DNA from: a virus
Taxonomy: Duplodnaviria; Caudoviricetes
IMG/VR virus record: IMGVR_UViG_3300032260_000003
Location: 1-60,588 of that record
Strand: one strand, 5' to 3'
DNA length: 60,588 nt
A program made the translations under genes and the position numbers. Positions within the stretch are counted from its first letter, which is position 1. The number at the start of each line of letters is the position of its first letter. This document shows positions 1 through 60,588 of the stretch, piece after piece. The notes under the pieces are model-generated. The model made no database searches and was not told where the DNA came from. It saw only the letters and a list, made by a program, of their open reading frames with translations.

Positions 1-9551: not shown

Positions 9552-9898
9552 TGTCGGTCCTGCAACACGCCATGAAGTTCACTGCGAACTATCGCGCGCG
9601 CGCGGGCATCACGGCGCATGGCGATCCGACATGGGGTTCGTGGACGCCGTTCAAATGCCGCTACCAAGAGGGGCGCGAAGTCGATCGATTCAAAGGAACG
9701 CGCGGCAACGAACTCCGCTTGGAGACGATCATCCTGACGTACGACGTGGTGCCGCAAGGCGCGCAGATCGCGCTCCCAGGCGACGCGACGACCGACACGC
9801 AACTCGTACGCAAGGCGCTTCAGGTCACGCATTCACCTTCATCCATCGACAGTCGAACGCTCTACAAAGTTCGCCTCTCGAACCAGGAGACCATCTAA
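9551..9898 (+). CDS. Head closure/stopper protein
   Basis: TGATG coupling to the adaptor; HGDPTW motif; synteny. Confidence 0.6.
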   Translation: MSVLQHAMKFTANYRARAGITAHGDPTWGSWTPFKCRYQEGREVDRFKGTRGNELRLETIILTYDVVPQGAQIALPGDATTDTQLVRKALQVTHSPSSIDSRTLYKVRLSNQETI

Positions 9899-10368
9899 TG
9901 CGGGCCGTCCGCATCACCGGCGAAGCAAAGACGCGGCGAGCACTGAAGGAATTCGGTCGGGCCGGTCCGCGCGCCGTTGCAGCGGCTCTGCACGAAGCTG
10001 GGATGGAGATCCTCAACGCGTCGCTGAAAGAGGCGCCGGTCGACACCGCCGAGCTTCGACGCTCCGGCTACGTCGCCGTTCCGTCAACATCCGCGCAACG
10101 ACTCACGGTCGAAGTCGGCTACACCGCAAAGCACGCCGTGCGGATCCACGAAACAAATCGAACGTATCGCGCGCCCGGCACCAAATGGCGCTACCTCGCC
10201 GATCCGTTCGAACGCCTCAAAGGATCTGTTTTCCGTCGCGTCCAAGCGCGTGCGGCCGAACTGGTCAAAAGCGGCGGTAAAATTCCGACACGACACGTCA
10301 CGCGGCGTCGAACACAGGGCGATTCGTCGCTTCTTGCATCGTTCCGCGCGCGACACGGAGGTACCTGA
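9898..10368 (+). CDS. HK97 gp10-like neck protein
   Basis: APVDTAELRRSG, VGYTAKHAVRIHE, KWRYL. Confidence 0.8.
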   Translation: MRAVRITGEAKTRRALKEFGRAGPRAVAAALHEAGMEILNASLKEAPVDTAELRRSGYVAVPSTSAQRLTVEVGYTAKHAVRIHETNRTYRAPGTKWRYLADPFERLKGSVFRRVQARAAELVKSGGKIPTRHVTRRRTQGDSSLLASFRARHGGT

Positions 10369-10772
10369 TGCCCGCTTCGATCGGTCTCGACATCGCAACA
10401 GCGGCGGCAACCACACTCGGGTTGACGTTGGGCACGCAGGTGTTCGCGTCACCCCCGCGCGAGGATGGCGAATTCGTCACGCTACCGGCAGTTTTCGTAA
10501 TGGCGCACGGCGGAGTGAAAGCAATGCCGCTGCGCGCCGACTCACCGCGCGAAATCAAACCGAACACGGTCCACGTCGACGTGCGCGCGCTCCCGGACGA
10601 TTTCGAAGGCGGAAACTTGCTGGCGTACAACGCGCGCGAAGCAATCGGATACGCCGTGCCCGCCGGCTACATCGACGTGCAGCCGATCGAAAGCTACCCA
10701 ATGTATCTCGGACAAAACGAGAACGGCTCACATTGCTGGGCCATGAATTTCCGAGTGGACGTGGAGGAGTGA
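10368..10772 (+). CDS. Tail terminator / minor capsid-family protein
   Basis: PMYLGQNENGSHCWAMNF C-terminus; synteny. Confidence 0.7.
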   Translation: MPASIGLDIATAAATTLGLTLGTQVFASPPREDGEFVTLPAVFVMAHGGVKAMPLRADSPREIKPNTVHVDVRALPDDFEGGNLLAYNAREAIGYAVPAGYIDVQPIESYPMYLGQNENGSHCWAMNFRVDVEE

Positions 10773-11023
10773 TGGAACAAAAAGTCGAAATCAATCGAGC
10801 ACTCAAGGTGACGCTTTCGGACGGCCGGGTGGTTGGCTTTCCGACAAAAGGCACCTATCAAATGAGTGAAGAAGTTCGCGCGGCATTGCCGAAAGACGCG
10901 ATCGTCGAGGAACTCGAAGTTCCGAATGGCGCATACACGAACCGCGCACTGATCTCAAAAAACGAAGGCGTCGGCGGTCGTGTCGTCTCAGCCTCTAAAC
11001 GCAAAAAAGTGAGCAAGGAGTAA
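10772..11023 (+). CDS. Small hypothetical virion-region protein
   Basis: GGAGGAG RBS; coupled to upstream stop. Confidence 0.6.
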   Translation: MEQKVEINRALKVTLSDGRVVGFPTKGTYQMSEEVRAALPKDAIVEELEVPNGAYTNRALISKNEGVGGRVVSASKRKKVSKE

Positions 11024-11026
11024 GCC

Positions 11027-11383
11027 ATGGCCGTTCTCAGCGTGCAAAACATCATCAACCAGGGGAGCCGTTTGGGCGGTCTCGAACCCACCTTCGCATC
11101 AGCCGGCACCGCCGGTGATTCATTCGTCAATGACGGCAACACCGTCTTGCTGGTCGACAACACCAGCGGCGCCGATATCACCCTCACGGTGACCGCAGCG
11201 TCGGACGTCAACGGTCGAGCCGTGGACGAAGTCTTCACCGTCGGCACCGCGTCGAACGGCGTGTCGATTCTCGGGCCGTTTCCGCGTGACATGTTCAACG
11301 TCGGCGGCAGCGCGAGCTTCACATACAGCGCCGTCGGTTCATTGACCGTCGCTCCCGTTCGGTTGCTCGCCCTCCCGACGTAA
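11027..11383 (+). CDS. Small structural protein
   Basis: AAGGAG RBS; GDSFVNDG..ILGPFP pattern of phage structural proteins. Confidence 0.65.
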   Translation: MAVLSVQNIINQGSRLGGLEPTFASAGTAGDSFVNDGNTVLLVDNTSGADITLTVTAASDVNGRAVDEVFTVGTASNGVSILGPFPRDMFNVGGSASFTYSAVGSLTVAPVRLLALPT

Positions 11384-11426
11384 TCAGACTGCTCCTCGAA
11401 GCTAATCGAGAAGAAAGGAACACAAC

Positions 11427-11846
11427 ATGTCCGTACGACAAGGCCGTTTCGGCATCATCGCTTTCAGCTTCGATGGAGGCGTCACGTACACAAACGGCTC
11501 GCGAGTCGTCGACATCACGATCAACCAAGAGACCGACGAAGTGGAATTCACCTCGCACGACTCGCAAGGCAATCGTGAGTATCAGGCCGGTCTTTCGAAT
11601 TCCTCGATCGACTTCAACCTGATCTACGACGACAGCGACGCCGGCTTCATCAACCTCGAAAACTCCTACGACGCGAAGGCGACGTTTCAGTTTCGGTTCC
11701 GCCCGAGCGAGGCTTCCGGCCTCCCCGAGCAGTCCGGGTCGGGGTTCCTGACGAGCTTTTCCCAAGCCGCGCCGTTGGACGGCATGCAGACCGTCGACTG
11801 CTCAATGCGAGTGAGCGGCGGAATTCAGCGTTCGTCGCAGGCGTAA
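11427..11846 (+). CDS. Major tail tube protein (TP901-1-like)
   Basis: DEVEFTSHDSQGNREYQAGL, GSGFLTSFS..APLDG; lies before TAC and TMP. Confidence 0.88.
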   Translation: MSVRQGRFGIIAFSFDGGVTYTNGSRVVDITINQETDEVEFTSHDSQGNREYQAGLSNSSIDFNLIYDDSDAGFINLENSYDAKATFQFRFRPSEASGLPEQSGSGFLTSFSQAAPLDGMQTVDCSMRVSGGIQRSSQA

Positions 11847-11872
11847 TTCAGACAAACAGATAGGAGGCATCT

Positions 11873-12325
11873 GTGAGTACAAAAGGAAATGCCGAGGTCG
11901 TCATCGCAGGAGACACGTATCAAATCGTGTACGACTGGAATTCGATGCAAATCTTGGAAGAGAAAGAAGGCCGATCGTTTGGCCAGATTTTCGGAATCGA
12001 CGACAACGATGGCGAGATGCACTTCGACCCGTCGGTGAAGTTTGTGGTCAACGCATTGATCGCCGGCCTGGCCAAAAACCATCCAGGGATGTCGAAGCGT
12101 TCGCAGGTCATCAAAATGCTCGAAGCGGACGAGCGATCGTTCACCGACGTTTTCAGCGTCGTTGTGCAGGCTGTGATGAACGCGATGATGGGCTTCTTCG
12201 GCTACAACATCGATCCTGACGTCCAAGAGAAGTTCGCCGAGGACACCAAAACGGGGGAAGAAAAAGCGCCGGCCGTCGAGGCCCCGACACCGGCGCGAAG
12301 CAGCGTATCGGATCTGTCGATCTAA
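11873..12325 (+). CDS. Tail assembly chaperone (G)
   Basis: AGGAGG RBS with GTG start; between tube and tape measure. Confidence 0.85.
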   Translation: MSTKGNAEVVIAGDTYQIVYDWNSMQILEEKEGRSFGQIFGIDDNDGEMHFDPSVKFVVNALIAGLAKNHPGMSKRSQVIKMLEADERSFTDVFSVVVQAVMNAMMGFFGYNIDPDVQEKFAEDTKTGEEKAPAVEAPTPARSSVSDLSI

Positions 12326-12639
12326 ACCTGTACCGTGCGGCTGCGTTGGGCGTCCAGCCAGCCGCATTTTGGAGAATGACGTATGCGGAACTCATCATCT
12401 TCTCACTCGGACAAGGCGCGCGCGACTTCGGCATCCAGTATTTCTCGGCAACCTGCACGGCAAACATCATGCAGTCGGCGAATTGGGGAATGTCGTCGAA
12501 GCCGCTCAAGGTCAGTGGCGAGGATTTGATGGGGTTGAAGAAACCAGCACCGTTGTACCGCGGTTCCGTCGTCGACAGGCTGAAAGCCGCCGCTGAGGAC
12601 GCGCGCGAAGCGCATTTCGAGGAGGTAATCAAGGAATAG
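12253..12639 (+). CDS. Tail assembly chaperone C-terminal extension (GT) reached by -1 frameshift
   Basis: Slippery G GGG GAA at 12253-12259; -1 frame open to 12639 and encodes AALGVQPAAFWRMTYAEL. Confidence 0.8.
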   Translation, partial: GGRKSAGRRGPDTGAKQRIGSVDLNLYRAAALGVQPAAFWRMTYAELIIFSLGQGARDFGIQYFSATCTANIMQSANWGMSSKPLKVSGEDLMGLKKPAPLYRGSVVDRLKAAAEDAREAHFEEVIKE

Positions 12640-12640
12640 A

Positions 12641-15600
12641 ATGCCGACCGTCGGACGAATTCGTGTCGAGCTACTTGCCGTCACTCGCGGGTTCAATCGC
12701 GGACTGAGCCGATCCTCTCGTATGATGGGGCGGGTCGTCAGCGATATGCGCGCGGCCTCGTTCGCCGGTGCGGCATTGTCCGCCACGCTCATCAAGCTCG
12801 GGAAGTCCGTCGGCTCGACGTTCGCGAATGTCCAACAGGGCATCGTCACGGTGGTCGCAAAACTCCGAGGCGGTGCCAACGAGATCAAAATCTTCAACAA
12901 GGAAGTGCTTCGACTTTCGAAATCGACGGAACACACGGCCACCACCGTCACGAGCGCGTTCGGCGTTCTTGCGCAACGCGGTCTCAGCGGTAAGCAGTCG
13001 ATTCAAGCCGCGCCGAACGTGCTGTCGTTGGCCACCGCGACGGACACTGATCCGTCGACCGCATCCGACATTCTGATCGGTGCGCTCCAGTCCACCCGGC
13101 AGGAGATGTCGAAGTCGACCGAAATGGCCGACTTGCTCGCTGCCGCGCACAACCGAACCGCGGCCACGATGGAAGAACTCGCAGGCGGCATCCGATTCGC
13201 GGGACCCGTCGTTGAGGCCACGGGCGGTTCGTTCAAAGGCATGGTGGCGGCGTTGGCCGCCGCGCGCGCGGGCTTCTTGTCCACGACCATCGCCGGCCGC
13301 GGCATGTCCTCGTTGATTGGGCAGTTGCAGAAATTCGCTGGCACGTCAGGCAAAGCGGGCAAAGCGATCCGCGAACTCGGACTCGAATCCCTGATTCTCG
13401 AACGCGACCGCTTTCCCGAGATGTCTGAAATCACCGAAGTGTTGAAACGGAAGTTCGACGCGCTCGGCGGCAACATGAACAAGTTCGGCGCGATCCTCGG
13501 GCGCGCGATGCCAAACAACGCCCGTCGATTCATCTCGGTCCTGATCAACATGCAGGACGAACAAAAGCGCGTCCTCGGGGAACTGGACAACGTCAGCGGC
13601 TTCGCACAGAACGTCGCCACAAAGCGACTCAATACGCTTGCGGGCCGGTTCGCAATCCTGACGTCAAACCTCGAAGCGTTGGCGGAGGGCATCGGCGCCA
13701 AGCTCGAACCGACGTTCAACAAGCTGATCAAAACCGGACAAGGCGTCATCAACTTTCTGAACAAACTCGACAAAGAGACCATCCAAATGGGCGCGAAGTT
13801 CGCCGTAGTGTTCACCGCAGTCGGCGGCGCGGTCGCGGCACTCGGCATCCTTGTCACTTTGCTTCGCCCGATCGTGTCCATCATCTCACTTGTCGGGGCC
13901 GCGTTCACCAGCGCTTTCACGCTTCCCGTCGGCGCGGCGCTGCTTGCGGTATTCGGCCTGCTCGCTCTCGCGGGATCCTTTGCAAACGCATGGCCTGACG
14001 CGCTCGATGATGTTAAATCCGGGTGGAATACAGTGCGCGATGCGACGATGGACGCAATCAGGTCAGCGATCAAATACAACACAATCTTCGGCAATGCCGT
14101 CGACAAATTTTTCGCACTCGACGACGCACAAAAAACTTTGGCGAGCCTCGGATTCGCAGTGAGTCGCGAAGGCGTCCGCGATTTCGGCGACGGAAAGGGC
14201 GAAGAACTTATCACGTCAAAAGATGATCTGCTTAAACGCGCGCTTACGACATTCGACGGACCCGAAAAACAGCGGCGCACGCCTGAAACAATGGCGAAAG
14301 TAGTTACAGCGCTTGAGACCATTGGAAAGTACGACGAAGACGCGCCAAGCATCGCTAAAGAACTGGCGCAAGTTATCCAGGAACGCGACACGCGCGCGCC
14401 GTTCAACACTGGAAGCATTGTTGAAAATGCGATGGGTGACGTCAAAGCCGGATTCCTCAAGGGCCTCGACATGCTTGAGTTCTCGAAACTCGGGGAGATG
14501 TTCGAGAAGGCAGGACAAGGCGGGGTCGATGCACTCTTCGGCGACGGCGCGTTCGAGAATCTGAAAACGCAGATGGCGTCGCTCGGCGACAAGTTCAAGG
14601 AACTGAAGTTCGACATCGCCAATGCAAAAATCGGCGCCCCCGTTACGAAGAAAACAAGTCCATGGGCGAGTGCTGGCGAACAGCAACGTCGACTCAACTT
14701 AATCAAGGGGCATAGCGGCGTTGCGTCGCCATCGTTCGGATCGTCATCCATCGCAAGCAGCGCGACAATGGCGCCCGGCGTGGGGCGGTCCGAAGTTTCA
14801 GGCAAATTCATGACGAAGGGTTTGCAGTCCTTCGGCGAAATGATGGACACGATCGGCGTCGGCGGCACAGCCATCTTCACGGAATTTCTCGAGTGGCTCG
14901 GCATCACCACCGAAGGCGGACTGAAACAAATGACCTTCGCGATGGACGACATGAGCCAGGCTGCGGACAAATTCATCGGCAAGTTCAATGAAGCTGGCGA
15001 GTTCGAAGGCGGCGCGCTTGTTCAAAGTCTTGGCCAATTCCAAGGTGCCATCGAAGCATTCCTTTCGGGCGACATCGTCGGCGGCATCTTCGAACTGTTG
15101 ATGCAATCCGATCAATTCAAAGGAACGATGACGATCATTGGCGGCATTCTTCAAGAAGTCGCCAACTTGATTGGATCAGTCCTTGAGCCCCTGAAACCCA
15201 TCTTCGGCGCCATTTCCATCTTGGCCAATTCGATTCTCAAGCCGTTGGTTCCGGCGTTTGAAGCGTTGGGCGCAATGTTTGCTCCGTTCGCTTCAATCCT
15301 TGTGTCGATTGCCGACGCGATGATGCCGTTCTTCGAAATCGTCACGCAGATTCTCGTTCCGGTTTTTGAATTCGCGGCTCAAATCATGCGCGTTTTTGCC
15401 GCGGTGGTCGGTGTCGTAATGAAAGTCATCGAATCGGTCATTCGTACCGCTTTGATCCCCATCGTGTGGATCTTCAACGCAATCATCACTGTCGTTGTTT
15501 GGGTTCTTCGCGCCGTTGACGCCGTCATCGGCTTCATCACAGATGCCGCAGGAGATCTTGCTGACAAACTCGAAAGCAAAAAAGTCGACATCGACGCAAT

Positions 15601-16105
15601 CATCAAAAAGGCGGGCGATTCGTGGAAAGAAGTTACCGACGATCCATTTGCGCGCGTCGACAACAACATGGGCCGAGCCGCGGATGAAGCCGACCGGCTC
15701 AGCGACACGCTATCCGATGTGAACGGCGAACTTCGCAACGTCCCCCAAGGATTCAAAATCGCCGCGGCGCGCTTCAGCGCACAAGACGCCATGGATGCGT
15801 CCGGCAAACACGAAGTCGGCCGCGTTGGCTCCAAGGGCCTGACCGGACGACGGCCGCATCGACCCGGATTTGCGACCGGTGGCCTCATCGCCGGCCGTGG
15901 ATTGGCCATGGTCGCCGAACAGGGACCCGAGTTGATTCTTCCGCTCAGTCGTCTAGGTTCATTGGGAGGAACGACGAGTCACAACTACACCATTCATGCG
16001 CTCGACCCGGCCGACGCCTATCGGAAAATCCGAGAAGCGGGCCGACGAGAAGACCTGGCTGAGGGCCGCGTCGGAGCACGATACAACACACCTCGGTTCC
16101 GCTAG
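12641..16105 (+). CDS. Tape measure protein (TP901 family)
   Basis: 1154 aa, Ala/Gly-rich helical; TP901 core region; hydrophobic repeats; FATGG near C-terminus. Confidence 0.95.
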   Translation: MPTVGRIRVELLAVTRGFNRGLSRSSRMMGRVVSDMRAASFAGAALSATLIKLGKSVGSTFANVQQGIVTVVAKLRGGANEIKIFNKEVLRLSKSTEHTATTVTSAFGVLAQRGLSGKQSIQAAPNVLSLATATDTDPSTASDILIGALQSTRQEMSKSTEMADLLAAAHNRTAATMEELAGGIRFAGPVVEATGGSFKGMVAALAAARAGFLSTTIAGRGMSSLIGQLQKFAGTSGKAGKAIRELGLESLILERDRFPEMSEITEVLKRKFDALGGNMNKFGAILGRAMPNNARRFISVLINMQDEQKRVLGELDNVSGFAQNVATKRLNTLAGRFAILTSNLEALAEGIGAKLEPTFNKLIKTGQGVINFLNKLDKETIQMGAKFAVVFTAVGGAVAALGILVTLLRPIVSIISLVGAAFTSAFTLPVGAALLAVFGLLALAGSFANAWPDALDDVKSGWNTVRDATMDAIRSAIKYNTIFGNAVDKFFALDDAQKTLASLGFAVSREGVRDFGDGKGEELITSKDDLLKRALTTFDGPEKQRRTPETMAKVVTALETIGKYDEDAPSIAKELAQVIQERDTRAPFNTGSIVENAMGDVKAGFLKGLDMLEFSKLGEMFEKAGQGGVDALFGDGAFENLKTQMASLGDKFKELKFDIANAKIGAPVTKKTSPWASAGEQQRRLNLIKGHSGVASPSFGSSSIASSATMAPGVGRSEVSGKFMTKGLQSFGEMMDTIGVGGTAIFTEFLEWLGITTEGGLKQMTFAMDDMSQAADKFIGKFNEAGEFEGGALVQSLGQFQGAIEAFLSGDIVGGIFELLMQSDQFKGTMTIIGGILQEVANLIGSVLEPLKPIFGAISILANSILKPLVPAFEALGAMFAPFASILVSIADAMMPFFEIVTQILVPVFEFAAQIMRVFAAVVGVVMKVIESVIRTALIPIVWIFNAIITVVVWVLRAVDAVIGFITDAAGDLADKLESKKVDIDAIIKKAGDSWKEVTDDPFARVDNNMGRAADEADRLSDTLSDVNGELRNVPQGFKIAAARFSAQDAMDASGKHEVGRVGSKGLTGRRPHRPGFATGGLIAGRGLAMVAEQGPELILPLSRLGSLGGTTSHNYTIHALDPADAYRKIREAGRREDLAEGRVGARYNTPRFR

Positions 16106-16114
16106 GAGGATCCA

Positions 16115-16441
16115 ATGCCGTTGAACATCGAACAATCAGAATTGCGAAACGCCATCGCATCCGCCGCGCAAAAACGAAGTGTGATCGTCGACGGCGCCGA
16201 AAAGATCGCACAGACCAGCCCCGAAGAGTGGCTACTGCACCGCACTCGATACGCACTCATTCGCACCCGACGCCTCGACGTCGCACCGGTCCAGCCGTAC
16301 AAACTGGATCCCGAACTCGCCGCGCACATGGCAAAGCTCGGTCTGGTGAAAATCACAAGCCCCAAGCCCGAGAAAAAGACCGAGCACGTCATTCCATGCG
16401 AGTTGACGGACCTCGGCCGCGACATTCGCGACACGCTGTAA
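16115..16441 (+). CDS. Hypothetical protein
   Basis: GGAGGA RBS; 108 aa. Confidence 0.65.
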   Translation: MPLNIEQSELRNAIASAAQKRSVIVDGAEKIAQTSPEEWLLHRTRYALIRTRRLDVAPVQPYKLDPELAAHMAKLGLVKITSPKPEKKTEHVIPCELTDLGRDIRDTL

Positions 16442-16451
16442 GGAGCATTCG

Positions 16452-16865
16452 ATGGTCAATTTCCTCTACGACGCCGCGCGCGAAGACATGCTCGACGGCA
16501 CCTTTCCCGATATTTCAACCGTCGATGTTCGCGTCATCCTGTATGACGCCGCCGACGACACTCCCGCGACAAGTGACGACTTCCTCGATGACGTCGTTGC
16601 CGGTTCGCGCGTTGCGACTTCCGCCGCGACCCTCGGTTCACAGACCGTCACGGCCGGCGTGTTCGATGCCGCCGACGAAGTCTTCGCCTCGGTGACCGGC
16701 GACCAGTCCGAAGGGCTGATCATCTACTACCACACCGGCGTTGAAGCGACGTCACTTCTGATCGCGCACATCGACACCGGCGTCACGGGCCTACCCGTCA
16801 CTCCCAATGGCGGCAACATTACGGTGACGTGGAACGCATCAGGCATCTTCACCATCGGAGGGTAA
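16452..16865 (+). CDS. Virion structural protein
   Basis: DFLDDV..GVFDAAD..SVTGDQSE..GLPVTPNGGNITVTW, a common phage structural pattern. Confidence 0.75.
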   Translation: MVNFLYDAAREDMLDGTFPDISTVDVRVILYDAADDTPATSDDFLDDVVAGSRVATSAATLGSQTVTAGVFDAADEVFASVTGDQSEGLIIYYHTGVEATSLLIAHIDTGVTGLPVTPNGGNITVTWNASGIFTIGG

Positions 16866-16868
16866 CAA

Positions 16869-17228
16869 ATGCCGTCGACCAAAGTTACGACCGCGATTCA
16901 CAGCGGCACGTCGCTCGGCGCTGGCAGCGGCGACACCACGTCTTCGGTCATCACGATCGACGATGGTTACGGCGGCAAGCTGTGGATCAAACACACAAAC
17001 GGCGCGACGGCGCCGACAATCCCCGCGCAGACTGTCATCGAAGAGTCCGGCGACAACACCGAATTCTACGCGGTGGCGACGGTGTACGGCACGACAATCA
17101 ACAGTGACATCGTGTCGCATCCGCACAAAGTTGGAATCGGCGTCGAATACATTCGGCTAGTTTCCGGATCCAACACCGGCCAGGCGGTGACCATCGACGC
17201 AGACATCTGCGAAGTAACCGCAACATAG
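16869..17228 (+). CDS. Putative structural protein (beta-sandwich)
   Basis: GGAGGG RBS; Thr/Gly-rich. Confidence 0.65.
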   Translation: MPSTKVTTAIHSGTSLGAGSGDTTSSVITIDDGYGGKLWIKHTNGATAPTIPAQTVIEESGDNTEFYAVATVYGTTINSDIVSHPHKVGIGVEYIRLVSGSNTGQAVTIDADICEVTAT

Positions 17229-17237
17229 GAAGTAACT

Positions 17238-17756
17238 ATGACGCATCAATTCGAGCATCTGTGGGCGACGCGACCGATCGTTGACGTCCTTTCATCCAAA
17301 GCGCAGGTTGTCATTTTGTACGTGGCCGACATGCGCTTCGACTGGAAGGAAGCGCGCCCGATTCTCGCGAACGGCCGGCGGCTGCACACGTTCCTCGAAT
17401 ACGTCGCGCTCGAACGCCCCAACGATGCCGTGCTTCTGTCGCTCCGCGATAGCCGAAAAACGTCGTGGTCATTGCAGCAATGCGGAACCTGCGCAGGATG
17501 CAAATCGCGGCCGAGTTTGATCGCGGCGCACGATCGAGCATCAGCAGCGGTCGCAAGCCACCACAAAGCACACGTGGCCGCCATCAATGCTGCGCGCGAT
17601 CCCAACGTGCCAAAATCTCCCGTGCATCTTGACGCGATCAGAGACCGAAACGACGCATGGAATGCGCTGTACGAACGCATCGGCAAGACGGTCGCTGCGC
17701 GGAAATATTGTGAGCAACGGCTTTGGCGTCCGGACGATTGGAGTCCCGTTGCGTGA
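17238..17756 (+). CDS. Hypothetical protein with CxxCxxC
   Basis: AGGAAG RBS; GTGA coupling to next gene. Confidence 0.6.
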   Translation: MTHQFEHLWATRPIVDVLSSKAQVVILYVADMRFDWKEARPILANGRRLHTFLEYVALERPNDAVLLSLRDSRKTSWSLQQCGTCAGCKSRPSLIAAHDRASAAVASHHKAHVAAINAARDPNVPKSPVHLDAIRDRNDAWNALYERIGKTVAARKYCEQRLWRPDDWSPVA

Positions 17757-19492
17757 CGCACGTCTTCCCGCCAGGCCGCATCGTACAAACTGATACGAAC
17801 ATCGGACGCAGCGTTGTTGCGTCATGGGATTTCTACGGCCAATCAGAAACGTCAGACGGCGACGCATTCCTTGAAACCACCGGCGGACGACTCGCCGGCC
17901 TCGACGGAGACGGTGATCTTCAGTGGTTCGTTGATGCCGGCTCGGATCCGGTTCCACGCTACGGTGAAGTTCTCGTCGCAAGCGACCAAGGCGTAGAGCA
18001 CGCCAGTCCGCGCACGACGCAGCGATTCGATTTTCGTGGCGCCAACCTCGACCTCGGGCGTTCCATCGAGTTCATCTTTCGCACCGCATCCGCATGGAGC
18101 GGCGACGCCAACATCGCATTTCAATTTGCGCAGGCCACTGATCTCTGGCGCTTCGGATTCAACGCAGGCGATTTCTACTTCCTCGTCCTTGAAGACGACT
18201 ATGACTTCGCAGCCATCGGCAACGCATCTGGTGGGCCGCCGATCGACAACGCCGCCGACGTCACACAACACCTCGTCGGCACGTGGGACTACTCGCGAAA
18301 CACCTTGGACTTCTACTACCAGGGTGGCCTATGCGGCATCGACACGTGGACCAGTCCTCTGATGCCCGTCGGCTCGGAACAACCACGCGGCTGCGAATTC
18401 CCCGTCGACGGCCACACCAACAGTCTCGGACTCATTGCGATGCGCGTGTATGACCGCGCTTTGACTCAACCCGAAATCTCTTTGCTAGCGAACAACTACC
18501 AGTACGTCTTGCATGAAGACGAAGACGACGAATTTGTGCCGCTGTTCGCCGCCGCGGGTGCCGCCCCGCAAACACTAACTCCGGGCGCGTACGCTTCCAC
18601 GACCACCATCTCGGCGCCAACCGTTACAAACGCCGCACAAGACGTGCAGCCGGGCGTGAATGCCACCACGACAACGTTTTCAGCCCCGACCGTTTCGCCG
18701 GGCGCCGTCGATTTGACCCCGGGCGCCCTCGCGTCGACGACCTCGTTCCCAGCGGCCTCTGTTGCCGTCGGTCCGGTCACCCTCACGCCGGGCTTGTTCG
18801 GATCGACGACATCGTTCCCGGTTCCGGCGGTTTCAACCGGCGCAGTAGATCTCGCGCCGGGGTTGGTCGACTCGACCACGACGTTCGACGCATCCACGAT
18901 CACGGTTGGCCCTGTCACCCTGACACCCGGCTTGTTCGATTCAACCACAACGTTTGACGCAATCATCGTCACGCCCGGCGCTGTTGATCTCACGCCCGGA
19001 CTCATGTCGACGACGACGTCCATCTTCGCGCCGACCATCACTTCGGGCTTGCAGTTGTTCGCCCCGGTCATCGCTTCCACAACCTCGTTCCCGTCCGCAA
19101 CGTTGGCGCCGGGGCCCGTCGATTTGGGACCAAGCCTCCAGATCACGTCGACGGTGTTCCCGGCGCCGACTGTTGCACCTGGTGCAGTAGATCTCGCGCC
19201 CGGTGCTCTTGCGTCAACGACTTCGTTCTTCTCGCCGACCCTCGACCAACTCACGGTTTTGACCCCGGCGCTGTACGCATCGACGACGACGTTCTCTGCT
19301 TCGGTCGTCACCACAGGCGGCGTCACACTCACCGCTCCGTTGCTCGCCACGACGACCACGTTTTACGCGCCCACCGTCATCGCCGGCATCGTGCTCGGCG
19401 CGGCCATCACGGTCTCGGGCCTTCCCAGCAACAACTTGATTTCACTCGGAGTCGCGGTCGATAGTATTATCGGCGGGAACACAGAGGGCTAA
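17753..19492 (+). CDS. LamG/ConA-like domain plus 12 Thr/Pro-rich ~23-aa repeats (fibre or adhesin)
   Basis: QHLVGTWD..FYYQG..MRVYDRALT LamG signature; repeats VDLTPGxxxSTTSFxAPTVxxG. Confidence 0.75.
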   Translation: MTHVFPPGRIVQTDTNIGRSVVASWDFYGQSETSDGDAFLETTGGRLAGLDGDGDLQWFVDAGSDPVPRYGEVLVASDQGVEHASPRTTQRFDFRGANLDLGRSIEFIFRTASAWSGDANIAFQFAQATDLWRFGFNAGDFYFLVLEDDYDFAAIGNASGGPPIDNAADVTQHLVGTWDYSRNTLDFYYQGGLCGIDTWTSPLMPVGSEQPRGCEFPVDGHTNSLGLIAMRVYDRALTQPEISLLANNYQYVLHEDEDDEFVPLFAAAGAAPQTLTPGAYASTTTISAPTVTNAAQDVQPGVNATTTTFSAPTVSPGAVDLTPGALASTTSFPAASVAVGPVTLTPGLFGSTTSFPVPAVSTGAVDLAPGLVDSTTTFDASTITVGPVTLTPGLFDSTTTFDAIIVTPGAVDLTPGLMSTTTSIFAPTITSGLQLFAPVIASTTSFPSATLAPGPVDLGPSLQITSTVFPAPTVAPGAVDLAPGALASTTSFFSPTLDQLTVLTPALYASTTTFSASVVTTGGVTLTAPLLATTTTFYAPTVIAGIVLGAAITVSGLPSNNLISLGVAVDSIIGGNTEG

Positions 19493-19828
19493 ATGGCACG
19501 ACAGAATGACATTCGACGATCCATCGTCATCCCTCTGACGCGTGACGGCGTTGCATGGGACATTTCGGCCGCATCGGCTATCGCGATCAACATCCTCAAA
19601 CCAAGCGGCGCCACCACAGTCACGACGGGCACATTCGCTTCGACCACGTATCTTGCTTCGTACACAGGCCCCGGTGACGGCACTGACGGCTACATCGCCA
19701 TGTTCACCGACGCACTCGACTTCGACGAAGAGGGCAACCACTTCATCGACGTGCACATCGACGATCTCGCCGGAGCGGACCTCGCCAGCGACACCATCCA
19801 CCAATTCATTCCTCGACGGGTGGTCTGA
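19493..19828 (+). CDS. BppU N-terminal-like structural protein
   Basis: WDIS..KPSG..DGTDG..DFDEEG pattern. Confidence 0.55.
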   Translation: MARQNDIRRSIVIPLTRDGVAWDISAASAIAINILKPSGATTVTTGTFASTTYLASYTGPGDGTDGYIAMFTDALDFDEEGNHFIDVHIDDLAGADLASDTIHQFIPRRVV

Positions 19829-20088
19829 TGCTCGAAACCGTTGAAGGCTGGACACATTTTCTTGAACGCGGCGGACCGTGGGCGATCACGGTCATCCTCG
19901 GCGCCGTCCTCATCTACCTCTGGCGGCTCTACCTCGCCGCGCGCGACAAATACGACAAACGCGCCGAATCCGAAATCAAACAACTCGTCGCGATCGTGAA
20001 AGAAGACACCGAGAACGACACCAAACTTGCGATGTTGCTCGCAAGCATCGACCGAAGGCTTGAACATGTGGAAAAAGATCCGAAATAG
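19828..20088 (+). CDS. Holin-like single-TM protein
   Basis: GGPWAITVILGAVLIYLW transmembrane segment with charged coiled tail. Confidence 0.5.
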   Translation: MLETVEGWTHFLERGGPWAITVILGAVLIYLWRLYLAARDKYDKRAESEIKQLVAIVKEDTENDTKLAMLLASIDRRLEHVEKDPK

Positions 20089-20296
20089 CGTCACCGCGTT
20101 CTTCCAACGATTCAGTCGCGCGCGAAAACTTCGGGCACGCATCGTACAAGAGAGTGATGAGACATTCACCTCAACCATCGAACGATCACGAAAAGCGCGT
20201 TCGCTGTTGCACGAAACCATCAGCACCAGCATCACGAAGCTCGACGACGTCCGCAAAGCGAAGAAGGAAAAAGAGTCATGGCAGCACCAAGCGTAG
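20066..20296 (+). CDS. Hypothetical basic protein
   Basis: Fills the gap in the operon. Confidence 0.5.
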   Translation: MWKKIRNSVTAFFQRFSRARKLRARIVQESDETFTSTIERSRKARSLLHETISTSITKLDDVRKAKKEKESWQHQA

Positions 20297-20610
20297 GATG
20301 GGTTCTTCACAATGCCACTGTCGGCAGCGGCGCAACTGTCAACTCCGGTGTATGGAACCGCCCGTTCCCGATGACTCGAAGCGTAACATTCAAAGTTCGA
20401 TCTGATCAGGCGCTCACCGTCAACGTTCAAACCGTCGCCATCGACGGCACCACATGGGAAGACGTGCAGGGCGCCACCGGCGTTGCCATCGGCGCGGGCG
20501 AGCCGGTCGAAACGATCGAAATCGCGCACGCGGCCTCGGTTCTTCGCCTCGAAATGGTCAACGGTACCGGCACCGACGCATCCGTCGAAGTCGTCGCAGA
20601 TTCGGCGTAA
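20278..20610 (+). CDS. Putative structural protein
   Basis: Beta-rich 110 aa in virion cluster. Confidence 0.6.
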   Translation: MAAPSVGWVLHNATVGSGATVNSGVWNRPFPMTRSVTFKVRSDQALTVNVQTVAIDGTTWEDVQGATGVAIGAGEPVETIEIAHAASVLRLEMVNGTGTDASVEVVADSA

Positions 20611-20613
20611 GTC

Positions 20614-21873
20614 ATGTCGACATACCTCGCAGGCACGCGCGTCAATGCGGGCACTCAGGTTCAAGGCGGCGCGCGCGTGCGCGGTGGTCTCTCTGTCGGC
20701 GGTGGCGGTCTCGGGCCGTACCAAGTCATCCCCGTCGCCGGAACACAGTACGCCATCGCATGGCTTGCCGGTGCCTCTTACGTCGCCGGTGAAGCGGGCA
20801 CTCCGATTTTGTCGTCGTCGCAGGTGAACAGCAACGTCCGTCTCGTGAACAACGACAGCCCACACGGATCACAAACGCGCGCACTCGTTCCGCTCGTCGG
20901 CGTCGGCACCCTCGAATCGCTGCTCGAAGGTTCGACGAATCAACTCGCCCGTCGATGGTCGCCCGCGTACACGGCCGGTCTGATCACGCATCATCGAACC
21001 GTCGGCGGCACCGGCCTCGGCACGTACGTGAACGGACAAGCTCGATACGCCACTTCCATGCAGGCGATCGACGACGCGGTCATCGAAGCCGCCGGCTCCG
21101 TCGAGTACATCGCACTTCTCGAAGGTTCGGCCATCTTCGCCGACGAACTCGCAGCCGTATCGTGGGCCACCACCGAAGCCGCACTGCTGACGTTACTGGC
21201 CGATTGGCAAGACGAATTGGTGACCCGCACCGGCCAAACTCGCCGGCCGCCCATGGTGACGTACCAACTCGGGTGGTGGCAAAACGGCGCGACACCGATC
21301 GCCGCCGGTTACGCCCTCGATCAGCTCGCCCTCGCGCTCTCGAATCCGGAGTTCATCATCGCGACGCCGGCCTACCCCGGCAACGTTGGTGGGGACAACA
21401 TTCACCTCACAAATGAGGGTTATCGCTGGTTGAGTTCCACTCTCGGCGAGATTCTCGCGCGCATCCACGTCGACGGCGACACATGGCTGCCTCTGCATGC
21501 CGTGAACGCCACTGCGAGCGGCAACGACGTGATTCTTACGTACTCAATGCCTCCAGACGGCGGCGCCGTACAGCTCAACACGACGGCGTACACGTGGCGC
21601 AGCGCGGCGGCCTCGGGAACCACGCACGGATTCCGCTACATCGAGGGCGCGAACCCGGCCCGCACCGTCACAGGCGTCGTTGCGTCCGGCAATACGGTCA
21701 CCGTCACGCTCGACGGCGCCGCGGTGGCAGGATCCGAACTCGGATACGCAGATTTCGGCGCACAACCGCCCAATGCCGCGAGCGGCAACGTCTGTTCCCA
21801 GCTCGTAACGACGACCGCCGACAGCGTGGAGATCCACTGGTGGGCGGCGGCGCAGCGACTTGCAATTACGTGA
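20614..21873 (+). CDS. SGNH/sialate O-acetylesterase-like virion protein
   Basis: DNIHLTNEGY (DxxH) motif; block I Ser not evident, so possibly inactive. Confidence 0.55.
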   Translation: MSTYLAGTRVNAGTQVQGGARVRGGLSVGGGGLGPYQVIPVAGTQYAIAWLAGASYVAGEAGTPILSSSQVNSNVRLVNNDSPHGSQTRALVPLVGVGTLESLLEGSTNQLARRWSPAYTAGLITHHRTVGGTGLGTYVNGQARYATSMQAIDDAVIEAAGSVEYIALLEGSAIFADELAAVSWATTEAALLTLLADWQDELVTRTGQTRRPPMVTYQLGWWQNGATPIAAGYALDQLALALSNPEFIIATPAYPGNVGGDNIHLTNEGYRWLSSTLGEILARIHVDGDTWLPLHAVNATASGNDVILTYSMPPDGGAVQLNTTAYTWRSAAASGTTHGFRYIEGANPARTVTGVVASGNTVTVTLDGAAVAGSELGYADFGAQPPNAASGNVCSQLVTTTADSVEIHWWAAAQRLAIT

Positions 21874-21887
21874 TATAGTTCGCGTAC

Positions 21888-22424
21888 ATGCACGAGAACG
21901 ACATTCAAGGCCCGTCGATATACGATCTGGTCCTTTTCCGATCCGGCGAACTTGTTCGTCACGCCCGAGGCTCCCTCGGCTACCGCGGCTCCCTGATCGT
22001 CAATCCGCGCTCGTCGATGATGCGCAAATTCGACACGCTCGAACGCGCCGAGAACTACCGGCACCTTCCCCTCGGCGAATACGATTGCGAATTCGGATAC
22101 TGGTCGCACAAAAAGAAGAACAGCGACGAATACATTCGCGTGCAGGCGATTCGAGTCCTCGGCGAGTACAGTCGAGGCCGCTTTCCCGACTCGCGCGGAC
22201 GCATCTACATCCATCCGGCGAATTGGCCGTTCCAACTGACCGGTTGCATCGGCGTGGGTATGGACGTCACCGACAATGGCATCAAAAAGTCTCGTGACGC
22301 GCTTCTATCACTCTTTGACCATCTCGGCGGATGGGTTCACCATGAGCTACCGAACTCGCGCAAAATCAGGCTTCTCGTTCGAGACGCCACGTTCAGCGAG
22401 CGGTATCGAGGGACCGAATCATGA
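21888..22424 (+). CDS. DUF5675/L,D-transpeptidase-like protein, candidate endolysin
   Basis: LPLGEY...RIYIHPAN...LTGCIGVG...KSRDA His/Cys motif; next to membrane proteins. Confidence 0.65.
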   Translation: MHENDIQGPSIYDLVLFRSGELVRHARGSLGYRGSLIVNPRSSMMRKFDTLERAENYRHLPLGEYDCEFGYWSHKKKNSDEYIRVQAIRVLGEYSRGRFPDSRGRIYIHPANWPFQLTGCIGVGMDVTDNGIKKSRDALLSLFDHLGGWVHHELPNSRKIRLLVRDATFSERYRGTES

Positions 22425-22813
22425 CCGAAAGCATTGTCATCATCTGCGCTTGCATTGTCGGCGCATACGCAATCCTCTTCGTTGTCGCGGAAATGTTCGC
22501 AGCGCCCAAGCGCAAACGAAAAATCCAGGGAGCCGGCGCCATCGCAGCGGTGATCGGACTCGGCGTTCTCATTCTTGGCCGGAAATCGTCGAGCGCTGAC
22601 GGGGCCGCATTCGATCTCGAAGACGCACTCGAAGAAGCGAAGGCCGCTGACGAAGTCTCCGACCGGTTCAACTCCGAAGTGATTGCCGCCGGCAAGGAGG
22701 CGGCCGAAGCGCGCGCCAAACTATCCATCGTTCCTGATCACGACAAAGTCACCGAAAAGGATTCCGAAGACCTGCTCGCGGCGGCGGAAAACATCCTGCG
22801 GGGCGAAGAGTGA
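22421..22813 (+). CDS. Two-TM membrane protein (holin or spanin candidate)
   Basis: Two hydrophobic segments, acidic coiled tail; ATGA overlap. Confidence 0.55.
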   Translation: MTESIVIICACIVGAYAILFVVAEMFAAPKRKRKIQGAGAIAAVIGLGVLILGRKSSSADGAAFDLEDALEEAKAADEVSDRFNSEVIAAGKEAAEARAKLSIVPDHDKVTEKDSEDLLAAAENILRGEE

Positions 22814-23190
22814 GACACGCTATCGCCATCGTCGCGCTGCTCTCGTTTTCGTCGACCGCGATCGCACAGACTGTCACATCGACGACACCGATTCGCGTGC
22901 GGCTTCACCGCGAACTCGTCGGATGCCTGCATGAAGTTGTGAACGTTCGAGAAGAACGCAACACGAACGCAGCGGCGGCTGTCAAATTCGAGGGCCTGTA
23001 CCTTCTCGCAGGCAAAGCCAAATTGAAGGCAAAAGCCAGGACAGCTCAAGCGGTGATCGCAACCGCACACGCCGAAGCCGTCGCCGAAGAACGCTGGAAT
23101 CTCGCCATCATGCTCGGCATCGGCAGCGCGTTGATCGGCATCATCGTTGGCGTTCTCGTCAGTCCGTCGTTGCGGAAATTACTTCCGTAG
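22810..23190 (+). CDS. Signal-peptide protein with C-terminal TM (spanin candidate)
   Basis: N-terminal signal, Ala-rich helix, C-terminal TM. Confidence 0.55.
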   Translation: MRHAIAIVALLSFSSTAIAQTVTSTTPIRVRLHRELVGCLHEVVNVREERNTNAAAAVKFEGLYLLAGKAKLKAKARTAQAVIATAHAEAVAEERWNLAIMLGIGSALIGIIVGVLVSPSLRKLLP

Positions 23191-23461
23191 CGCGCACCGC
23201 GCGCGTTGCCGCCATCCTCTGCAACGTTTGCAACGCCACAGGCCGCCCGTAACGCGTCGGCGCCGAAAGCCCTGCCGTCCAACGCATCGCGGTCGTGAGA
23301 CTGATCGTAAAAGCGCGCGCAACGTCCTTGTCAGACATTCGAAGAAGTTTCACGCCGCGCGCGAACATCAACGAAAAAACAGCCGCTGTCATATCCGACG
23401 GAAGATGCATACGTGCAAATGCAACCAATTCGCCGACGAGCAACTCTGTCTCCGTGTTCAC
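23159..23461 (-). CDS. HTH DNA-binding protein
   Basis: SDKDVARAFTISLTTAMRWTAGLSAP. Confidence 0.65.
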   Translation of the reverse strand: MNTETELLVGELVAFARMHLPSDMTAAVFSLMFARGVKLLRMSDKDVARAFTISLTTAMRWTAGLSAPTRYGRPVALQTLQRMAATRAVRATEVISATTD

Positions 23462-24240
23462 AGGAATTCCCAGCCGCCGTGACCACCTTCGTCTTCAGCG
23501 TCCGCGCACACGTCATCGCCGGACATGTCATCGATGCCGACCGTCGTGACGACCGGATTGTAGCCGCCGCGCATCCACGTCGAATCCCGCGCCGCATCGA
23601 GATTATTGAGCTTCTGCGCATTCATCCGCGCCTTCTCTTCCTGGTACAGCGCCTCGAAACTGGTATGCCCAAACGCAGCACGCACCGCACTGACGATGCG
23701 GGACCGGTGACTCTGAATCACTCCGCCTGTCGCGAATGCCGGCTTTGAGTCCGCCTTTGGCCGCGCGAGAATCCAAAGGTCGCCATATCGAGCCAACATG
23801 CTCGACGGCCAAGACTCCGCCCACATTTTGATGGCGGGCCCGGCGTAACAATCCGAAATGTATTGCCACCCGGTGACGTCGGCCACAGGTTCACCCCCAC
23901 GATCATACACTTCATGCGTATCAGGCACCTTCGCCGCGAGATCTGCGTCAATGTTGAGCGGACGAAACACGACTTCGTACGCGGCGTCGCCGATATCCGC
24001 GCTGGACTCGCGACTAATGATAGAAACGCGGTGTTCTTTGATGCACCGCAGTTCGTACTTAAAGTCATTTGCGTCTCCAACGAGGCACCAAATATCGCCA
24101 AATGCGGGTGCCTCCGTCGACCCCAACAAACGAAATCCCGCCGGCACCGGCAACCCGCACGTCTGTTTGTTTTCGGGATCAAATTTGTACGTCTTGCCGC
24201 GATACTCGTTCGCGCCTTCGGGAATGTTGAAATTCGTCAT
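23458..24240 (-). CDS. Hypothetical protein
   Basis: GAGGAG RBS; 260 aa. Confidence 0.75.
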   Translation of the reverse strand: MTNFNIPEGANEYRGKTYKFDPENKQTCGLPVPAGFRLLGSTEAPAFGDIWCLVGDANDFKYELRCIKEHRVSIISRESSADIGDAAYEVVFRPLNIDADLAAKVPDTHEVYDRGGEPVADVTGWQYISDCYAGPAIKMWAESWPSSMLARYGDLWILARPKADSKPAFATGGVIQSHRSRIVSAVRAAFGHTSFEALYQEEKARMNAQKLNNLDAARDSTWMRGGYNPVVTTVGIDDMSGDDVCADAEDEGGHGGWEFL

Positions 24241-24255
24241 CGTCGTTCTCCTCGA

Positions 24256-24507
24256 TTATTCGGTCCAAAAGTCGGGCAAAGCGCCGTAAAAGCCATTCAT
24301 GCCGTATGCCTGAAGAGCGGCAGTGACCAATTCGAATGCGGCCAGGCACTCTTCGGCTTCGTGCCCGCGCGTCACGGGAATGCCGAGGCCATCGTAGAGA
24401 TCGCCGTTGACGTACAAACTTCCATACGGGTCGCCCGGATTCCAGATGACTTCGACTTGAACGAACGTAGTTGCGTCGGGACATGTAAATTTGACTTGTT
24501 TGCTCAC
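24256..24507 (-). CDS. Hypothetical protein
   Basis: GTGA coupling with upstream gene. Confidence 0.6.
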   Translation of the reverse strand: MSKQVKFTCPDATTFVQVEVIWNPGDPYGSLYVNGDLYDGLGIPVTRGHEAEECLAAFELVTAALQAYGMNGFYGALPDFWTE

Positions 24508-25358
24508 GGTGCATCCTTTTTGATGGGGCGGTAGTACCATTGACCGGGCTTTCCGTCGCCGGGCCCGTAATCATCTCCGTTGCGATGAAACACCCGCATG
24601 AAGACCCCGCTGACGACGGCCGTCAGTTTCGTTGATCCGTCTGTGTCGCGGAACAACCAATCAGGCTTAATCAACAAGTCGGCGTCGAACGGCACGAACT
24701 CATAGCCGTCGGGCGGATCATGCAACGGGCATGGGTCGCATGCCACGGAACGGCACTGACACACCGGATCGGGCTTCGCCTTTCGAACGAAAATGCCTCG
24801 ATCCACTCCGTATGCGGCAAACATGTACGCACCTGCGCGACATCTGTGCGAAGCCGCCAGATCCGATTCGACGCGACCAACGCGCGCATACGCACCCGAC
24901 ACGTCCGTACCTGGAGGACATCGATCTCGCGCCGTCTGTTCGGGCATCAATTCGTACCCGAGCGCTTCGGCCTCGACGATGATCGGCGCGCGCGAATCTG
25001 CCGGGGACGACTTTTCGTTGTCCCAATCATCGCCGAGTCGCCGTACTTCAATTTCATGAAAAAGGCTTCGATCTTCCACGAGATTCAATGCGTCTTTGAG
25101 CCCGTAAATCATTCCGCCGCTCATGCCGAGATCGACGTAAAACGCAGACACCCCGGCGCAGGTACGCCATGCGAATCCTGCTTGAATGCCTTGGTCGCGC
25201 TCTTTCTTGACCGTGTCGTCAAGCGCGCTGGTCAACATGCGGTGCGATGCGTACGGACTTTCACCGCGATCGATGCAGTCGCGAATGCACGCCTGAAGGT
25301 AGCGCTCGTTCCGCTCCACGTCGCCGCTGTAGGGGCTCTCAATAATCACAAGTCTCAT
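24504..25358 (-). CDS. Nucleoside 2-deoxyribosyltransferase-like N-terminal domain with C-terminal extension
   Basis: VIIESPYSGDVERN..GESPYASH..LDD..ER..GI..GMSGGM, a common phage family pattern. Confidence 0.65.
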   Translation of the reverse strand: MRLVIIESPYSGDVERNERYLQACIRDCIDRGESPYASHRMLTSALDDTVKKERDQGIQAGFAWRTCAGVSAFYVDLGMSGGMIYGLKDALNLVEDRSLFHEIEVRRLGDDWDNEKSSPADSRAPIIVEAEALGYELMPEQTARDRCPPGTDVSGAYARVGRVESDLAASHRCRAGAYMFAAYGVDRGIFVRKAKPDPVCQCRSVACDPCPLHDPPDGYEFVPFDADLLIKPDWLFRDTDGSTKLTAVVSGVFMRVFHRNGDDYGPGDGKPGQWYYRPIKKDAP

Positions 25359-25489
25359 GCTTCTTAGTGCCTCATCCGATGAAAGTGTGACGAAAAACTA
25401 GGAGCATCGGGGCACCGCGCAACCACAAACCAGCAAACCCACAGAAAACCCACGCGCGGTGCCCCAACGACGATTCAGAATTGAACCAG

Positions 25490-25816
25490 CTACGAGGATG
25501 CCATGAAAGCCGCGTAGACCGCAAGCAAGAGAAGCAAGAAAAACGCGCCACCCACAAATGCCATCGGATTCGCTGAATGGCTTAACTTCGCCACCACACC
25601 AACACGAATAGGCGGGATCTTGTAATCGATAACGATTTCGTCACCGTTCGTCAGCTTCGCCGTCAACGTCGCGCCCTCATCGGCCAGTCGCGCGAGATGT
25701 TCGTCGCGCTGAATCATGGCGGAGACCCATTCAGTCGAAGACCCGTACCGACGAACCATCGACTCGATGTGAATCGCTTCGCCCCCATCGAACGTTAACG
25801 TCAGCTTCTTTTTCAT
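25490..25816 (-). CDS. RHH-like N-terminus with C-terminal TM
   Basis: KKKLTLTF beta strand then helices; hydrophobic C-terminus. Confidence 0.5.
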   Translation of the reverse strand: MKKKLTLTFDGGEAIHIESMVRRYGSSTEWVSAMIQRDEHLARLADEGATLTAKLTNGDEIVIDYKIPPIRVGVVAKLSHSANPMAFVGGAFFLLLLLAVYAAFMASS

Positions 25817-27009
25817 TTCCGCGCACCGACGGCGTTTTCCAGCGCGAGCAGCATGGCGGGACCGCCGAGCTTGTCGTAACCCTGTTCGTTGATAAAGCAC
25901 GCGCGCGCGGCGACCGAGAAGCCATTCGCGTACGTCTCTTCGATCTTGGCGGCGAGGTCGCGCGGCGTTCCATCGAACGAAGAACCGAGCTTGTACTTCT
26001 TGACCAATGCGACAGTGTCGGGCATTTCGGAGCACACCATCGGCACGCCCGCGAAACCATACTCGAAGGCTTTGTTCGGCAAACCGACCTTCCAGTTATC
26101 GATGCCCAATTCCGCCCCGCAGTATCCAACATCACCCATCGACGTGTAGTCTAGCATGCCGATGCTTTGATTTGCCGGATCGTACGGATACGGCATCGCA
26201 TTGAGGAAGAGCGCGCCGGCCCCGCGAAGCGCCGCGTCGGTCAACGGGCAGAAGCCCGAATTCCCCATCAACACGATCTTCCACTTGGATCCGAGGAGGC
26301 TCATCGCAAAAACGAGTTCGTTCAACTTTCGCTCAGACGTCGCGTATCCATTGAAAATGACGACGCGCATTTCTTCGGGAATGTCGAGGATACGCCGACA
26401 CAGCGCACGCTCCGGCATTCGTTGCGGTGCGGCCGGTGCGTTGTTCACCAGCACCGCGGTGCGGTTGAATTCGTAGTGAATGCGCCCTGCGATGCCCGGA
26501 GTCGCCGCCGTGACGCGATCAGCCTCGCCGACGATTTTGTCTTCGATCCACGCGCGGTCTTCCATAAACTTCGGCGACCGATACGACGGCTGCCACGTCC
26601 CCATTTCGTTCTCGTGCGCGTCGTACACGAGCGGCCACGGCGTCGGCGTCACGCTCATGCCGGTGTCTTCCATGGGCACGCCATCGAGGATGTGCGCGGC
26701 GGCTTGCTCGTCCGTTGCCTGATGCGTGAGCGCCCACATCGGTTCGAGTTCGTGGGCGTACACGACGTCGGGCTTCATCATGTCGATCGCTGCGACAAGT
26801 TCCTTGGAGTTCTGCGCATTCGACGTGTACGTCGGAAAGCCGTCCACCCACATGTTCTGCGGATACGCGTTCAGTGCCCCGGCGCCCTTGTTGATCCCCA
26901 TGATGAGATGGCACTCGTGCCCCTGCGACCGCGCGTACCAAGCGGCTTTCCGCATACGCACGCATCCATGCTTCTTCCCGATCATTACGATTTTCATTGA
27001 ACCCTCCAT
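25813..27009 (-). CDS. Glycosyltransferase (GT-B fold, GT4-like)
   Basis: KPDVVYAHE, LVYDAHE, VNNAP, GLPNKAFEYGFAGVPMVCSE. Confidence 0.88.
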   Translation of the reverse strand: MEGSMKIVMIGKKHGCVRMRKAAWYARSQGHECHLIMGINKGAGALNAYPQNMWVDGFPTYTSNAQNSKELVAAIDMMKPDVVYAHELEPMWALTHQATDEQAAAHILDGVPMEDTGMSVTPTPWPLVYDAHENEMGTWQPSYRSPKFMEDRAWIEDKIVGEADRVTAATPGIAGRIHYEFNRTAVLVNNAPAAPQRMPERALCRRILDIPEEMRVVIFNGYATSERKLNELVFAMSLLGSKWKIVLMGNSGFCPLTDAALRGAGALFLNAMPYPYDPANQSIGMLDYTSMGDVGYCGAELGIDNWKVGLPNKAFEYGFAGVPMVCSEMPDTVALVKKYKLGSSFDGTPRDLAAKIEETYANGFSVAARACFINEQGYDKLGGPAMLLALENAVGARK

Positions 27010-27010
27010 A

Positions 27011-27475
27011 TCATCGTTTTGATCGTCGCTTCAACCTCTCAACGAGCACGTCGTCGTTCTTGCGCCGTGTCCATCGTTCGTTGGGATCCTCCATCGCGCA
27101 GACCGTGTTAAAGGGTACGTCTTCGGCCGCGATCAACTCCACAACCTCGTACACGTCGGCCGGCGCTTCAACCTCGCACACGTCAGTTTCGGTTAGTGGG
27201 GCGACGGGGTCTATGTCATCGTCTGCGGCCTCACTTGGACCGCGGGTGACCGAAAGTAGCTTGCCAATCTTTTCGCAAGAGTTGTGAGTATTGTATGCTT
27301 CCGCGCCAAAGATGTCTTTGTACAGCGCGGTCAGCGCATCGGCAAGTAGCGCGAATAGCTGGTGCGAACGCGTGCGCTCTTTTGCAACATCCTTCTCAAG
27401 GTCCGCGATAATTATTTCGAGCGTGTCCAGCCCCTCGTTGAGCCATTTTAGTTGTGTTTGAGTGTCTTCGGTCAT
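27011..27475 (-). CDS. Coiled-coil hypothetical protein; C-terminal domain paralogous to 27753..27977
   Basis: EAPADVYEV..ERWTRRKNDDVLVERLKR. Confidence 0.65.
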   Translation of the reverse strand: MTEDTQTQLKWLNEGLDTLEIIIADLEKDVAKERTRSHQLFALLADALTALYKDIFGAEAYNTHNSCEKIGKLLSVTRGPSEAADDDIDPVAPLTETDVCEVEAPADVYEVVELIAAEDVPFNTVCAMEDPNERWTRRKNDDVLVERLKRRSKR

Positions 27476-27756
27476 CTTTTGATCCTCGGTTTGGTGGCAA
27501 CGGCAGGCCAAAACTTTTCCGGCTCCAGCCATTTGAGGTGCTCGTGCGGATCGTCGTCCCATCGACGGTCGGCCATCTGTTTGACGATCGAGTAGTCGAC
27601 ACCTGCCCCGCAGAGGTCAGCGCTGGCGATGTCCTCCTCAAACACAAACTCCATGATGGCGCTGAACAGCGGCTCACCCATCGCCGGGATGTCCAGCGTG
27701 TGAAGAAGTACAACCATCAAAGCAAGGATGCTGTCTTTGGTGTCGATACGACTCAT
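27472..27756 (-). CDS. Hypothetical protein
   Basis: ATGA-coupled on both sides. Confidence 0.6.
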   Translation of the reverse strand: MSRIDTKDSILALMVVLLHTLDIPAMGEPLFSAIMEFVFEEDIASADLCGAGVDYSIVKQMADRRWDDDPHEHLKWLEPEKFWPAVATKPRIKR

Positions 27757-27977
27757 CGCTTCCGCCTTTCGACCATCACGTCGCCGTTTTCGAGCCGCGT
27801 GAGGCGCTCTCCGTCCTCGACAACAGCGCTGTTCCGATCGAGCGATTCCCACTCGTGGTGGCTGATGATCACGTCAACATCGTACACGTCGGTCGGTGCC
27901 TCGATCAGCTCGACGCAATCATCGCAAAACGGACGCAGTTGATCGCCCCACTTGGTGTCTGTGATGCACCACGTCAT
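27753..27977 (-). CDS. Small CxxC protein
   Basis: EAPTDVYDV..ERLTRLENGDVMVERRKR; coupled. Confidence 0.65.
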   Translation of the reverse strand: MTWCITDTKWGDQLRPFCDDCVELIEAPTDVYDVDVIISHHEWESLDRNSAVVEDGERLTRLENGDVMVERRKR

Positions 27978-28198
27978 TTTTCGCCCTCCGACCGCGGGAA
28001 TCGCATGAATGCGCCGTTGATTCCGTCGGTGTAGCCTTCGCACGCATATGGACCCCAATCGCCAAGACACACAACGCGCGCGTGGTTCAGCGTCGCTTCC
28101 ATCTCTTCGACGGTGCGCGCATTGTTGTCCATCTGTGCGAGGTCATACGCATCGTGATATGCCTGAATTTCTGCCTCTGATCTTTTATCCTTCGCCAT
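27974..28198 (-). CDS. Hypothetical protein
   Basis: Coupled ORF, 74 aa. Confidence 0.6.
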   Translation of the reverse strand: MAKDKRSEAEIQAYHDAYDLAQMDNNARTVEEMEATLNHARVVCLGDWGPYACEGYTDGINGAFMRFPRSEGEK

Positions 28199-28517
28199 CA
28201 GTTGGTTCCTCTACGAATTTGCCGTTCGCGTCAACGAGACGACCAACGGCGTTGCGTTTCTGGCCCTCGCGTTTGGCGTCCATCGAGGCCCGCATGAGCA
28301 TCATCAGATTTCCATCGCACGTCGCTTTTGCCCGCTCGATGCGCGCTTTCCGCTGTCGCACCACTTTCTTGGTGGTGTGCGCGCCGGGGCCGTCGCCGAA
28401 AGCCAGTTCCGCGTCTTCAAGTGCTTGTTCTCGCCGCATTGTCTCTTTGAGTGCCGCGAGATACTCGGGTGTGACAAGTTTCAGCACACTAGATGCCAAA
28501 GCTGCGAAATCGAACAA
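28185..28517 (-). CDS. Hypothetical protein
   Basis: ORF in operon; start uncertain. Confidence 0.55.
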   Translation of the reverse strand: MFDFAALASSVLKLVTPEYLAALKETMRREQALEDAELAFGDGPGAHTTKKVVRQRKARIERAKATCDGNLMMLMRASMDAKREGQKRNAVGRLVDANGKFVEEPTDGEG

Positions 28518-28732
28518 CGATACGGCGACACTTTCATCGGTGTGTCTTTGTCCCTCATCGGCTGCACCACAACCATGCCGTCTTCACTGTACGACAAAAT
28601 CGCCACAAGCGAATGCGACGGCGTGCGGTAAAAATGCGTCGGCGGCGCCCGCATGATCACTAGTTGCAGCGCATTCGACTGTTTAAAGAACCACGGCCCA
28701 AGCGTTTCAAGGTCTGTTTGCGGATTGATCAT
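28481..28732 (-). CDS. Hypothetical protein
   Basis: GAGGAG RBS upstream. Confidence 0.55.
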   Translation of the reverse strand: MINPQTDLETLGPWFFKQSNALQLVIMRAPPTHFYRTPSHSLVAILSYSEDGMVVVQPMRDKDTPMKVSPYRCSISQLWHLVC

Positions 28733-28744
28733 TCTTCATTCTCC

Positions 28745-29218
28745 TCAGTCTGACGTACGCATTGAGCGTTTTACTTCACGAATCGAAGAGCCCCAAGTGT
28801 TGTCAATTTCGATTCGGTACCCGGCGGCTTTCAAGATCTTTGCGGCTCGTCGATACGCGCGAAACCGCCCATCTTCAGTCAGCGCTCGAAATTCTCGTGT
28901 CTCCGGGTAGCGATCAATTTCATACACCTTAACCCACATATCTTGCGGTTCGTGTTCGCTTTCCGGCCATGTTGATGCCGGTGCCCAGAACAAGTTCTCC
29001 TCTTCGGTGAAGCGCACATACCAATGCGTTGCGCCGATGCTGACGCCGCGCAGTGTCGAAAAGAGCACCGTGATGGTGCGCTTCGGCGCCTCTGGCATAT
29101 CAAATTTACGCCACCAAAGTCTTTCGGGGTCGGGCGGCGCCATTTTGGCAGGCGTCATTCTGTATCCTGCATCGTTCATCGACTTGCGCCATCGAGGCGG
29201 CTTTCCTTCGGGCTTCAT
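28745..29218 (-). CDS. Hypothetical protein
   Basis: GAGGAG RBS before ATG at 29218. Confidence 0.65.
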   Translation of the reverse strand: MKPEGKPPRWRKSMNDAGYRMTPAKMAPPDPERLWWRKFDMPEAPKRTITVLFSTLRGVSIGATHWYVRFTEEENLFWAPASTWPESEHEPQDMWVKVYEIDRYPETREFRALTEDGRFRAYRRAAKILKAAGYRIEIDNTWGSSIREVKRSMRTSD

Positions 29219-29450
29219 GTTTCGCTCCTCGAATGCGGTCCGTACGTGTACGGTGGCGGGCCGCCTCTTGCGTACGATTCGGTGCATGCGCAGGAGAGCG
29301 CTCGACATTCAAACACATCATCACCGACCTTAACGACTGAATCACACGGAACAAGTCCGTCACGAAAGACTCGACCAGACAGTGAAACGTGTAGGCCCGG
29401 ATGCGCCGCAAAAAGTCCACACCGAAGATCAACACAATGTTCTAAGACGC

Positions 29451-29480
29451 TTGACATGCTTTTTTCTTCCATGTGACGGT
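29451..29480 (+). promoter_or_regulatory. Putative dedicated promoter for the tRNA-Met(CAT)
   Basis: TTGACA-18 nt-GACGGT ending 7 nt before the tRNA. Confidence 0.5.
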
Positions 29481-29487
29481 TCGTGTT

Positions 29488-29562
29488 CGCGGAATAGATC
29501 AGTCCGGCTAGATCGGGAGGTTCATGACCTTCAGGCCGCGGGTTCGAATCCCGCTTCCGCAT
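29488..29562 (+). tRNA. tRNA-Met(CAT), initiator-like variant
   Basis: Full cloverleaf; C1xA72 mismatch and A11:U24 (initiator hallmarks); loop TTCATGA; A29:U41, G37 and U73 are atypical. Confidence 0.85.
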
Positions 29563-29581
29563 TCAATCGCAGAAACACGGC

Positions 29582-29821
29582 TCATCGAGCGCGGAGTCTG
29601 TCGTTCCTTTCGCGCTCCATTTTAAGCAACGCGTCGAACGCCTTTTGAAGCCCTCGTTCGACCTTTCCCGTCTTTGTCAAGAAACCCGCCGCCTTCAGTC
29701 CGTTGAATGCCTTCGATACCGCATGCGATGTAAGACCGGCACATTCTTCGATGCTTTCCATCCGCGCTGGTCCCGCCATTGCGGCCAAGACGCTCGCCTG
29801 ATTACTCGTCAACGTTTTCAT
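29582..29821 (-). CDS. Winged-helix DNA-binding protein
   Basis: LTSNQASVL..IEECAGLTSHAVSKAFNGLKAAGFL. Confidence 0.65.
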   Translation of the reverse strand: MKTLTSNQASVLAAMAGPARMESIEECAGLTSHAVSKAFNGLKAAGFLTKTGKVERGLQKAFDALLKMERERNDRLRAR

Positions 29822-29836
29822 TTCGAACCCCTCCAG

Positions 29837-30139
29837 TCAATTCATCATGCCGGCGCAGATTCCGCCGATGCCCCACATGAGCGTCAGGTACACCCCGGCC
29901 CATGCGCACATCGCAATCGCCGATGATTTCGGATCCGGCGTTCTTGATCCCCCTTTGAGAACTCCCGCCGTCAGCATCAATCCGTACGCATGTGCGTTCC
30001 CGATGGACATGACGCCGAGCGGCACCACGAACCAACCCCAAAGGGTCTGCATCACGAAAGCCGCATAGAGCGCGACAAACGGAATCATCACCAATCCGAT
30101 CAGACTTTTGCCCAAGTCCTCGTCACTTCTTGTCGTCAT
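29837..30139 (-). CDS. Membrane protein
   Basis: About three hydrophobic segments; LWGWFVVPLG. Confidence 0.7.
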   Translation of the reverse strand: MTTRSDEDLGKSLIGLVMIPFVALYAAFVMQTLWGWFVVPLGVMSIGNAHAYGLMLTAGVLKGGSRTPDPKSSAIAMCAWAGVYLTLMWGIGGICAGMMN

Positions 30140-30398
30140 TTTCGTTCTCCAATTTCTGCGTGTGATTCGCGACGACGGCGGCGACACTCGACAGCATCAC
30201 GACAGTGATCATCAACGGCGTCAACACAGCGAACGCCGCAAGATCGGCAAATCGATGAATGCGTCGGCGCGGGCGCGGCGCTGAATCCTGCGTGGACATC
30301 GACGGCCGCACGTAACGACAGTATCCCATCACATGTTCGACCGTATACGGCGATTCGCCACAACTCACGCATGGCCCCGAATTTCGCGGTTCCGTCAT
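30123..30398 (-). CDS. Small protein with CxxC and TM segment
   Basis: Coupled ORF. Confidence 0.55.
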   Translation of the reverse strand: MTEPRNSGPCVSCGESPYTVEHVMGYCRYVRPSMSTQDSAPRPRRRIHRFADLAAFAVLTPLMITVVMLSSVAAVVANHTQKLENENDDKK

Positions 30399-30607
30399 TC
30401 GTTATCCCGACACATCGCGCAGATTCGCGACAGTTCTTCGACGTTTTTCATCGTCGGTTTTCCGTCCACAATGTTCACAATTTGAGGCCGCGTCTGTTTC
30501 GGCCATCCATGATCGACAGCATCCTTCGATGCTTCTTGGTAGGTGTCGCCCATACCGCCGATCTTATGGCAACGAGCGCACGTGATAGTGATGTCGCCGA
30601 AATTCAT
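30395..30607 (-). CDS. Small zinc-finger protein
   Basis: CARC...GW...CAMC. Confidence 0.65.
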   Translation of the reverse strand: MNFGDITITCARCHKIGGMGDTYQEASKDAVDHGWPKQTRPQIVNIVDGKPTMKNVEELSRICAMCRDNE

Positions 30608-30954
30608 GGACGGCCGGTCAAATCTTCGATTGCGATCGTGAACGCGCGAAGAACTTCAGGCTGTGTCCGTTCTGGCATGTCGTTCCAGATTGAAGGAAAC
30701 GTGCGCGTGTGCACCACCAACGTGTTACACGCCTCCTGAAAAGCCGGAGAGTCTATACGTTTCGTCGACGTAATGAGTCCGGCGTCGATCGCAACGCGTT
30801 TCAAGGCACCCGCAACGCAAAAACACACGGCATCCGGATGATCTGCGGGCACCGCATTCCCGCTTGCGTTTCGCGCCCATGCGTTTTGTGTCCATCCGTT
30901 GTCCGTAATCAACTTTCGCGCGTCTCTGAGAAATTGCACCGAAGATTGTGTCAT
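30604..30954 (-). CDS. DUF6197-like protein (copy 5)
   Basis: GWTQ..CFCVAGA..WNDMPERTQPEV. Confidence 0.8.
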   Translation of the reverse strand: MTQSSVQFLRDARKLITDNGWTQNAWARNASGNAVPADHPDAVCFCVAGALKRVAIDAGLITSTKRIDSPAFQEACNTLVVHTRTFPSIWNDMPERTQPEVLRAFTIAIEDLTGRP

Positions 30955-31241
30955 TTCGACTCCCTGCTTGTCATCTGTGCCGGCGGTTTCGCGACGCCGG
31001 GGCCCCAAACCATCTTAGCCAGCTTTTCGCGCCACTCGTCAAGCGTGAAAGCGACGTCAGCGTTGTTCATTACAGCCTGCACAACAGGGAAGTCAGAATG
31101 AATCACGACCTGCATGTTTTCGATTGACAGCGGCAGATGACGCATCGCATGCGACCGGGATCGTTGCGTGAGATCGAACGCCTCTTGCGACACGAGAACG
31201 AACTTCCCTGGAATGACCATGACGTGAATGACGCGCTTCAT
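30951..31241 (-). CDS. Hypothetical protein
   Basis: ATGA-coupled. Confidence 0.6.
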   Translation of the reverse strand: MKRVIHVMVIPGKFVLVSQEAFDLTQRSRSHAMRHLPLSIENMQVVIHSDFPVVQAVMNNADVAFTLDEWREKLAKMVWGPGVAKPPAQMTSRESK

Positions 31242-31585
31242 CGCGGCCCCGTTTCGACTGATTGAAGGTGTGTGATGAGCGCATCGAAGAACTGAATGAC
31301 GTCTTCTTTTGTGCGGACGGGATCGTCATTCCACGCATCGACTGGCATGAAGTCAGTTCCGAAAGTCCTGCCCAGGAATTCTGAAGCGGTTCCGATTGAA
31401 ACGCCACGGAGACGCGGGGCGGCGCGGAAAATGGCGGCGACTGCGCAGAAGCACGTGGCATTCGGACTGTTCCATCGAACGCCTTCGCCGTCGTTATTTT
31501 GTGCGAATTCGTCCTGAATCCAACCACCTTCAACGATCAGGCGTCGCGCCTCGGTGAAGATTTCGGCAAGTTCTGCGTTGTTCAT
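31238..31585 (-). CDS. DUF6197-like protein (copy 4)
   Basis: GWIQ..CFCAVAA..WNDDPVRTKEDV. Confidence 0.8.
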   Translation of the reverse strand: MNNAELAEIFTEARRLIVEGGWIQDEFAQNNDGEGVRWNSPNATCFCAVAAIFRAAPRLRGVSIGTASEFLGRTFGTDFMPVDAWNDDPVRTKEDVIQFFDALITHLQSVETGPR

Positions 31586-31806
31586 TTTTTCCTTCTTTCC
31601 GTTATCGCCCTCAAATACGCGAGGCTGTTCAACGTTGATGCGAGCCACGCTATCGCCTCGCCCGCGTCGTGCCGCAGAACAGTGAGGACGAAACACGCCG
31701 CCGACGCTGAAGTCGCAATTATTCCAGAACACCGCATCAACAAACCTCCACGACGACGGCGAGCGCGATTATCAGCGCCGTCCATACGAGGCCCGACGCG
31801 ATCCAA
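31582..31806 (-). CDS. Small hypothetical protein
   Basis: Fills a gap between paralogues; start uncertain. Confidence 0.35.
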   Translation of the reverse strand: MDRVGPRMDGADNRARRRRGGLLMRCSGIIATSASAACFVLTVLRHDAGEAIAWLASTLNSLAYLRAITERRKK

Positions 31807-31824
31807 ACGATCAGGCGTTCGAAT

Positions 31825-32190
31825 TTACGCATCACCGCCGTCCCCTTCCCGCGCCGACTCGATCAGTTTTGCTTCGAGTTTTGCGATCACCCGCTCGAAC
31901 ATCGCCACCACTTCGTCGCGCGTCCGTCCTTCGACGTCGTTCCATTTCCCCATCGTCATATAGCCGAGTTCGTCATCAATCTCATCGTCGATCATGTAAC
32001 GGCTTTCGATTGGCTGGCCTGAAAATGCGCGCTCAACAGCTCCGAAAACGCAAAAGCAAACCGCCTCCGGGTCCAGCGCCCAGACCAAATGTCCCTGCGC
32101 ATCCTTGGCGTCGAATCCTTGGCACCAGCCGACTTCGGCGATCAAGCGACGGGCTTCTTTGGCGGCTGTGATCACGTCGTTGTTCTTCAT
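31825..32190 (-). CDS. DUF6197-like protein (copy 3)
   Basis: GWCQG..CFCVFGA..WNDVEGRTRDEV; GAGGAG RBS. Confidence 0.8.
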   Translation of the reverse strand: MKNNDVITAAKEARRLIAEVGWCQGFDAKDAQGHLVWALDPEAVCFCVFGAVERAFSGQPIESRYMIDDEIDDELGYMTMGKWNDVEGRTRDEVVAMFERVIAKLEAKLIESAREGDGGDA

Positions 32191-32223
32191 CTCAGATCTC
32201 CTCGTCCGCGGTCGAATCGTCGT

Positions 32224-32589
32224 TCATGGTGCCTCCTGTCGAAGCCGCGCGACCGTCGCATCAAACACCGCGAGGACTTCCCCACACTTGCGCCCGGGCG
32301 CATCGTTCCATCGAACAATGTCCTGCGCCGGCACATCGCGATTGAGTTCGTCCAATCCGGCGCGAATTAGCCTGCCGCCGAACTTCGAACACCCGAATGC
32401 GTCATATACAGCGCGATGTACTGCACCCGACGCACAAAAACGCGTCGCTTCGATGTCGAATGCGGTTACTGCACCGGCCGCACTTCGCGCCATTGTATGT
32501 TGTGTCCAGCCCTTGTTGTGCAGGAGCCCCCGCGCCTTTTGAAGCACGTCGATCACCTGCGCCGTCGTCGGCTCTTTGTCTGGATTCAT
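32224..32589 (-). CDS. DUF6197-like protein (copy 2)
   Basis: GWTQ..RFCASGA..WNDAPGRKCGEV. Confidence 0.8.
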   Translation of the reverse strand: MNPDKEPTTAQVIDVLQKARGLLHNKGWTQHTMARSAAGAVTAFDIEATRFCASGAVHRAVYDAFGCSKFGGRLIRAGLDELNRDVPAQDIVRWNDAPGRKCGEVLAVFDATVARLRQEAP

Positions 32590-32962
32590 GGCGTTCCCTC
32601 TCCTCCTTTTCGGCGCCGGCCTCGCAGCGCGCGATCACCCGGTCGAACAGCGCGGCAACGTCGGCCTTGTTTCGCGCGGCGCGATCGTTCCATCGGCCGA
32701 TGCTGGACCCCTGATTCTCAGCCCGAAGCACGATGCGCAACCACTCCAACGCCCCGTGCATCGCCATCAACTGCTCCACGGTTGGCGCACACACGACTCG
32801 CACGAAGCCCATGACGCAGAAATTCGTCGCTGTTGGATCATCCCAATTCACGTCCCGTCCGTCCGCGTCGCTCGCCATTCCGCCGCGGGTCCATCCGCAC
32901 ACGTCGATACGCGCGCGCGCCCGCTTCAATACATCCAACACCGTTTCTTCTTTTGTCGTCAT
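32402..32962 (-). CDS. DUF6197-like protein (copy 1), frame overlaps copy 2 by 188 nt
   Basis: GWTRG..NFCVMGF..WNDRAARNKADV; ATG 1 nt after the tRNA discriminator. Confidence 0.75.
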   Translation of the reverse strand: MTTKEETVLDVLKRARARIDVCGWTRGGMASDADGRDVNWDDPTATNFCVMGFVRVVCAPTVEQLMAMHGALEWLRIVLRAENQGSSIGRWNDRAARNKADVAALFDRVIARCEAGAEKEERERHESRQRADDGAGDRRASKGAGAPAQQGLDTTYNGAKCGRCSNRIRHRSDAFLCVGCSTSRCI

Positions 32963-32963
32963 A

Positions 32964-33047
32964 TGGAAAGCGGAGGATTCGAACCCCACGCCGAAGCACC
33001 CGGGCTACAACCGGGCAGAAGCTACCAATGCTCCCTATTCACTTTCC
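32964..33047 (-). tRNA. Non-canonical tRNA with GTA (Tyr) anticodon; 8/4 fold possible
   Basis: GGAAAGTG/CGCTTTCC 8 bp; T stem GGGG/CCTC with TTCGAAT; D stem GGGAGC/GCTTCT; anticodon stem GCCCGG/CCGGGT around TTGTAGC; short V arm GC-TTCG-GC. Confidence 0.75.
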
Positions 33048-33057
33048 GTCGCGCGCA

Positions 33058-33255
33058 TTACCATTGGTCGACCCACCCGCAAACGCATTCCTGCGAATCG
33101 GGATTCATGGCGCACAATGCGAGCCGCGCGTTGATTTCCACTTCGGACATCTGGTTCCTCATGCTCACGCATGAATTGCCCGCGACGAGGCAGGCGACGA
33201 GCGCCACAATCAGTGTAACTGCGAGGATGAGATTTTCGGAATCGATCTTATTCAT
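33058..33255 (-). CDS. Small membrane-anchored or exported protein
   Basis: AAGGA RBS; N-terminal hydrophobic helix. Confidence 0.6.
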   Translation of the reverse strand: MNKIDSENLILAVTLIVALVACLVAGNSCVSMRNQMSEVEINARLALCAMNPDSQECVCGWVDQW

Positions 33256-33314
33256 GGCGTTTCCTTTTCTGCGGTCAATGCCGACTTTGCGTTTGAAATT
33301 ATGATGCGGAACGG

Positions 33315-33495
33315 CGTTCGTTAACACCCATTGTCCACATATTTCATGAGTGCCGGTCGTTCGTCAGGCGTGACAAAGAAAAGTCGGCGTTCTTCGGCAA
33401 TGTCATCCATTCGCCATTCATAGTGCAGATTATCGTTTGTTCTGGTTCGTTTTCGTTTGTTCTCGCTGCGCATCATCGTTCGTTAACACTCACTG
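33315..33495. repeat. Two 19-bp direct repeats (operator-like) flanking a 51-codon minus-strand ORF
   Basis: CGTTCGTTAACAC(C/T)CA(T/C)TG at 33315-33333 and 33477-33495. Confidence 0.6.
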
Positions 33496-33522
33496 ATCGA
33501 TCAATCGCCGGCAATCGCCGAA

Positions 33523-35088
33523 TCAGCCACGAAGTTGAATGCCGGTGTAGACCGATGTGCGCCCCGTCTTCTTGCGGGCCCGTCGCTTGTTCATGGACGG
33601 CACCGCTTCGTTCAGCATCTTGCCGAACACGCCGCTGTTCATCGTCGGATAGCCGTTCTCGATCGCCCAATCTCGATAGGCGGTGTACAGTGCGTTGGCG
33701 GAAATCGAGGCGTCGGGCGCGATGTGGCACATTTCGTTGAGGAACGGCTTCACCGGTGACGTGAGCGCGAGCATTTCATTGAGGACGTGTTGCCCGTGCC
33801 GCGATTGAACGAAATGTCCGCGTTCGATCAGGCGACACAGACCTCGATACGCCCAGCGCAAGATTCCCGGTCCTTCGGCGGCCAGCGTTTCGTCGAGGTT
33901 GTAGTTCTCGGCACCGACGTGGGACTTGCGGAATTCGATGATCATCGAGCGTCGCGCGAAGGCCCCCGAAGCGTCTCGGAATCGCATCAGTTCGTTCGTG
34001 CAGATGATGAAGCGAACGATGAGCGCCGAATCGATGACGTCTTTGTACTTTCGGTCGACGGGCAATTCGTCGCGCCCCGTGATCGATAGGATCCGCGTCA
34101 TCAATTCCGCCGTGTCGATTTTCGTGGGCATGTGCGCGTCGTCGACGGTCACCACCGATTTTTGAGCGATCGACGCGAGCCCAAAGCCCGAAGCGAGTTG
34201 ACCGAAGGTCGTGGTTCCGGCGGCGCGGCCCAGAATCGTTTTCAGGACCCGCATCAACGTTCCCTTGCCGCTTCCCGGTGGTCCTTTGATGATCAGGAAC
34301 TTCTGCATGTCGTTGTTCGGGACCAAGCAGTAGCCGAGAAACTCCTGCAACACGCGCACTTCGCCCTTGGTCATTCCGGTTTGTTCAAGGAAGGCAATGA
34401 AGGCAACGGGGGGCGCGGGACGTGACTCCCATTCGGTCGTCAGCGCCCAAGGCGTGAACAGCTTCTTGGACGGTTTCTGCGTCGTTTTCGCGGCGGCGTT
34501 GATCAGCTTGTTTGGGCACGCGATCATCCACCTCGGATCGGGGCGAATTTTGTCGACATCGAGCCAAAGTGGGACTTCGTCGTCGGCGCGGGTGGCCACT
34601 TTCGCTTCAATGGCCTGAAGCACCGCTTTGACGGAGTGCGGCCGCGCCGTGAATCCCGGGCGCTTTTCGGCGAGATCGTACACGATGCGATTTTCTCGTG
34701 TGCTGTCGCAGGCGATCCATGCGCCTTCGTCCCAAAGGTGAAGTGTTTGCTGCCAGAGGACAAAGGGACCGAAGAGTGAATCCGCGGCGTACGCAAGAAC
34801 TAACGGGTCGCCCGCTTGCTGGAATTTGCGCATTCCGGCTTTGATTCGCTTCTCGATCGACTCGAAGAGCCACCCTGATGCGTCGTTGTCCTCGATGAGG
34901 TTCGCATCAGCGGCGAGCTGAAGAAGCGCTGCGACCGTTTGCGGCAGCGTGATGTGCTTCATGGCGACATGCGGACCAAAGTAGTCGCGCGCATCCGAGA
35001 GGAGAATTGCGGTCTTCTCGGTCGGATCGTCCACCCTGGCCATAGCGGTCACGGTAGCGTCCATAGCGCGAATCACTTTTTCGTTCAT
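33523..35088 (-). CDS. D5/P4-type SF3 helicase with C-terminal winged helix; no recognisable primase domain
   Basis: LQEFLGYCL, GPPGSGKGT, VTVDD, ICTNELMRFRDASGAFARR. Confidence 0.9.
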   Translation of the reverse strand: MNEKVIRAMDATVTAMARVDDPTEKTAILLSDARDYFGPHVAMKHITLPQTVAALLQLAADANLIEDNDASGWLFESIEKRIKAGMRKFQQAGDPLVLAYAADSLFGPFVLWQQTLHLWDEGAWIACDSTRENRIVYDLAEKRPGFTARPHSVKAVLQAIEAKVATRADDEVPLWLDVDKIRPDPRWMIACPNKLINAAAKTTQKPSKKLFTPWALTTEWESRPAPPVAFIAFLEQTGMTKGEVRVLQEFLGYCLVPNNDMQKFLIIKGPPGSGKGTLMRVLKTILGRAAGTTTFGQLASGFGLASIAQKSVVTVDDAHMPTKIDTAELMTRILSITGRDELPVDRKYKDVIDSALIVRFIICTNELMRFRDASGAFARRSMIIEFRKSHVGAENYNLDETLAAEGPGILRWAYRGLCRLIERGHFVQSRHGQHVLNEMLALTSPVKPFLNEMCHIAPDASISANALYTAYRDWAIENGYPTMNSGVFGKMLNEAVPSMNKRRARKKTGRTSVYTGIQLRG

Positions 35089-35099
35089 TTAAGTGCCCG

Positions 35100-35310
35100 A
35101 TTTCTTTCTTCTTTTAGGAGGTGGCCATAGAGGTCATACCATTTCTAGAAAACTAGAGAAAATGGGAGGGGGTTAATAATAGAAGAGGTATATATAAAAG
35201 TTTCTGGAAGAAAATGATCCAGGGCCAAAAGGCCGAATTCGGATAGGATCCCCCCGCTGAGAAGCCGAAATCGCACGATCACCCTTGCTATGGCCAGGGG
35301 TGGCCACCTG
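35100..35310. promoter_or_regulatory. Putative replication origin
   Basis: AT-rich purine-skewed core (TTAATAATAGAAGAGGTATATATAAAAG) flanked by TGGCCA sites at 35122, 35291 and 35301 forming inverted repeats; lies between the two winged-helix genes. Confidence 0.55.
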
Positions 35311-35315
35311 GACGA

Positions 35316-35696
35316 TCAATCGAGGCCCACGCCGTAAAACGTCGAACCGTCGCACTGGATCGTCGAAACGGCGTACGGAAGCATGTGCTCGAATTCGGCG
35401 CGTTTGTACGATCGAGCCATCCGCATCCCGGACCATTTGCGGTACCTGCGAAGCAATGCGGAAACCGCGACGAATTCGTCACGACCGGTCGTGCATTCAG
35501 ACACCACGAAGTTTCGAAGCGATTGGGCGGCTTTTTCGAGGCAGTCGCAGACGATCGAGTGATCGAGGAGGGCGCGCTGCACTACGTACGGGGATCGCGC
35601 CATTTTGGCGGCGTCGGCGAGTTTGTCGATGGTCTCCCAATCGTCTTCAGTGCCGTTGATCGACCTGATGGATGTGCGGGGCTTCGTTTTCAACAT
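35316..35696 (-). CDS. Ribbon-helix-helix plus D5-type C-terminal winged-helix protein
   Basis: TSIRSINGTEDDWETIDKLADAAKMARSPYV (RHH); LRNFVVSEC..VSALLRRYRKW..FYGVGL resembles the helicase C-terminus. Confidence 0.65.
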   Translation of the reverse strand: MLKTKPRTSIRSINGTEDDWETIDKLADAAKMARSPYVVQRALLDHSIVCDCLEKAAQSLRNFVVSECTTGRDEFVAVSALLRRYRKWSGMRMARSYKRAEFEHMLPYAVSTIQCDGSTFYGVGLD

Positions 35697-35833
35697 TCGC
35701 CCTTGACGTAGCATGCGGATTAACAATTTGCAAAGCGATTGATAATCAGGCAAGGTGATCGACCGTGCGAACAGATTGGCCGCTTGGCCGTCGGGGTCAG
35801 TACCCCGTATCGATTCCGAACATCTCCAAGACG

Positions 35834-37648
35834 ATGCGCAAAAAAGCGTACAGCGTTCCCGGGGTGACGAGCGACAAACGCGGGAACATGCTCGCGACGT
35901 GGGATGCGACGCTGGCTTTGAAGTCGCGCTTCCCGCGAACGTTTGGGGACCTTCCGCCGCCGCCCTCCTATCGAAAGAAGCCCATCAAAACGTATCCCGG
36001 CTTCGACGAGTTCATGCGCGTGTTCGCGAAGAAGTATTGGGATCATCAAAAGCCCGCGGTGAAGTGGCTCGCATTCGGCGCTTATCGCCTTCTCGCGTTG
36101 CCGACGCGGCTCGGCAAGACGCCCACGGTTCTCGGCGCTTGCACACTCAACAATCCGAACGGACGCATCTGTGTCATCTGCCCCGCTGGCCCGCGCCTCG
36201 GCTGGGCGGAGGAAATCGAGAAGTGGTTCGGGAAAAAGAAGAAGATCTTGCTACTCAATGGACGCGCCGGGAACAAGGCGCGATTTTGGGGCAACCGCAA
36301 TTGGGTCCACGGCAAGGCCGAAGTGCATCAGGCGATCGAAGAGTCCGACGTCGTCATCCTGAACTACGACTTGATCATCGGGCACATGAAGATCAATGAA
36401 CGGGGCGGTTTTGAGGGGATGCTCGATCACCTTCCCGGATTGGTGCCGCTGTTGATGCAGCATCACTTCGACTTCTGCATTCTCGACGAATCGCGGTACA
36501 TCGCAACGTGGGGTGCTACTTCGAAGCGCAAGAACTTTTCGCGCCGCGATATGATTGCCAAATTCCTCGGTGAGGATCGTGTGCCGGTCGTTTACGCACT
36601 CGATGCAACGCCGATGCGCAACGGACGCGTGCGATCGTATTGGGGGCAATTCGACATTCTGTCCGGCGGACTTTGGGGCCGTTCGTACAAGCCCGGCGAA
36701 AATCCGCCGGACCCGCGGACGCCGTTCGATTTCGATGTAGCCTATGCGGACGGTCGACGTGAAGATGTGTACGATCACGAGGGCAAAATCGTGGCGACGC
36801 CGTGGATGGCGGACGGACAAACGCGCGTCAAAGAATTTCGCCGTCGAAAGCCGCTCATCGTCTATCAAAAGACGTACGCCGAATGCGTTGAGAACATGCC
36901 GGCGAAGATTCGATCCGTCCGATGGCTCGATCGTCCAACGAAGATCGTGACGCCACGCGACGCCGGCAACACAGAGAAGATGAAACGCCGCGCCGAGATC
37001 ATCGGAACCAAAATCGAACACATGATGGAAGAACTCGTCGACGAGGTGGAGCAGGGGCGCAAGATCATGGTGTTCACCGAGCATCGTCGATCGTGCCGTC
37101 TCGCTTACCAGGCGTTCCTCGCAAAGAAGAAGGTCAAGCGCACCGGCGCGCAACTTCGAGCAGCGCGCGCAGAGGCGTGGCTGTTCTACGGGAACGATGC
37201 TTCAGAAGAGGGCAAGAAGTTCAAGGGCATGACGCCGGATCAGCGACATGCGGCGTGCCGGGAGTTCCGCGAGCACCGAGGCGGTGGCGTCGTTTTTGCG
37301 ACGTGGAAATCGTTAGAGGGGGGCGGGTACCACATGCCCGACGAGACCGGCAAACACCCGGTGACGACCGCGCACGCATTGGAGCAGTACCCCGATCCCG
37401 AGCTTCGTCGCCAGGCGGAAAATCGTCCGTTCGTTCATACAGAAATGCACGCCTACAACGTGATCGATTGGGCCGTTCTTGGTACGGTGGACGAACCCGA
37501 TGCACGAAAAATGAAGCCGAAGCTCGAAGCGCTCGAAGCGGTCAACGATTCGGAAGAGGCCGAGGCGTTGCGAATTGCATTCACGAAAGAAGCAACCACA
37601 CATTGGCGTGATGTCGCAAAAGCGATGGTCGCGATGCAGGAAGATTGA
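35834..37648 (+). CDS. SNF2-like SF2 helicase/ATPase
   Basis: LLALPTRLGKT, VICPA, ILDESRY, DATP, RQAENR. Confidence 0.8.
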   Translation: MRKKAYSVPGVTSDKRGNMLATWDATLALKSRFPRTFGDLPPPPSYRKKPIKTYPGFDEFMRVFAKKYWDHQKPAVKWLAFGAYRLLALPTRLGKTPTVLGACTLNNPNGRICVICPAGPRLGWAEEIEKWFGKKKKILLLNGRAGNKARFWGNRNWVHGKAEVHQAIEESDVVILNYDLIIGHMKINERGGFEGMLDHLPGLVPLLMQHHFDFCILDESRYIATWGATSKRKNFSRRDMIAKFLGEDRVPVVYALDATPMRNGRVRSYWGQFDILSGGLWGRSYKPGENPPDPRTPFDFDVAYADGRREDVYDHEGKIVATPWMADGQTRVKEFRRRKPLIVYQKTYAECVENMPAKIRSVRWLDRPTKIVTPRDAGNTEKMKRRAEIIGTKIEHMMEELVDEVEQGRKIMVFTEHRRSCRLAYQAFLAKKKVKRTGAQLRAARAEAWLFYGNDASEEGKKFKGMTPDQRHAACREFREHRGGGVVFATWKSLEGGGYHMPDETGKHPVTTAHALEQYPDPELRRQAENRPFVHTEMHAYNVIDWAVLGTVDEPDARKMKPKLEALEAVNDSEEAEALRIAFTKEATTHWRDVAKAMVAMQED

Positions 37649-37653
37649 AACGC

Positions 37654-37881
37654 ATGACGATTGAAACCGTGAAGCAACCCGTGACGCTGAAAATCACATG
37701 CAACCATTGCGGCGATGTCGGTTACGCAACAGATCGAACAGCAGAAGGTGCGACGCGTGCGTTGCTCTCCGATGAATGGATGTCGCTCGTCTTCGGCGGC
37801 TATTCCCGCCATTTTTGTTCGAAAGCGCCCTGCCGTTCGATGCTGTTGACGAAGCAAGAAACTGAAATCGCGACACTATGA
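37654..37881 (+). CDS. Small zinc-finger protein
   Basis: CNHC...HFCSKAPC. Confidence 0.6.
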   Translation: MTIETVKQPVTLKITCNHCGDVGYATDRTAEGATRALLSDEWMSLVFGGYSRHFCSKAPCRSMLLTKQETEIATL

Positions 37882-38063
37882 ATGTTGGAGCGCTAGTCAT
37901 CATTCGTGTACTCGTTGAAGTGTCCGACGACGCAAAGGATCCGCTCAGCGACGCGCGTGTTGAAATCGATCAAAAGATGGCGCGACAGAGGTTAGATGTC
38001 GTCAACGTCGTGTCCGTCCAGGAGCGCAGAGAGCAGCGGCGAGAGAAGGTTCGATTAAAATGA
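37878..38063 (+). CDS. Small hypothetical protein
   Basis: ATGA-coupled. Confidence 0.55.
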   Translation: MNVGALVIIRVLVEVSDDAKDPLSDARVEIDQKMARQRLDVVNVVSVQERREQRREKVRLK

Positions 38064-38641
38064 CAAAGTTGCGGAGAATTGCGGCGCTGTTCGTTGATTC
38101 GAATAGTCCATACAAGCAACAACCATTCGTCGATTGTTGGGATCAAGTGCGCGATGCGATGTTGTATCGTAGTCCGTATCCGGTCGTAGCGCACCCGCCA
38201 TGCACTCGCTGGTGTAAATTGGCTCCGATCAATCACGCACGACACGGAACTCCGATGTGTGAAGACGGTGGAATGTTTGAGTTTGCGCTGAACGCAGTTC
38301 GTCGATGTGGCGGCGTTCTCGAACACCCGGCGCAGACAATGGCATGGGCAATGTTCAATCTGCCGAAACCGAAATCGAGCGGTGGATGGCTTGAAGCTGA
38401 CGACGGGTTCGTTGCGTACGTTGAACAAGGTCGGTACGGGCATCAATGCCGAAAGGGCACATGGCTTTTTGTTAGTGGCGTGTCGCGCGCGAATCTCCCC
38501 GAACTTCGATGGGGATATTCATTGAAGTGGGATGGCCCGTCAGTGGGTGCGTATGCATCGCGCGGTCGAGTCGAACAGAGTCATATCACGCCGCCTGCGT
38601 TCTTAGACGTCCTTGTTGGGATTGCGCGATCTGTTGAATAA
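38060..38641 (+). CDS. Putative DNA cytosine methyltransferase-like protein
   Basis: VVAHPPC (motif IV PC), GGVLEHP (motif VI-like), YGHQCRKGTWL. Confidence 0.65.
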   Translation: MTKLRRIAALFVDSNSPYKQQPFVDCWDQVRDAMLYRSPYPVVAHPPCTRWCKLAPINHARHGTPMCEDGGMFEFALNAVRRCGGVLEHPAQTMAWAMFNLPKPKSSGGWLEADDGFVAYVEQGRYGHQCRKGTWLFVSGVSRANLPELRWGYSLKWDGPSVGAYASRGRVEQSHITPPAFLDVLVGIARSVE

Positions 38642-38674
38642 TTCGACAGAATTCAACCGATCTGCTAGCATCGC

Positions 38675-39181
38675 TTGGTGTTTACCCGAGACTTGAAACG
38701 TCCCGCTCCATCGAACTTTGAACGCACCGAGGCGACCAGTCTCGAACGCGTTGACTACCTCGCCAACACGTTTGCCAAATTCCTCGACAACTTCGACGCC
38801 TTCAAAAAAGAAGTGGTTGCTGTGGCTGTGTCGGCGATCAACGCAACATTCGAAAGCCATGTTGAATCGATGGAGACGTTCGCGAACAACCTCAACGCAG
38901 CACTCATTGCGAGGCTCAGCGCGCACGAGAAGGTGATCTCCGAGGTTCAAACGGAGTTCATGGATCAGTACGTGCAAATCACCGGACGTGTCGCGAAGCT
39001 CGAAGTGCGCCTCGAACTTCAGGAAGCGGAGATTGCCGAACTACGAAACAAGATCGGCCCGCAAGCCGTCTACGTCCCGTCAACGGTCACGTCGAACACA
39101 ATCGAGTCGTACGCGCCGTATCACGACGCCGACGGAAATCGGCTGTCCGGCTTTCGCGCGCCGTGCCCCAAAGTCACGTGA
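38675..39181 (+). CDS. Coiled-coil hypothetical protein
   Basis: Heptad pattern; TCGACA-17-TAGCAT upstream. Confidence 0.6.
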   Translation: MVFTRDLKRPAPSNFERTEATSLERVDYLANTFAKFLDNFDAFKKEVVAVAVSAINATFESHVESMETFANNLNAALIARLSAHEKVISEVQTEFMDQYVQITGRVAKLEVRLELQEAEIAELRNKIGPQAVYVPSTVTSNTIESYAPYHDADGNRLSGFRAPCPKVT

Positions 39182-40212
39182 CGAAAAACGAAATCAAACG
39201 CGTGCCCTTGTCGGAACTTCCCGACGAGGTGCCGCTTCCGACTAACGCTACGTTCATGGGCGAGCCGTTCGAGATCGTCGACGATTTCGATCCCGGCGGT
39301 TCATCGAAACGCGGACCGCATCGACGCATGGCTGCATCCAAATGCGACATGATGTTGGCTCTTCGGTACCTCGTACATCTGCGATCTACTCAAGCGAATT
39401 CGTGGACGTCCAAGGGTTCGATGTTTCATCTCTATGCTGCGTATTACTATGCACGCAGGACGCCAGAAGCTCCGGCGTGGTGGGGGCGGGTTTCGTTCAA
39501 GGCCGAACGCGACAAGATCGTCGAGCCGTTCAATCCAAAGGCGCGCGCCGAGATGATTGAAGAGGATCGGCTGCGCTTCAACGCCTATCGCGCGTGGAGC
39601 AAGGGCGAGGATTTGGTGCCGCTGTTTGCCGAGCGCGGAATGGCGGCAACCATTGCGGAACTTGACGGACGTGAAGACGACATCGGTCGTGAAATTCTCA
39701 CAGCGCGAAAAGATCTCGTCGCGCGCGTTGATGGGAAGCTCACCGACGTCGATTACAAAACCAAAGCGGGCAACCGCCGCTGGGACAAGCTCGAAAAATT
39801 CGACGAAGCGGAGTTCCCGCGCGACCGCCAGATTCTCGAAAACCTCGCCATCTCGCGCGCGCGATTCAAGGAACCGATCGACGACTTCATGATTCGGCGA
39901 GTGAAACGCGAGGCGTCGTTCGACATCGCTGACGACTTCGTGGCGGTCGATTGGCGCGCACACAAGGGTGTGGCCGCGCGCGCGCGGCGGACCGTGCAGA
40001 CGGAAATACGCGTCGCGGATCGTGTTCGACAAGGCAAGAAGATCCGCGAAAACGGCCTCGATTCGAATGCGTGCTTCGGCCGCTTTGGTCCGTGCGATTA
40101 CTTCAACGTGTGTGGTGCCCAGACCCGCGACGATCGACTCGTACAGATCGGTCGCAATTTCACGGCGCCCGAGGGCGGTGTTGAGTCCGCACTACACTGC
40201 TTTGGTGAATAA
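39178..40212 (+). CDS. Cas4/RecB-like PD-(D/E)XK exonuclease
   Basis: KGSMFH, ARKDLV, DVDYKT, N-terminal Cys plus C-terminal CFGRFGPCDYFNVC cluster. Confidence 0.8.
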   Translation: MTKNEIKRVPLSELPDEVPLPTNATFMGEPFEIVDDFDPGGSSKRGPHRRMAASKCDMMLALRYLVHLRSTQANSWTSKGSMFHLYAAYYYARRTPEAPAWWGRVSFKAERDKIVEPFNPKARAEMIEEDRLRFNAYRAWSKGEDLVPLFAERGMAATIAELDGREDDIGREILTARKDLVARVDGKLTDVDYKTKAGNRRWDKLEKFDEAEFPRDRQILENLAISRARFKEPIDDFMIRRVKREASFDIADDFVAVDWRAHKGVAARARRTVQTEIRVADRVRQGKKIRENGLDSNACFGRFGPCDYFNVCGAQTRDDRLVQIGRNFTAPEGGVESALHCFGE

Positions 40213-40227
40213 AGTTTCGCAAGCCTG

Positions 40228-40256
40228 TTGACAGGCGATACGTTCGTAGGCAGTGT
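40228..40256 (+). promoter_or_regulatory. Putative promoter
   Basis: TTGACA-17 nt-CAGTGT. Confidence 0.45.
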
Positions 40257-40266
40257 CGTACTCCCG

Positions 40267-41223
40267 ATGACGACAGCCACTCGAACCCGCCGAAAAAAGA
40301 CCACAATCAAAACGCGAAAGAGTCTCGAAGAACTCGTGAACGCGTTCCTCGAAAAATACGGAACGTTCGTCACTCCGTACAAGGGGACGTCGCTGAACGA
40401 GCCGCCGGTCGGCATCATCTTCGGCAAAACGGGCCACGGCAAATCGACCGAACTCGCGTCGTCGTTCTCGCACTACGAATGGTTCTTGACGACGCGGACC
40501 GTGAACTCGCGCGCCGAACATCTTCACGAACTCGAACCGGATAAGATGCCGGCGCCGCCTGCGATTCGATCGCTGTGCAACGACCGCTACGATCCGTACA
40601 TCACGGACTTCAACAAACAGAAGGTGCCGACCGGTGGTTGGGGCATGTGGCTGCACGACTTGCATGTCAACATGGAGCGGCGCGCGAAGACGGCGAAGGC
40701 GAAAGGACTGCCCGCGCCGTCGTACGTGCTCGACGATGCCGGTGTTCTTTGGGAGTGGATTTGGCGCGACATCTGCGACCGCATTCCGCTCCAGGGCAAG
40801 GGGATGTATCGCCGCATCGAGGTGTGCAAGCAACTCCTCGCGTTTTGCATTCGAACCGCACGCAACGGTCCGTTCGGAATGGTGTGGTCCTGCCACGAAG
40901 CGCCCGTGAAATACTTCGAAGAAGAGGGCGGCGCGAACGAGGGCGAAATCCAGTGGCCGTTGGGACCGAAATTCCCGATCGGTTCGATGATCGACATCGC
41001 TGTTCGCGACATGGATTTCTGCGGCCAAATCTACATGACCGACGAAGAGCACGAAGATGGTGAAGGTCAGTGGCTTTCGTTCATCCCGCAGGAAAACGAA
41101 CGGCGGAAGATGCGGCGACAGTTGGAAGACATGGTGCCCATTCAGTTGACGACGGACAACATGCTCAAGGACGTGCTCAGCAGCATGATGTTCGACATCG
41201 GCGCGATTGACGTCGACAAGTAG
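40267..41223 (+). CDS. P-loop ATPase (Sak4/AAA_24-like recombination protein)
   Basis: IIFGKTGHGKST, YVLDD, WSCHE; between nuclease and SSB-like gene. Confidence 0.75.
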   Translation: MTTATRTRRKKTTIKTRKSLEELVNAFLEKYGTFVTPYKGTSLNEPPVGIIFGKTGHGKSTELASSFSHYEWFLTTRTVNSRAEHLHELEPDKMPAPPAIRSLCNDRYDPYITDFNKQKVPTGGWGMWLHDLHVNMERRAKTAKAKGLPAPSYVLDDAGVLWEWIWRDICDRIPLQGKGMYRRIEVCKQLLAFCIRTARNGPFGMVWSCHEAPVKYFEEEGGANEGEIQWPLGPKFPIGSMIDIAVRDMDFCGQIYMTDEEHEDGEGQWLSFIPQENERRKMRRQLEDMVPIQLTTDNMLKDVLSSMMFDIGAIDVDK

Positions 41224-41274
41224 TCTCAAATCAAACGAGCGCAAGCTCCACAACCAGAAAAGGATACGAAACGA

Positions 41275-42144
41275 ATGGCCGTACGAGGAAAGAAGAAAGT
41301 GGTTCGCAAGAAGGCGCCCACGAGGAGCAAGAAAACTGCCTCGAAGAAGACACCCGCCAAGAAGGTGGGTTCGCTTTCGGGATACAGACATGTCGATCCG
41401 AAGGTCGGCGGCGGGAAGAAGACGCTCTTCTCGCAGAACGGCCGCTACGAGTTCGCGCCGAACTTCGGTGAGTGGGAGGTCGGTAAGAAGGGCACTTCGA
41501 TCTTTGGGCCGATGGCGGCCATCGATCCCGACGGGCCGGACGATGGGGCGCCGGTCATCGCACGACTGACGTATGCGGGTGAATTCACGCCGACGAAGGG
41601 CGCGAACGCGGGCGTGACGCGCACGATGATGGAGGCGGTCATCGGTCCGTTCTTCGCGTCGCTCGGCAAGTCCGAAAAGCAGATCAGCGCGATCGGCGTG
41701 CGGCTCGACAAGGCGAAGGGCAATGCGGGCGTCGGCGCTGCGTTGCTCAAGGAATTGGCAAAGATCAAGGATCCCATTTGCAACACGAAGACCGAGTCGG
41801 ACAAGGCCGAATTCACGGAGGATGACGGCTCGACGAAGACGCTGTACTTCACCGAGGTGAATCCGTTCGAGTTCGGTACCCCCGCGCTGTACGCGGAAGC
41901 CTCGAAGCGCCCGCGGGCCATTCGTTGGCCGCTCGAAGCGTTCGCGCGCGTCCAGGATGAGGCCGAGGACGACGATCCCGAGGAGGAGGAGATCGACGGC
42001 GAGTACGAGGACGGCGAGGACGAGGACGAGGACGAGGGCGACGAGGAAGAAGAAGAACTCGAAGAAGAACTCGAAGAGGACGAGGTCGACGAGGAAGAGG
42101 ACGAAGAGGGCGACGAGGAAGAAGAAGAAGAAGAGTACGAGTAG
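41275..42144 (+). CDS. Putative ssDNA-binding protein with Lys-rich N-terminus and ~60-residue Asp/Glu tail
   Basis: Synteny after nuclease and ATPase; extreme acidic C-terminus. Confidence 0.55.
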   Translation: MAVRGKKKVVRKKAPTRSKKTASKKTPAKKVGSLSGYRHVDPKVGGGKKTLFSQNGRYEFAPNFGEWEVGKKGTSIFGPMAAIDPDGPDDGAPVIARLTYAGEFTPTKGANAGVTRTMMEAVIGPFFASLGKSEKQISAIGVRLDKAKGNAGVGAALLKELAKIKDPICNTKTESDKAEFTEDDGSTKTLYFTEVNPFEFGTPALYAEASKRPRAIRWPLEAFARVQDEAEDDDPEEEEIDGEYEDGEDEDEDEGDEEEEELEEELEEDEVDEEEDEEGDEEEEEEEYE

Positions 42145-42165
42145 GCTCTTCAACGACGCGTGATG

Positions 42166-42190
42166 GGCGCGGGGTATAAAACCTCGCGCC
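42166..42190 (+). terminator. Stable hairpin (terminator or processing site)
   Basis: GGCGCGGGGT-ATAAA-ACCTCGCGCC; no U-tract. Confidence 0.4.
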
Positions 42191-42232
42191 GTCATCGCCA
42201 AACACTTCAACGCAATTCAGGAGGAGTTCGAC

Positions 42233-42517
42233 ATGTTTCAACCTTTGAGCGATCGAGTTTTGGTTCGACGGCAAGAAGCGGCGGAAAAGTCGCCCGGCGG
42301 GATCATCATCCCGGACAACGTCAAAGAGCGACCCATCACAGGTGAAGTTCTCGCCGTGGGGGTGCCGAAGATCGAGGACGAAATTTCGTTCGAATGCGTG
42401 GCACCCGGTGTCGTCGTGATGTTCGGCAAGTACGCCGGAACTGAAATCGAAGATGGGGGCGAAAAGTTGGTCGTGCTTCGTATGGAGGAATTGCTCGGCA
42501 TCATCACGCATCCGTGA
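42233..42517 (+). CDS. groES: Co-chaperonin GroES (Cpn10)
   Basis: FQPLSDRVLV..KSPGGIIIPD..KERP..GEVLAVG..FGKYAGTEI. Confidence 0.96.
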   Translation: MFQPLSDRVLVRRQEAAEKSPGGIIIPDNVKERPITGEVLAVGVPKIEDEISFECVAPGVVVMFGKYAGTEIEDGGEKLVVLRMEELLGIITHP

Positions 42518-42522
42518 TCGAT

Positions 42523-42620
42523 GGAATGGTTGCGGTCGTCTAGTGGTGAGGACGTCGGGCACGGCACTGTGCACATGCCCCACCCCGAAAACGCGGGTTC
42601 GAATCCCGCCCGCTTCCACC
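42523..42620 (+). ncRNA. tRNA-like RNA (His-like) with extended anticodon arm
   Basis: D arm GTCT-AGTGGTGA-GGAC; T arm GCGGG-TTCGAAT-CCCGC; TCGGG/CCCGA encloses 24 nt containing GGCA/TGCC and CTGTG; acceptor irregular. Confidence 0.75.
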
Positions 42621-42623
42621 TTT

Positions 42624-42684
42624 GAATGACGCTTTGGTGGAAAGGGTCGCACCCTTTTGCCGGTTCGAATCCGGCCGTCATTCC
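42624..42684 (+). ncRNA. D-armless 61-nt tRNA-like RNA
   Basis: GAATGACG/CGTCATTC 8 bp; GCCGG-TTCGAAT-CCGGC; AAAGGG-TCGCA-CCCTTT; D arm replaced by CTTTGGTG. Confidence 0.75.
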
Positions 42685-42849
42685 TATGCTTGAGTGTCAC
42701 AAGATCAATTCGATGCGGAAACGCGACATGTCGGCGCCGGGGAAGCCGAGCGGCGACGCGCGTGGACGCATTCAGGATGCACTCATTGAAGCGAAGCGAC
42801 TTCTGCGCGCCGACATCGCGTATCGAATGCAGCATGGAAGGAAACACCG

Positions 42850-43056
42850 ATGACGCAGTGGGATTCAAAGTTTGCGTCGATGGTCGAGCGCGAGAGCGCA
42901 CTGCGCTCCGAACTCGCCGAGATCGTTGAAGAGTTGCAAGCGGTGTGTTCGCATGAACATTCGGACGGCAAATCCGCATTCTACGCACCTAACCTCATTT
43001 GCGTTATCTGCGAATTGCCGTTCGTGGCGACGGTGGCGCCGGAGGATCTTGAATGA
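42850..43056 (+). CDS. Small zinc-binding protein
   Basis: CSHEH...CVIC; RBS present. Confidence 0.6.
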   Translation: MTQWDSKFASMVERESALRSELAEIVEELQAVCSHEHSDGKSAFYAPNLICVICELPFVATVAPEDLE

Positions 43057-43289
43057 CGACGAGGAAGATCATTGTTCGCATCGCGATTGATGCGCCGATG
43101 ACAGTCCGTGCTGAATGGTCGGGGGTCGATGTCACGCAAAATATGGAACGTTAATGCCTCGATAATTTTGTTGATGCGGCGTTCAAACGCATGTCTTTGA
43201 AACACTGCACGCATTGCACGCGCGGTGAGTTGATCAGCGTAACGGATGAAAAAACGGGTGTCGACATCTACGACATCGACAAGGAGTAA
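43053..43289 (+). pseudogene. 78-codon gene interrupted by an in-frame TAA
   Basis: GGAGGA RBS and ATGA coupling; TAA at 43152-43154; frame then continues (CLDNFVDAAF..CTHC..DIDKE) to TAA 43287-43289. Confidence 0.5.
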
Positions 43290-43294
43290 AGGCG

Positions 43295-43681
43295 ATGGAT
43301 GATGACGAGCGAGAATGGATGCCGCAGTTGACGCTCGGTGAGTTGGTCAGCAAGCTTCGGCAGTTTGATGACTACGCGGCACTGATCATCGATACCGGTG
43401 CGGTGCCTAAATATGTCGACAGCTATCGCGGCTATTACGAACAGTTGGCCATCAACACCGGAGGTTCGACGTGTTCCGTCGGGGAGTTTCTTTCGATGCT
43501 GCGCGCCGCGGATGGTCACTCGTTCGAGGGGTACAAGGGCGGTAAATTTCGCATGGGGAAGAACACCGAGATGTGGGTGTCCGAATATGGTGAAGCAAGC
43601 GGCATGGCAGTTGTTGGTGTGACAGAGCGGCCCGGCGGACTTGTTGTCATCGAGACGAAGGATCAGTACGATGATGTGTGA
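43295..43681 (+). CDS. Conserved phage hypothetical protein
   Basis: TLGELV..SYRGYYEQLA..FEGYKGGKF pattern. Confidence 0.8.
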   Translation: MDDDEREWMPQLTLGELVSKLRQFDDYAALIIDTGAVPKYVDSYRGYYEQLAINTGGSTCSVGEFLSMLRAADGHSFEGYKGGKFRMGKNTEMWVSEYGEASGMAVVGVTERPGGLVVIETKDQYDDV

Positions 43682-44006
43682 TTTGGATATGCTTGCGCGG
43701 CTGTGTCACGAGAATGCGGTCAAGCATGGCTTTTGGAACGATCTTCACACAGCGGATCCGTTGCATTTGAAGGCGACGCGGCTCGCGCTGATCCATTCCG
43801 AAGTGTCGGAGATGCTCGAAGCGATTCGAAAGCCGGATCTGACAGGACACATTCCCGGGCTGCCGCTCGAAAATGAGGAGGCGGCCGACGTTTTCATTCG
43901 CCTGCTCGACTACTGTCACGCATTCAACATCGACCTCGAATCAGCGGTGCGGCTGAAGATGGCGTTCAACGAGACGCGGCCGTACAAACACGGAAAGGAA
44001 ATGTGA
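43671..44006 (+). CDS. MazG-like nucleotide pyrophosphohydrolase
   Basis: LALIHSEVSEMLEAIRK..EEAADVFIRLLD..KMAFNETRPYKHGK. Confidence 0.88.
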   Translation: MMCDLDMLARLCHENAVKHGFWNDLHTADPLHLKATRLALIHSEVSEMLEAIRKPDLTGHIPGLPLENEEAADVFIRLLDYCHAFNIDLESAVRLKMAFNETRPYKHGKEM

Positions 44007-44305
44007 TCATGGCGAAGAAGTACATTCGAGTGAAGGTCGACATGGTGGTTGACGCCGAGGCCGAAGATCCCGATGAGGGCCTCGACGTGTTCAAAGACTT
44101 CAACGATCGGCTGAAGGCGATGTTTCCGGCGCTGGTGATCCATTCAATGGTAGCATCGCTGCCGATGACCAAGAGTTCTGAATGCCTCGGCATTGAGTGC
44201 GACGAATGTGGTTCAACCGACGAACTTCGTCCGTGCGAGCGCGGTGAACGTGAATTTGGTATGTTGCCCGAATATGCGCCGCTGTGCAAAGCTTGCCGCC
44301 CATGA
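44003..44305 (+). CDS. Small zinc-finger protein
   Basis: CDEC..CKAC; coupled. Confidence 0.6.
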   Translation: MIMAKKYIRVKVDMVVDAEAEDPDEGLDVFKDFNDRLKAMFPALVIHSMVASLPMTKSSECLGIECDECGSTDELRPCERGEREFGMLPEYAPLCKACRP

Positions 44306-44634
44306 ATTACCCACGAATCCCCGATGAATTTACAGACGCAGAGCTTGCGCATGAAATCGAACGGCGCATCAACGCGCGCGCTGCGGGTGTTTGTCCGTAT
44401 TGCGGATATTCGCTTAATCGCGAAATATGCAATCAGCCGGATCAACACGTCGATCGAAAGCCGCCAAGCATTCCAGTGTGGGTGGTGCATCGCGATGTGC
44501 CATATGAGCTTGGGCACCTCATTGGGATTAGGCGCACTGAAAGCGCTGCGAAGATGTTGCGCGACGCTGAACGCTTGAACCATCCCTTCGATGACGACGA
44601 AGATTGGTCCGTGTACGAAGAATCCGTCGAGTGA
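44302..44634 (+). CDS. Hypothetical protein
   Basis: ATGA coupling; CPYC. Confidence 0.6.
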   Translation: MNYPRIPDEFTDAELAHEIERRINARAAGVCPYCGYSLNREICNQPDQHVDRKPPSIPVWVVHRDVPYELGHLIGIRRTESAAKMLRDAERLNHPFDDDEDWSVYEESVE

Positions 44635-47600
44635 AGGAAAAGGAAACACGGCGACAGCGCATCGAGCGGGTGCACGCGAAGGCGCTCGCGCGCGGGGCGA
44701 AGTGTCAGCGATGCCCGTTAGCGCTTTCGAAGCGGGGGCCGGTTCCTTCAACCGTGCGCAAAGCTCGCCTCGCTATCATCAACGAAGCGCCGGGGTTCAA
44801 AGAAGTCCTCGCGATGCGTCCGTTCGTCGACAAGGACGGACGGGAATTGCAGCGAGCACTTACGGCCGCTGATACGACGCGTGATGAGGTTGCGATCCTT
44901 CAAGTGTTGGAGTGTCAGCCGCCCGGCAACGGCTCCATCGCCGGCTACGAACGCGATATCAACAGACTGAACGCGCCCGCTGTCGAGGCGCATAAAGTCG
45001 CGCTCGCAAAATACCGCGAGGCGAAGAAGGCCGCGAAGAAAGCGAAGAAGGATCCGCCCGAGAAGCCGACGCCGCCGGTGTTGATGAAGTCGCCGATCGA
45101 ATGCTGTTCGCCGCGACTCCGCAAAGACCTCATGAAGGTGCGACCGAAGGTGTTCATGCCGCTCGGTCAGTACGCGCACAAAGCGCTCGCGAAAGTTCTC
45201 GATGTACCGCTCGGCGGCGACAAGAAATACCGCGGTGAAGTGCGTCTCGCCGAGTTGTCGAAACAGCGCGGACACCCATTGCCGCTGCCTCAATACATTA
45301 AGTGGAATCCGGACGACGTTGACGCGCTGAATGACGCGCTCGAACCCGAAGCGAAGATCCGGTACTACTCGTCAAAGCTGAAGATTGCGACAGCGAACAC
45401 GTTGAAGCTGAAGTCGGGCGCGTTCATCCTGCCGTCGTATCCGCCGCGCTACGCGATGATGAAGGCGCATCACATGGCGCACCGCATCCGCACGGACATT
45501 GCGCGTGCCGCGACGATTGCGCGCGAGGGCAAGCTCCGGTGGAAAGATGGGAAGGTGAAGATTGCGCCAACCGTTTCCGAGATCCGGAAGTGGGCGAAGA
45601 ATCAGATTCGGTTGAATCGTCAGCAGATGGTCGACATCGAGACCGGGCCGCGGAATCGCATGGAGGCGAAGGACGGCCTGCATATCGACGCGCTTGTTCG
45701 CTGCATCATTTTCACGTCGGGTCCCGAAGAAAAGGAAACCACGATCGTCGTGCCGTTCTTCACAAAGGCCGGCAAGCAATTCTGGACACCGCGAAATCAC
45801 AAGCGGGTTAAGTTCTGGTGCCGCAAAGTTCTCGACTCGTGCCCGACCGCCTTCCATAACGGCATCAGCTTCGACCGGCCGCGTTTGCTTCGTCAGAACT
45901 ACATGACGGACAACGCGAACAGCGGGTTCAAGGCGAACGATGATGACCTGATCATTGCGATGCACGACTCGCGCGAGCAGGACAACGAAAAGAATCTCGG
46001 CTACGTCATCTCGTGTTTCTTCGACATGCCGCTTCACAAGTCCGACGTCGACCACAAAGTCGCCGGCTCAGAAACCGAGGACGAGGATCTGTGGATTTAC
46101 GGCGGGCGCGACGGCGTCACTCAATCGCGCTGTCTTCGCCGCGTGAAGAAGTGGATCAAGGAAGACAAAACCGAAAAGCAGTATCGCTTCGACATGGAGC
46201 AACTTGCGCCGGTCATCACGGGCATGTGCATGACGCCGGTGCCCATCTTCTACCCGGAGATGCAGACCGCCATCACGATGTTGCGCGGTGAGACGAACAA
46301 GTACGAAACGCGCGTACGCACGGCGGTGAAGTCGCTTGCACCTGACGTCGTATGGCCCGCCGGCAAAGACAAGAAACACGTCTTCAATCCGCGGTCACCG
46401 AAACAGGTCGGCCAGCTTCTCTTCGATCACCTTGGCCACGAGCCCAAGCTCAACACCGAAGGGCATCCGTACAGCGCGGGTGATGGCGCTTCGACGTCGA
46501 TTGATGCGCTGCTCGCGCTCGAAGATTCCGGGAAAGTCGTCGGCGTTACGGCCGATTTGCTCGATGCGTTCATTCGATACAAATGCATGGAGAAGCTTCG
46601 CCAGATGGTGGAGGGCATTTCGTACGAGTACGCGCCGCATTGGGGCCCGGAGTATCGGCAGCTTTGGGTGAACTGGAAAATGCACGTCGTGCCGTCGGGT
46701 CGGCTTGCGTCGTCGCCGAACTTTCAAAACTGGACGTCGCTCGGCTTCTACAACATGAAGAAGTTGATCATGGCGCCGCCGGGGCACGTGATCGTTTCAG
46801 CGGATGGCGAGCAAATTGAGGCGCGCGTCTATGCGATTCAGTCGGGTGACCAAGTCATGTTGCGCGCTTTCGCTGAGGGCCTCGATGTGCATGCGGCCAA
46901 CGCCGCCACGTTGCTCGCCCACAACGACGAGGAAGAGTTGCGGCTCACGCATGAAATCGCACAGAAGAAGAAGGAAACGTGGACGCCGACGGATCAAGAC
47001 AAGCGGGACTGGCAGGAGATGGTCGAGCTTCGGCGCGATGCCGGCGACGAAAAGTATCGCAAGGTCGATATCGATCGCCCATCGCACGAGGCGCTCGTCG
47101 AGAACAATCTCAAGTACGCCGAAGAGGTTCGGCGCATCGCGAAGTTCTACTGCATCGCGGAGGGCCAGTTGGTGTTGACCGATCGGGGTGACGTACCGAT
47201 TGAGCAAGTGCGGGACGATGATCTCGTATGGGATGGAATTGAGTGGGTTGCGCATGATGGCGTGATCTACAAAGGGGAGCAGAAGGTTATTGAACATGAC
47301 GGACTCATCGCAACGCCGGATCACAAAGTCTGGCTCGAAGACGGACGCAAAGTCGAATTCGGTCAAGCCGCCGCCGAATGTGCGGTTCTTGCCCGGGGAG
47401 CAGAAGGTGGGCAGCCGCTTTGGTATGTGGCGGACCAAGAGCAAGGTGTGGAAGGATCGAGGGCATCGCAAGGTGATCGGCGAGTGCAAATGCGGCCTGC
47501 GCAAGGTTTTGTATCTCGACAACCTTCGAGCGGGAAAGTCGAAGGGATGCCGCTCGTGCGTGAAGCTGAAGGACACGCCGCACGAACTTCGAATGTGCAT

Positions 47601-48632
47601 GGCGGCGGCTGCGCAGCGTTGCAACAATCCGAAGAATCCGTATTTTCGGCACTACGGCGAACGTGGGATCGAGTTTCGGTTCGAGTCGAACGAAGCTGGC
47701 GCGCGTTGGATTTTGGACAATCTCGGGCCGAAGCCGGGCCTAAAAATGGAGTTGGACCGAATCGACAACGACGGTCACTACGAACCGGGGAATCTTCGGT
47801 GGGCAACGCGTTCGGAAAATCAACTCAATCGCCGAACCGGGCGGACGCGCAAGCCGAACTTGAATTTCACGTATCGGGTGACGGAATGGCCGTACGGCGA
47901 ATTCACTGTGCGGGCGAAGATGCTGGAAGGCAAAACACGCGAACAGATTTTCGCCGATGCGCGGTGGGCGGTGACGCGCAAATCAAAAGGATGGAGGCAG
48001 ATCGAGCGCCGATTAAAGGAACTCGACGAGTCTACGATATTCTGAATGCCGGGCCGCGCCGTAGATTCACAACATCATCTTGTTTAGTAAGCAATTGTTA
48101 TAATAAGCAGTACGGTGACGGTGATGATCTGTTTTCGACGATGCGTCGACAGCGCAATAAGGTCACCGGCAAGCGTGTGTTCCCGGGCCTGTCCGAAGAG
48201 TTGGTCGACACATGGAACGACCGTTGGGACTCGCGGCGCCCGTGGACGAAGCAATGGCACCGCAAGGTCGCTCGATACGTGGCCGCGCACGGCTACAATA
48301 TGACGCCGTTCGCCGGCCGCATCCGCCATTACCTCGGTGGGCCGAACAAGAAATTTGCGCCGCCGAACCACGAGTGCCAGGGCGGCGCAGGCGATTTGAT
48401 GAACGAAGCGCTCGTCGGCGTTAACAAAGACATCCCCCGTGGCGGTTGGTCGCCGTCATCAGGAATTTTCGGTCAGACGCACGACGATATTCGTGTCATC
48501 GTTCCGGAATCGCGAGCGGCCGAGGCGTGTGGCATCGTCGAGAAGCACATGAATCGGATGGTTCGAGTGGGCAATGTCGATATGCCGTTCTTGGCGACCG
48601 CAAAGTCGGCCCGATGTTTGGCTGACGTGTAG
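44631..48632 (+). CDS. polA: Family A DNA polymerase with N-terminal family-4 UDG-like domain, 3'-5' exonuclease and an intein
   Basis: CQRC..NEAPG..RPFV (UDG); DIETG, FHNGISFD, YGGRD (Exo I-III); SGRLASS, ADGEQIEAR (motif A), RRIAKFY/CYNKQYG (motif B), THDD (motif C). Confidence 0.93.
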   Translation: MKEKETRRQRIERVHAKALARGAKCQRCPLALSKRGPVPSTVRKARLAIINEAPGFKEVLAMRPFVDKDGRELQRALTAADTTRDEVAILQVLECQPPGNGSIAGYERDINRLNAPAVEAHKVALAKYREAKKAAKKAKKDPPEKPTPPVLMKSPIECCSPRLRKDLMKVRPKVFMPLGQYAHKALAKVLDVPLGGDKKYRGEVRLAELSKQRGHPLPLPQYIKWNPDDVDALNDALEPEAKIRYYSSKLKIATANTLKLKSGAFILPSYPPRYAMMKAHHMAHRIRTDIARAATIAREGKLRWKDGKVKIAPTVSEIRKWAKNQIRLNRQQMVDIETGPRNRMEAKDGLHIDALVRCIIFTSGPEEKETTIVVPFFTKAGKQFWTPRNHKRVKFWCRKVLDSCPTAFHNGISFDRPRLLRQNYMTDNANSGFKANDDDLIIAMHDSREQDNEKNLGYVISCFFDMPLHKSDVDHKVAGSETEDEDLWIYGGRDGVTQSRCLRRVKKWIKEDKTEKQYRFDMEQLAPVITGMCMTPVPIFYPEMQTAITMLRGETNKYETRVRTAVKSLAPDVVWPAGKDKKHVFNPRSPKQVGQLLFDHLGHEPKLNTEGHPYSAGDGASTSIDALLALEDSGKVVGVTADLLDAFIRYKCMEKLRQMVEGISYEYAPHWGPEYRQLWVNWKMHVVPSGRLASSPNFQNWTSLGFYNMKKLIMAPPGHVIVSADGEQIEARVYAIQSGDQVMLRAFAEGLDVHAANAATLLAHNDEEELRLTHEIAQKKKETWTPTDQDKRDWQEMVELRRDAGDEKYRKVDIDRPSHEALVENNLKYAEEVRRIAKFYCIAEGQLVLTDRGDVPIEQVRDDDLVWDGIEWVAHDGVIYKGEQKVIEHDGLIATPDHKVWLEDGRKVEFGQAAAECAVLARGAEGGQPLWYVADQEQGVEGSRASQGDRRVQMRPAQGFVSRQPSSGKVEGMPLVREAEGHAARTSNVHGGGCAALQQSEESVFSALRRTWDRVSVRVERSWRALDFGQSRAEAGPKNGVGPNRQRRSLRTGESSVGNAFGKSTQSPNRADAQAELEFHVSGDGMAVRRIHCAGEDAGRQNTRTDFRRCAVGGDAQIKRMEADRAPIKGTRRVYDILNAGPRRRFTTSSCLVSNCYNKQYGDGDDLFSTMRRQRNKVTGKRVFPGLSEELVDTWNDRWDSRRPWTKQWHRKVARYVAAHGYNMTPFAGRIRHYLGGPNKKFAPPNHECQGGAGDLMNEALVGVNKDIPRGGWSPSSGIFGQTHDDIRVIVPESRAAEACGIVEKHMNRMVRVGNVDMPFLATAKSARCLADV
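47151..48095 (+). mobile_element. Intein (315 aa) inserted in PolA motif B
   Basis: Starts CIAEGQLV; block B TPDHKV; block F VYDILN; ends LVSN followed by Cys+1; removal restores RxxxKxxxYxxxYG. Confidence 0.92.
47407..48045 (+). CDS. HNH homing endonuclease encoded in the +1 frame inside the intein
   Basis: GSRFG..ECKCG..GCRSC..RCNNPKNPYFRHYGERGI..LDRIDNDGHYEPGNLRWATRSENQLNRR; GGGGAG 6 nt before GTG 47407. Confidence 0.88.
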   Translation: MGSRFGMWRTKSKVWKDRGHRKVIGECKCGLRKVLYLDNLRAGKSKGCRSCVKLKDTPHELRMCMAAAAQRCNNPKNPYFRHYGERGIEFRFESNEAGARWILDNLGPKPGLKMELDRIDNDGHYEPGNLRWATRSENQLNRRTGRTRKPNLNFTYRVTEWPYGEFTVRAKMLEGKTREQIFADARWAVTRKSKGWRQIERRLKELDESTIF

Positions 48633-48713
48633 GGTTGACGCCCGGGTGACAGTGTGTTCGGATGCTTTCACCTTTTCCGGTCACACTCGGCAGCGGCGGA
48701 GCACTAACGAACC

Positions 48714-49175
48714 ATGAAAGAAAAACGATCACCCGAAGAACAAAGTCAGATGCAGCGCATGTTCAATCTTGCGTTGTTCGGGATCCGCGGACAGGGCGGC
48801 CCCGGCTGGGATGATGAACACGGATGTTGCTATCAAGCCGTGAAGCCGGACGGAACGGTGTGTCGATGCGCTGTCGGATGGGCGGCATCGCCGAATGAAG
48901 AGCTGTCGAAGCAACTGGCCAGGACGTCAGGGAACATCTACGCGTTGGCGCACGGTGAAGACCCGGTGCTCCCGAAATTGCGGGCAATGTATCCGGCGAT
49001 CGGGAAGTTCGAAGGCGATTTCATCGCGTTCGCGATGGACCTTCAGGCGGCGCATGATGATTATGCACACCTGGCTTCAGACGGCCTCGATCGAGGATAT
49101 ATGCCGGCGTTCAACAACTGCATGCGAGATTTCGCCAAAGATTACTGCCTCGATTACACGGAGCCCACGTCATGA
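48714..49175 (+). CDS. Hypothetical protein
   Basis: GGAG RBS; CAVG..LQAAHD pattern. Confidence 0.75.
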   Translation: MKEKRSPEEQSQMQRMFNLALFGIRGQGGPGWDDEHGCCYQAVKPDGTVCRCAVGWAASPNEELSKQLARTSGNIYALAHGEDPVLPKLRAMYPAIGKFEGDFIAFAMDLQAAHDDYAHLASDGLDRGYMPAFNNCMRDFAKDYCLDYTEPTS

Positions 49176-49723
49176 ACTACATCATCGGATACATCATCAT
49201 CGCCGCCATGGTTTTCTCGACCGTCGTCGCGTTCATCGTCGCGTACTTCGCTTTTCACCGCGCTCTCGAAACTCGCGTAAGCGCTTCTTATGTGTGGGGT
49301 GGCGCGTTCGGCGCTCGAACAATGACGCTTGCCGCGAACGCATGCGCCGAAGCGCTCGTCGTGATTGAGCAGGTGGCGATTACGCATGGATTTTTGCAAG
49401 CCGCGCGGCGGTCGACGGTGGAAATCGTGCGGCCCGGCGAAGTGCGGTCAACGTCGGTGACGTCGGGGAAGATGCCGGATGGCCGTGACATTGGCGGCTC
49501 CATTACCACGAAGTGCATGTTCGGCTTTTTCGGTCCGCGTCGTTACGTCATCCACGTCGCGATTGATCCCACTGACGAACGCCGCACCGGCGCGACCGTG
49601 ATTCACGAATGGGCGCAACACGTATTGTCCGTCTACGAAGGCAAGGGACCCAACGCTGCGCACGATCGAATGCTGTTCACGCTCATCGAGACGACGTGCA
49701 AGCAAAGGTATGAACGTGGCTGA
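49172..49723 (+). CDS. Membrane-anchored protein, possible zincin-like peptidase
   Basis: N-terminal TM; IHEWAQH plus a downstream His. Confidence 0.45.
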   Translation: MNYIIGYIIIAAMVFSTVVAFIVAYFAFHRALETRVSASYVWGGAFGARTMTLAANACAEALVVIEQVAITHGFLQAARRSTVEIVRPGEVRSTSVTSGKMPDGRDIGGSITTKCMFGFFGPRRYVIHVAIDPTDERRTGATVIHEWAQHVLSVYEGKGPNAAHDRMLFTLIETTCKQRYERG

Positions 49724-51410
49724 CGTACCAGGTCGCGCCGAATTTGATGCGAGCGGCCACCTGAAGATTCCGCATGAGTTCGTAGAAGTGTCCGTCAGCG
49801 ATCTCGCCGAGGCGGATGAATATTGGTTCATGACCTCCGAGGGCAGGTGGATGGGTCGATGTGTTGCGCGCAATGCCCAATGGGATCGAACGGTGACTAC
49901 GCGAATCGTGCGGTTGAATCCGAATTTGAAGATTCCACCCGGCTACGTTCCGGTGTTGAAGGCGGACGTGCCGAATCCGGTGCCCGACGACTGGAAGTTC
50001 TGCACCGAAACCGCAGTGGCGGATCTGAGGTTTGGGAGCTTCGAGGGGATGAAGGATCATCGAAAGTTGTGGGTGTGGGCAAGGCCGGGTCCGGAATTGA
50101 CGGCCGAAAAGAAAGCCGAAGAGAAGCTGGATGCGCACGCATCGAGTGATGTCGACGGTCGAATCGCCAAGCTCGGTGACCGCATCATCTTCACCGGCCC
50201 CAATTGGAGCTTCGCGCGCGCGCGCACCGAGGTGTACGAAGTCACACACGTTTTTGAGAGTGGGAAGGCGGACCTCAGATCGGTGAATTCCTCCGACGAG
50301 CGCGTGTTGATGGCTTACGCTACGGAGCAATTTCGCGTTGTGCCGCCGGAAACGACGGACCGGATGCTGTGGGACGGCGCCGGCAATCTCTTCCCGCCGC
50401 TATCGGTCGAAGAACAAGCAAAGGCGGAGGATCAGGCGATGAAAGAGCTTCGGGACGCCGACGGCACAAAATTCGAGATCGGCAAGAAGGTTATCTTGCT
50501 TTCGCCTGGATGGACGTCTCCGGAATCGGTGGAACACGTCTTCACGATTGTGTCGATGGCGTCGCGTCGAATCAGGCTGCGATCGCTGTGCGGCGGGTAT
50601 ACGCGAGTGTGGCGCAATTTCACCGATACGTCGGTTCGATGCGTTCCGTCACGAACCACGAATCGAAAAGCGTGGTATGCGGACGGCATGCGCAATTGGG
50701 ACGAAAAATTGGATGGCGCGCGTAATTGGGACGAAACAATAGACGGCAATCCTGTCACACACAGTTCGGACGGAACACCAATCAATTATGAGGAGCCAAC
50801 AATGACTGAAGATAAGACAACAAAGCCGATGACTGATCGCGTGATCGAATCGGGAAAGAGCGTGCTGACGTGTGCGAGTCATCAGGCGGCGGCGTTGACC
50901 GCGGTTGATGGTGTGATCGGCGGCGCACGCATGCTGCTCGACGCGCGCGGAGCCGAGAAGGGCAAGGTCGGCAAGAAGGCGCGAAAGGCGTTGGTGGCGC
51001 TCGATGACTTGCTCGAAGACGAGCTGGTTGACGCGGGGATTCGAACGCTCATTTCGGCGTTGATTCTCTTGGGATCACTGGCTGCGACGAAAGAGGATCC
51101 TAACGGAACGATTTCGATTCCATTTCTCCCCAATGCCGTCGGTTCGTTCGGCCTCAACACGGCGGAAGCCGGCGCCATCGGCAACTTGGCGATGCTCGAA
51201 CGCCAGATCGGCAAGAAGGCGTTCGCCGGTGTCATGCAGGTCATCGGACCGATGTTCACGGAGATGCGGAAACAGTCGGCAAACAACGTGGATGCGCTCG
51301 CCGACGCTAATGCGGCTATTGCGGCCGGCAAGCGGAAGCTCCGCGCTCGAAAGCGGAAGGCAAAGAAAACACCGGCAGCGGCTGCACGGACGGCGGAGCG
51401 GCAATTATGA
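49710..51410 (+). CDS. Large multidomain hypothetical protein (possible gene fusion)
   Basis: Duplicated internal domain; internal GAGGAG plus in-frame ATG at 50802. Confidence 0.7.
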   Translation: MNVADVPGRAEFDASGHLKIPHEFVEVSVSDLAEADEYWFMTSEGRWMGRCVARNAQWDRTVTTRIVRLNPNLKIPPGYVPVLKADVPNPVPDDWKFCTETAVADLRFGSFEGMKDHRKLWVWARPGPELTAEKKAEEKLDAHASSDVDGRIAKLGDRIIFTGPNWSFARARTEVYEVTHVFESGKADLRSVNSSDERVLMAYATEQFRVVPPETTDRMLWDGAGNLFPPLSVEEQAKAEDQAMKELRDADGTKFEIGKKVILLSPGWTSPESVEHVFTIVSMASRRIRLRSLCGGYTRVWRNFTDTSVRCVPSRTTNRKAWYADGMRNWDEKLDGARNWDETIDGNPVTHSSDGTPINYEEPTMTEDKTTKPMTDRVIESGKSVLTCASHQAAALTAVDGVIGGARMLLDARGAEKGKVGKKARKALVALDDLLEDELVDAGIRTLISALILLGSLAATKEDPNGTISIPFLPNAVGSFGLNTAEAGAIGNLAMLERQIGKKAFAGVMQVIGPMFTEMRKQSANNVDALADANAAIAAGKRKLRARKRKAKKTPAAAARTAERQL

Positions 51411-51775
51411 GCCGCCGGACGTTCTACATTCACGAGCGCAACATCGATCACGCCGAGGTGCAGGCCGTGACGTTCATGTTCGAGCCGACGAAGATGGGAT
51501 TCTGGCGAATCGGCGCCGCGATCTGCACGAGGGATGACAACTTCGATCGACGCATCGGTCGCGGTCGAGCGTTCTCACGTATTGTCCAACGTGCGTCGTC
51601 CTTGTATGCGTCGATGGGCGATCGCGACCTCGACGCGGCGCTGCGGAGATATCGCACGGGTCGCGAATTCGGCGATGCCACACAAGACGACGGGTGGCAT
51701 CTCGGATTTTTGTTGCAGTTATTCCATCTGGCGGTGCCGCACTACGACGGCCATGCAGACAAGCAGAGGATCTGA
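51407..51775 (+). CDS. Conserved phage protein
   Basis: GAAICTRDDNFDRRIGRGRA motif. Confidence 0.65.
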   Translation: MSRRTFYIHERNIDHAEVQAVTFMFEPTKMGFWRIGAAICTRDDNFDRRIGRGRAFSRIVQRASSLYASMGDRDLDAALRRYRTGREFGDATQDDGWHLGFLLQLFHLAVPHYDGHADKQRI

Positions 51776-52551
51776 TGGGTGCTGCCGCGTTTCCAATCAA
51801 GTACGTCGGATCGAAGGAAGGGATTCTTTCGAAGATTCTGCCGAAGATTCCGCCGAAGATCGACACGTACGGTGAGCCGTTCATGGGCGCCGCGCGCGTG
51901 TACTTCGCTATCCACGAGCGCGTGCGGAAGGCGCATCTGTGGGATATGAATCCAGCGCTCATCGCGTTCTGGCAGGCCGTTCGCAAGGACCCTGATGCGG
52001 TGTATCGCGACGTGAAGCAAATCGCGCGGTACTACGAAAAGATGGACGCCGCCGAGCAGGAAAAGTTCTTCTATCGGCTGCGGAAACGCTTCAATCGGGA
52101 TCAGACGGCTCGGCCGGAGCACTTTGTTTTCCTCAATCGCGCGTGCTTCAATGGACTGTATCGCGTGAATCGCAGGGGCGAGTTCAACGTTCCGTTCGGG
52201 AAGCGCGCGACGATTGCGCTGTACCCGAAGGGCTACTACCAGAAGCTCGCGAAAGCGTTGAAGAGGGCGTCTATCCGTCTCGGCGATTTTCGCGACTTTC
52301 CGTACGACCGGTGCGACTTCACGTACTTCGATCCGCCCTACGAAGACGTGTTCGATCTCTACACGTCGGGCCGGTTTCTCGAAGAGGACCACATGGATTT
52401 GTGCGAAACGTTCCTGAAGATTCCGCCGGGGTCTCGGCTGCTGTCGAATTCGATTCATGCGCGGCATCGGTATCCCGGCGGTCGCATCATTCAGGTGTCG
52501 CATTTCGTGAAGGGCGGCCGGTCGCCGGTCGAGGAGATTTTGGTTCAATGA
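51775..52551 (+). CDS. dam: Dam-family DNA adenine methyltransferase
   Basis: KYVGSK, EPFMGA, FNGLYRVNRRGEFNVPFG, YFDPPY. Confidence 0.92.
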   Translation: MGAAAFPIKYVGSKEGILSKILPKIPPKIDTYGEPFMGAARVYFAIHERVRKAHLWDMNPALIAFWQAVRKDPDAVYRDVKQIARYYEKMDAAEQEKFFYRLRKRFNRDQTARPEHFVFLNRACFNGLYRVNRRGEFNVPFGKRATIALYPKGYYQKLAKALKRASIRLGDFRDFPYDRCDFTYFDPPYEDVFDLYTSGRFLEEDHMDLCETFLKIPPGSRLLSNSIHARHRYPGGRIIQVSHFVKGGRSPVEEILVQ

Positions 52552-52766
52552 ACGAACGAAAGACCGGCGAGTGGTTTCTGATCTGGATGGTGGGCGTTGC
52601 AGTCAATTTCGCCCTCATGTCGGCCATTGCGCTTCGGTACGAAGAGACTCGCGTGGCGGGCGCTCCGGAGATCATCGCCATCATGTTGGCGGGGCAGATC
52701 ATGTTCACGGTCCTGTGCATCGCGAGCGCAAACAAACAACGGAGGCAGTATGACCGCGATTCGTAA
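52548..52766 (+). CDS. Two-TM membrane protein
   Basis: Two hydrophobic helices; coupled. Confidence 0.6.
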   Translation: MNERKTGEWFLIWMVGVAVNFALMSAIALRYEETRVAGAPEIIAIMLAGQIMFTVLCIASANKQRRQYDRDS

Positions 52767-53145
52767 ATGGCCGCAATTGTCGCTGGTCCAGCGTCGGTTG
52801 CTCCGGCTCATGCTGCGCGATGGTCACGTGGATCTCCACATCGACGTTCGTATGACCGGGTCGGGCCGCGCCGTGGGGCACAAGGATGTGCGTCGCGCCG
52901 ACCACACACGAATGACGCAGGAGAAAGCGCACATCAGAACGACGGCGCTGAAAAAACTGCGTGAGCACGGCTACGTGCATTATCGCGACACCGATCTTCG
53001 GGCATTCATGGATGTGCCCGGCTTTCAGTGTGGCGTGATCGAGGTGCATGCGAAGCTGACGTACGACGGTCGCTCGATTGCCGAGCATCTTTTGGCGGCG
53101 CAAAAAGAAAAAGGCATCATGCCGTCACAACTGGAAGACCACTAA
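52750..53145 (+). CDS. Winged-helix-like protein
   Basis: GGAGG RBS; LSLVQRRLL..LKKLREHGYV..LTYDGR. Confidence 0.6.
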   Translation: MTAIRKWPQLSLVQRRLLRLMLRDGHVDLHIDVRMTGSGRAVGHKDVRRADHTRMTQEKAHIRTTALKKLREHGYVHYRDTDLRAFMDVPGFQCGVIEVHAKLTYDGRSIAEHLLAAQKEKGIMPSQLEDH

Positions 53146-53165
53146 CACTCACCAACCAAGAGGCG

Positions 53166-54023
53166 ATGAAGATGACTAAGAATGGCTCACCAACCCCCGG
53201 CATGTTTTACTGCGCGCGCGGCGAAGAATCGGCGCGAAAAACTGCGCCGCTTTCGTCCGACGAAACGCCGACGCCCGACGCCCCTGGATCCAAATCCGAA
53301 TTTCCGTCCAGATTCGGACCGAAAACCGCCCAAACTGATGAGGAGACAAAGACAGTGATCAACCGAAACGACGTCCGCGGCATCTACCCCTACGAATTGG
53401 CGCTGCTCAAACGTCTGCAACAACGCAACCAGACGTCGTGGGATCTGTACGTTCACATGTGCTCGATCACCCCGAACAAGTACGCCAGCGGCAAGCCGCG
53501 TTCGCCGATCAAGCAGTCGTCGATCACCTCCGGCTTGGGTTTTCTCCGGAGGAAGGGACTCTGCCGTGAGACGGAGGAGCGGCGCATCGGCGGAACTAAC
53601 GTGAAACTCGTCGTCAACGAAATCACGTTGCGAGGGAAAGAGTTGATCGCCGCCTTGCACGTTCAGGAATCGGAGCATTACGTCGGCGGTTTTCACATCC
53701 TGACGCCGAAAACCGATCTCGACCGATTGACGGCGGCTCGACGAAAGCGTCAGGCGGTGGCGATGATGCGCAAGGAAGCGAGCGCGAACCCGAAACCGGA
53801 AGTTCAGCCGGCGCAGTCGCCGCCGCTTTCGAGTGCCGCCCCGACACCGAGTCAGGTTGTCAATAAGTATCCGACTGCGCTGCCGGTTGCGATGGAGCTG
53901 GCGCAAACGCTGGAAACTTCCGAGCGCGACGTTGCGTTCACAGGGGTTGCGCGACTCGCCATCACCAAGATGTCGCCGGCCGCTCGCGTCGAATTCATCA
54001 CCGAATTGGTGGAGGCACTCTGA
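53166..54023 (+). CDS. Winged-helix-like DNA-binding protein
   Basis: SSITSGLGFLRRKGLCRETEERR..ITLRG. Confidence 0.55.
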   Translation: MKMTKNGSPTPGMFYCARGEESARKTAPLSSDETPTPDAPGSKSEFPSRFGPKTAQTDEETKTVINRNDVRGIYPYELALLKRLQQRNQTSWDLYVHMCSITPNKYASGKPRSPIKQSSITSGLGFLRRKGLCRETEERRIGGTNVKLVVNEITLRGKELIAALHVQESEHYVGGFHILTPKTDLDRLTAARRKRQAVAMMRKEASANPKPEVQPAQSPPLSSAAPTPSQVVNKYPTALPVAMELAQTLETSERDVAFTGVARLAITKMSPAARVEFITELVEAL

Positions 54024-54024
54024 A

Positions 54025-55398
54025 ATGGCTGTGCGAGCAAAAAAACCGGATCGAATCAAATCGATTGACCTCGCCTTCAAGGGCATCACGGGCAAGTTCG
54101 ACCTCGGGCCTCGGGTCGCGATCGTCGGCCCATCGCAGTCCGGCAAGTCGTCGCTGCTCGCCGGCATCATGATGGCCGGCACGAACAAGAAGACGTGGGG
54201 GAACGTGCCAGACAAGTTGAAGGCGGACGTGCTCAGTGCGCAGAATGCCGTTCCGTTCGGCAACAACGGCGCGCACGTGACGATGGAATTCATGAGCGGT
54301 CTCGAAGCGACGTGGACCGGCATCATCAAAGGGCGAAACAAGACGCCGACGGTGGAGCACGAACTCCCCGAGCGCATCGCTTCGAAGTTTCCGCAGACGG
54401 AGTACATGGGGCAGTACGTTAACGGTCCGCAGATTCTCGCCCGCAGCGTCATCTATCGGTTCGCCGATCCTGATGATGCGTTGGCGGCGTACGACGGCGC
54501 ACTCGGGAAGCTCAAGAAGAAGGATCAGCGTGTGATTCGGCCGATGTTGGACGGCGTTTCTTCCATCGTCGATGCGTGGACCAAACTCGCGAACATCTCG
54601 CGCGGCCAGTCGCAGTTGATCAACCTCGATTTGAAGACCGCGGACAAACTGCGTGCGACTCGACAGAAACTCGGATTCGACGGTGATGACGCTGCTGACG
54701 TGGTTGCCGAACTGTGGAATCTCAACAACCGTGTTCAGATGCTTTCGATCGGCAAAGAGCTGGTGTCTCGTGGAGATTGGGGCGCGGTTTTCATGGAGGA
54801 CGAATTGCCGGAATCGTTCAGCGATATGCTCAACACCGCGGTGGAGGAGTTGGACGATTACGGGCTCAATCATCGGGGCGCCAAAGAGTACGCGCTGCTG
54901 TCCCGGCAGATTCGAGAGGCGGAAAAATCCGTCGACGAAAAGATGCCGGCTCGCGCGGTGATTCAGAACGCCGCTGCGGTGTTTTCGATGGCGCTCGACG
55001 GACTCCTCTTGAAGGCGTCGACGGCGTTCACCGAGCGGATGAAGGACTTCTTGCCGACGCCGTTGAGCGCGGCGTTGGTTCCCGGCGGCGGCGGTGTTCG
55101 CTTCGGTCTGCGGACTTCGAAGAAGGGCCCGGTGTATCCGATGAACGGTCTGTGCGGGTACGAGCTGTCGTCCCTCCACATGGCGCTACCGCAGGCGTGG
55201 GCCACACCGGGGGTCAAACCCATCGTATTGCTCGACACGAAGCACCTCGAAGCTGACACGGCCGCCACGCGTAAGATGCTTTCGGTCATGTCGAAGCGCG
55301 TGGCCGATAAGAGTGTTGCGCAAATCGTCGTAACGTTGCATGCTGACCGCATCAAAGCGATTCCTGACAATTTTCAGGTTATCGAACTGGAAGGGTAA
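54025..55398 (+). CDS. SbcC/Rad50-like ABC ATPase
   Basis: IVGPSQSGKSS, short coiled region, LCGYE signature, IVLLD, VTLH. Confidence 0.7.
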   Translation: MAVRAKKPDRIKSIDLAFKGITGKFDLGPRVAIVGPSQSGKSSLLAGIMMAGTNKKTWGNVPDKLKADVLSAQNAVPFGNNGAHVTMEFMSGLEATWTGIIKGRNKTPTVEHELPERIASKFPQTEYMGQYVNGPQILARSVIYRFADPDDALAAYDGALGKLKKKDQRVIRPMLDGVSSIVDAWTKLANISRGQSQLINLDLKTADKLRATRQKLGFDGDDAADVVAELWNLNNRVQMLSIGKELVSRGDWGAVFMEDELPESFSDMLNTAVEELDDYGLNHRGAKEYALLSRQIREAEKSVDEKMPARAVIQNAAAVFSMALDGLLLKASTAFTERMKDFLPTPLSAALVPGGGGVRFGLRTSKKGPVYPMNGLCGYELSSLHMALPQAWATPGVKPIVLLDTKHLEADTAATRKMLSVMSKRVADKSVAQIVVTLHADRIKAIPDNFQVIELEG

Positions 55399-55403
55399 CC
55401 AAG

Positions 55404-55748
55404 ATGACGAAGACGAAGACGACGAACGATGCAGTGCCGAAAGCTCCGCGGCCCGGCTGCCACATCACGCCCGCGCACGCCAAGGCGATGAAGCGGCACA
55501 TTCGAACGACACGAAACCGAACGACCATCGCCGCCGTTGCGCGCGCCGCGAACATTTCGTGGGCTGCCGCGAACCGCTTCATCGCGAACAACAAAATCGA
55601 TCTCGAAGCGCCGCGCAATCGCGAGATGGAGAAGCGGAACGCCACCATCTTCAAGTTGTGCAAGAAACAGCCGCGAGCCGAAGTCGCCGCGACGTACGGA
55701 ATCACGGAGGCGCGCGTCGGAATGATCGTGCGGTCAATGTCGAGCTAA
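55404..55748 (+). CDS. HTH regulator (Mor-like C-terminus)
   Basis: RNATIF..AEVAATYGITEARVGMIV. Confidence 0.65.
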   Translation: MTKTKTTNDAVPKAPRPGCHITPAHAKAMKRHIRTTRNRTTIAAVARAANISWAAANRFIANNKIDLEAPRNREMEKRNATIFKLCKKQPRAEVAATYGITEARVGMIVRSMSS

Positions 55749-55755
55749 TCGATAG

Positions 55756-55891
55756 TGCTGGGTAGCTTAATCGGTAAAGCGCCACGCCCAATGGCATATG
55801 CGTCAGAGAGTCCAGGGCGTACGACAGGACTCTCGTACGATGCTTTTGTCGGGTGTGGAAGTTGGTAGGTTCGAGCCCCGCCCCCATGCGT
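55756..55891 (+). ncRNA. tRNA-like RNA whose anticodon loop is replaced by a 61-nt structured insert
   Basis: TA-GCTT-AATCGGTA-AAGC D arm; CCACGCCC/GGGTGTGG stem; GGTAGG-TTCGAGC-CCCGCC T arm; TGCTGGG/CCCATGCG acceptor with a bulge. Confidence 0.72.
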
Positions 55892-55895
55892 TCAT

Positions 55896-60588: not shown

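Follow-up and report, generated by a model that had tools for sequence, protein, structure and literature searches.

The DNA polymerase gene in this phage genome is interrupted, within polymerase motif B, by a class-1 intein that very probably carries a separate nuclease-like gene in the +1 frame, and the same DNA read in the polymerase (host) frame gives junk that would be spliced out. All coordinates refer to the window, i.e. the whole analysed stretch of 60,588 nucleotides, and all features lie on its plus strand.

The precursor gene and its intein

The precursor ORF covers positions 44604 to 48632 (1342 aa from TTG 44604) and combines a family-4 UDG domain with an intein-interrupted family A DNA polymerase (Pfam UDG: 5.6e-14, DNA_pol_A: 4.5e-29). 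The database calls it in a 1333-aa form (P0001). The N-extein (44604–47150) ends in ...EEVRRIAKFY, the first half of PolA motif B, and the C-extein (48096–48632) starts with CYNKQYGDG, the second half. Between them lies the intein (47151–48095; 315 aa, 945 nt), which begins with Cys1 (TGC, 47151–47153) in the same frame as the 1342-aa ORF and ends in ...CLVSN (AAT, 48093–48095), followed by Cys+1 (TGT, 48096–48098). The cysteines at 47151 and 48096 are the nucleophiles of a class-1 intein.

The intein consists of an N-terminal splicing domain (aa 1–90, 47151–47420) with block A (C1) and block B (T55-x-x-H58), a host-frame linker (aa 91–287, 47421–48011) and a C-terminal splicing domain with blocks F and G (48012–48095, RRVYDILNAGPRRRFTTSSCLVSN). 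The initial annotation had described the splicing blocks as intact, and the alignments agree: C1, T10, D28, G29, H35, T55 and H58 are invariant in the N-domain (16 sequences) and D296, N299, G301 and N315 in the C-domain (35 sequences). Block B (here T55-P-D-H58) and the C-terminal Asn N315 are thereby present and invariant among up to 35 aligned family members. Block F has an Arg at a site that is His in most relatives. The penultimate His of block G is absent and the intein ends in Ser-Asn instead, as it does in four relatives (L012, L024, L026 and L031). As the penultimate His is not universal among active inteins, we did not count this ending as disqualifying. We infer splicing activity from the stop-free host frames which are kept in an essential gene across the relatives.

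AlphaFold2 predicted the two Hint ends with high confidence (pLDDT 88–98 for aa 1–90 and 96–98 for aa 291–315). For the centre the means over blocks of 10 residues were 59 for aa 91–100, 37–50 for aa 101–270, and 59 and 69 for aa 271–290 (69 for aa 281–290). The model of the centre has no strands and a single short helix (274–283), and aa 101–270 are devoid of secondary structure. When we searched the intein model against the PDB with Foldseek, the best 38 rows were exclusively inteins or Hint-type domains with TM-scores to the target of 0.4–0.5; the top row was NpuDnaE (TM 0.49) with E=2.9e-3, which is above the tool's line of 0.001. Pfam Hint_2 was sub-threshold (E=0.029). Besides the Hint ends we found no Pfam, NCBIfam or PHROG domain in the polymerase frame of the intein, as had been claimed for its central codons. 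The linker is stop-free, non-conserved among relatives and predicted to be disordered.

The nested gene and its predicted product

The nested gene (47407–48045, GTG start, TGA stop) encodes a 212-aa HNH-family (PHROG_374) homing-endonuclease-like protein. Its TGA (48043–48045) spans the host codons CTG and AAT (Leu-Asn in 'VYDILN' of block F). Of the complete HNH nuclease gene that had been proposed, the ORF, the GTG at 47407 and the stop within block F stand; the HNH label comes from PHROG profiles, and a canonical catalytic His is lacking. The ribosome-binding site attributed to the gene corresponds to a Shine-Dalgarno-like GGGGAG (47395–47400) with a 6-nt spacer to the GTG, but we regard it as weak evidence because its position is not conserved across relatives. 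In most relatives GGAG stands directly at the start codon (spacer 0–3 nt) and also serves as host-frame 'TG' codons. We found no promoter-like site upstream of the nested gene, and the window stretch was present in no RNA run. The distance from the nested stop to the end of the intein is 50 nt in 8 rows of the relatives, with which the window groups (47 nt after its TGA). In 6 other rows it is 8 nt, in one row 20 nt, and in L014 and L017 it is zero.

Frame +1 is open from 47290 to 48045 (251 aa), and hence already 39 codons 5' of GTG 47407. This, together with the poor Shine-Dalgarno spacing in many relatives, would fit programmed +1 frameshifting, which would produce an N-extein/N-intein/HNH fusion ending at 48045. 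However, we noticed no slippery site, RNA folding in the region is ordinary (z=0.08) and the upstream +1 'conservation' reflects block B, which is encoded in the host frame. Furthermore, most relatives have ATG or GTG at the position of the N-terminus of free-standing homologues, which begin with the same motif (M..G..[FY]G) and end at stops of their own. In the 309-aa group ATG occurs at this site in 21 of 24 sequences, the others (L102, L115 and L150) having ATT, ATA or ATC. L013 has CTG alone directly before the motif and L021 has no start codon there. We therefore consider frameshifting very improbable and internal initiation at the GTG the preferred reading.

The nested protein matched three PHROG HNH profiles (PHROG_374 'HNH endonuclease': E=3.5e-31, PHROG_3377: 5e-22, PHROG_2081: 1.1e-12) as well as phrog_1035 'endonuclease VII' (E=1.1e-6), and 124 relatives were matched. 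Its AlphaFold2 model has a mean pLDDT of 87.7, and a structure search of BFVD produced 82 hits on phage proteins (E≤0.001), of which many bear the name HNH, AP2 or homing endonuclease. Two motifs stand out. The first is a cluster of cysteines (C27, C29, C48 and C51; 47485–47559), a putative zinc ribbon in which C27, C48 and C51 are invariant and C29 is conserved in at least 90% of 30 nested-family sequences; the region matches the ZZ-type zinc region of RSC8 weakly. The second is the HNH_3-like core D117-R118-I-D-N-D-G-H-Y-E-P-G-N129 ... N141 (47755–47829). Here R118, I119, Y125 and N129 are invariant and D117 and N141 reach at least 90% in the same 30 sequences, so that the Asn residues of the motif are conserved. 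No His is invariant among the 30, and H124 is N or D in many relatives. The Arg seems to fill the position at the end of the first strand where HNH_3 has its general-base His, a placement made by eye and partly supported by the HNH_3 match.

It is conceivable that the nested protein is functional and yet no nuclease of the HNH mechanism, e.g. a sequence-specific DNA-binding protein or a nickase using other residues, with mobility perhaps depending on another enzyme. The missing His and the Arg in its place are compatible with this, and the Pfam HNH_3 match is below the cut-off (E=0.27, residues 127–139 only; E-values of at most 0.0018 were obtained for 3 of 30 relatives and are likewise sub-threshold). 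No significant nuclease match was obtained from Pfam, NCBIfam, PDB sequences or Foldseek against the PDB, where the whole three-part model had no match at E≤0.001. Neighbours in ESM-Atlas and BFVD are labelled NUMOD, AP2 and HTH DNA-binding, and we treat these labels as leads only. Against this stand the strong PHROG matches and the behaviour of the family, which resembles that of a homing endonuclease: 798 phage records matched the nested HNH, including free-standing copies scattered over the genomes, and other copies lie in inteins that occupy conserved positions within essential genes. On balance another mechanism appears unlikely and we continue to describe the protein as nuclease-like.

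Proposed dual coding, recurrence and selection

Both frames had been said to stay open for over 600 nt, and the host frame has indeed 0 stops in 214 codons across the 212-aa ORF. None of 5000 permutations of synonymous codons kept the host frame open (mean 9.4 stops) and neither did any of 5000 resamplings with the codon usage of the exteins (mean 9.9 stops). A host-frame stop needs a T-ending HNH codon before AA, AG or GA, so synonymous choices suffice to keep the host frame open and frame +1 would be cheap for the nested gene. T-ending HNH codons occur in 0 of 59 cases before AA, AG or GA versus 32 of 153 elsewhere. The GC contents of the three codon positions in frame +1 (0.55/0.46/0.70) resemble those of the extein (0.60/0.42/0.75); those of the host-frame linker (0.70/0.55/0.46) are not coding-like.

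We then compared related inteins with and without the insert, as had been suggested, in two sets: the 80 best of at least 563 hits that the intein N-domain gave in IMG/VR, and the 80 best of 131 hits from bacterial genomes; each set contains near-duplicates. The HNH is present in 120 of these 160 best-matching loci, always in frame +1, and most of the others are mini-inteins. For the viral set we detected 62 loci with HNH (62/62 in +1) and 18 mini-inteins of 106–175 aa. For the bacterial set we detected 58 loci in +1, 21 without HNH and one mini-intein with a free-standing HNH 3' of the polymerase stop. An HNH in frame with its intein was found in none of the 160 best-matching loci. In keeping with mobility, the family occupies motif B of very divergent PolA proteins, two other PolA sites, helicases and unnamed genes. 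The splicing domain of the window is 55–70% identical to its relatives, and the polymerase shares only 28% identity with that of L012 in a BLASTP alignment that includes the intein. In the nearest polymerase relatives of the window (34–37% identity) nothing interrupts motif B, which reads for example YLRTIAKRFVFLEAYGG.

These data also bear on the concern that two compensating indels shifted a normal in-frame HNH. The window is a metagenomic assembly and the sole run found, X1, is probably its own source sample. The Logan contig of this run, an independent assembly, is nevertheless identical over 47000–48250 with 0 differences and 0 gaps. The +1 layout moreover recurs among the best-matching loci, complete bacterial chromosomes included, and isolated phages (Streptococcus Javan phages and Gardnerella phage vB_Gva_AB1) also have an HNH under an annotated DNA polymerase gene, as judged from the overlap of their positions. 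Neither the confinement of the avoided T-ending codons to those before AA, AG or GA nor the own start and stop of the HNH, as in free-standing homologues, fits an artefact. The layout is not an assembly error, and this explanation is effectively refuted.

Selection was studied in a gap-free subgroup of 309-aa relatives. Across 16 lineages the centre of the intein showed 66.8% identity in +1 versus 34.6% in the host frame. The frame-specific dN/dS proposed in the initial annotation was computed from four close pairs of relatives only, as the collections contain nothing closely related to the window, and amounted to 0.08 for the HNH frame, 1.3–4.6 for the host frame and 0.08–0.14 for the splicing domain. 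For the relatives the substitution pattern thus points to an endonuclease frame under purifying selection and to a host frame that only avoids stops; for the window the shuffle test and the codon-position GC point the same way. In the window phage itself the ORF could be a silent relic: the element would act as a mini-intein whose junk linker is long, and the ORF would be intact only through its youth. In support of this, selection on the exact lineage of the window is not measurable, and the HNH does decay in relatives: L122 and L142 contain remnants only, and the traceable mini-inteins L105 and L111 arose from full elements by deletion. The window copy, however, retains every column that is invariant or at least 90% conserved in the 30-sequence alignment, its full-length ORF has a start codon and a Shine-Dalgarno-like site, its codon-position GC is coding-like and its predicted fold is confident. 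A relic is hence improbable, and we maintain that the nested gene is a separate nuclease-like gene.

The distances of HNH and splicing domain are correlated (Mantel r=0.43, reached by 0 of 2000 permutations). In two relatives, L154 and L155, the host frame stops within block F, which counts against the preferred reading. As free-standing homologues share the N-terminal motif and end at their own stops and the 160 best loci lack an in-frame version, the comparison favours invasion of the intein by a free-standing gene rather than a frameshift of an in-frame domain. The order of events was presumably intein first and HNH invasion second. The proposal that the recipient was a mini-intein is less secure, given that the traceable mini-inteins are derivatives and not ancestors.

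Known systems and implications

Inteins with out-of-frame endonuclease genes have been described by the Gogarten lab (10.1101/2025.01.02.630785, 10.64898/2026.09.14.751524), and both papers cite Gorbalenya 1998 for the concept. The layout is therefore less novel than initially assumed: the general concept is already published, and what is new is this very widespread intein family with its +1 HNH. The window agrees with such inteins in that splicing domains flank a structureless centre and a same-strand ORF of an endonuclease family has a confident predicted fold. In the dnaX intein system the host-frame centre is likewise disordered, the overlapping same-strand endonuclease ORF has Shine-Dalgarno motifs, and omega values are low for the endonuclease frame but high for that of the host. 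Empty alleles occur there side by side with mini-intein and full ones, and the authors suggest that a mini-intein was invaded secondarily. However, that system is a LAGLIDADG in +2 in cellular dnaX, whereas the gene in the window is of the HNH family, reads in +1 and lies within a phage PolA, and its intein family is found in many different genes and at many sites.

The actinobacteriophage inteins of 10.1101/2025.01.02.630785 are described as having the endonuclease gene in a separate frame and a structureless in-frame centre; according to the authors, free-standing endonuclease genes invaded and annotation pipelines miss them. The same-strand case reported is 'endonuclease VII-like' in 'frame 3', the others being antisense LAGLIDADG or VSR-like. 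Non-canonical inteins are called rare in that set (63 of 784), whereas the +1 HNH is the majority state among the best-matching loci here. The ShiLan domain (Arsenault, Gosselin & Gogarten 2025, PMC11855218) is described as a hidden out-of-frame HNH within a methylase of a mycobacteriophage, with zinc-finger motifs, a GTG start, a stop-free host frame and a stop codon right where the insert ends. Unlike in the window, where intact splicing domains flank the insert, it is reported in frame 3 with no detectable intein, and the peptide is thought to be retained as a methylase loop. Fractured genes (Dassa et al. 2009, PMC2677866), reported for the most part from replication genes of phages, also have a free-standing endonuclease gene at the insertion point of the intein's endonuclease, but there the host gene is reported as two ORFs with a trans-splicing intein and GIY-YIG or Vsr-like endonucleases. 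The continuous host frame rules out a fractured gene or split intein for the window. The PolA intein of Salmonella Jerseyviruses such as vB_SenS-Ent1 (HE775250), annotated only as 'encoding splicing domains', has an out-of-frame homologue of the same HNH family; its intein family (CLHRHTQ...VAHN/C) is unrelated to that of the window, and its HNH is in +2. A literature search limited to the general concept found no paper on this HNH.

We propose that ribosomes translating the polymerase would read through the nested DNA in the host frame and yield a disordered linker of ~200 aa whose sole constraint is the absence of stop codons, and that the intein would remove itself together with this linker by protein splicing. 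The nuclease-like protein would be made separately through internal initiation at GTG 47407. Judging from the distribution of the family, it may cut or nick intein-less polymerase alleles, whereupon the whole element would be copied in.

More tentatively, and with somewhat less than even confidence, a large and old intein-HNH lineage in phages and prophages of many bacterial phyla may have the out-of-frame layout as its stable and dominant form, instead of having come to it as a rare transitional accident. If so, +1 would persist as the sole offset that constrains the nuclease gene at synonymous sites only, and weak separate initiation would uncouple a potentially toxic nuclease from polymerase dosage and folding. 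Many large inteins in databases that are scored as 'endonuclease-less' or 'decaying' would then be mis-scored, and the picture of endonuclease acquisition by in-frame fusion would need a second, equally successful route.

The polymerase intein and its nested gene

The sequence is a 60.6-kb IMG/VR virus record with an estimated completeness of 58%, and the one sequencing run in which the stretch was found is a sediment metagenome. Its UDG-PolA gene (44604-48632, + strand, 1342 aa) fuses a family-4 uracil-DNA-glycosylase domain to a family A DNA polymerase (Pfam UDG 5.6e-14, DNA_pol_A 4.5e-29). The glycosylase-like domain is N-terminal, at 44604-45350, and the fusion is common to the compared locus L012 and to the nearest protein relatives, P0002-P0006. 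The polymerase is interrupted at 47151-48095 (+ strand) by an insert of 315 aa between ...RRIAKFY and CYNKQYG, which are the two halves of polymerase motif B; in the nearest polymerase relatives (34-37% identity) motif B is intact and reads YLRTIAKRFVFLEAYGG. The insert has Cys as its first residue, carries the block-B T-x-x-H as TPDH and ends in ...VYDILNAGPRRRFTTSSCLVSN, followed by Cys.

The initial annotation had described intact splicing blocks around a featureless centre, and the structural prediction bears this out. In an AlphaFold2 model based on an alignment of 35 family members, pLDDT reached 88-98 for residues 1-90 and 96-98 for residues 291-315, compared to only 37-50 for residues 101-270, which are without secondary structure. 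All 38 of the best Foldseek rows against the PDB were inteins or Hint-type domains, the top row being NpuDnaE (E=2.9e-3, slightly over the 0.001 line) with a TM to target of 0.4-0.5. Because of this pLDDT pattern and these matches, the insert is, as predicted by the model, a class-1 intein whose centre does not form a domain in the polymerase frame.

The +1 frame over the same DNA is open from 47290 to 48045 (+ strand). Within it lies a gene of 212 aa, from GTG 47407 to TGA 48043-48045, which matches PHROG_374 'HNH endonuclease' with E=3.5e-31 and four more PHROG nuclease families with E<=1.1e-6. A GGGGAG stands 6 nt upstream of the GTG, and the TGA spans the host codons CTG and AAT in block F, so that the start and stop claimed initially were recovered, together with a candidate ribosome-binding site. 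The N-terminus of the nested protein (V/M-G-S-R-F-G) lines up with those of free-standing homologues, which start 3-10 residues ahead of the same G-x-x-[FY]-G motif. Its model, built on a 30-sequence alignment, has a mean pLDDT of 87.7 and gave 82 matches among predicted viral structures at E<=0.001, many carrying the names HNH, AP2 or homing endonuclease. The family is plentiful in phages, with 798 records matched, and the window's protein retains all invariant columns of the family alignment.

Searches of Pfam and NCBIfam with the +1 ORF returned nothing significant, the threshold of Pfam HNH_3 not being reached. Against PDB sequences, both the single sequence and a profile produced only a weak match to the zinc region of RSC8, Foldseek of the HNH model against the PDB gave no match at E<=0.001, and in these searches no solved structure was found for the family. 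The family alignment contains no invariant His and the canonical catalytic His is absent; by our reading an Arg would occupy the general-base position of HNH_3. A scan upstream of the nested gene found no promoter-like site, the RNA fold around its start is unremarkable (z=0.08), and no RNA run containing the stretch is listed. In relatives, the Shine-Dalgarno-like element lies too near the start and shares bases with host codons. We rejected the reading of 'CCGGAG' as a conserved Shine-Dalgarno sequence, since its spacing to candidate starts is 0-9 nt and it encodes a conserved host-frame 'TG'. In three of the 24 members of the 309-aa subgroup (loci L102, L115 and L150; position 2757-2759) ATT, ATA or ATC stands in place of the nested gene's conserved ATG, followed in L150 by a GTG codon. 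Such copies could start at a near-cognate codon or have been silenced recently.

Dual coding and selection

The host frame contains no stop across the 214 codons overlapping the nested gene. It was closed in every one of 5000 synonymous-codon permutations (mean 9.4 stops) and of 5000 resamplings with extein codon usage (mean 9.9 stops), in line with the claim that both frames are held open. Owing to the +1 offset, a host stop is possible only where an HNH codon ending in T precedes AA, AG or GA: not one of the 59 HNH codons in front of these dinucleotides ends in T, compared to 32 of the 153 elsewhere. GC content by codon position (1/2/3) amounts to 0.55/0.46/0.70 for the HNH frame, similar to the extein (0.60/0.42/0.75), and 0.70/0.55/0.46 in the host frame over the nested gene. 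From the stop, shuffling, T-codon and GC results it follows that the DNA is 'written' in the HNH frame and the polymerase frame is simply maintained open.

As the collections hold no close relatives of the window's own lineage, selection was measured in relatives, using a gap-free alignment of 16 lineages of the 309-aa subgroup with 62-81% nucleotide identity. Across the intein centre the amino-acid identity was 66.8% in frame +1 compared to 34.6% in the host frame; for the N-terminal splicing domain it was 67.8% in the host frame. The dN/dS of the HNH frame was 0.08 in each of the pairs L083/L085, L086/L097, L090/L095 and L102/L123, compared to host-frame values over the same DNA of 2.18, 4.57, 1.30 and 2.39 and splicing-domain values of 0.08, 0.11, 0.14 and 0.11, respectively. 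Two nearly identical further pairs were set aside because they held too few changes. The dN/dS of the relatives shows, at the level of sequence comparison, that in this family the nested gene functions as a protein-coding gene. The host-frame motifs RQRRxLR and WDRVSV and the +1 motif 'NMTDSS' were discarded, each being the echo of a conserved motif in the alternative frame. True dual coding of an essential gene is clearly displayed at this locus: to judge by these sequence patterns, selection acts on one frame as protein and on the other only to keep it open until splicing discards its product.

Recurrence, mobility and decay

An independent Logan assembly of sequencing run X1 yielded a contig identical to the window over 47000-48250 without gaps; as X1 is probably the source sample, the independence is that of the assembly only. 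Together with the recurrence of the same layout in other loci, which weighs more heavily, this identity speaks against compensating indels that would put the HNH in frame. In viral contigs 124 relatives of the HNH were found, and in 17 of the first 30 loci examined the relative lies within a much longer same-strand ORF in a different frame. The enclosing ORFs code for polymerases of family A, for helicases and for unnamed proteins, and each contains an intein of the same family.

A search of IMG/VR with the N-domain of the intein yielded at least 563 matches. Among the best 80 of these, 62 contain the HNH, in all 62 in frame +1 (counting the remnants in L122 and L142, L127, L154 and L155, and two loci cut by contig ends), and the other 18 are mini-inteins of 106-175 aa; none of the 80 has it in frame, at +2 or antisense. 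In bacterial genomes, where most matches lie in Bacillota prophages and complete chromosomes are among the sources, 58 of the best 80 of 131 matches carry the +1 HNH and 21 lack it, one of these being cut by the locus end. The remaining one, L225 (1601-3112), encodes a PolA whose mini-intein, of 139 aa, belongs to the same family and, directly after the polymerase stop, a free-standing HNH homologue (2612-3112); it could represent a stage of this association in which the two are neighbouring genes. Overall the +1 HNH occurs in 120 of the 160 related loci. Both sets are ranked by similarity and include near-duplicates, and the counts therefore describe loci and not independent events. The same HNH also lies beneath the annotated polymerase gene of isolated phages.

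Some viral loci depart from the common layout. In L154 (2486-3361) and L155 (2501-3376) block F has a host-frame stop (VYDIP*), beyond which lie AT-rich DNA of unrelated sequence and a capsid-like ORF; the polymerase is truncated or rearranged, with an intact +1 HNH. L127 (929-4591) is a single host ORF whose 184-aa intein contains no detectable HNH; its only HNH match, at +1 (3666-4223), lies downstream and probably sits in a second intein.

The window's splicing domain is 55-70% identical to its relatives, and its polymerase is 28% identical to that of L012 in BLASTP with the intein included; judged by these identities, conservation of the intein greatly exceeds that of its hosts. The family occupies motif B of many divergent polymerases, motif A (L024, L031) and a third PolA site (L020), as well as helicases and other genes. 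No close relative of the window polymerase was found in viral contigs, nor an intein-less allele of this exact polymerase, the large protein database holding nothing nearer than the 34-37% identical relatives. P0002, with motif B intact, has an intein at another site inside the UDG domain, and in P0004 and P0005, also with intact motif B, a mini-intein follows ...DLHEY. The clade of these polymerases seems to be a hot spot for inteins.

The flanks of the mini-inteins in L105 and L111 are identical to those of the full elements L086 and L090, respectively, and the two are thus in-frame deletions of the HNH, which fits the decay phase of the homing cycle. The inteins of L122 (2501-3052) and L142 (2501-3061), of 184-187 aa, retain only the first ~25-35 HNH residues in frame +1; they are intermediates in the decay from full to mini elements. 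Distances of HNH and splicing domain are correlated (Mantel r=0.43; none of 2000 permutations as high), consistent with co-inheritance as one unit, though shared ancestry inflates this test. The same HNH family also occurs at +2 in a divergent PolA intein (L014/L017) and in the unrelated PolA intein of Salmonella phage vB_SenS-Ent1 (HE775250; L163, 2256-3152), a match that recurs in many Jersey-type Salmonella phages. Because of these +2 cases, invasion of inteins by this family probably happened more than once.

Choice of frame and relation to known systems

The anatomy, the avoidance of host-frame stops, the purifying selection in relatives and the spread over many genes and sites are shown by the sequence analysis. 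In the mechanism we propose, polymerase translation would read through the linker, which protein splicing then removes; the nested protein would be made by internal initiation at GTG 47407 and would cleave intein-less alleles, followed by gene conversion. The weak points of this proposal are the initiation signal and the chemistry of the nuclease. At +1 the third base of the HNH codons alone would govern host stops, which leaves the nested protein unconstrained. A +2 offset would rule out Met or Leu/Val codons that end in TG or TA in front of codons starting with A or G, a small protein-level cost, and in frame the nested gene's own stop would cut the polymerase short. The low cost may explain the success of the +1 form; one old invasion followed by spread, a founder effect, accounts for the uniform frame equally well.

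The observation is real, and the initial interpretation, a free-standing HNH gene that invaded a mini-intein out of frame, is supported. The element is a very widespread representative of a kind already published. A survey of actinobacteriophage inteins (10.1101/2025.01.02.630785) describes endonuclease genes that occupy a frame or strand of their own, suggests that free-standing genes invaded the inteins and states that pipelines overlook them. That survey calls them rare, whereas our family-scale data suggest that +1 HNH inteins are common. In a cyanobacterial dnaX study (10.64898/2026.09.14.751524), which credits the out-of-frame idea to Gorbalenya 1998, a LAGLIDADG ORF lies at +2, with SD motifs and frame-specific omega, whereas the window has an HNH family at +1. 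The system of PMC11855218 is an out-of-frame HNH without an intein, unlike the HNH inside the intein here, and Dassa 2009 (PMC2677866) describes a split version of intein plus endonuclease gene. Searches of open-access text turned up no account of this HNH family at +1 in motif-B inteins of PolA.

Standard annotation overlooks the nested gene, as claimed initially: most of the 40 phage matches listed have only the polymerase annotated at its position, and the GenBank entry of the Ent1 intein reads 'encoding splicing domains' only. The finding is relevant to gene callers that do not allow long overlaps on one strand, to intein censuses in which large inteins without a homing endonuclease count as decaying, and to the route by which inteins gain endonucleases. 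Its main interest lies in the scale, the clean dual-coding signature and the uncharacterised nuclease family.

What the first reader, a model, noticed from the sequence alone, without database searches (positions are those of the whole stretch)
55756..55891. tRNA scaffold displaying a 61-nt, possibly switchable RNA domain
Seen: D and T arms flank an 8-bp stem whose loop (55790-55850) contains GGCAT/ATGCT and GAGAGTCC/GGACTCTC helices. The apical loop sequence CGTACGA (55818-55824) is complementary to TCGTACG (55833-55839), allowing an alternative fold. The layout resembles engineered tRNA-scaffold constructs. It has no U33 anticodon and no group I or BHB intron features. Inference: a natural tRNA chassis stabilising an aptamer, antitoxin or guide RNA.
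Basis: partly seen in the sequence, partly recalled or inferred. Interest (0 to 1): 0.75.

Follow-up and report, generated by a model that had tools for sequence, protein, structure and literature searches.

The report
Phage tRNA-like gene with hairpin insert
An uncultured sediment phage carries a weak tRNA look-alike, probably derived from a tRNA-Asp gene, whose anticodon loop holds a stable hairpin of about 60 bases; the structure is real, but the proposed RNA switch is not supported and its function is untested.

Summary
The locus 55755-55890 is a tRNA-like gene. Its D arm and T loop are canonical, and an 8-bp stem closes a 61-nt insert. ARAGORN with introns allowed reads it as tRNA-Asp(GUC) with a 58-nt insert placed 5' of a UUGUCGG heptamer. 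The tRNA likeness is weak, however. Rfam's tRNA model gives 19.0 bits against a threshold of 29, and the acceptor and T stems are irregular.

The "switch" fails on energy. The alternative helix has a pairing probability of about 0, and forcing it costs 9.6 kcal/mol. I found no group I intron, no productive bulge-helix-bulge motif, no splicing endonuclease or RNA ligase, and no Ro60 gene.

The phage has almost no relatives, so no homologue of the element was found and covariation could not be tested. A second gene (42528-42620) carries a 17-nt hairpin at the same site, and three other tRNA-like genes also have abnormal anticodon regions.

My best reading is a non-decoding tRNA mimic with an extended anticodon arm (0.4). 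The main rival is a decaying tRNA gene (0.3). In three-dimensional layout it most resembles YrlA-type Y RNAs, but it fails their membership tests.

The parts
55755..55762 (+). Acceptor-stem 5' strand of the tRNA-like gene.
   Evidence: ARAGORN -i draws 8 pairs with 55882-55889, two of them mismatched and two G-U. RNAfold and Rfam prefer a register with a bulged U at 55887.
55765..55780 (+). D arm: a 4-bp stem and an 8-nt loop carrying A14, G18G19 and A21.
   Evidence: It aligns to Rfam tRNA model positions 10-25 without a mismatch.
55782..55789 (+). 5' strand of the 8-bp extended anticodon stem.
   Evidence: Pairs with 55851-55858; pair probabilities are 0.97-1.0.
55790..55850 (+). 61-nt insert enclosed by the 8-bp stem. 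ARAGORN places the 58-nt 'intron' at 55788-55845.
   Evidence: Alone it folds at -22.2 kcal/mol, z = -2.49.
55806..55834 (+). Apical hairpin: an 8-bp helix with a 13-nt loop, extendable to 13 layers over 55801-55839 with two mismatches.
   Evidence: Pair probability about 1.0; listed as inverted repeat I2.
55818..55839 (+). Alternative 7-bp hairpin built from two copies of CGTACGA, followed by a short U run.
   Evidence: Flagged as terminator-like (2 sites found, 1.7 +/- 1.2 expected by chance). Pair probability about 0, and forcing it costs 9.6 kcal/mol.
55846..55852 (+). Heptamer UUGUCGG, read by ARAGORN as the anticodon loop of tRNA-Asp(GUC).
   Evidence: In the minimum-energy fold most of it is paired: UGUC with GGCA, probability 0.88-0.90.
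55851..55858 (+). 3' strand of the 8-bp extended anticodon stem.
55865..55881 (+). T arm: a 5-bp stem with one A-C mismatch and a UUCGAGC loop.
55882..55890 (+). Acceptor-stem 3' strand plus discriminator G. No CCA is encoded.
42528..42620 (+). Second insert-bearing tRNA-like gene of the same phage: Gly(CCC)-like, with a 17-nt hairpin in the anticodon loop and two U-U mismatches in the acceptor stem.
   Evidence: ARAGORN -i; Rfam tRNA 43.6 bits with a 23-nt local insert; fold.
56082..56160 (+). Neighbouring tRNA gene with an 8-nt anticodon loop, in the same non-coding stretch.
   Evidence: ARAGORN; Rfam tRNA 33.1 bits.

Best explanation
The locus is a gene for a tRNA-shaped RNA that no longer decodes. 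It derives from a phage tRNA-Asp(GUC)-type gene. The D arm, T loop and an acceptor-like stem are kept, but the anticodon arm has become a roughly 77-nt irregular hairpin. From the base outwards this hairpin runs: 8 bp, a 3-nt bulge, 4 bp, a 3x3 internal loop, 5 bp, a 1-nt bulge, 8 bp and a 13-nt loop.

Inferred steps:
- It is transcribed with the upstream helix-turn-helix gene, which ends 7 nt before it.
- It is probably cut out by the host's tRNA end-processing enzymes.
- It persists as a stable RNA of about 135 nt in which the tRNA core gives processing and stability, and the long arm is a docking site for a protein.

It is one of several tRNA-like genes in this phage whose anticodon region is abnormal.

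Shown: the sequence anatomy, the single dominant fold, the non-coding context, and the absence of known intron types.
Inferred: transcription, processing, stability and any binding partner.
For: - tRNA core bases and arms are present.
- Short-insert tRNA calls are rare in shuffles: 1 in 60 shuffled genomes against 2 in the real one.
- The 8-bp stem and the apical helix have pairing probabilities of 0.97-1.0, so there is one dominant fold that continues the anticodon stem as a long arm.
- The insert is more stable than 98% of 500 shuffles.
- The locus lies in a non-coding stretch. The minus-strand ORFs across it score -0.19 bits per codon, against +0.34 for true frames.
- It starts 7 nt after the stop codon of the gene at 55404-55748.
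- A 67-nt interruption of the anticodon loop is incompatible with decoding unless it is removed. No removal route was found: no group I match, no productive bulge-helix-bulge motif, and no tRNA_int_endo, RtcB or RNA_ligase domain in the record.
- The same phage holds a second tRNA-like gene with a hairpin at the same site, a D-armless mini tRNA-like element at 42624-42684 (z = -2.64), and tRNA genes with 6-nt and 8-nt anticodon loops.
- Elsewhere, tRNA-shaped RNAs with 30-60-nt inserts in or near the anticodon arm lie beside Ro60/TROVE or DUF2828 genes in 7 of the 26 metagenome loci hit by a D-arm/T-loop pattern. tRNA bodies carrying an extra protein-binding module therefore do occur in nature.
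Against: - No homologue of the element was found, so there is no covariation or conservation evidence.
- Rfam's tRNA score is below threshold: 19.0 against 29 bits.
- The acceptor stem needs either two mismatches or a bulge, and the T stem has an A-C mismatch. RNase P and RNase Z processing is therefore not assured.
- Irregularities are spread over most of this phage's tRNA-like genes. Two of them lack G18G19, and one has U56. This fits decay as well as it fits specialisation.
- No partner protein is identified: no TROVE or DUF2828 in the record.
- No promoter-like site was found.
Confidence: 0.4

Rival explanations
1. Decaying tRNA gene. A former phage tRNA-Asp gene was inactivated by a palindromic insertion in the anticodon loop and by later point changes. 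It has no present function.
For: - The tRNA score is sub-threshold.
- The acceptor and T stems are irregular and no CCA is encoded.
- Most other tRNA-like genes of this phage are also aberrant, including in core positions.
- Both inserts contain perfect 8-nt DNA palindromes, GCATATGC and TGTGCACA. DNA-level events such as template switching tend to produce such palindromes; that point is my own inference.
- The exons still resemble a canonical tRNA-Asp(GUC) from another contig: 28 of 30 and 33 of 40 aligned bases. 17 of the first 30 were fixed by the search pattern.
Against: - Phage genomes are compact and tend to lose dead DNA (general knowledge).
- The insert extends the anticodon stem coaxially with three extra G-C pairs, and it is unusually stable. 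A random insertion would rarely do this.
- Two genes carry a hairpin at the same site.
- The D-loop and T-loop tertiary bases of this gene are all intact.
Confidence: 0.3
2. Intron-containing tRNA-Asp(GUC). The 58 nt at 55788-55845 are removed after transcription by a route not yet known in bacteria. This would give a 78-nt tRNA with anticodon loop UUGUCGG.
For: - ARAGORN -i finds a full cloverleaf after removal, with U33, GUC, a purine at position 37 and discriminator G.
- A second gene has an insert at the same place.
- The start of the insert pairs with loop positions 37-38, as intron-anticodon pairing does in known tRNA introns (the comparison is recalled).
Against: - The host looks bacterial. 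The tRNA-Met has C1xA72 and A11:U24. Shine-Dalgarno-like motifs precede 18 of 31 gene starts, against a 15% background.
- 58 nt is too short for a group I intron, and no Rfam intron or ribozyme family matches.
- No bulge-helix-bulge excision yields a tRNA.
- No splicing endonuclease, RtcB or RNA ligase is encoded in the record, although the record is only 58% complete.
- ARAGORN picks intron borders to optimise the loop, so a good loop is weak evidence.
- The 'spliced' Gly-like gene would have C33.
Confidence: 0.12
3. Regulatory switch or attenuator. The two mutually exclusive hairpins (55806-55834 against 55818-55839 plus the U run) toggle transcription termination or the function of the RNA.
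For: The second hairpin followed by ATGCTTTTGT is flagged as terminator-like. The two helices share bases, so they cannot coexist.
Against: - Pairing probability of the second helix is about 0, and forcing it costs 9.6 kcal/mol.
- The first helix is completed earlier during transcription, as the coordinates show.
- The count of terminator-like sites equals the chance expectation: 2 against 1.7 +/- 1.2.
- No riboswitch family matches.
Confidence: 0.03
4. The tRNA likeness is a coincidence, or the palindromes act as DNA sites, for example a protein operator at the convergent junction of two transcription units.
For: The locus is missed by the default tRNA finders. It lies between convergent gene blocks and holds several DNA palindromes.
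Against: - The D arm matches the tRNA model perfectly, the T loop is canonical and an acceptor pairing is present. Short-insert calls are rare in shuffles.
- It lies beside another tRNA gene.
- The palindromes do not recur elsewhere in the genome as a family.
Confidence: 0.08

Closest known systems
YrlA-type bacterial and phage Y RNAs, the tRNA-mimicking partners of Ro60/Rsr (passages read in PMC4201824 and PMC12135203).
   Same: Both have a tRNA-like D arm, T arm and acceptor-like stem, joined to a long irregular helix that leaves the body where the anticodon stem would be. Both are about 100-135 nt. Both occur in phages.
   Different: - YrlA is circularly permuted, in the order T arm, closed acceptor stem-loop, D arm, with its ends in the long helix. 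This RNA has the normal tRNA order, with the long helix closed by a loop.
- YrlA carries a GNCGAA/CGAA motif and lies within 4 kb of rsr on the same strand. This element has no CGAA, and the record has no TROVE gene.
- No Rfam match other than the weak tRNA one.
tRNA genes with introns: group I introns in bacteria, bulge-helix-bulge introns in archaea and eukaryotes.
   Same: There is an insertion in the anticodon loop that pairs with loop bases. ARAGORN can restore a full cloverleaf with a GUC anticodon by removing it.
   Different: The insert is too short for a group I intron and has no group I core. The bulges lie on the wrong sides of the 4-bp helix for a bulge-helix-bulge motif, and no such excision yields a tRNA. 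The host appears bacterial, and no splicing enzymes are encoded.
Engineered tRNA scaffolds for expressing recombinant RNA (Ponchon and Dardel; recalled, not read here).
   Same: The anticodon loop is replaced by a foreign structured RNA closed by the anticodon stem, with the acceptor, D and T arms kept.
   Different: Scaffolds use an intact, efficiently processed tRNA body. Here the acceptor and T stems are irregular and the tRNA score is sub-threshold. This is a natural sequence with an unknown 'cargo'.
Aberrant or pseudo tRNA genes of phages (general knowledge), and phage tRNAs with altered anticodon loops (PMC10264068; I searched it for six terms and found none of them).
   Same: It is a phage-borne tRNA-like gene with a non-standard anticodon region, in a genome holding several such genes.
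   Different: The known cases are substitutions in a 7-nt loop. Here the loop is interrupted by a hairpin of about 60 nt. The words insertion, intron and decoy do not occur in that paper.

Membership tests
tRNA (Rfam RF00005) | Covariance-model score at or above the gathering threshold (29 bits). | tested here: not met
   No match at gathering, nor at E <= 10 in a 701-nt search. The score is 19.0 bits, E 0.082, model positions 4-67, when 151 nt are searched alone.
tRNA (Rfam RF00005) | D-arm and T-loop core bases: U8, A14, G18G19, A21, U54U55C56, A58. | tested here: met
tRNA (Rfam RF00005) | A 7-nt anticodon loop on a 5-bp stem. | tested here: not met
   67 nt lie between the strands of the 5-bp stem, or 61 nt inside the 8-bp stem.
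tRNA (Rfam RF00005) | A regular 7-bp acceptor stem. | tested here: not met
   Either two mismatches plus two G-U pairs (ARAGORN), or a bulged U (RNAfold and Rfam register).
Group I intron in a tRNA gene | A conserved catalytic core (Rfam Intron_gpI), usually 200 nt or more. | tested here: not met
   The insert is 58-61 nt. No Rfam match at E <= 10.
Bulge-helix-bulge tRNA intron | Two 3-nt bulges, each 3' of a strand of a 4-bp helix, whose cleavage restores a 7-nt loop. The geometry is recalled from the literature. | tested here: not met
   9 loose candidate motifs were found in the locus, and none gives a tRNA that ARAGORN recognises after excision. In the minimum-energy fold the outer bulge is on the 5' strand.
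Bulge-helix-bulge tRNA intron | A splicing endonuclease and an RNA ligase are available. | tested here: inconclusive
   No tRNA_int_endo, RtcB or RNA_ligase in the record. However, the record is only 58% complete and the host is unknown.
YrlA-type Y RNA | Encoded within about 4 kb of a Ro60/TROVE gene, on the same strand (PMC4201824 passages). | tested here: not met
   No TROVE or DUF2828 match at E <= 1 in all six frames of the record. The record is 58% complete.
YrlA-type Y RNA | A GNCGAA(N)G or CGAA motif in the Ro-binding module (PMC4201824 and PMC12135203 passages). | tested here: not met
   There is no CGAA in 55755-55890. The nearest strings are ACGAC and ACGAU.
YrlA-type Y RNA | Permuted order: T arm, closed acceptor stem-loop, D arm. 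| tested here: not met
   The order here is acceptor 5' strand, D arm, long arm, T arm, acceptor 3' strand.
YrlA-type Y RNA | A tRNA-like D and T arm pair able to form the elbow. | tested here: met
Riboswitch or attenuator-type RNA switch | Two mutually exclusive folds of comparable stability, or a known aptamer. | tested here: not met
   The energy difference is 9.6 kcal/mol and the alternative helix has probability about 0. No aptamer family matches.

The most novel reading that the evidence does not exclude
This phage makes a small set of non-decoding tRNA mimics. The 55755-55890 RNA would be an unpermuted counterpart of a Y RNA: a tRNA body, processed like a tRNA, whose extended anticodon arm recruits or sequesters a host or phage RNA-binding protein. 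Candidate partners include a Ro60-like ring protein, a tRNA-targeting defence nuclease or a tRNA-modifying enzyme.

The Ro60-linked, insert-bearing tRNA-shaped RNAs seen in the metagenome loci (L003, L008, L014, L025 and others) would belong to the same design principle.
Probability: 0.2. Interest if true: 0.7.

Novelty: new variant of a known kind. Interest (0 to 1): 0.4.

Why it matters
If the RNA is made and stable, it would be a natural example of a tRNA body carrying an unrelated folded domain in place of the anticodon loop, in a bacteriophage and without any known intron machinery. That would extend the short list of bacterial and phage tRNA mimics (tmRNA, YrlA). It would also bear on how phages deal with host systems that read or cut tRNAs. 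If it is only a dying tRNA gene, it mainly serves as a caution for intron-aware tRNA finders on phage genomes.

Tried and rejected
Searches for relatives of the element or the phage, all without a useful result:
- blastn of 54000-57500 against 50,697 phage records gave no match.
- The exact 29-nt apical-hairpin string gave 0 hits in viral contigs.
- The neighbouring proteins gave no relatives in viral contigs.
- The 521-aa neighbouring ORF found only itself among the word-sharing candidates. A full HMMER search of its 457-aa form found 12 proteins at E <= 0.001, the best at 27% identity.
- The portal protein has one relative at 56% identity on a 3.6-kb contig that I could not fetch, and one at 28%. 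The portal alignment gave none in viral contigs.
- A pattern based on the D arm of the Gly-like gene gave 0 hits.
- A D-arm-plus-stem pattern in viral contigs gave 2 contigs, both ordinary tRNA-Gly(GCC).
- The genome-contig scan gave 1 locus, a chance D-arm-like string beside an ordinary tRNA-Asn.

Expression: no RNA holder was listed. The only listed run is a DNA run that may be the source sample. Laying it showed one identical contig and no variant lacking the insert.

Other ideas tested and dropped:
- Bulge-helix-bulge splicing: rejected.
- Minus-strand ORFs 55702-56145 and 55803-56105: rejected as non-coding.
- Antisense targets in the phage genome: none beyond chance.
- A family of GGCA...TGCY hairpins, prompted by both inserts starting GGCA and ending UGCY: not enriched, 88 found against about 125 in shuffles. 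I treat the shared ends as a possible coincidence.
- The neighbouring 457-aa protein as a Ro60 or an anticodon nuclease: it is an ABC/SMC-type ATPase with only weak hits.
- The 566-aa ORF: nothing usable from the ESM Atlas.
- Alignment of the insert with that of L023: not alignable.
- MAFFT alignment with canonical tRNAs failed across the gap, so I replaced it with half-by-half alignment.

Supplementary tables of PMC4201824, which list the phage YrlA RNAs, were not seen and might include unpermuted forms.

Full report
**Context.** The window is a whole virus record of 60,588 bases. It is classed as linear and about 58% complete. It encodes a tape-measure protein, portal, major head protein, DNA polymerase, helicase and primase, so it is a tailed phage.

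The host looks bacterial:
- The tRNA-Met gene has the C1xA72 mismatch and A11:U24 pair of bacterial initiators. This is my reading; the rule itself is recalled.
- Shine-Dalgarno-like motifs precede 18 of 31 candidate gene starts, against a 15% background.

The phage is nearly an orphan:
- No nucleotide match among 50,697 phage records.
- Major head protein hits in 91 phage records, all below 60% identity (27.9-33.3% among the 25 records listed).
- One portal relative at 56% identity on a short contig.
- Nothing in viral contigs.
- The only sequencing run that holds the locus is a DNA run of a sediment metagenome, which may be its source.

**The observation.** The locus has these features:
- A perfect tRNA D arm, 55765-55780.
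- A canonical T loop on a 5-bp stem with one A-C mismatch, 55865-55881.
- End strands that pair as an acceptor stem.
- An 8-bp stem, 55782-55789 with 55851-55858, enclosing 61 nt.

ARAGORN with introns allowed reads 55755-55890 as tRNA-Asp(GUC) with a 58-nt insert at 55788-55845, placed just 5' of a heptamer UUGUCGG.

The tRNA likeness is beyond chance. In 60 dinucleotide shuffles of the genome, ARAGORN -i made 12 intron calls, but only one had an insert of 100 nt or less. The real genome has two.

The likeness is also weak:
- Default ARAGORN and Rfam at its gathering threshold both miss the locus.
- Searched alone, the 151-nt stretch scores 19.0 bits against a threshold of 29, over model positions 4-67 with a 67-nt local insert.
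- The acceptor stem needs either two mismatches or a bulged U.
- No CCA is encoded.

**The fold and the 'switch'.** The minimum-energy fold (-52.4 kcal/mol) continues the anticodon stem into one long irregular arm. From the base outwards it runs: 8 bp, an AAU bulge, 4 bp (GGCA with UGUC, which sequesters the GUC), a 3x3 internal loop, 5 bp, a 1-nt bulge, the 8-bp GAGAGUCC/GGACUCUC helix and a 13-nt loop.
- The 8-bp stem and the apical helix have pairing probabilities of 0.97-1.0.
- The alternative CGUACGA/UCGUACG helix has a probability of about 0, and forcing it costs 9.6 kcal/mol.
- That hairpin plus the short U run is picked up as terminator-like, but such sites are no more frequent than in shuffles: 2 found, 1.7 +/- 1.2 expected.
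- The insert alone is more stable than 98% of 500 shuffles (z = -2.49). The whole element is not exceptional (z = -1.55).

The structured domain is therefore real. The switch is not supported.

**What it is not.**
- No Rfam family other than the weak tRNA match reaches E <= 10, so there is no group I intron, small ribozyme, riboswitch or Y RNA model match.
- A scan for bulge-helix-bulge motifs found only loose candidates, and none restores a tRNA on excision, for this gene or for the Gly-like one.
- The record encodes no tRNA splicing endonuclease, RtcB, RNA ligase, TROVE or DUF2828 domain in any frame. Thirty-six ORFs scanned against Pfam or PHROGs showed none either. The missing 42% of the genome leaves this open.
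- The minus-strand ORFs over the locus are non-coding by codon score.
- The insert has no complementarity elsewhere in the genome beyond an 11-nt match with E 1.6.

**Company in the same genome.**
- A second gene, 42528-42620, scores 43.6 bits as tRNA. It carries a 17-nt hairpin in the anticodon loop and two U-U mismatches in the acceptor stem.
- Directly after it lies a D-armless mini tRNA-like element at 42624-42684: an acceptor-like stem, a hairpin and a T arm (z = -2.64).
- The genes at 2163-2232 and 56082-56160 have 6-nt and 8-nt anticodon loops.
- The Ile(AAU) gene has U56 and lacks G18G19.
- Only the tRNA-Met gene is fully canonical.
- Both inserts start GGCA and end UGCY, and each holds a perfect 8-nt palindrome. 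GGCA-based hairpins are not enriched in the genome, so this may be coincidence.

**Leads from other sequences.** A pattern made of this gene's D arm, 71-101 free bases and a T-loop start found 26 metagenome loci. ARAGORN -i read them as follows:

| Reading | Loci |
|---|---|
| Insert-bearing tRNA (two of these look like tandem tRNAs misread) | 14 |
| Tandem tRNAs | 4 |
| One ordinary tRNA only | 5 |
| No call | 3 |

- Rfam calls nine long (117-136 nt) matches in L001, L002, L003, L008, L018, L023 and L025 tRNA, at 30-55 bits.
- Seven of the 26 loci have a Ro60/TROVE-like gene (L003, L005, L007, L008, L014) or a DUF2828 gene (L022, L025) within about 1.1 kb on the same strand.
- Passages I read in PMC4201824 describe YrlA Y RNAs as tRNA mimics encoded near Ro60. 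They have a permuted order (T arm, closed acceptor stem-loop, D arm) and a GNCGAA motif. PMC12135203 names a CGAA motif for the Y-like RNAs of a Thermus phage.
- The RNAs in L003, L014, L008 and L025 have the normal tRNA order with the extra domain in or beside the anticodon arm. I did not see this arrangement described in the passages I read. The papers' supplements were closed.
- L023 (57% G+C) is the closest in design to the window's element. It has a clean cloverleaf, a 10-bp stem and a 56-nt two-hairpin insert at the same position. The inserts do not align, and no Ro-like gene is in view.
- L013, L021 and L026 are ordinary bulge-helix-bulge cases that give tRNA-Met on excision.
- The exons of the window's element resemble a canonical tRNA-Asp(GUC) in L004: 28 of 30 and 33 of 40 aligned bases. 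17 of the first 30 were fixed by the pattern. This supports an origin from a tRNA-Asp-type gene by insertion.

**Reading.** The most likely account (0.4) is a non-decoding tRNA mimic. It would be co-transcribed with the upstream helix-turn-helix gene and excised by tRNA end-processing. It would be stabilised by its tRNA core, with the long anticodon-arm extension serving as a binding module. Only the anatomy, the single fold and the non-coding context are shown; the rest is inferred.

Rivals:
- A decaying tRNA gene hit by a palindromic insertion (0.3). This is favoured by the spread of defects over the phage's tRNA-like genes.
- A tRNA-Asp with a short intron removed by an unknown bacterial or phage route (0.12).
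- DNA-level function or coincidence (0.08).
- A switch or attenuator (0.03).

In layout the RNA works most like a YrlA-type Y RNA and looks like an engineered tRNA scaffold. It fails the membership tests for Y RNAs (no Ro60 gene nearby, no CGAA, not permuted), for known intron classes, and for Rfam tRNA itself.

**Verdict.** The locus is a real, unusual tRNA-derived gene. I class it as a new variant of a known kind, with moderate interest (0.4).

Noticed in passing
window 42528-42620: A Gly(CCC)-like tRNA gene (Rfam 43.6 bits) with a 17-nt hairpin in the anticodon loop, two U-U mismatches in the acceptor stem, and no U33 even after removal of the insert.
   Followed up: partly
window 42624-42684: A mini tRNA-like element without a D arm: an 8-bp acceptor-like stem, an 8-bp hairpin and a canonical T arm (-25.6 kcal/mol, z = -2.64). 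It sits directly after the Gly-like gene.
   Followed up: partly
window 56082-56160: A tRNA gene (Rfam 33.1 bits) with an 8-nt anticodon loop. ARAGORN reads a 4-base anticodon, AUUC. It could be a quadruplet or frameshift-type tRNA, or simply aberrant.
   Followed up: no
window 2163-2311: Two adjacent tRNA genes. The first has a 6-nt anticodon loop. The second is Ile(AAU), with a pyrimidine at position 37, U56 in the T loop and no G18G19.
   Followed up: no
window 55749-56267: About 520 nt with no convincing coding frame, between convergent gene blocks. It holds both tRNA-like genes and a 9-bp hairpin at about 55934-55963.
   Followed up: partly
window 54025-55398: An orphan 457-aa ABC/SMC-type ATPase two genes upstream of the element. 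It has weak hits to ABC_tran, SMC_N and the PADLOC model mad3. In 1.84 billion representative proteins it has only 12 relatives at E <= 0.001.
   Followed up: partly
window 51694-52551: A D12-class N6-adenine DNA methyltransferase (Pfam, E 3.6e-37).
   Followed up: no
L003:2018-2281, L014:940-1197, L008:10448-10583, L025:3194-3314; also L005, L007, L022: tRNA-shaped RNAs in the normal (unpermuted) arm order, carrying 30-60-nt extra domains in or beside the anticodon arm. They lie within about 1.1 kb, on the same strand, of Ro60/TROVE or DUF2828 genes. The two copies within L003 share insert motifs, as do the two within L014. They are possibly an unpermuted form of Y RNA.
   Followed up: partly
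L023:3419-3549 (minus strand): A clean tRNA cloverleaf in a 57% G+C contig, with a 10-bp anticodon stem enclosing a 56-nt two-hairpin insert at the same site as in the window. A MYG1-family exonuclease gene lies about 1.6 kb away.
   Followed up: partly
L001:1653-1905: Two adjacent insert-bearing tRNA genes, Leu(CAA) with 53 nt and Asn(GUU) with 46 nt (Rfam 50.9 and 41.9 bits), inside a cluster of ordinary tRNA genes on an AT-rich 3.7-kb contig.
   Followed up: no
L013, L021, L026: Three near-identical loci from large contigs, in which a bulge-helix-bulge excision of 48 nt yields tRNA-Met(CAU). They are probably ordinary archaeal or eukaryotic intron-bearing tRNA genes.
   Followed up: no
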